Source: a virus (taxonomy: Duplodnaviria > Heunggongvirae > Uroviricota > Caudoviricetes). Taken from it: a stretch of 14,216 nucleotides of DNA. The notes beneath the pieces are model-generated. The model made no database searches. It was not told the DNA's origin and worked only from the letters and a program-made list of their open reading frames with translations. Shown here piece after piece: positions 1-14,216 of this stretch. A program made the translations under genes and the position numbers. The stretch is from IMG/VR virus record IMGVR_UViG_2563366885_000002, one strand, 5' to 3'. Within the stretch, counting starts at the first letter, position 1; each line of letters begins with the position of its first letter.

Positions 1-1061
1 AGACGGTGCGATGCTACCTGTTGCTCATTACTGTAGATCCGTAGTTCATCATCCAGCGAGATCCGTATTGATACCGGCTGGCCACACAGGCTTTCCGGTA
101 CGCTGTAACGGTTCCCGCCAACCTCGATATAGCTATCCCAGGAGACATGACGGATATCGAAATAGCTGGTATCGAAGTCCGTACCCGGCAGCGGATGCAG
201 ATGCTCCTGTTCCTGCGTGAAGCGCTGTTCCGGTGTCTGCCTGAACTGGCGAAGTTCTCGCCTGTCAGCAACGTCAGCCATCCACTGCTCCAGTAGCTGG
301 TTAACATGGGCGAAGCTGTCGAACCGGCGGTACCGGATGAAGAAGTTTTCCTTGAGGTATTTCACCATCCGTTCAACCTTACCTTTGGTTCTGGCCCTTC
401 GTGGACGGCAGGCCCGTGGCAGGAAGCCATAGTGATCGGCCAGCAGCAGGAACCCGGAGTTGAACACCACCTTCCCGTTGTTATTTTTCAGCACTGCGGC
501 TTTCTGGTTATCGACCAGCACGGTTTTCACGCTACCGCCGAAGTAGCGAAAGGCGCGGACCAGTGACTCATAGGTATGTTCAGCATCCTGCTTTGGTGCC
601 GCGAAGACATGGAAGCGACGTGAGAACCCCAGCGTATTAACCGCGAAGTTAACCCTGCATCGTTGCCCGGCAACCTCAGCCTCAACTTCTCCCCAGTCAT
701 GCTGTAGCTGGTAACCGGGCTGAGTTTCGAAGCGAACCGTTTTCTTCGATGGCCGCATCTTACGTTTGGGCTGGATGTAGTAGCGCAACATGGAACGGCC
801 ACCGGTATAACCCATCGCTTTGATTTCCGCCAGGATGACCTCGCCGTTCCAGACGTTCTCAGCCAGACGCATATCTATATAGTCCATGAACGGCTTGAGT
901 TTGGCCATTTTGTGGCGTGTTTTTCTGGCCGGAGGTTCCGGGTATTTCAGGTACCGTCTGACGGTCCGCTCAGAGCAACCAACCTGAGTGGCAATATCAA
1001 CAATATACGCACCTTGCTGGCGCATTTGCTTTATCATGTAAAAATCCTCTCTGCTCAGCAT
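1..1061 (-). CDS. istA: IS21-family transposase IstA, N-terminal 353 codons; the C-terminus lies beyond the window start.
   Basis: Reverse-strand translation from ATG 1061-1059 (alternative ATG 1037-1035) reads MLSREDFYMIKQMRQQGAYIVDIATQVGCSERTVRRYLKYPEPPARKTRHK..., an HTH-like N-terminus. DDE-type catalytic residues sit in the contexts QLQHDWGE, VLVDNQK and RTKGKVER. The frame stays open to position 1, which is why it is absent from the ORF track (no stop in window). Recognised from memory as IS21/IS100-like IstA. Confidence 0.85.
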   Translation of the reverse strand, partial: MLSREDFYMIKQMRQQGAYIVDIATQVGCSERTVRRYLKYPEPPARKTRHKMAKLKPFMDYIDMRLAENVWNGEVILAEIKAMGYTGGRSMLRYYIQPKRKMRPSKKTVRFETQPGYQLQHDWGEVEAEVAGQRCRVNFAVNTLGFSRRFHVFAAPKQDAEHTYESLVRAFRYFGGSVKTVLVDNQKAAVLKNNNGKVVFNSGFLLLADHYGFLPRACRPRRARTKGKVERMVKYLKENFFIRYRRFDSFAHVNQLLEQWMADVADRRELRQFRQTPEQRFTQEQEHLHPLPGTDFDTSYFDIRHVSWDSYIEVGGNRYSVPESLCGQPVSIRISLDDELRIYSNEQQVASHR

Positions 1062-1162
1062 GAGTGTTCCCTTTGTGGTGTAGGAACCTTAAGGAAACAA
1101 CATGTTGGGTGGAGCGGACAATCCAAATGGTGAATTACTGTCTTATATCATTGGCGCTGACA
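1..1162 (-). mobile_element. IS21-family insertion sequence, partial: left end plus most of istA; the element continues beyond the window start. Phage-proximal boundary is approximate (about 1150-1165).
   Basis: The minus-strand frame encodes an IstA-type transposase (see CDS). About 100 bp of non-coding sequence separates the istA start (1061) from the first protein-like phage codons, the usual place for an IS21-family terminal repeat. Plus-strand CTGACA at 1157-1162 would give a 5'-TG tip on the element strand. The exact terminus cannot be fixed without a reference IS sequence. Confidence 0.7.
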
Positions 1163-1282
1163 GAAGTACGGGCCAGAGCGCAGCAGGCAGCCAGCAACGC
1201 CGAGAAAATTGCCCGTAAGGGGGGACTGTCAAGCGACGCAGTACAGGCGCTTCGTCGCGAGATTCTGGGGATTGCCACATGA
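1163..1282 (+). pseudogene. 3' remnant of the gene preceding the large terminase (probably the small terminase / DNA-packaging subunit), truncated by the IS insertion.
   Basis: The frame ends at TGA 1280-1282, overlapping the terminase ATG 1279-1281 (ATGA coupling, typical of small/large terminase pairs). Protein-like sequence (...ALTEVRARAQQAASNAEKIARKGGLSSDAVQALRREILGIAT) begins only near 1155-1165; upstream the same frame reads Trp/Cys-rich sequence that looks like IS-end DNA. Gene identity is inferred from position only. Confidence 0.45.
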
Positions 1283-2874
1283 CAAAATCATCCGGAGTGA
1301 TTTTAAACGCCGCTGGCGGTGGCCCCGAAGGGATGAGTCCCATGGACGGGAGGAATAACCTTGCTCCCGTTTTGCCTGATACCTCGGCGCTGGATGCTCC
1401 TCCCGTTCTGTTGCCTTACCAGCAGCGCTGGGTGGCAGACACCTCTCCGCTTAAGGTGATAGAAAAGAGCCGTCGTACCGGTATTACATGGGCTGAGGCA
1501 TCCGATAACGTACTGACCGCCGCCTCTTCTGCGCCAGCAGGCGGGATGAATGTGTATTACATCGCTTATAACCAGGACATGACCGTCGAATACATTCAGG
1601 CGTGTGCGATGTGGGCACGGGCATTCAACTATGCGGCCAGTGAAATTGAAGAAGGATTCTGGGAAGAGGACGACGACGACAAACACATCAGGACTTACAC
1701 CATCAAATTTCCTGACTCCGGCTTTCGTATTGTTGCGCTCTCCAGCCGCCCGTCTAACCTGCGTGGCCGTCAGGGTATTATTGTTATCGACGAAGCGGCG
1801 TTCCATGAGCAACTGGACGAACTGCTGAAAGCGGCGCTGGCGATGCTTATCTGGGGGGGAAAGGTACGCGTTATCTCCACCCATGACGGTGACGACAATC
1901 CGTTCAATACGCTTATCGGGGATATCCGTGCCGGACGTCAGGGAGGCAGCATACATCGCATCACTTTCCGGGAAGCCGTATCTGAGGGGCTGTTCCGGCG
2001 CGTCTGTCTGCGCACCGGGAAGGAATGGTCGGAGGCATCCGAGCAGGCCTGGATGGCATCGGTGTACAAATTCTACGGTGCCGGCGCATCCGAAGAGCTT
2101 GACTGTATTCCGGCCAACGGTGGCGGTGCCTGGCTGTCCCGTGCCCTGATAGAGTCCCGCATGTCCGCTGATACGCCGGTATTGCGTCTGACCTGCAAGG
2201 AAGGTTATGAACTGCTGTCTGATGAGGTTCGCTTCCGCGAGACGCAGGACTGGCTTGATGAGTATCTGAAACCCTTGCTGGAGGCACTCCCCACTGATGC
2301 CCGCTCTTTCCTGGGGCGCGACTTTGGCCGTAGCGGTGATTTGTCGGTGGACTATCCCCTGCTGCAGGAGAAGAACCTGGTACGACGCGTGCCATTCGTA
2401 CTGGAGCTGCGTAACGTGCCGTTCAGACAGCAGGAGCAAATCACCTGGTATCTGATGGATGGCCTGCCCGGTCTGCTGGGTGCAGCGTTTGATGCCCGTG
2501 GTAATGGTGCCTATCTGGCTGAATACGCCATGCAGCGCTACGGCTCCGGCCGGGTTCAGCAGGTGATGCCAACCGAAGGCTGGTACCGGGAGCATATGCC
2601 TCCGGTCAAAGCTGCACTGGAAGACGGTAACCTGGTGGACTTACCAAAGGATGAAGACACACTGGATGACCTGCGGGCCGTTCAGGTGGTGAACGGTGTC
2701 CCCCGCGTACCGGAGCAACGCTCAAAAGCAAAGGCTGACGGTGGTAAACGCCACGGGGATTCAGCCATCGCACTGGCGCTGGCGTATTTCGCCAGCCGTG
2801 AAATTAACAAAGGGCCGGTGAAGGCAAGCTCACGCCGTCGTCGTCAGGCGGCCCGTATGCTGGAGGGATTCTGA
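1279..2874 (+). CDS. Phage terminase large subunit (Mu gp28-type).
   Basis: 531-aa ORF. Deviant Walker A-like motif KSRRTGIT (compare the lambda gpA type) and Walker B-like IIVIDEAAF. Stop TGA 2872-2874 overlaps the next start. Position is at the head of a terminase-portal-F-G series. Confidence 0.88.
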   Translation: MTKSSGVILNAAGGGPEGMSPMDGRNNLAPVLPDTSALDAPPVLLPYQQRWVADTSPLKVIEKSRRTGITWAEASDNVLTAASSAPAGGMNVYYIAYNQDMTVEYIQACAMWARAFNYAASEIEEGFWEEDDDDKHIRTYTIKFPDSGFRIVALSSRPSNLRGRQGIIVIDEAAFHEQLDELLKAALAMLIWGGKVRVISTHDGDDNPFNTLIGDIRAGRQGGSIHRITFREAVSEGLFRRVCLRTGKEWSEASEQAWMASVYKFYGAGASEELDCIPANGGGAWLSRALIESRMSADTPVLRLTCKEGYELLSDEVRFRETQDWLDEYLKPLLEALPTDARSFLGRDFGRSGDLSVDYPLLQEKNLVRRVPFVLELRNVPFRQQEQITWYLMDGLPGLLGAAFDARGNGAYLAEYAMQRYGSGRVQQVMPTEGWYREHMPPVKAALEDGNLVDLPKDEDTLDDLRAVQVVNGVPRVPEQRSKAKADGGKRHGDSAIALALAYFASREINKGPVKASSRRRRQAARMLEGF

Positions 2875-4370
2875 TGGCGAGGGGTATCTGGGTTTCACCC
2901 GATGAATTTGTTGCTTTTTCTGAGCCTCAGAAATCACTGACCGCGCAGATTGCCTCCCGCAGCCGCGCGATCGACTTTTACGGACTGGGCATGTATCTGC
3001 CCAATCCTGATCCCATTCTCAAGGCTCAGGGACGGGATATCCGTATCTACCGCGAACTGCGCACCGACCCGCTGGTTGGGGGCTGTATCCGCAGACGTAA
3101 AGCAGCGCTCAAATCACTGGAGCGTGGACTGGAGCGCGGTCACGCTTCTGCCCGGGTCTTCCGTTTCATCCGCGACATGCTCGACGATCTGGATCTGTCC
3201 CGCATCATCGGTGAGATGAGTGATGCCGTGCTCTACGGGTATCAGCCCTGTGAAATCATGTGGGGCCGTTCGGTCAGGGCGTGGGCAGTGACGGATATTG
3301 TCGGCAAACCGCCTGAGTGGTTTCAGTTTGATACGGACAACTGCCTGCGCTTCCGGGCGCGTGATGCGGGTGTGGAGGGTGAGCTGCTGTCACCGTCAAA
3401 ATTCGTGGTGCCGGCACAGGATGCCTCGTATGACAATCCTTACGGTTTCCCGGACCTGTCCATGTGCTTCTGGCCGGTCGCCTTCAAGAAAGGCGGGATG
3501 AAATTCTGGCTCCGCTTTGCCGAAAAGTTTGGCTCCCCGTGGGTGATCGGTAAGCACCCGAGGGGTGCAAATGATGCAGAGATTGAAAAACTGCTGGACT
3601 CCATGGAGCAGATGGTGGAGGACGCGGTGGCCGCCATCCCCGATGACAGCAGCATCGAACTCAAAGCCGCGGATGGTAAGGCGGACAGCAGCGAGGTATT
3701 CCGCGAGCTGATCACACTGTCACGCAGTGAGATCTCCATTGCATTACTTGGTCAGAATCAGACCACGGAAGCGAACAGTAACAAGGCCTCTGCACAGGCC
3801 GGGCTGGAGGTAACGGCTGATATCCGCGATGCGGATGCGGACATAATTCAGGCAGCAGTGAATCAGGTTATCAGAACGGTGGTCACCCTGAACTTCGGCG
3901 ATGTGCCGTGTCCGGTCTGGGCCATGTGGGAACAGGAGACCATTGATGACACCCGCGCCACCCGCGACGAAAAACTCACCCGGGCGGGTCTGCGTCTGAC
4001 CCCGCAATACTTTAAGCGTGAGTACCAACTGCAGGACGGCGATATTGACGAGACATCACCGTCGGAACGCCAGAATAACATGCTGCCGCTGTCATTTGCC
4101 GAGGCGATTGATGCCGATATTCAGGCTCAGCAGCAGCTTGACGACGCGCTGGACATTCTGATGAACGGAGGTGTGTTAAATGGCACGCTGGAACCCGTCC
4201 TGGCACCTCTGTTTAAGCGGGTCGAAAACGGGGTTAACCCGACTGAGCTGCTGGGCGAACTGGCGGAGCTCTACCCTCAGATGAACACGGACGATCTGCA
4301 GGAACGGCTGGCCCGTATTCTCTTTGTGGCAAATATCTGGGGACGTCTGCATGAGCGTGACAACGGCTGA
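2874..4370 (+). CDS. Phage portal protein (Mu gp29-type, DUF935-like).
   Basis: 498-aa ORF directly coupled to the terminase (TGATG overlap at 2872-2876). Size and position between the large terminase and the F-like gene match the Mu-type head module. Family assignment is from memory and synteny, not a search. Confidence 0.8.
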   Translation: MARGIWVSPDEFVAFSEPQKSLTAQIASRSRAIDFYGLGMYLPNPDPILKAQGRDIRIYRELRTDPLVGGCIRRRKAALKSLERGLERGHASARVFRFIRDMLDDLDLSRIIGEMSDAVLYGYQPCEIMWGRSVRAWAVTDIVGKPPEWFQFDTDNCLRFRARDAGVEGELLSPSKFVVPAQDASYDNPYGFPDLSMCFWPVAFKKGGMKFWLRFAEKFGSPWVIGKHPRGANDAEIEKLLDSMEQMVEDAVAAIPDDSSIELKAADGKADSSEVFRELITLSRSEISIALLGQNQTTEANSNKASAQAGLEVTADIRDADADIIQAAVNQVIRTVVTLNFGDVPCPVWAMWEQETIDDTRATRDEKLTRAGLRLTPQYFKREYQLQDGDIDETSPSERQNNMLPLSFAEAIDADIQAQQQLDDALDILMNGGVLNGTLEPVLAPLFKRVENGVNPTELLGELAELYPQMNTDDLQERLARILFVANIWGRLHERDNG

Positions 4371-5172
4371 ACTGGCGTACTGCATGACGCTTCCCCCGAA
4401 GCGGGCAGTCAGTTACCTGAAGTCCAAAGGGTATCAGATTACCTGGGACTGGGAAGAAATGTGGCAGGAGGCCCATGCCCGCGCCTTTACCGTTGCTAAA
4501 GTGACCCGCCTGGATATCCTGGAAGATATTCGCGGGGCACTGCAGCAGGCTGTCGATGAAGGAAAAACCGATCGCTGGTTCCGGCAGGAGCTGGAGCCGG
4601 TGCTGAAGCGTAAGGGATGGTGGGGACCACGTGACACGACTGACCCGGTAACGGGTAAGCCGGTCACCATTCAGCAGGGCAGTCCGTGGCGGCTCGATAC
4701 CATCTTTCGCACCAATATGTCCGTACTCTACAGCGCCGGTCGTTGGGCGGAACAGATGGAAAACGTCGACGACAGGCCGTACTGGATGTATACCGGCATC
4801 AACGACAGCCATACCCGCAGGAGCCATCTGGCGCTGCATGGTCTGGTGCTGCGCTGGGATGACCCGTTCTGGCAGGCATTTTACCCGCCGAACGGCTGGC
4901 GCTGCCGCTGTAGTGTGATTGCCCTGAGTGCGGCGGATGTACGTGCCCGTGGCCTGAAGGTTATCAGCTCCGGCTCTGCCATGGGCCAGGAACTGAAACT
5001 GGTCTCAGAGAAAACCGGCGAAATGCGGAACGTGGCCACCTTTAATACCGGCACCACGAAGGTGACCACCGACGTCGGCTGGTCTTATGCACCGGGGGCA
5101 GCATACCGTCCCGACCTGGCCCGCTATCAGGGTACGCTTCAGCCACTGGCACAACAGGAACTGAGAGGATAA
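4351..5172 (+). CDS. Head morphogenesis / minor head protein (phage Mu F-like, gp30-type).
   Basis: About 273 aa from ATG 4351; the ORF track starts at TTG 4324 and another in-frame ATG is at 4384. It overlaps the portal 3' end by 20 nt. Conserved-looking block ...YWMYTGINDSHTRRSHLALHGLVLRWDDPFWQAFYPPNGWRCRC... resembles the Mu F / SPP1 gp7 family. It follows the portal as in Mu. Confidence 0.75.
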   Translation: MSVTTAELAYCMTLPPKRAVSYLKSKGYQITWDWEEMWQEAHARAFTVAKVTRLDILEDIRGALQQAVDEGKTDRWFRQELEPVLKRKGWWGPRDTTDPVTGKPVTIQQGSPWRLDTIFRTNMSVLYSAGRWAEQMENVDDRPYWMYTGINDSHTRRSHLALHGLVLRWDDPFWQAFYPPNGWRCRCSVIALSAADVRARGLKVISSGSAMGQELKLVSEKTGEMRNVATFNTGTTKVTTDVGWSYAPGAAYRPDLARYQGTLQPLAQQELRG

Positions 5173-5174
5173 CA

Positions 5175-5633
5175 ATGGCTTCCGATAACCTGGTCAGTAT
5201 CACCATTAACGATAAATCCCTGCGCCGGAGCCTCCGTGCGCTGGATCTTGCTGCCACAGACCTGGAGCCCGCGATGCGCAAAATCGCCGGAACCCTGCTG
5301 GCGGAAACACAGTTTAACTTTCTTGATGAGGGGCGTCCGGGGTGGATCCCCTCGCTGGCAGCGGAAGAACGTGACGGGCAGACACTGCAGGATACCGGGC
5401 GTCTGATGGGGTCAGTATCAACCGACCATGACGACCGGCAGGCTGTTGTGGGGACCAACGTTGTTTACGGTGCCATTCACCAGTTCGGGGGTAAAACGGG
5501 GCGTAATGAGTCTGTTGAACTTCCGGCCCGCCCGTTCCTGCCGGTGACGGGGGATGGAGAACTACAGCCTGAAGTGGTAATCCCCATCCTCGATACCATT
5601 GTCCGCCATCTTGAATCAGCGGCCCGTCGCTGA
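5175..5633 (+). CDS. Virion morphogenesis protein (phage Mu G-like, gp31-type).
   Basis: 152-aa ORF with a good Shine-Dalgarno (AGAGGA, 5163-5168) ahead of ATG 5175. Motif VVGTNVVYGAIHQFGG is typical of Mu G-like proteins. It follows the F-like gene as in Mu. Confidence 0.72.
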   Translation: MASDNLVSITINDKSLRRSLRALDLAATDLEPAMRKIAGTLLAETQFNFLDEGRPGWIPSLAAEERDGQTLQDTGRLMGSVSTDHDDRQAVVGTNVVYGAIHQFGGKTGRNESVELPARPFLPVTGDGELQPEVVIPILDTIVRHLESAARR

Positions 5634-5679
5634 GTTTTCTCTCTTCAGGCGGGTGATTTATCATTGCCAGCGAATGAGG

Positions 5680-5720
5680 GGCTGTATTACCTTTATAAAG
5701 GCTTTACAGCCTCTGTTTTA
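5680..5720 (+). terminator. Candidate hairpin / intrinsic terminator after the G-like gene.
   Basis: Extended imperfect palindrome GGCTGTA-ttac-CCTTTATAAAGG-ctt-TACAGCC (5680-5711), with a perfect 12-bp internal palindrome, followed by the T-rich stretch tctgtttta. It could alternatively be a protein-binding site. Confidence 0.35.
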
Positions 5721-5759
5721 TAACCGCCTCCGGTTCACCGCATTGCTTTCCCTGTCCTT

Positions 5760-5800
5760 CTCCCCTGATGTTTTCTAAAGCAGATTAAAATCGCCGGGCC
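5760..5800 (+). promoter_or_regulatory. Candidate activator-dependent late promoter upstream of the protease/scaffold gene (position equivalent to Mu P_I).
   Basis: TAAAAT at 5786-5791 is a good -10. The best -35 candidate is poor (cTGAtg around 5765-5770), as expected for a promoter that needs a C-type activator. It lies about 55 bp upstream of ATG 5848 in a 214-bp non-coding gap. Confidence 0.3.
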
Positions 5801-5847
5801 TGCATTTCTCACAAACTGTCTCCGACAACATAACGCGGGACAGCAAA

Positions 5848-6963
5848 ATGTCAGCCATTCACATTTTTAAAGCCGGTACTCATACCGATATGCACGGCAA
5901 AAAACTGCCGTTCACGCCAGACGATCTTGCCGCCTGCGTGAAAGCCTATGACCCGTCCGTCCATGAAGCACCACTCGTGATTGGTCATCCCAGAACGGAA
6001 GACCCGGCGTGGGGCTGGGTGAAAGCCCTGTCGCTCAGCGGCGTCGATCTGATGGCAGAGCCTGCCCAGCTGGACCCGCAGTTTGCTGAGATGGTCACCG
6101 ACGGACGATTCAAAAAAGTGTCCGCCTCTTTCTACCTCCCGGATTCACCGTCCAATCCGAAGCCCGGCGTGCTCTACCTTCGCCATGTGGGCTTTCTCGG
6201 GGCACAGCCACCTTCCGTCAAGGGGCTGAAACAGGTGTCCTTCAGTGAGCAGGAAGAAGGTGTGGTGGAGTTCGCCGACTGGCAGGCCATCACGAATGCC
6301 TCCCTGTGGGGAAAGCTGCGCGATTTTCTGATCGCCCGCTTCAGTCTGGACGAGGCAGAAAAAGTCCTGCCGGAATGGCAGCTCAACAGTCTGCGCGAAG
6401 AGGCGTACCGCGACACACTGTCGCAGGATGCAGCAGGTGCACAATTCAGTGAGACAGGCCCGGGGCCGTCTTCCGCAAGTAACGAGGAATCATCGATGAC
6501 AAAAGAAGAGATTGAAGCCCTTCAGGAGGAGAACCGCCGCCTGAAGCAGCAGGCTGCTGATCGCGATGCGCGTGATGCACAGGTCAGACAGGAGCAACTG
6601 CATAAGGACAATGTGGCCTTTGCAGAAAAACTGGTCGCAGAGGGCCGTCTGGCTCCCCGCGCCTCCTCCGTGGTGGTTGCCCTGCTGGATGCCGTCGCCG
6701 GTGGCGACAAGCCGGTGGAGTTTGCTGAGGGGGAAAGCCGCACACCGCTGGCCACCGCCTTTCGTTCATTGCTCTCCGACGGGGAGCCGGTGATGAATTT
6801 CGCCGAACAGGCCACAAAAGAGCGTGTCGGCGACACGGTGAAGGTGGATGTGGCAGAGTTTGCGGAAGCCGATCCTGAGCGTCTGGCCCTGCATCAGAAA
6901 GCAGTGGCCCTGTCCAAAAAAGAAGGCATCAGCTATGAGGCTGCTGTCGCACGCTGCCTGTAA
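5848..6963 (+). CDS. Prohead protease / scaffold protein (phage Mu I-like, gp32-type).
   Basis: 371-aa ORF, first gene after the intergenic gap and directly upstream of the major head gene. The C-terminal third is Glu/Ala/Arg-rich and helical-looking (EEIEALQEENRRLKQQAADRDARDAQVRQEQL...), consistent with a scaffold domain. Confidence 0.75.
   Translation: MSAIHIFKAGTHTDMHGKKLPFTPDDLAACVKAYDPSVHEAPLVIGHPRTEDPAWGWVKALSLSGVDLMAEPAQLDPQFAEMVTDGRFKKVSASFYLPDSPSNPKPGVLYLRHVGFLGAQPPSVKGLKQVSFSEQEEGVVEFADWQAITNASLWGKLRDFLIARFSLDEAEKVLPEWQLNSLREEAYRDTLSQDAAGAQFSETGPGPSSASNEESSMTKEEIEALQEENRRLKQQAADRDARDAQVRQEQLHKDNVAFAEKLVAEGRLAPRASSVVVALLDAVAGGDKPVEFAEGESRTPLATAFRSLLSDGEPVMNFAEQATKERVGDTVKVDVAEFAEADPERLALHQKAVALSKKEGISYEAAVARCL
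6496..6963 (+). CDS. Nested in-frame scaffold protein (Mu Z-like), an internal initiation product of the protease/scaffold gene.
   Basis: ATG 6496-6498 is in frame with 5848 and preceded by GAGGAA (6484-6489). The product would be MTKEEIEALQEENRRLKQQ... (155 aa), the coiled-coil-like C-terminal part. This mirrors the Mu I/Z arrangement recalled from the literature. Confidence 0.5.
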   Translation: MTKEEIEALQEENRRLKQQAADRDARDAQVRQEQLHKDNVAFAEKLVAEGRLAPRASSVVVALLDAVAGGDKPVEFAEGESRTPLATAFRSLLSDGEPVMNFAEQATKERVGDTVKVDVAEFAEADPERLALHQKAVALSKKEGISYEAAVARCL

Positions 6964-6977
6964 TTTAAGGAGAGAGC

Positions 6978-7931
6978 ATGTCTGATTACTTAAAAGGTAA
7001 ACGTGTCGTTGATCCGGTACTGACCAGTATCGCCCGTGGCTATAAAAATGCCGCATTCATCGGCGAACGTATTTTCCCCGTCGTGCTGACGGACAAGGAA
7101 GGCGTGCGTGTACCGACCTTCGGGAAAACCGCCTTTGTGGAATATGACACCGAGCGTGCCGTCGGGGCGGACAGCAATGTTCTGGTCCGTGAAAAAACAG
7201 GCACGCTGGACCTGGTGCTGGGTGAACACGATCTGGCTGCGCCGGTGGACTATCGCGAGCAGGCGGAGTCCATGTTTAACGAAGAGAGCAAGGCCATCCG
7301 TCGCGCCACGAATGGCGTGAACCTGCGCCGTGAACTTATCGCTGCCCGTCTGGCTCAGGATGAAAAGGTCTACCGTACCGGGCACGTCAAAAAACTGACA
7401 GCCAGTGATCGCTGGGCCGGTGGTAAGGGGGACCCCATCGGGGTGATTGAAGCCGGTATGGAAGCGGTCCGTACGGCCACGGGGCTGCGTCCTAACCTGA
7501 TGACCATGGGGGCCGGCGTGATGGCGCTGCTGAAGTTCCACCTGGCGATTCAGGCCGCCATCGGAGCCAACGAACGCAAGCGCATCACCACAGAAATCCT
7601 GCAGGACCTCTTTCAGATCGAAGAGATCGTCATCGGTGCCCCGGTCTCCCTGCCGTCCATGAAAGCGGCAATGGATAAGAACAGCGTGCCGGCGGATATC
7701 TGGGGAGACAATCTGATGCTGCACTATGTCGGCAAACCGCAGCCGGGGGCGGACAGCGCGGACGAGAACGAGCCGTCCTTCGGCTACACCCTGCGTCGTA
7801 AGGGGATGCCTGTTGCCGACAAATACGACGGAGCCGGTGGCAAGGTGAAGTACTGCCGTTATACCGATATCTACAAAGTCGCCGTGGTTGGTGGCGATGC
7901 CGGGTATCTCATTACCGGTATCAGTAAATAA
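6978..7931 (+). CDS. Major head (capsid) protein (phage Mu T-like, gp34-type).
   Basis: 317-aa ORF with a strong Shine-Dalgarno (AAGGAGA, 6967-6973). It sits immediately after the protease/scaffold gene; size and position fit a Mu-type major head subunit. Confidence 0.8.
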   Translation: MSDYLKGKRVVDPVLTSIARGYKNAAFIGERIFPVVLTDKEGVRVPTFGKTAFVEYDTERAVGADSNVLVREKTGTLDLVLGEHDLAAPVDYREQAESMFNEESKAIRRATNGVNLRRELIAARLAQDEKVYRTGHVKKLTASDRWAGGKGDPIGVIEAGMEAVRTATGLRPNLMTMGAGVMALLKFHLAIQAAIGANERKRITTEILQDLFQIEEIVIGAPVSLPSMKAAMDKNSVPADIWGDNLMLHYVGKPQPGADSADENEPSFGYTLRRKGMPVADKYDGAGGKVKYCRYTDIYKVAVVGGDAGYLITGISK

Positions 7932-7940
7932 GGAGGCGTT

Positions 7941-8279
7941 ATGGGAACCACTCAGCAGGTCATTCTGATCACAACCGTAACGGCAGGGGCAGCACTGGCA
8001 CAGCAGCGTTTTGTCGGGGCAGATAATACCCCCTGTAAAGCCGGTGCCGCAGCGCTCGGGGTTGCCGAAGTGGATGCTGTTACCGGCGACAGCACGCCGG
8101 TGAGCGTTCTGGGCATTATTGCTGTCGAGGCCGGGGCCGCTGTCAGCCGTGGTGTGGCTGTTCAGTCAGATGCTCAGGCCAGAGCCGTGCCGCAGTCCGG
8201 CGACGGTAAATCCTGTGGTATTGCACTTGATGAAGCCGGGGGTGAAGGCGACGTCATTCGTATCCTGCGCGGGGTGTGA
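7941..8279 (+). CDS. Small Ala/Gly/Val-rich head-associated protein (Mu gp35 position; possibly DUF2190-like).
   Basis: 112-aa ORF with a strong Shine-Dalgarno (AAGGAGG, 7930-7936) nine bases after the major head stop. Function is unknown; assignment is by position and composition only. Confidence 0.6.
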   Translation: MGTTQQVILITTVTAGAALAQQRFVGADNTPCKAGAAALGVAEVDAVTGDSTPVSVLGIIAVEAGAAVSRGVAVQSDAQARAVPQSGDGKSCGIALDEAGGEGDVIRILRGV

Positions 8280-8280
8280 C

Positions 8281-8727
8281 ATGTACTGCACCCTGGAGGA
8301 TTTGCTTGCGCAGGTGCCGGAGCGGACGCTTATCGAGCTCACCAGTGAAGAGATGGACTTCGACTCGCCTGCAACAGTGAATACCCGTGTGGTGGACAGC
8401 TGTATCCGCTATGCCGACGAGCTGATTGATGCCCATCTGCGCGGACGCTATATCCTGCCACTGGCAGAGATACCGACTGTTCTGCGGGACATTGCCATCA
8501 CGCTGGTCCGTTACCGGCTCTACGCCCGCCGCCCGGAAGGTGACCTCCCGGATACGGTAAAGGATGACCACAAAGAAGCGCTGCGGCAACTCAGGGAGTT
8601 ACGTGATAACAGGCTCACGCTGGGGCTGCCGTCCACTCAGAAAGATGTGCCTGAGCCTGGCGAGTTTCGTGTACGCAGTCGCCCGGCCACTTTCGGCGGT
8701 CGTGACGGTTTACTGGAGAAATACTGA
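8281..8727 (+). CDS. Head completion / head-tail joining protein (Mu gp36-like, DUF1320-type).
   Basis: 148 aa from ATG 8281, one base after the upstream TGA (8277-8279). The ORF-track start at 8119 would overlap the preceding gene by 160 nt and is not favoured. Call is by synteny and size. Confidence 0.65.
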   Translation: MYCTLEDLLAQVPERTLIELTSEEMDFDSPATVNTRVVDSCIRYADELIDAHLRGRYILPLAEIPTVLRDIAITLVRYRLYARRPEGDLPDTVKDDHKEALRQLRELRDNRLTLGLPSTQKDVPEPGEFRVRSRPATFGGRDGLLEKY

Positions 8728-9191
8728 TGAACGTTCTGCCCGTCCTTGATGCGGTACTGGCCCGGTTACGCGAGAAGCTGCCGCAACTGCAGGTGGAGTA
8801 CTTCCCGGAGAAACCGGCTGAATATCGCCTGAACCATCCGGTTGGCGCGTTGCTGTTGAGCTATGCCGGTTCGCGCTTTGACAGGCCGGATGATACCGGT
8901 GCGGTGATCCAGTCTCAGACTATCCAGCTCTGCGTCACGGTGGTCTTCCGCCAGCTCAACGGTAAAAAAGGGGCGATTAATGTCCTGGATGCTGTCCGCC
9001 GCATTCTCGGTGGCCACACCCCGCCCGGCTGCCGCCGCCGTATCTGGCTGACCCGCGAGGTGTTTATCGGTGAAGTCAGGGGGCTGTGGCAGTACGCCCT
9101 CGACTTCGCGACTGAAAGCGTCTTTATCGAAGACAGCGATTTACCGTCCGGCCCGCTGTTAACCGAAGTGAACTATGAGGAAAGCGAGTGA
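8727..9191 (+). CDS. Mu gp37-like protein (DUF1834-type), head-tail region.
   Basis: 154-aa ORF coupled to the upstream gene by a TGATG overlap (8725-8729). Call is by synteny. Confidence 0.65.
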   Translation: MNVLPVLDAVLARLREKLPQLQVEYFPEKPAEYRLNHPVGALLLSYAGSRFDRPDDTGAVIQSQTIQLCVTVVFRQLNGKKGAINVLDAVRRILGGHTPPGCRRRIWLTREVFIGEVRGLWQYALDFATESVFIEDSDLPSGPLLTEVNYEESE

Positions 9192-9442
9192 TGAAAGAAT
9201 ACCGCTATTCCGGCCCGGCCAGCGGCGTCACGCTGTCGGACGGAACCGAAATCCTGCTCTGGCCGGGGAAGACGGTTTCCCTGCCGGAGGAGCATGACTA
9301 CGTGAAGGTACTGGTGGCGCTGAAACATCTGACGCCGGTACCTGAAGAGACTAAACCCGCCGGCACACCGGCTGTGCAGTCACCAAAGCGCAGAAGCAGC
9401 AGTGACAGCGAAGTGAAAACGGAGGACACCCATGGCAGCTAA
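9191..9442 (+). CDS. Small hypothetical protein (Mu gp38 position).
   Basis: About 83 aa from ATG 9191 (TGATG overlap with the upstream stop), preceded by GAGGAAAG. Pro/Ser-rich C-terminus. It overlaps the sheath start by 11 nt. Confidence 0.55.
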   Translation: MKEYRYSGPASGVTLSDGTEILLWPGKTVSLPEEHDYVKVLVALKHLTPVPEETKPAGTPAVQSPKRRSSSDSEVKTEDTHGS

Positions 9443-10859
9443 CTATCTGCATGGTCCCGAAACCATTGAGGTGGAAAACGGTGCCCGCCCGGTTAAAACG
9501 GTGAAATCTGCCGTTATTGGCCTGATTGGTACCGCCCCGATGGGGGATGTCAATACGCTGGTACAGTGCCTGTCTGAGAAAGACGCAGCGGCATTTGGCA
9601 GCCAGTTCACCGGCTTTACCATTCCGCAGGCGCTGGATGCGATTTATGACCATGGTGCAGGTACCGTTCTGGTCATTAACGTCCTCGACCCGGCGAAACA
9701 TAAAACGGCGATCGAGGATGAGGTGGTTACCTTTGACAAATCGACAGGGCAGGCCAGACTGGCGCATCCGGTTGTCGCTAATGTGGTGGTGAAAAACAGT
9801 GAAGGCAGCACCTCCCACACGGCGAACACGGACTACCGTGTTGATGCGCAGGCGGGTGTGCTCACGAACCTGGGCAAGGCTATTGAGGCCGGTGGCAGCG
9901 TGAAGGTGAGCTATGAGTACGCGGACCCGTCGAAGGTGACTGCGGCGGACATCATCGGCGGGGTGAACAGCGCCGGAAACCGAACCGGCATGAAGCTGCT
10001 TAACGACAGCTTCAACCTGTACGGCTATTTCGCCAAAATTCTGATTGCGCCGGTGTTCTGCACCCAGAAGAGTGTCGCAGTTGAGCTTATCGCCATGGCA
10101 GAGAAGCTGGGCGCGGTAACCTACATTGATGCGCCTGTCGGTACCACCTTTGCACAGGCTCTGGCAGGTCGTGGCCCGGAAGGCACCATCAACTTCAATA
10201 CCAGCTCCGACCGCGTCCGTCTGTGCTATCCGCATGTGAAGGTATATGACCCGGTGACAAACACAGAGCGTCTGGAGCCGCTCAGCCAGCGTGCAGCAGG
10301 TCTGCGTGCCAGAGTCGATCTGGACAAGGGCTACTGGTGGTCATCCTCCAATCAGGAGATTCTGGGGATCACCGGCGTGGAGCGCCAGCTGTCCGCGATG
10401 ATTGATGACCCGCAGAGTGAGGTGAACCTGCTTAACGAACAGGGGATCACCACGGTATTCAGCAGTTACGGCAGCGGCCTTCGTCTGTGGGGTAACCGGA
10501 CGGCAGCATGGCCAACGGTCACCCATATGCGTAACTTTGAGAACGTTCGCCGCACCGGTGATGTGATCAACGAGTCCATTCGTTATTTCAGCCAGCAGTA
10601 CATCGACATGCCGATTACTCAGGCGCTGATTGATGCACTGACGGAGTCGGTCAACGCCTACGGTCGCAAAATGACTGGTGATGGTGCGGTACTGGGCTTC
10701 CGTTGCTGGTTTGATCCGGCCCGCAATCCGGAGACGGAGCTGGCCGCCGGGCACCTGTTGCTGAGCTACAAATATACGCCACCACCGCCGCTGGAGCGAC
10801 TGACGTTTGAGACTGAGATCACCTCGGAATACCTGTTAACCCTGAAAGGGGGCAACTGA
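9432..10859 (+). CDS. Contractile tail sheath protein (Mu L-like, gp39-type).
   Basis: 475-aa ORF with a strong Shine-Dalgarno (GGAGGA, 9421-9426). It lies directly upstream of the tube gene; size is typical of sheath proteins. Confidence 0.82.
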   Translation: MAANYLHGPETIEVENGARPVKTVKSAVIGLIGTAPMGDVNTLVQCLSEKDAAAFGSQFTGFTIPQALDAIYDHGAGTVLVINVLDPAKHKTAIEDEVVTFDKSTGQARLAHPVVANVVVKNSEGSTSHTANTDYRVDAQAGVLTNLGKAIEAGGSVKVSYEYADPSKVTAADIIGGVNSAGNRTGMKLLNDSFNLYGYFAKILIAPVFCTQKSVAVELIAMAEKLGAVTYIDAPVGTTFAQALAGRGPEGTINFNTSSDRVRLCYPHVKVYDPVTNTERLEPLSQRAAGLRARVDLDKGYWWSSSNQEILGITGVERQLSAMIDDPQSEVNLLNEQGITTVFSSYGSGLRLWGNRTAAWPTVTHMRNFENVRRTGDVINESIRYFSQQYIDMPITQALIDALTESVNAYGRKMTGDGAVLGFRCWFDPARNPETELAAGHLLLSYKYTPPPPLERLTFETEITSEYLLTLKGGN

Positions 10860-11380
10860 TGTCAAAGATTGAGATAAACCGCATCACGAATGCCAACATC
10901 TATCTGGATGGTACTAACCTGCTGGGACGGGCTGAGGAAGTTAAACTCCCCGATGTCTCCATGATTATGCAGGAACACAAGGCGCTGGGGATGGTGGGTA
11001 AGGTGGAACTCCCGGCTGGTTTTGACAAACTGGAAGGCGAAATCAAATGGAACAGCTTTTACCGCGATGCGATGCTGTCTGCCGCGAACCCGTACAGGTC
11101 GCTGGCACTGCAGTGTCGTTCCAGCGTCCAGCGCTACAGCTCGCAGGGGCTGATTGACGAAATCCCGCTGGTCACCTTCCTGACGATTATGTTCAAGAAG
11201 AACCCGCTGGGGACGTTCAAACAGCACGAGAACGCCGAGTTCTCCAGTAGCTTCACCTGCACGTATATCAGACAGGTACTGGATGGTGAAGAGCTGCTGC
11301 AACTGGACTATCTGGCCAACATCTTCCGGGTCGGCGGTGTTGATCAACTGACTGACTACCGTATCAATATCGGGGGCTGA
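10859..11380 (+). CDS. Tail tube protein (Mu M-like / P2 FII-like).
   Basis: 173-aa ORF coupled to the sheath gene by a TGATG overlap (10857-10861). Size and position between the sheath and the chaperone/tape-measure genes fit a tube protein. Confidence 0.72.
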   Translation: MSKIEINRITNANIYLDGTNLLGRAEEVKLPDVSMIMQEHKALGMVGKVELPAGFDKLEGEIKWNSFYRDAMLSAANPYRSLALQCRSSVQRYSSQGLIDEIPLVTFLTIMFKKNPLGTFKQHENAEFSSSFTCTYIRQVLDGEELLQLDYLANIFRVGGVDQLTDYRINIGG

Positions 11381-11382
11381 CG

Positions 11383-11664
11383 GTGAGTGTTGAACTGACG
11401 GATAAAGGAGGACGATGTGCGGCACTGGGCATGTCAAATGGTACGTGGTTTACCCTCCTTGATATTCCGGGGGTGGAAACCCTTTTTAATACCCGTAAAA
11501 CCAATGACCCGATTGACTGCACACGTTCAAAGGCCCGCAAACTGGCGGATTTGATTGAAGCATGGGAGCCTCCCGACCACTGGTTCTCCGGCATCGGCAA
11601 ATCTGAGGGAAAGACGCTTCTCATCGCTTTCCTGCGTAACTGCAAGGGGTTTCGCACTTGCTGA
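11383..11664 (+). CDS. Hypothetical small protein between the tail tube and chaperone genes; possible accessory (moron-like) gene.
   Basis: 93 aa from GTG 11383, with GGGGG (11372-11376) as a weak Shine-Dalgarno; an alternative ATG at 11431 gives 77 aa. Protein-like composition with four Cys. It is followed by a clean hairpin terminator. I could not assign a family. Confidence 0.45.
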   Translation: MSVELTDKGGRCAALGMSNGTWFTLLDIPGVETLFNTRKTNDPIDCTRSKARKLADLIEAWEPPDHWFSGIGKSEGKTLLIAFLRNCKGFRTC

Positions 11665-11670
11665 CATCAC

Positions 11671-11700
11671 AGGGGCTCCGGCCCCTTCTTCTTAATCTCC
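11671..11700 (+). terminator. Rho-independent terminator / attenuator.
   Basis: Perfect 6-bp GC-rich stem AGGGGC (11671-11676), loop TCCG, stem GCCCCT (11681-11686), then the T-rich tail tcttcttaatctcc. The reverse complement has no T-tract, so it is oriented for + strand transcripts. Confidence 0.5.
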
Positions 11701-11761
11701 TTTAATATCCGTCACGCGCTTCTCCCGACATACTGCCCTGAACTTACACAGGAGCACAATC

Positions 11762-12097
11762 ATGTCACAGACCCCATCCGATACTTTTAAATTGTCTTAT
11801 CCCTTCACCACTGCTGCAGGCACCAGAATTGAGCTGGTTGAACTGAAACGCCTGACGGTAAAAGACCTGAAGCAGGTGCGCAAAATCAGCAAAAACCCGG
11901 CAGACTGGGACGAACCGCTGATTGCCCGCAGTACTGGTCTTCTCCCGGAAGATCTCGACAATATGGATCTGGCTGATTACCTGCAGTTACAGAAACGATT
12001 TCAGCTCATCACGGGGATGGGTGAGAGCAACCAGGGCGCTGACGCAGGCGCAGGGGCTGCTGGCGAGATGGTTCCGGTTTCAGCCGGGGGAGATTGA
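11762..12097 (+). CDS. Tail assembly chaperone, short form (lambda G / P2 E analogue).
   Basis: 111-aa ORF with AGGAG upstream, immediately ahead of the tape measure gene. The sequence SYPFTTAAGTRIELVELKRLTVKDLKQV...DEPLIARSTGL resembles P2 E-type chaperones. An overlapping out-of-frame extension ORF is present (see next feature). Confidence 0.72.
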   Translation: MSQTPSDTFKLSYPFTTAAGTRIELVELKRLTVKDLKQVRKISKNPADWDEPLIARSTGLLPEDLDNMDLADYLQLQKRFQLITGMGESNQGADAGAGAAGEMVPVSAGGD

Positions 12098-12179
12098 TGC
12101 CCTCGATACTGACGATCTGGAGATGTGGCTGGAGCAGGCTGAAGAGCAAATAAAAAGCGAGTACGGCGACAAATCATAG
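11762..12179 (+). CDS. Tail assembly chaperone, frameshift-extended form (lambda GT / P2 E+E' analogue); needs a +1 (equivalently -2) shift near 12084-12092.
   Basis: The frame of ORF 11922..12179 is +1 relative to 11762..12097. Only its 3' portion past the GGGGG run (12086-12090) reads as protein-like (...QPGEIDALDTDDLEMWLEQAEEQIKSEYGDKS); its 5' portion is Trp/Cys-rich junk. That places the shift two codons before the short-form stop. Exact coordinates of the fused product are not determinable from sequence alone. Confidence 0.5.
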
Positions 12180-12254
12180 TACAGACAGCCGCCAGTAGCG
12201 GCTGTTCTGCGTTATCCCCTCACGTCTTTTCACCTTCCCCGGAGGTTAACCACT

Positions 12255-14216
12255 ATGTCGGGACAGTTTTCAGTCGGCGTTGTTATCGGCGGGATGATTG
12301 GTAGCACATTCCGTTCTGCAATGAGCGGTACCCGCCGTGCGCTTGATTCCCTGAGCGATACCTCACGCCGCCTGCAGGAACGTCAGAACGCTTTAACCCG
12401 TGCAACAGAACGTTATGGTCAACTGGGTTCTTCCCGGATGCAGCATCTCAACAGCGAGCTGCTGCGGGTAAGCCGCACCATGGAGCAAATTGAGCGCCAG
12501 CAGCGCCGTCTGTCAGCGGCATCCGCTACCAGTGATGCGCTGAAAGCTAACCGCATGGCGCTGTATGGTCAGGGGATTGAAGCGTATGGCATGGCACAGA
12601 CTGTTTATCATACGGTTTCCCCTGCCGTTCAGCAGTCCATGTCTTTTCAGGACAAAATGATTGATATGTCGATCACCGCAAAATATGACAATAAAACGCG
12701 GGATGGACTTGCCGGACAGATAAAAGGCTGGGCGCTTAAATACAATCAGTATCAGGATGAGCTGCAGGAGGCGGTGGGTTCACTCATCAGCGACAATATT
12801 GATAATGTGTCAGATATCGGTTTTCTGATGCCGGATATTGCCCGCGCGGCAACGGCAACACGCACGTCTGCTCAGGACTGGGCAAAAGTGGCCGCAGTCT
12901 GGCAAAACTCCCTGAAAGGTGCGGCCAGAGATTTTGGTGCCGTTCAGAATATTATGGCTTATGCCGGTGACCAGGGGTCATTTGAAATCCCGGATCAGGT
13001 CAAGTGGATGCAGTCCCTGGCCCCAATGATGGCGGGTATTGCCAGTGGAAAAGAGGCTGTTGCTGAAATCGGGGCCAGTCTCCAGATAGCAAAAATCGGT
13101 GCAGGTTCCACCGACGAAGCAGCCAATAATTTTAAAAACTTTCTTACCAAAATTTTTGCCCGCGATACTCAGAAACAGTTTGCTGATCTGGGTATTGATT
13201 TGCAGGGATCTATTGCGAGTTATAAAGCTGCGGGGATCTCTCCGATTGAAGGGATGTTGAGTGTTATAGAACGTTACCTCAATGCCAAAAGCCCCGAAGC
13301 GCTGGCCGGCTTCAAATCAGCCATGAAAATAAAGAATGATACGGCAAGAGATGAGGCACTTCAGGCTCTGGCGAAAAACTTTGGTCTGGGTGATATGTTC
13401 GCGGATATGCAGGTCATGGCATTTATCCGCCCGATGCTGGCCAACATGGACAGATATCGAGAGATCCGTGCCGGTGCTCTCAGGGCTGCGGATAACGATT
13501 TGCTTGCCAGTGCTTACGATCAGCGACTGAAATCTCCCCTTGAAGCCACTAAAACACTTATGGTCAGCAGTCGCGATCTGGCAATTACGCTGGGCGATCA
13601 ATTAGCTCCATCTTTTATTTCTTTGACTCAGGAACTGCTTCCACTCATTCAGGGGGCAAAACACTGGGTAGCGACTCACCCGCAATTTGTCAGTGGGGCT
13701 TTTAAGCTCATCAGTGCGCTCCTTGCGATTAAGATAGCGACTGTTGGTCTCAAACTGGGGCTGAATCTCCTTATTTCCCCCTTTGTAAGTGTCTGGAAAA
13801 ATGCTGTTTTACTCCGGACCAACTGGCATCGACTGACTACCGCACTCGGAGAAGGTGGCAAATTACGCTGGCTTGTCACTGGATTCAGCCGACTGACCAG
13901 CGGAGGACTGAAACTCAGCAAAGTTCTGGCGGGCAGCCTCGTTCGCGGTTTTATGAGCGCTGCACGTGCCGTTCTCTGGATTGGGCGAGCGCTGATGATG
14001 AATCCCATCGGTCTCGTTATCACCGCTGTCGCGGCAGCAGCTTACCTTATCTACCGCAACTGGGGGGCTGTCAGTGGTTGGTTTAAACAGCGCTGGGCTG
14101 ACATTCAGGAAGCCTTTAACGGCGGCATTGTGGGAACTGGTAAGTTGCTGATTAACTGGTCGCCGGCAGGCCTGCTCTATAAAGCCTTTGCGGCTGCGCT
14201 GAAATATTTCGGCGTT
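12255..14216 (+). CDS. Tail tape measure protein (Mu Y-like), N-terminal 654 codons; continues beyond the window end.
   Basis: ATG 12255 is preceded by GGAGG (12241-12245). I checked by eye that the frame is open to the last base of the window. Long helical Ala/Leu/Gln-rich sequence, and hydrophobic segments near the end (LISALLAIKIATVGLKLGLNLLISPF, IGLVITAVAAAAYLIY) typical of tape measure proteins. Not in the ORF track because it has no stop in the window. Confidence 0.85.
   Translation, partial: MSGQFSVGVVIGGMIGSTFRSAMSGTRRALDSLSDTSRRLQERQNALTRATERYGQLGSSRMQHLNSELLRVSRTMEQIERQQRRLSAASATSDALKANRMALYGQGIEAYGMAQTVYHTVSPAVQQSMSFQDKMIDMSITAKYDNKTRDGLAGQIKGWALKYNQYQDELQEAVGSLISDNIDNVSDIGFLMPDIARAATATRTSAQDWAKVAAVWQNSLKGAARDFGAVQNIMAYAGDQGSFEIPDQVKWMQSLAPMMAGIASGKEAVAEIGASLQIAKIGAGSTDEAANNFKNFLTKIFARDTQKQFADLGIDLQGSIASYKAAGISPIEGMLSVIERYLNAKSPEALAGFKSAMKIKNDTARDEALQALAKNFGLGDMFADMQVMAFIRPMLANMDRYREIRAGALRAADNDLLASAYDQRLKSPLEATKTLMVSSRDLAITLGDQLAPSFISLTQELLPLIQGAKHWVATHPQFVSGAFKLISALLAIKIATVGLKLGLNLLISPFVSVWKNAVLLRTNWHRLTTALGEGGKLRWLVTGFSRLTSGGLKLSKVLAGSLVRGFMSAARAVLWIGRALMMNPIGLVITAVAAAAYLIYRNWGAVSGWFKQRWADIQEAFNGGIVGTGKLLINWSPAGLLYKAFAAALKYFGV

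Follow-up and report, generated by a model that had tools for sequence, protein, structure and literature searches.

The insertion of an IS into a promoter-proximal gene of an operon has two consequences, as the gene itself is disrupted and transcriptional polarity is imposed upon the genes distal to it. In bacteriophage Mu, a late transcript runs from lys to G. The small terminase of a phage recognizes the pac site and stimulates the large terminase. IS21 itself creates a 4-bp target-site duplication upon insertion. The TIRs of IS21 have been described as having a multi-repeat architecture with internal L1/L2 and R1/R2 repeats, in which the left TIR contains an inward -10 box only and an outward -35 box is located in the right TIR, and the in vitro insertions reported in the same study exhibited a target-site duplication of 5 bp (PMC10122671).

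The current study concerns a stretch of 14,216 nucleotides of viral DNA (IMGVR_UViG_2563366885_000002), referred to here as the window. The host element is a Mu/BcepMu-type transposable prophage in E. coli, and a single copy of ISEc62, an IS21-family element, is inserted in codon 143 of its 181-codon gp27-type gene in an orientation antisense to the phage late genes. That the IS splits this presumptive small-terminase gene is, in our view, virtually certain. For the reading as a whole, i.e. one ISEc62 transposition into the gp27-type gene with duplication of GAAG, together with the loss of function, polarity, and packaging defect that we infer from it, we estimate a probability of roughly 0.83. 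An IS insertion in a prophage gene with the expected polarity is a textbook and quite ordinary event and is nothing new in kind. The IS portion of the window consists of two features:

1..1061, minus strand: istA of ISEc62 (IS21 family), of whose 390 codons the first 353 are present; the ATG start is 1061..1059, and the gene is cut at window position 1
1062..1162, minus strand: left terminal region (L-TIR) of ISEc62, with the terminal repeat TGTCAGCGCCAA, the reverse complement of 1151..1162

The identity of the element is evident from several independent comparisons. The left end of ISEc62, with istA on the minus strand, occupies window 1..1162 and shares 1161 of its 1162 bases with a complete 2125-bp reference copy (locus L004 1538..3662, NZ_CM135148.1, strain 48956), in which istA encodes 390 aa and the overlapping istB encodes 264 aa. 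The sole substitution is at position 134, and the right-end piece of the IS present in the source scaffold is identical to the reference at all 276 of 276 positions. Translation of the minus strand yields a stop-free frame of 353 residues (2..1061) that starts MLSREDFYMIKQMRQQG and exits the window at position 1. Its product scores 283 bits against the NCBIfam model NF033546 “IS21 family transposase” (cutoff 160), and its Pfam domains include rve (52.6 bits) and Mu-transpos_C_2 as well as HTH_23 and HTH_7 at residues 3-39, i.e. a DDE transposase with an N-terminal helix-turn-helix, as expected of an IS21-family IstA. The window istA is 99.9% identical to the annotated ISEc62 istA, and a megablast search of 5426 complete E. 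coli genomes with positions 1..1300 recovered hundreds of chromosomal and plasmid copies matching window ~1..1163 at 99.7-99.9% identity and annotated as “IS21-like element ISEc62 family transposase”. In many unrelated contexts, these matches break off at 1162-1172. The preliminary description of this DNA had recognized a minus-strand IS21-family left end upstream of about 1160 and had predicted that its terminus would fall between 1062 and 1165; both were borne out, with the terminus placed at 1162. Since identities are near 100% for more than 1 kb on either side of it, a chance resemblance can be discounted.

The ends of the element fit the multi-repeat TIR architecture of IS21. The 3' terminal CA of the left end is located at 1161..1162, and the two termini (TGTCAGCGCCAA and TGTCAACGCCAA) agree in 11 of their first 12 bases and exhibit the TG...CA ending of the family. 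Some 28-50 nt in from either terminus lie the arms of a 22-nt internal repeat, of which the right end alone has a third copy. In the L-TIR, this second, internal repeat occupies 1113..1134 and ends in the 9-nt motif TTGTCCGCT, which is present twice in the right end. As a separate matter, the reference ISEc62 copy splits the DUF968 gene of a lambdoid prophage, and another copy (NZ_OY754421.1, ~2204339..2205507) adjoins a gene of the Gam family, suggestive of a prophage of the Mu type. It may be that ISEc62 frequently targets prophages, or just that insertions there are tolerated. A search of the literature on ISEc62 and on Mu gp27 found nothing relevant to function.

The junctions themselves, compared with the uninterrupted site of strain AR_0067 (locus L001), are as follows:

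1162/1163, no strand: right junction, ...TCATTGGCGCTGACA on the IS side followed by GAAGtacgggcc... on the phage side
L002, outside the window, no strand: left junction, ...ccagtctGAAG followed by TGTCAACGCCAAGATT...
L001 (AR_0067), no strand: uninterrupted site, ccagtctGAAGtacgggcc (cagtctGAAGtacggg), with a single GAAG
1163..1166, no strand: target-site duplication GAAG, right-hand copy, from comparison of the junctions with the uninterrupted site
L002 7615..7618, no strand: target-site duplication GAAG, left-hand copy, outside the window

The source scaffold of the window is the 1.23-Mb KE136904.1 of the E. coli assembly GCA_000408125.1, and the portion examined here (locus L002) is identical to the window from its position 8875 on. 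A scaffold gap of 980 N (L002 7895..8874) lies inside the IS, and the window starts with the base that immediately follows it. The gap conceals 687 bp of one ISEc62 copy, and we therefore assume that istA and istB are intact and that the insertion is a single copy. As the stated gap is larger than the 687 bp needed for one ISEc62, either its size is overestimated or more is hidden within it. To the left of the gap, L002 contains in order a 72-codon 3' fragment of istB (the AAA+ helper ATPase, with PF01695), the adjoining right end of the IS, and a 156-codon ORF matching PF11985. Farther upstream, a holin, an SLT transglycosylase, and three small genes follow the gene order of intact prophages, with L002 2460..7618 being collinear with and 99.1% identical to L001. 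Thus, the upstream extension called for in the preliminary description yielded codons 1-142 of the gp27-type gene on KE136904.1, together with part of istB and the opposite end of the IS. The AR_0067 and PhiKM prophages do not share L002 1..2460, which is located upstream of a methylase gene and features a Phage_CI_repr protein and an IclR-type HTH. This immunity/regulatory region is a mosaic replacement of the repressor region in prophages that are otherwise 99% identical.

At window position 1162, the IS ends in ...GGCGCTGACA (last bases GCTGACA) and abuts GAAG, which is found as a 4-bp direct duplication on both flanks of the IS, whereas the uninterrupted site contains only one GAAG. The target-site duplication that the preliminary description had looked for is therefore present, and the reference ISEc62 copy is likewise flanked by a 4-bp duplication, GAAC in its case. 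When the flanks were joined in silico by excision of the IS and one GAAG, the resulting gene was identical to the intact allele at 546 of 546 positions, a hallmark of simple, recent transposition.

The interrupted gene contributes two features to the window:

1163..1282, plus strand: 3' remnant of the Phage_Mu_Gp27 / DUF3486 presumptive small-terminase gene, codons 143-181 plus TGA
1127..1282, plus strand: hybrid ORF of 51 codons, with 12 IS codons (ATG 1127 in the L-TIR) in frame with the gp27 remnant

The intact allele in AR_0067 (546 nt, 181 aa) encodes a “DUF3486 family protein” (WP_000124060.1) upstream of the large terminase, and window 1163..1282 is 100% identical to nucleotides 427-546 of its gene. 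The restored 181-aa protein matches PF11985 “Bacteriophage Mu, Gp27” over the full model (1-173 of 173) at 192.2 bits (cutoff 28) and PHROG 426 “terminase small subunit” at 3.7e-62. The same protein (100% identity) is annotated as “terminase small subunit, Mup27” in Escherichia phage PhiKM, and the protein annotated as the small terminase in BcepMu shares 67% identity with it. Even the 39-codon remnant alone scores 34.6 bits against PF11985 (model 135-173), above the 28-bit gathering cut-off. The designation of this gene as a small terminase is presumptive and is based upon its position, family annotation and homology, and Mu genetics, which we take to support a small-terminase role for the gp27 family. 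Neither a PDB sequence search with the gp27-type protein nor NCBIfam yielded a match of note, as the former gave no meaningful hit and the latter contained no model matching the gp27-type protein or the large terminase. The earlier suspicion that the interrupted gene is the presumptive small terminase agrees with all of these assignments, as does the count of about 40 upstream codons with an ATGA overlap: there are 39 codons and a stop, and the TGA shares ATGA (1279..1282) with the large-terminase ATG at 1279, just as annotated in PhiKM. The gene had also been described as truncated by the IS. It is indeed interrupted at codon 143, but it is split rather than truncated, with codons 1-142 kept on the far side of the element. 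The hybrid ORF was called by the gene caller in the source assembly, yet it is probably meaningless due to its poor Shine-Dalgarno context (GGAG 12 nt upstream).

Downstream of the remnant, the packaging and head genes are arranged as follows:

1279..2874, plus strand: large terminase, 531 aa from ATG 1279, PHROG 2 “terminase large subunit” 5e-39
2874..4370, plus strand: Mu-type portal protein, PF06074 Portal_Mu, 303 bits
4351..5172, plus strand: Mu F-like head morphogenesis protein, PF04233, 91 bits
5175..5633, plus strand: Mu G-like virion morphogenesis protein, PF05069, 81 bits, last gene of the lysis-packaging block

From about 1163 to 14216, the window is 100.0% identical to the prophage copies in FDAARGOS_1258 and M22546, confirming over 13 kb the preliminary view that the downstream structural genes are intact. 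The insertion is recent, since these 13 kb of downstream structural genes are otherwise mutation-free. The presence of a Mu-type head module (Portal_Mu, F, and G-like) places the element among the Mu/BcepMu-type phages. Its earlier assignment to the Mu type was accurate for the portal, F, and G genes, but BcepMu-type is more exact, PhiKM being a Bcepmuvirus. A DDE transposase, a MuB-like ATPase, Gam, and a Mor/C-type late activator are annotated in PhiKM, and L002 ends short of that region. The large-terminase start is ambiguous within 1279..1335, as Prodigal and the PhiKM record place it at ATG 1279 (531 aa) and PGAP at ATG 1333 (513 aa). This gene also appears to be under-annotated in RefSeq, where PGAP names it only “hypothetical protein”, and its Pfam Terminase_6N match of 20.3 bits is sub-threshold (cut-off 22).

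Holin to G span ten genes in intact copies, all of which either overlap or are spaced by no more than 2 nt, and beyond them come a hairpin and a gap of 214 bp. This block would be expected to form a single late transcription unit, in parallel to the lys-to-G late transcript of Mu. The tightly packed unit begins ~2.4 kb farther upstream at the holin gene. For this reason, the proposal that the IS sits at the head of the packaging operon is only partly correct: it is at the head of the packaging part, but in the middle of a lysis-packaging unit that starts at the holin. At the very end of G, a terminator-like hairpin (5616..5633) has a 7 bp stem and a T-rich tail, and a second terminator-like hairpin (5699..5712) is found inside the 214-bp gap before the next head gene (5848). 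By analogy to the lys and I transcripts of Mu, 5616..5847 probably marks the boundary of two late transcription units.

Several features of the remainder of the prophage lie apart from the insertion. A tail-chaperone-like gene (“tail protein E”, 11762..12097) is overlapped by an ORF at 11922..12179 in the +1 (= -2) frame, and the two meet at the run CCGGGGGA (12084..12091). The overlap at 11762..12179 looks like the conserved programmed frameshift of tail-assembly chaperones, though its frame relation is not the usual -1. The tape-measure gene (~12256..14216) extends past the end of the window. Within this span, several copies of the prophage in E. coli are 261 bp longer and align in two pieces, and window 14094..14207 has an additional match at an offset position in PhiKM, whose own tape-measure gene has a sequencing gap. 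These observations suggest that the gene contains a length-variable internal repeat which breaks short-read assemblies. Tandem Repeats Finder detected no array within the window.

Several consequences for packaging can be anticipated from this arrangement. The 5' fragment of the split gene would encode residues 1-142, an E contributed by the duplicated GAAG, and 13 residues of IS origin before a TAA, and its product would be without the conserved C-terminal 39 residues (PF11985 positions 135-173). Because these residues are missing, small-terminase function is probably lost. In addition, late transcripts originating upstream of the holin would have to cross ~2.1 kb of untranslated antisense IS, where Rho-dependent and possibly intrinsic termination should occur, reducing expression of the large terminase, portal, F, and G. 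Untranslated transcript sequence with an excess of C over G favors Rho-dependent termination. The plus strand of the IS part within the window contains no long ORF, and over the first ~900 nt of the IS it has more C than G (GC skew -0.05 to -0.16). In keeping with the known polarity of IS insertions, this one should be polar on terminase, portal, F, and G. A promoter scan returned no sigma-70-like promoter directed out of the IS left end toward the terminase, and the right TIR of the present ISEc62 faces away from the packaging genes. A weak plus-strand promoter-like site (856..883) is found inside the IS and is followed by a weak hairpin (904..916); across the IS and the junction, promoter- and terminator-like sites are no commoner than in shuffled sequence and are accordingly given no weight as evidence for termination. 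Translational coupling into the large terminase at the ATGA would likewise be lost unless the hybrid ORF is translated. The net effect would be a prophage that is still inducible, replicates by transposition, and lyses its host, but packages its DNA poorly or not at all. The preliminary description likewise expected polarity and a packaging-defective or cryptic prophage, a view that we consider reasonable and share. Given the predicted combination of a missing C-terminus, polarity, no outward promoter, and lost coupling, a packaging defect is the most likely phenotype, and we consider it probable.

The distribution of the insertion contrasts with that of its two components. The prophage to which window 1164..3600 is 100% identical is carried by 635 of the 5426 complete E. 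coli genomes (about 12%), and ISEc62 is itself multi-copy in E. coli, with up to 17 places per genome. Among the 547 genomes carrying the gp27-type gene, 532 encode it in one uninterrupted piece, and a partial match among the matches listed comprises only its last 84 nt at 96% identity. Both the prophage and the gp27-type gene occur in up to 3 places per genome, with a median of 1. However, none of the 3230 matching records from the 5426 complete genomes covers at least 80% of the IS/prophage junction query, and an exact-pattern scan for the junction in a contig collection with one genome per species likewise found none. An exact-product look-up placed the 51-aa hybrid ORF on only one contig on record, KE136904.1, and that of its 72-aa GTG-start version gave no match. 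With the junction in no complete E. coli genome and the hybrid ORF in a single contig, the insertion is strain-specific with no sign of spread or recurrence.

When weighing other readings of the locus, those concerning its structure can be judged from the junctions. It is conceivable that two ISEc62 copies bracket additional DNA in the gap as a composite or tandem structure, or that contigs have been mis-joined via this repeated element. The position of the gap in the middle of the IS, the 980 N stated for it as opposed to the 687 bp needed, and the many copies of ISEc62 per genome would all be compatible with such a scenario. However, scaffold gap sizes are estimates, and each contig end has a correct IS terminus, the two being correctly oriented with respect to one another. 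Furthermore, the contigs abut exactly adjacent phage positions with the 4-bp duplication typical of ISEc62, which is not the work of a chance mis-join. We consider this scenario very unlikely, and a composite insertion too would leave the conclusion of a split gene standing. Viewed from the window alone, where only the 3' 39 codons are present and the IS exits at the edge, the element could also have been a deletion or rearrangement boundary in a prophage remnant that no longer has the 5' portion of the gene or the phage genes preceding it. This was rejected, and its probability is negligible: codons 1-142, the lysis cassette, and the upstream genes are all found beyond the IS, collinear with intact prophages, a target duplication is present, and the in silico excision that restores the complete gene rules out such a boundary.

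Of greater concern is the possibility that the insertion is real, but the prophage nevertheless produces particles, whether through supply in trans of an intact gp27 and terminase from a second related prophage, sufficient read-through or IS-internal transcription into the packaging genes, or a C-terminal segment of 39 residues that is either dispensable or supplied by the 51-aa hybrid. Some E. coli genomes do contain 2-3 copies of the prophage or gene, although the median prophage copy number is 1. Moreover, complementation in trans leaves the polarity in cis on terminase, portal, F, and G, even if a second copy could supply these as well. The in-frame hybrid ORF with its IS-derived ATG (1127..1282) might provide the missing segment, but its ribosome-binding context is poor, and the dispensability of that segment is at odds with its conservation at PF11985 positions 135-173 of 173. 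Similarly, the weak plus-strand site at 856..883 could permit low-level downstream expression, but it is at chance level and precedes a hairpin. On balance, continued particle production appears unlikely. More speculative still, the insertion might be a selected “locking” event, with replication and lysis or immunity and the methylase being kept in the absence of spread, or ATG 1127 might restore coupling to a large terminase able to work without a full small subunit. Both are highly improbable. A single, recent ISEc62 transposition resulting in a packaging-defective prophage is the reading we favor.

In practical terms, this insertion explains why a prophage that appears perfect gene by gene may fail to produce particles upon induction. 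Completeness tools that score structural-gene content alone would call the present prophage intact, even though it is probably non-productive. The locus also provides a clean, datable example of the 4-bp ISEc62 target duplication, a small aid to the cataloguing of IS elements. Beyond the annotation of the source strain, it has little significance.

When the locus is compared with described systems, the parallels are close at every level. At the level of the element, the present copy has the same termini, istA-istB layout, and 4-bp target duplication as ISEc62 (the RefSeq/PGAP name), and exhibits no substantive difference from it, its central 687 bp falling in the scaffold gap. Among phages, PhiKM (PQ738613.1, Bcepmuvirus) is 99.4% identical over window 1163..14168 and has the same gene order of small terminase (Mup27), large terminase (Mup28), portal, F, and G, although its record is a partial genome with the sequencing gap in the tape-measure gene. 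In both PhiKM and the Burkholderia phage BcepMu (NC_005882.1), the gp27-type gene is uninterrupted, unlike the gene described here. Mu gp27 (PF11985) shares with it a full-length family match and a location just ahead of the large-terminase gene, with portal, F, and G of the Mu type following downstream. Mu was absent among the tblastn matches listed (40 of 82, E<=1e-3), so this relationship is at the level of the family profile, and the early region is BcepMu-like (divergent) and unlike that of Mu. As for the event itself, the classic polar insertions of IS1 and IS2 in gal and lac and the IS-inactivated cryptic prophages of E. coli likewise involve an antisense IS in a promoter-proximal operon gene. 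In contrast to the former, the element here is of the IS21 family and its polarity is predicted, and in contrast to the latter, the prophage exhibits no other decay, remaining 100.0% identical to intact copies over 13 kb.

Follow-up and report, generated by a model that had tools for sequence, protein, structure and literature searches.

Small defense morons have been described within the late operons of Mu-like phages (PMC10884400, PMC3594210), and morons are defined as independent transcriptional units ('The moron comes of age', PMC3594210). For example, Tab is an 83-residue tail-assembly blocker encoded between the terminase genes of the Mu-like Pseudomonas phage JBD26; it is expressed from the prophage, and its defense phenotype has been demonstrated (PMC10884400). 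Late transcription in Mu offers a second point of comparison. Mu late promoters possess a -10 hexamer, lack a -35 element, and carry a 16-bp dyad, centered at -43.5, to which the C protein binds (PMC2582627).

The gene described here, designated orfX, lies in a window of 14,216 nucleotides (the whole stretch of DNA that was analyzed) that covers the late region of a transposable Enterobacterales prophage of the BcepMu-like (Bcepmuvirus) type. As in the morons of temperate phages, an extra gene has been placed between conserved structural genes, it is patchy in close relatives, and it was apparently acquired horizontally from another phage type. Morons have a unit of their own, however, whereas orfX is predicted to be a promoter-less passenger on a late transcript, with a terminator that belongs to the operon. 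Compared by description, Tab and orfX are both small, of no recognizable family, encoded within a transposable phage's late operon and missing from relatives. What sets Tab apart is its location between the terminase genes and its demonstrated defense phenotype and prophage expression. Homologs by sequence include Sf6 gp22 and CUS-3 hkaH, which share full-length homology, a size of ~93 aa and common motifs with orfX; those are early/accessory genes (PL 'ea' region), whereas orfX closes a late structural operon.

The best explanation, to which we assign a probability of roughly 0.7, is that orfX is an accessory gene of PHROG 1239/DUF7739 occupying a cargo slot that ends the head-sheath-tube unit. 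Taken on their own, the anatomy and the accessory-gene status of orfX are highly likely, while the proposal for its function, given below, is much weaker. Gene order for the window was taken from the annotation of Escherichia phage PhiKM, which is 99.9% identical to the window across 10859-12260. The relevant features are as follows:

5776-5818, + strand: second copy of the promoter-like bipartite motif, ahead of the head protease/scaffold gene (5848); presumed start of the unit that the 11671 hairpin closes
10859-11380, + strand: tail tube gene (PF04985, E = 3e-53)
11383-11664, + strand: orfX, 93-aa accessory protein, PHROG 1239/DUF7739-like (phrog_1239 match, dN/dS, AlphaFold2 model)
11671-11686, + strand: GC-rich hairpin closed by a UCCG tetraloop, probably an intrinsic terminator (comparison of relatives carrying and lacking orfX)
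11687-11696, + strand: T-rich tail TCTTCTTAAT, overlapping the upstream half-site of the promoter dyad
11692-11735, + strand: probable late promoter of the Mor/C-dependent type, serving the chaperone and tape measure genes (motif recurrence, relatives)
11762-12097, + strand: tail assembly chaperone E-like gene, predicted first gene of the next transcription unit (PF10109, E = 5.5e-21)
12256 (start): tape measure gene

Coding status and start of orfX

The open reading frame (ORF) at 11383-11664 on the + strand begins with GTG and encodes 93 aa, or 77 aa from an in-frame ATG at 11431; its Cys residues are C12, C46, C87 and C93. An earlier, sequence-only reading of this DNA had described such an ORF with both candidate starts, four Cys and a following hairpin with a T-rich tail, and had placed it between the tube and chaperone genes. 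These coordinates were confirmed, and genes matching PF04985 and PF10109 indeed flank orfX.

The same reading allowed that the stretch could be non-coding, i.e., a spacer in which the hairpin alone matters. The GTG start, the absence of a strong canonical Shine-Dalgarno sequence and an antisense ORF of similar length (11364-11657) would be compatible with this idea, which the comparison of related prophages contradicts. The dN/dS ratio of orfX is 0.085 (878 pairs, 44 unique alleles), set against 0.023 for the tube gene and 0.205 for the chaperone gene, and 44 of 48 alleles keep the sense frame open, whereas the antisense frames are uninterrupted in 25 and 14 of them. Moreover, unrelated phages carry full-length homologs at 26-50% identity, the match to a PHROG profile extends over the whole protein, and a fold is predicted with confidence. 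The comparative data thus already refute the non-coding reading: orfX is a genuine coding gene under purifying selection. The antisense ORF was rejected as a gene on the grounds that antisense frames are not conserved.

The start signals, previously called weak, do consist of a GTG without a strong canonical Shine-Dalgarno sequence. The start itself can nevertheless be placed at 11383 because the N-terminal motif M-[ST]-V-E is kept among homologs, and 6 nt ahead of it, within the final codons of the tube gene, stands a G-run (11372-11376). The GTG follows the tube stop codon by 2 nt. This 2-nt gap, together with the G-run as a Shine-Dalgarno within the last tube codons, makes translational coupling of orfX to the tube gene probable, and those codons would serve orfX as a Shine-Dalgarno-like element. 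The tube codons that precede the stop read GGGGGC, GGAGGG or GGGGGG in cargo-bearing alleles, and GGCGGG, GGTGGA or GGCGGT in most empty alleles.

Occupancy of the tube-chaperone junction

The junction was surveyed in 80 IMG/VR relatives with tube proteins 91-100% identical, and its contents proved variable. At 54 of the 80 loci, orfX is intact and alone; at a further nine (9/80), it is preceded by a gene of PF13876 (N4 Gp49/Sf6 gp66 family), and the two genes overlap by ATGA. Eight of the 80 loci carry a copy disrupted by frameshift, deletion or premature stop, another eight are empty, and the remaining one holds an unrelated 66-aa ORF. The presence/absence comparison therefore gives an intact gene in 63/80 close relatives, a disrupted one in 8/80 and none in 9/80 (eight empty sites and one with other cargo). 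In more distant Bcepmuviruses, namely Burkholderia phiE255, Ralstonia YO107_2 and Pseudomonas Bise, there is no gene at the junction and the chaperone gene directly follows the tube gene. The sequence-only reading had regarded this as the normal order, and it is what these three phages and the eight empty close relatives display.

At least three unrelated cargoes occupy the slot among relatives. The junction is best described as a cargo hotspot of BcepMu-like Enterobacterales prophages, between the tube stop codon and the conserved terminator hairpin. At least 13 genera of Enterobacterales carry orfX at this very position, with 51-87% identity versus 91-96% for the tube protein, and by this comparison orfX is an old gene within the BcepMu-like lineage.

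Placement between tube and chaperone genes and retention in at least 13 genera could also be expected of a tail assembly or structural factor specific to this tail lineage, such as a tube chaperone or a tail completion helper, and orfX has a very weak match to the tail-chaperone family phrog_1442. That match is not significant (E = 0.41), 17 of the 80 relatives sharing 91-100% tube identity have no intact orfX, and phiE255, Bise and YO107_2 lack the gene altogether. Furthermore, homologs are found in the early regions of podoviruses and siphoviruses, which have no contractile tail. A role in the tail is therefore highly improbable. The earlier suggestion that the gene is extra cargo and not a tail component is borne out both by its variable presence at the junction and by the occurrence of its family in non-structural regions of unrelated phages; judged from this distribution, orfX is a dispensable, non-structural accessory gene.

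Hairpin, probable late promoter and predicted expression of orfX

The hairpin AGGGGC-TCCG-GCCCCT at 11671-11686 is followed by TCTTCTTAAT. Its 6-bp stem contains five GC pairs and carries a UCCG loop, and six of the first eight bases of the tail are T; as C residues interrupt this tail, termination may be partial. A scan of 10000-13000 found four terminator-like sites, which is not above the chance expectation of 2.8 +/- 1.9, and the case for the hairpin consequently rests on comparison with relatives. At least nine stem/loop versions, with folding energies from -9 to -24 kcal/mol, occur in enterobacterial, Burkholderia and Ralstonia relatives. These were compared through one-by-one inspection and folding rather than through a formal covariation test, because MAFFT misaligned the differing hairpins; RNAalifold returned only a 4-bp helix in the intergenic region.

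Hairpins are present where orfX is not. Empty sites carry GGGGGCC-GCAA-GGCTCCC, GGGAGC-CTTACC-GCTCCC or GAGGGGCC-TGGT-GGCCCCTT. In phiE255, the hairpin takes the canonical form GGCCCGC-TTCG-GCGGGCC followed by T6, and YO107_2 has GCCCAC-TTCG-GTGGGC followed by T-rich sequence. The only hairpin-less cases are two loci (L078 and L085) and Bise, which is without an intergenic spacer. Since the same position is occupied in most relatives that lack orfX, as well as in phiE255 and YO107_2, the hairpin is best regarded as an operon or backbone feature of the junction and not as orfX's own, and the 'own terminator' of the sequence-only reading is not supported by this comparison. A GGGGC/GCCCC stem (with TCCG, TTCG, TGCG, TTAG or ATCA loops) is found in every orfX-bearing locus and other stems are found at empty sites, so that this particular copy of the hairpin may have travelled with orfX. 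The hairpin probably serves the head-sheath-tube late unit as its intrinsic terminator.

Downstream of the hairpin, comparison of 46 distinct relatives reveals a pair of near-invariant blocks in the spacer that leads up to the chaperone gene. The stretch between the blocks varies in sequence but not in length, and the second block stands at no fixed distance from the ATG. The pattern TAA-N6-TTAA-WATC-N19-CAWACTG occurs in the window at 11693-11735 and again at 5776-5818. A third copy, with one mismatch, precedes a baseplate gene in PhiKM (L001, 17224-17266; chance expectation 0.02). As the motif was defined from two of the three copies, this PhiKM copy is the sole independent match. Across the comparisons made, the chance expectation of the motif was 0-0.02. 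At 11692-11705, the dyad TTAA-N6-TTAA can be recognized, and a -10-like CATACT lies at 11729-11734, with no -35-like hexamer at 16-18 bp spacing from it. The dyad would be centered at about -42.5 relative to a predicted start near 11741. No Rfam family was matched in 11000-12400 (E up to 1), and RNAalifold yielded no convincing structure in the two spacer blocks.

This arrangement resembles that of the C-dependent late promoters of Mu (Plys, PI, PP and Pmom), which likewise combine a -10-like hexamer, the lack of a -35 element and a dyad centered ~42-43 bp upstream. As in Mu, several copies of the motif precede late gene blocks, and an activator of the Mor/C family is encoded (in PhiKM, a Mor-family protein matching PF08765 at E = 1.3e-43). 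The TTAA-N6-TTAA half-site differs in origin, having been defined from sequence in this phage group and not taken from Mu. The element at 11692-11735 thus probably drives the chaperone and tape measure genes as a Mor/C-dependent late promoter.

Taken together, these elements suggest a late region divided into two units. The hairpin would close a late unit starting near 5825 and comprising the head, sheath and tube genes and orfX, and a Mor/C-type late promoter right after it would set off a new transcript of the chaperone and tape measure genes. A late-promoter motif just downstream fits the beginning of a new unit, and orfX would therefore be the last cistron of the head-sheath-tube unit. It would be transcribed as part of the late RNA initiated near 5825, with neither a private promoter nor a private terminator, and late and abundant synthesis of its product would be expected from this mode of transcription together with coupling to the tube gene. 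In the sequence-only reading, the hairpin was alternatively considered an attenuator that lowers chaperone and tape measure expression. It is indeed predicted to end transcription upstream of those genes, which however seem to be driven by a Mor/C-type late promoter of their own, so that the hairpin would be more than a simple attenuator.

A self-contained moron, as first proposed for this locus, would instead be an independent unit expressed from the repressed prophage to the benefit of the lysogen, for instance through superinfection exclusion or anti-phage defense. The known defense morons of Mu-like late operons make this conceivable for a small gene of unassigned function, variably present between conserved structural genes and followed by a hairpin whose stem co-segregates with it. 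The base composition can be read both ways. The GC content of orfX is slightly under the window average (0.521 vs. 0.564 +/- 0.037, 15th percentile), so the lower GC reported earlier is only marginal, and its GC3 of 0.54, below the 0.70 of the tube gene, is on a par with the genes that follow (chaperone, 0.56; tape measure, 0.58). The architecture argues against such a unit: the 2-nt gap and GTG start leave no space for a promoter, a sequence scan found no sigma-70-like site on the + strand in 10000-12778, hairpins exist at the site without orfX, and co-resident passengers are so tightly packed that their stop and start codons overlap. PADLOC gave no matches either. A weak or non-sigma-70 promoter may lie inside the tube gene. 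On balance, a classical moron is unlikely, and orfX is better described, from its arrangement, as a moron-like but promoter-less passenger.

Protein family and possible function

Although the sequence-only reading recognized no motif in the protein, a profile search assigns it over its full length to PHROG 1239 (E = 4.7e-48, 162 bits, residues 1-93 on profile positions 1-96 of 96). With PF24881 (DUF7739), orfX scores 24.7 bits (E = 3.5e-05, residues 12-67), which is below the gathering threshold of 27 bits. PF24881 is matched by 13 of 55 aligned relatives, with E-values down to 7e-19, and close homologs are tagged PF24881 in their source database. orfX is therefore a borderline case, i.e., a divergent DUF7739 relative that itself falls under the Pfam threshold; most of the family is acidic, whereas orfX is basic. 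A word-indexed search retrieved 33 close relatives from E. coli, Salmonella, Citrobacter, Serratia, Photorhabdus and Morganella, and the full profile search delimited a family of 75 representatives at the 50% identity level, almost all of 90-100 aa. Apparent homologs of 613-2377 aa were discarded as spurious, being repetitive eukaryote-like or secreted proteins.

The family shares the motifs M-[ST]-V-E, NGTWF, TNDP, W-x-PP-x-x-W and F-x-x-C-x-GF. C87 is the only Cys of orfX conserved family-wide; the four Cys singled out earlier are thus not a family feature, and zinc or metal binding through them was rejected. An AlphaFold2 model built from 20 sequences (pLDDT 88.7, pTM 0.80) predicts a beta-beta-alpha-beta-alpha-alpha-beta order, and hydropathy indicates a soluble protein without a transmembrane segment (maximum KD19 0.82). 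According to the model, orfX is a soluble single-domain alpha/beta protein. Its calculated pI is 8.4, versus a family in which 64% of members are acidic.

With this model, Foldseek found no significant match in the PDB (the best, at E = 0.09, being the N-terminal domain of DapD) and only uncharacterized proteins in BFVD, one of them at E = 7e-4; a profile search of PDB sequences with the 55-sequence family alignment returned nothing, and NCBIfam and PADLOC searches gave zero matches. None of the structure, defense-system and NCBIfam searches thus produced a significant match that points to a function, and a literature search on DUF7739/PF24881, phrog_1239, hkaH and fHe-Yen8-01 found nothing relevant. 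The Neisseria protein DMP12 (3w1o) and a CdiI immunity protein (5j4a) show weak fold resemblance, with sequence identity of just 6%, a Foldseek E-value of 1.5 for DMP12 and no evidence of homology. DNA mimicry in the manner of DMP12 was rejected, since orfX is basic (pI 8.4) despite belonging to a mostly acidic family.

Using tblastn, phage homologs were found at 38-54% identity in non-structural regions of unrelated phages. In the Shigella phage Sf6, gp22 belongs to a gene block with erf, abc2 and lar-like genes and is flanked by DUF2737 and ead/Ea22 genes. Further homologs include CUS-3 hkaH and genes of HK75, of Edwardsiella phage EPP-1 (in the early region) and of large phage-plasmid-like phages, and metagenomic members adjoin an integrase gene, a Bro-N gene or strings of small genes of unknown function. 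Some read-through gene calls place the DUF7739 domain beside DUF2737, lambda P or YopX; these were taken to expose neighboring genes and not to be domain fusions. Late expression of orfX is hard to reconcile with the early-operon location of its homologs in P22-like phages.

One homolog, gp123 of Yersinia phage fHe-Yen8-01, is annotated as a 'particle associated protein', with further particle-associated proteins and an ADP-ribosyltransferase toxin encoded in its vicinity. Together with the co-transcription of orfX with the sheath and tube genes that the anatomy implies, this annotation raises the idea of a virion-associated or injected protein, such as an anti-restriction or anti-defense factor delivered to the next host. 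The annotation is unreferenced, and no paper supporting it was found; the P22-like homologs reside in the early-left operon, outside the virion genes, and close relatives with the same tube lack orfX. Delivery with the virion is accordingly quite improbable.

The preferred reading of orfX as an accessory gene in a cargo slot leads to a tentative proposal for its activity. A family that is small, soluble, mobile, dispensable and fast-evolving, and that is early-accessory in other phages, would be consistent with an inhibitor or binding role. orfX might bind and block a protein of the host or of a competing phage, acting as an anti-defense or host-takeover factor, which we consider possible rather than probable. 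A more speculative and, in our estimation, doubtful extension is that PHROG 1239/DUF7739 could represent a new class of small phage counter-defense or host-takeover inhibitors, deployed from the early operon in P22-like phages and from the end of the tube transcript in BcepMu-like phages. In the latter, orfX made together with a late product, e.g., the tube protein, could shield that product from a host abortive-infection sensor.

Nothing in these findings would surprise a phage biologist, and the family itself was already known, albeit uncharacterized. What they add is a mobile, dispensable and non-structural behavior for an uncharacterized family of well-known phages (Sf6 gp22, CUS-3 hkaH), which makes DUF7739 a reasonable candidate for anti-defense screens. 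orfX further appears to exemplify how a Mu-like phage gathers promoter-less passengers: they settle behind the last structural cistron of a late unit and ahead of its terminator, a slot in which they would be expressed for free and without polar effect. Finally, the terminator-then-promoter layout suggests how Bcepmuvirus-type prophages of Enterobacterales may divide late transcription into units.

Bipartite motif ahead of late gene blocks

A bipartite motif of the pattern TAA-N6-TTAA-WATC-N19-CAWACTG is present in three copies, each of which lies ahead of a late gene block:

window 5776-5818, bipartite motif
window 11693-11735, bipartite motif
Escherichia phage PhiKM (L001) 17224-17266, bipartite motif
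window about 5676-5719, imperfect long hairpin GAGGGGCTGTA...TACAGCCTC with TGTTTT after it (by eye)

These three copies are predicted to be, and probably are, Mor/C-dependent late promoters of the BcepMu-like phage group. The hairpin was located by eye directly 3' of the Mu G-like gene and approximately 55 nt upstream of the motif at 5776, so that a putative terminator and a putative promoter follow one another in the same order as at the tube-chaperone junction.

Other cargo and decay between the tube and chaperone genes

In related loci, the slot that holds orfX, the 93-aa accessory gene between the tube and chaperone genes, also contains other material:

about 3525-3807 in L034, L039, L042, L046, L051, L055, L056, L063 and L071, 97-aa gene of PF13876 (N4 Gp49 / Sf6 gp66 family), upstream of orfX
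L083 3520-3720, unrelated ORF of 66 aa that has its own hairpin
L100 (Pantoea stewartii) 3277-4680, insertion of approximately 1.4 kb, 3' of orfX

In the Photorhabdus loci L110-L113 (3001-3198), orfX persists as an N-terminally truncated remnant of about 61 aa, also represented by protein P0033, and the tube gene overlaps with this remnant at its own 3' end. The passenger gene here exemplifies decay in place.

One locus, L094, comes from an 8.2 kb contig labeled 'Arthrobacter sp. GMC3' (NZ_PJIO01000028.1). It is essentially identical to the E. coli prophage (tube 100%, orfX 98%); the actinobacterial assembly was most likely contaminated with enterobacterial DNA.

Transposase and small terminase at the left end

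window 3-908 (-), DDE transposase (PF00665 rve and PF22483 Mu-transpos_C_2)
window 1064-1279 (+), Mu gp27-like small-terminase remnant (PF11985)

The transposase ORF, which we read as IS21 IstA-like, is incomplete and extends past the left edge of the window, and only the C-terminal ~40 residues are left of the adjoining small terminase. The terminase gene appears to be interrupted by an IS, and this prophage copy may therefore be defective.

Chaperone extension and the gap before the tape measure gene

window 11922-12179, E'-like chaperone extension ORF (phrog_8286, E 8e-34; weak PF06528)
window 12183-12210, second stable hairpin CAGACAGCCGC-CAGTA-GCGGCTGTTCTG, lacking a T-run

The extension lies in the +1 frame relative to the E frame at 11762-12097 (160 mod 3 = 1), and no slippery site was found; in P2, E/E' uses a -1 shift. 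The second hairpin falls in the stretch that separates the stop codon of the extension from the start of the tape measure gene at 12256. Because Burkholderia phage phiE255 and Pseudomonas phage Bise carry a small reverse-strand gene in the corresponding gap, this interval may constitute a second variable slot.

Follow-up and report, generated by a model that had tools for sequence, protein, structure and literature searches.

Genomic context of the chaperone locus

The window, by which we mean the whole stretch of 14,216 nt that was analysed, carries Mu-type head genes with P2-type tail genes behind them, as in BcepMu. The features considered here are the following.

2874-4370: Portal_Mu
4324-5172: Mu F-like gene
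9432-10859: sheath gene
10859-11380: tube gene (P2-type)
11383-11664: 93-aa ORF between the tube and chaperone genes
11762-12097, plus strand: short-form tail assembly chaperone (gpE / gp41 / lambda gpG analogue), 111 aa
11996-12002, plus strand: predicted +1 frameshift site CGA_TTT_C (TTT 11999-12001, C 12002)
12003-12179, plus strand: E'/T-like domain of the predicted long form, SSSRGWVRATRALTQAQGLLARWFRFQPGEIDALDTDDLEMWLEQAEEQIKSEYGDKS, 58 codons and TAG
12086-12090, plus strand: GGGGG run, inside the +1-frame coding sequence (CCG GGG GAG, Pro-Gly-Glu)
12255-14216 and past the window end, plus strand: tape measure gene, client of the chaperone pair (PF10145 PhageMin_Tail, E = 1e-20)

The ORF at 11762-12097 matches the family PF10109 (Phage_TAC_7; 74.8 bits against a cut-off of 25, residues 8-81), which is described as 'tail assembly chaperone proteins E, or 41 or 14', and it also matches phrog_166 'tail protein'; the RefSeq name for this short-form ORF is 'phage tail assembly protein'. 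The tube gene lies upstream and the tape measure gene downstream, which is the placement of the lambda G/GT genes, and the call of the tape measure gene at 12255 agrees with the PhiKM and RefSeq annotation. The family match and this position bear out the original prediction that a chaperone pair precedes the tape measure gene. Residues 1-80 of the chaperone constitute the conserved domain; conservation is poor over the tail at residues 81-111, which has many Gly, Ala, Ser and Asp residues.

Three reading frames have to be distinguished at the 3' end of this gene. The 0-frame product ends in ...VSAGGD (codons GCC GGG GGA GAT TGA), and homologues vary in the length of this product between 82 and 113 aa. 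No stop interrupts the +1 frame between 11922 and the TAG at 12177-12179, and its translation finishes with ...GEIDALDTDDLEMWLEQAEEQIKSEYGDKS; counted from the shift site, the +1 ORF and the chaperone gene overlap by 96 nt. The -1 frame yields only the short Trp/Cys-rich tail ...RGRLMPSILTIWRCGWSRLKSK, just as had been described for the translation past the stop.

Over this region, Escherichia phage PhiKM, filed as Bcepmuvirus by its submitters, is 99.7% identical to the window, and Klebsiella phage KP12 and Phi06_2974B are ~84% identical to it in the alignment. The phage of the window and Mu are not closely related. In 575 complete E. coli genomes, the 499 bases that include the predicted junction recur with at least 99% identity. 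Of 5,426 complete E. coli genomes, 821 have a match to the prophage type, which in 636 covers at least 80% of the query; hundreds of IMG/VR contigs match as well.

Conservation of the extension in the +1 frame

All 51 unique junction segments with this chaperone type carry their extension in the +1 frame, a count of sequences that are related within clades and hence not independent. The claim that the extension occupies the +1 (equivalently -2) frame and not the usual -1 is upheld throughout this set. The +1-type relatives span gamma- and betaproteobacterial prophages and BcepMu. Distant relatives, namely a second enterobacterial clade (kin of a Salmonella prophage), a betaproteobacterial clade, Pseudomonas phage Komp_PAO1_1 and BcepMu, share the extension pattern ...LLARWFRF[QP]P[GS]EIDAL...W[LV]..A..QIK.E. 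in the +1 frame. A relative in a Pasteurella phage has the homologous extension in the -1 frame, as in P2. A P2-type -1 shift was considered for the window and rejected, since its extension occupies the +1 frame, stops interrupt the -1 frame, and T runs at the junction do not exceed 3.

The extension matches phrog_8286 (E = 8e-34) and, below the cut-off of 23, PF06528 Phage_P2_GpE (18.4 bits, E = 0.0016, profile positions 4-36/37), the segment LLARWFRFQP being in the matching part. In certain genomes (L005, L007) the extension ORF bears the RefSeq name 'GpE family phage tail protein'. In nine diverse predicted fusions, a set that includes BcepMu, residues W86, L93, L100, P108, E110, I111, L114 and W122 are invariant; W86 is encoded by TGG at 12018-12020 in the +1 frame. 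Across the clades compared, neither a conserved ATG nor a conserved Shine-Dalgarno sequence was found for the +1 ORF. A sequence search of the PDB gave no match.

Location of the frame change

The frame change was bracketed by stops, a procedure that presumes a homologous place of the shift in all lineages: in five relatives (L011, L012, L028, L029 and L031) the +1 frame opens just 3 codons upstream of a conserved Phe codon, and in another (L030) a 0-frame stop is reached 8 codons past it. Selection was followed as pN/pS, computed within clades for three clades separately and given here as the range across clades. In the 150 nt upstream of the Phe codon, pN/pS was 0.06-0.31 in the 0 frame and 0.90-2.09 in the +1 frame. 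In the 20 codons after the Phe codon (from 12002), it was 0.86-1.41 and 0.22-0.56, respectively, and further downstream 1.4-15.7 and 0.06-0.45. Per-column variability showed the wobble phase to switch at an invariant block, CGATTTC (11996-12002). The first five codons past the site form a variable linker, and because of this linker the selection analysis places the frame change only within ~5 codons.

Judged from these ratios, purifying selection is acting on the +1 frame from 12003 onward. The conserved +1 coding sequence comprises 58 residues with its start at 12003, more than the 28-residue tail originally proposed, and the question raised there, whether homologues keep the extension frame as coding, is answered by a +1 frame that is conserved and under purifying selection. 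Stop bracketing, selection and the invariant Trp are three independent lines that, as read from the alignments, converge on one predicted junction.

A reading without any frameshift would make the +1 ORF a separate small gene with its own start, and this appears improbable. For L005 and L007, PGAP does call a gene of 45-46 aa under the name 'GpE family phage tail protein', and in sequences of the KP12 type and the second clade an in-frame ATG stands a little ahead of LLARWF. However, the window has ACG where KP12 has ATG, the betaproteobacterial sequences lack a Met there, and no Shine-Dalgarno sequence was seen for a separate +1 gene. Moreover, the +1 purifying selection and the invariant W86 start upstream of those ATGs, right after TTT_C, and the homologous extensions of P2 and Mu are documented as frameshift fusions. 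A separate gene would also leave the conservation of a rare CGA codon and of the synonymous site of TTT, described below, unexplained.

The candidate shift site CGA_TTT_C

TTT_C is the sole conserved slippery element inside the bracketed stretch. It is found in frame in 51 of 51 unique +1-type junction segments, preceded by CGA in 48 of them and by CGG, GTG and TCC in one each. The heptamer CGATTTC is invariant within each of the three clades examined, and the adjacent wobble positions vary. In a set of 50 unique segments the wobble position of TTT is T in every case, with the adjacent two-fold wobbles split 33/17, 11/39, 15/35 and 28/21; this set was preselected for TTT_C, the unforced test being the 51 segments, none of which is without it. 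CGA accounts for 4.9% of the Arg codons in the genes of the window. Other in-frame occurrences of TTT_C number 14 in the ~4,000 codons of the window, and the motif alone cannot be specific because it is this common.

As in other sites of the UUU_C class, an in-frame UUU is followed by C and the new frame is open past it. The 0-frame A-site codon is CAG, CAA, CTG or CGN, so that no rare codon is conserved there of the kind expected for a slow A site. No conserved downstream RNA structure was detected when 70 nt were folded in 12 diverse homologues (z -3.6 to +1.3), nor did inspection of the 24 nt upstream reveal a conserved Shine-Dalgarno-like stimulator. The conserved rare CGA 5' of the slip codon is the only candidate stimulator, and may act as such.

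From the comparison with approximately 50 relatives, we relocate the site to the conserved CGA-TTT-C, ~30 codons upstream of the G run. As far as sequence comparison can tell, a +1 shift at CGA_TTT_C is the best model for the long form, and probably the correct one.

A +1 shift at some other, lineage-specific site within 12003-12060 seems even less probable than a separate gene. Candidates are GGG_G at 12053-12056 and GGG_A at 12014-12017, both of which permit re-pairing of tRNA-Gly in the window sequence, and the resolution of ~5 codons in the selection analysis leaves room for such a site. Against this, L006 has lost GGG_G (GCA GGG CCT) and other clades are without it, neither the KP12 type (GGG_C) nor the second clade has GGG_A, and the invariant W86 (12018-12020) lies upstream of the site at 12053. 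The 0-frame stop that L030 has 8 codons after TTT likewise counts against a later, lineage-specific place. The GGG_G junction had been suggested by an alignment of four sequences and was dropped on account of L006 and the other clades that are without it.

The G run downstream of the predicted junction

The original prediction joined the frames at CC-GGG-GGA-G (12084-12092). A Mu-like -2 (or +1) shift of tRNA-Gly on GGGGG, two codons before the 0-frame stop, would produce a fusion of ~138-139 aa with only the last 28-29 residues of the extension, and the junction peptide would read VSAGGEIDALDTDDLEMW... (-2) or VSAGEIDAL... (+1). The run permits re-pairing in both directions (GGA to GGG at -2, GGG to GGG at +1), the verified -2 site of Mu is also a G5 run (CGG_GGG_CGA), and the run is kept in the window's own clade. 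This conservation is accounted for by the coding of Pro-Gly-Glu in the +1 frame, and a shift at the run is no more probable than one at a lineage-specific site: some close relatives stop the 0 frame before the run, and more distant ones have no run there.

In KP12, Phi06_2974B and many other relatives, a 0-frame TAG is found at the equivalent of window positions 12074-12076, four codons before the G run. An E. coli variant that is 99% identical to the window (P0014, 914 contigs) has a 90-aa short form with the 0-frame stop at codon 91. In this variant, C12032T turns the 0-frame CAG into TAG and is synonymous in the +1 frame (ACC to ACT), as is a further change, G12038A. Because of the earlier stop, the G run is beyond the reach of 0-frame ribosomes in the 90-aa variant as well as in the KP12 type. 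At 12068-12077 the window and KP12 differ in four nucleotides, none of which alters the +1-frame protein (AGA/AGG, TTC/TTT, CGG/AGA). The run is missing altogether from the second enterobacterial clade (CCG CCC AGT GAG), the betaproteobacterial clade, Pseudomonas phage Komp_PAO1_1 and BcepMu.

The +1 frame is, moreover, under purifying selection from ~28 codons upstream of the G run, and a junction at the run would cut ~30 conserved residues from the extension, including LLARWFRFQP, which matches PF06528 as well as VAVIFHWPPSE in P2 E+E'. The register of the run is GGG_GGA, against CGG_GGG in Mu. No reachable and conserved xGG_GGG of the Mu type was found at the junction, and the G run lies 28 codons past the switch in constraint. 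Low extra slippage at the run beside the predicted main site at CGA_TTT_C may occur but need not be invoked.

An artefact or pseudogene, arising from a homopolymer sequencing error or from decay of a prophage gene, is of negligible probability: indel variants at the G run and elsewhere are present in databases (P0001-P0011, L035, L114) and resemble read errors, yet the same frames are seen in 575 complete E. coli genomes (at least 99% identity), in isolated phages and in two proteobacterial classes, and purifying selection in both frames at fitting places counts against a pseudogene. The sequencing error that the original prediction had allowed for is excluded by the recurrence of these frames in the 575 E. 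coli genomes, PhiKM and the 51 unique segments. A set of 5.8 billion proteins was screened for natural in-frame fusions and annotated frameshift products, and yielded none that was genuine; the 138-aa matches were indel artefacts, with their junctions at assorted places, several of them at the G run.

Comparison with P2, Mu, lambda and PA-X

The N-terminal domain PF10109 is common to the window chaperone and to gpE and gpE+E' of P2, and the two phages have the same gene order of sheath, tube, chaperone and tape measure. A profile of nine window-type fusions aligned collinearly with P2 gpE+E' in hhalign (7-126 against 5-135, E = 3e-4). In this alignment F80 of the predicted window junction F80/S81 falls on F86 of P2, one residue from the annotated P2 junction L85/F86, and the fusions are of similar size (142 aa in P2, 138 aa predicted for the window). 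A Phe TTT codon is found at the slip site in both. The direction differs, with a -1 shift at T_TTT_TTG (a T6G run) in P2 and a predicted +1 shift on TTT_C in the window, and past the site the 0 frame stops after 6 codons in P2 whereas it runs 31 codons on in the window. The extensions measure 58 residues in the window, 57 in P2 and 51 in Mu.

The -2 shift in Mu, to which the original prediction had referred, is documented in GenBank AF083977 by the note 'verified -2 translational frameshift in PMID 15469818'. It is repeated in two papers, one of which cites an efficiency of ~2.2%. The sequence at the Mu site is CAA GAA CGG GGG CGA GTG, with the G5 run CGG_GGG followed by CGA. Mu and the window have the same target frame (+1 = -2) and the same Pfam family description. 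A tblastn search from the window chaperone gave no match to Mu. The alignment with the Mu chaperone region that had been recommended held as regards position: the Mu junction G/G in ERGGEW, reconstructed from the -2 annotation of the record, aligns at the window junction, with a weak score (hhalign E = 0.06). It did not hold for the G runs, which are not homologous. In Mu, tRNA-Gly moves back two bases on the G5 run, whereas the window is without a G run at the junction, its own G5 run lying 28 codons downstream. A Mu-like mechanism, as at CGG_GGG_CGA, is not supported for the G run of the window. In both phages a rare CGA adjoins the slip codon, as the next (A-site) codon in Mu and as the preceding codon in the window. 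The alignments suggest that the junctions of the window, P2 and Mu lie within one to three residues of each other, and that the family would keep the position and vary the slip (-1, -2 or +1).

[quoted passage not shown] More generally, tailed phages use -1, -2 or +1 shifts in the chaperone gene (Atkins et al. review, PMC5009743). The lambda shift is -1 at G_GGA_AAG and there is no sequence similarity to the window; what is shared is the functional logic.

Influenza A PA-X is produced by a +1 shift at UCC_UUU_CGU, for which a P-site slip, a tighter binding of tRNA-Phe to UUC and an effect of the codon in the E site have been described (PMC3498833). The tetranucleotide UUU_C, on which P-site tRNA-Phe re-pairs to UUC, is common to PA-X and the window, and the BcepMu site TCC_TTT_CGC is of the same heptamer type as that of PA-X. 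PA-X differs in being made by eukaryotic ribosomes and in its rare A-site codon, the window having a common A-site codon and a conserved 5' CGA. UUU-pyrimidine sites are also said to be prone to +1 shifts in E. coli, reportedly from work by Fu and Parker in 1994 and by Schwartz and Curran in 1997.

Proposed mechanism and product

In the model that we favour, a +1 shift at CGA_UUU_C, most ribosomes would read 11762-12097 and produce the 111-aa short form. We infer the slip and its efficiency; by analogy with lambda, P2 and Mu, a small fraction of ribosomes would shift +1 at CGA_UUU_C (11996-12002). Peptidyl-tRNA-Phe (anticodon GAA), held on UUU by a G:U wobble, would re-pair one base downstream with UUC (12000-12002) through G:C. 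The next codon would then be AGC at 12003-12005, and reading would continue to the TAG at 12177-12179. The predicted long form is a 138-aa fusion of chaperone residues 1-80 with the 58-residue E'/T-like domain, joined as ...LQLQKRF/SSSRGWVRATRALTQAQGLLARWFRFQPGEIDALDTDDLEMWLEQAEEQIKSEYGDKS.

CGA, which is read via an I:A wobble, might weaken the E-site or P-site interaction. Alternatively, CGA in the P site could favour out-of-frame binding of Phe-tRNA to UUC, with an identical protein as the outcome; because both routes give the same protein, sequence cannot separate them. If lambda G/GT and P2 E/E+E' are a guide, both forms would coat the tape measure protein, with the extension of the rare long form recruiting tube subunits, and neither form would end up in the virion.

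We tentatively suggest that CGA_UUU_C may represent a compact +1 recoding signal that works without RNA structure and is stimulated from the E or P site by the preceding rare CGA, rather than by a hungry A-site codon, a Shine-Dalgarno sequence or a downstream structure. Such a signal might be a bacterial counterpart of PA-X, and within PF10109 one and the same junction may have been arrived at through three kinds of slip, -1 on T6G, -2 on G5 and +1 on UUU_C.

Annotation and implications

Annotation of the chaperone pair differs between records, which give one gene, two genes or, in RefSeq, a pseudogene with an 'internal stop'; in no annotated record examined for this chaperone type are the two ORFs joined. 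The BcepMu record gives the G/T roles to gp42/gp43; gp41 and gp42 show the +1 geometry with an in-frame TCC_TTT_CGC. Frameshifts in chaperone genes, including +1/-2, and slippage on UUU_C are known already. A limited search found no description of this CGA_TTT_C site in the literature, and the site seems to be unrecorded.

Knowing the shift site allows correct annotation of the predicted 138-aa product, and the locus would provide a clean natural bacterial example of +1 slippage on UUU_C. Since these homologous chaperones would have kept the junction while the slip changed in direction and chemistry, they allow a direct test of what flanking codons such as CGA contribute.

Chaperone variants in database entries

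A common E. coli variant of the chaperone (protein entry P0014, 914 contigs) has a short form of only 90 residues, and the sites concerned are as follows.

Window 12032 and 12038; homologous locus L005, 829-939: variant chaperone sites

Relative to the window, this variant carries C12032T and G12038A. Neither change alters the amino acid encoded in the +1 frame; in the 0 frame, C12032T creates a TAG codon. The chaperone is accordingly entered in RefSeq as a pseudogene ('internal stop'), while the predicted long form is unaffected.

In several other database entries (locus L035; proteins P0003-P0009), one G is missing from the GGGGG run at window 12086-12090, where the original prediction had placed the junction, and the 0 frame is thereby joined directly to the last 28 residues of the extension. 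Since further frame errors occur among related entries (e.g. P0006, P0015), these deletions are probably homopolymer read errors, real variants being the less probable reading.

Elements flanking the chaperone pair

Three features were identified around the chaperone pair:

Window 11383-11664: conserved 93-aa ORF between the tube and chaperone genes
Window 11671-11686: GC-rich terminator-like hairpin, AGGGGCTCCGGCCCCT then TCTTCTTAAT, in the interval separating the 93-aa ORF from the chaperone gene
Window 12184-12204: hairpin ACAGCCGC-CAGTA-GCGGCTGT, between the extension ORF stop and the tape measure start

The 93-aa ORF matched phrog_1239 (E = 5e-48) and scored 24.7 bits against DUF7739, slightly under the cut-off of 27; no counterpart was found at the same position in the P2 and Mu records examined. 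The hairpin at 11671-11686 sits within a presumed single late tail operon. The hairpin at 12184-12204 recurs in the related phages KP12 and Phi06_2974B with an identical stem and a different loop. It received no terminator call in the scan because it is not followed by a T run, and could influence the processing or stability of the mRNA, or work as an attenuator.

Frameshift geometry in related phages

Two homologous loci were compared:

L032 (AY539836), 2603-3062: BcepMu gp41 and gp42 region
L013 (Pasteurella phage AFS-2018a), 668-1104: homologous chaperone with E'-like extension

The +1 geometry of the window's chaperone pair is also seen in BcepMu gp41/gp42, with an in-frame TCC_TTT_CGC, a heptamer type shared with influenza PA-X. 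In the BcepMu GenBank record, the counterparts of lambda G/T are given instead as gp42/gp43, apparently in error. In the Pasteurella phage, the extension lies in the -1 frame, near CAA AAG GGA AAG TAA; shift direction therefore varies among close sequence relatives of one chaperone family.
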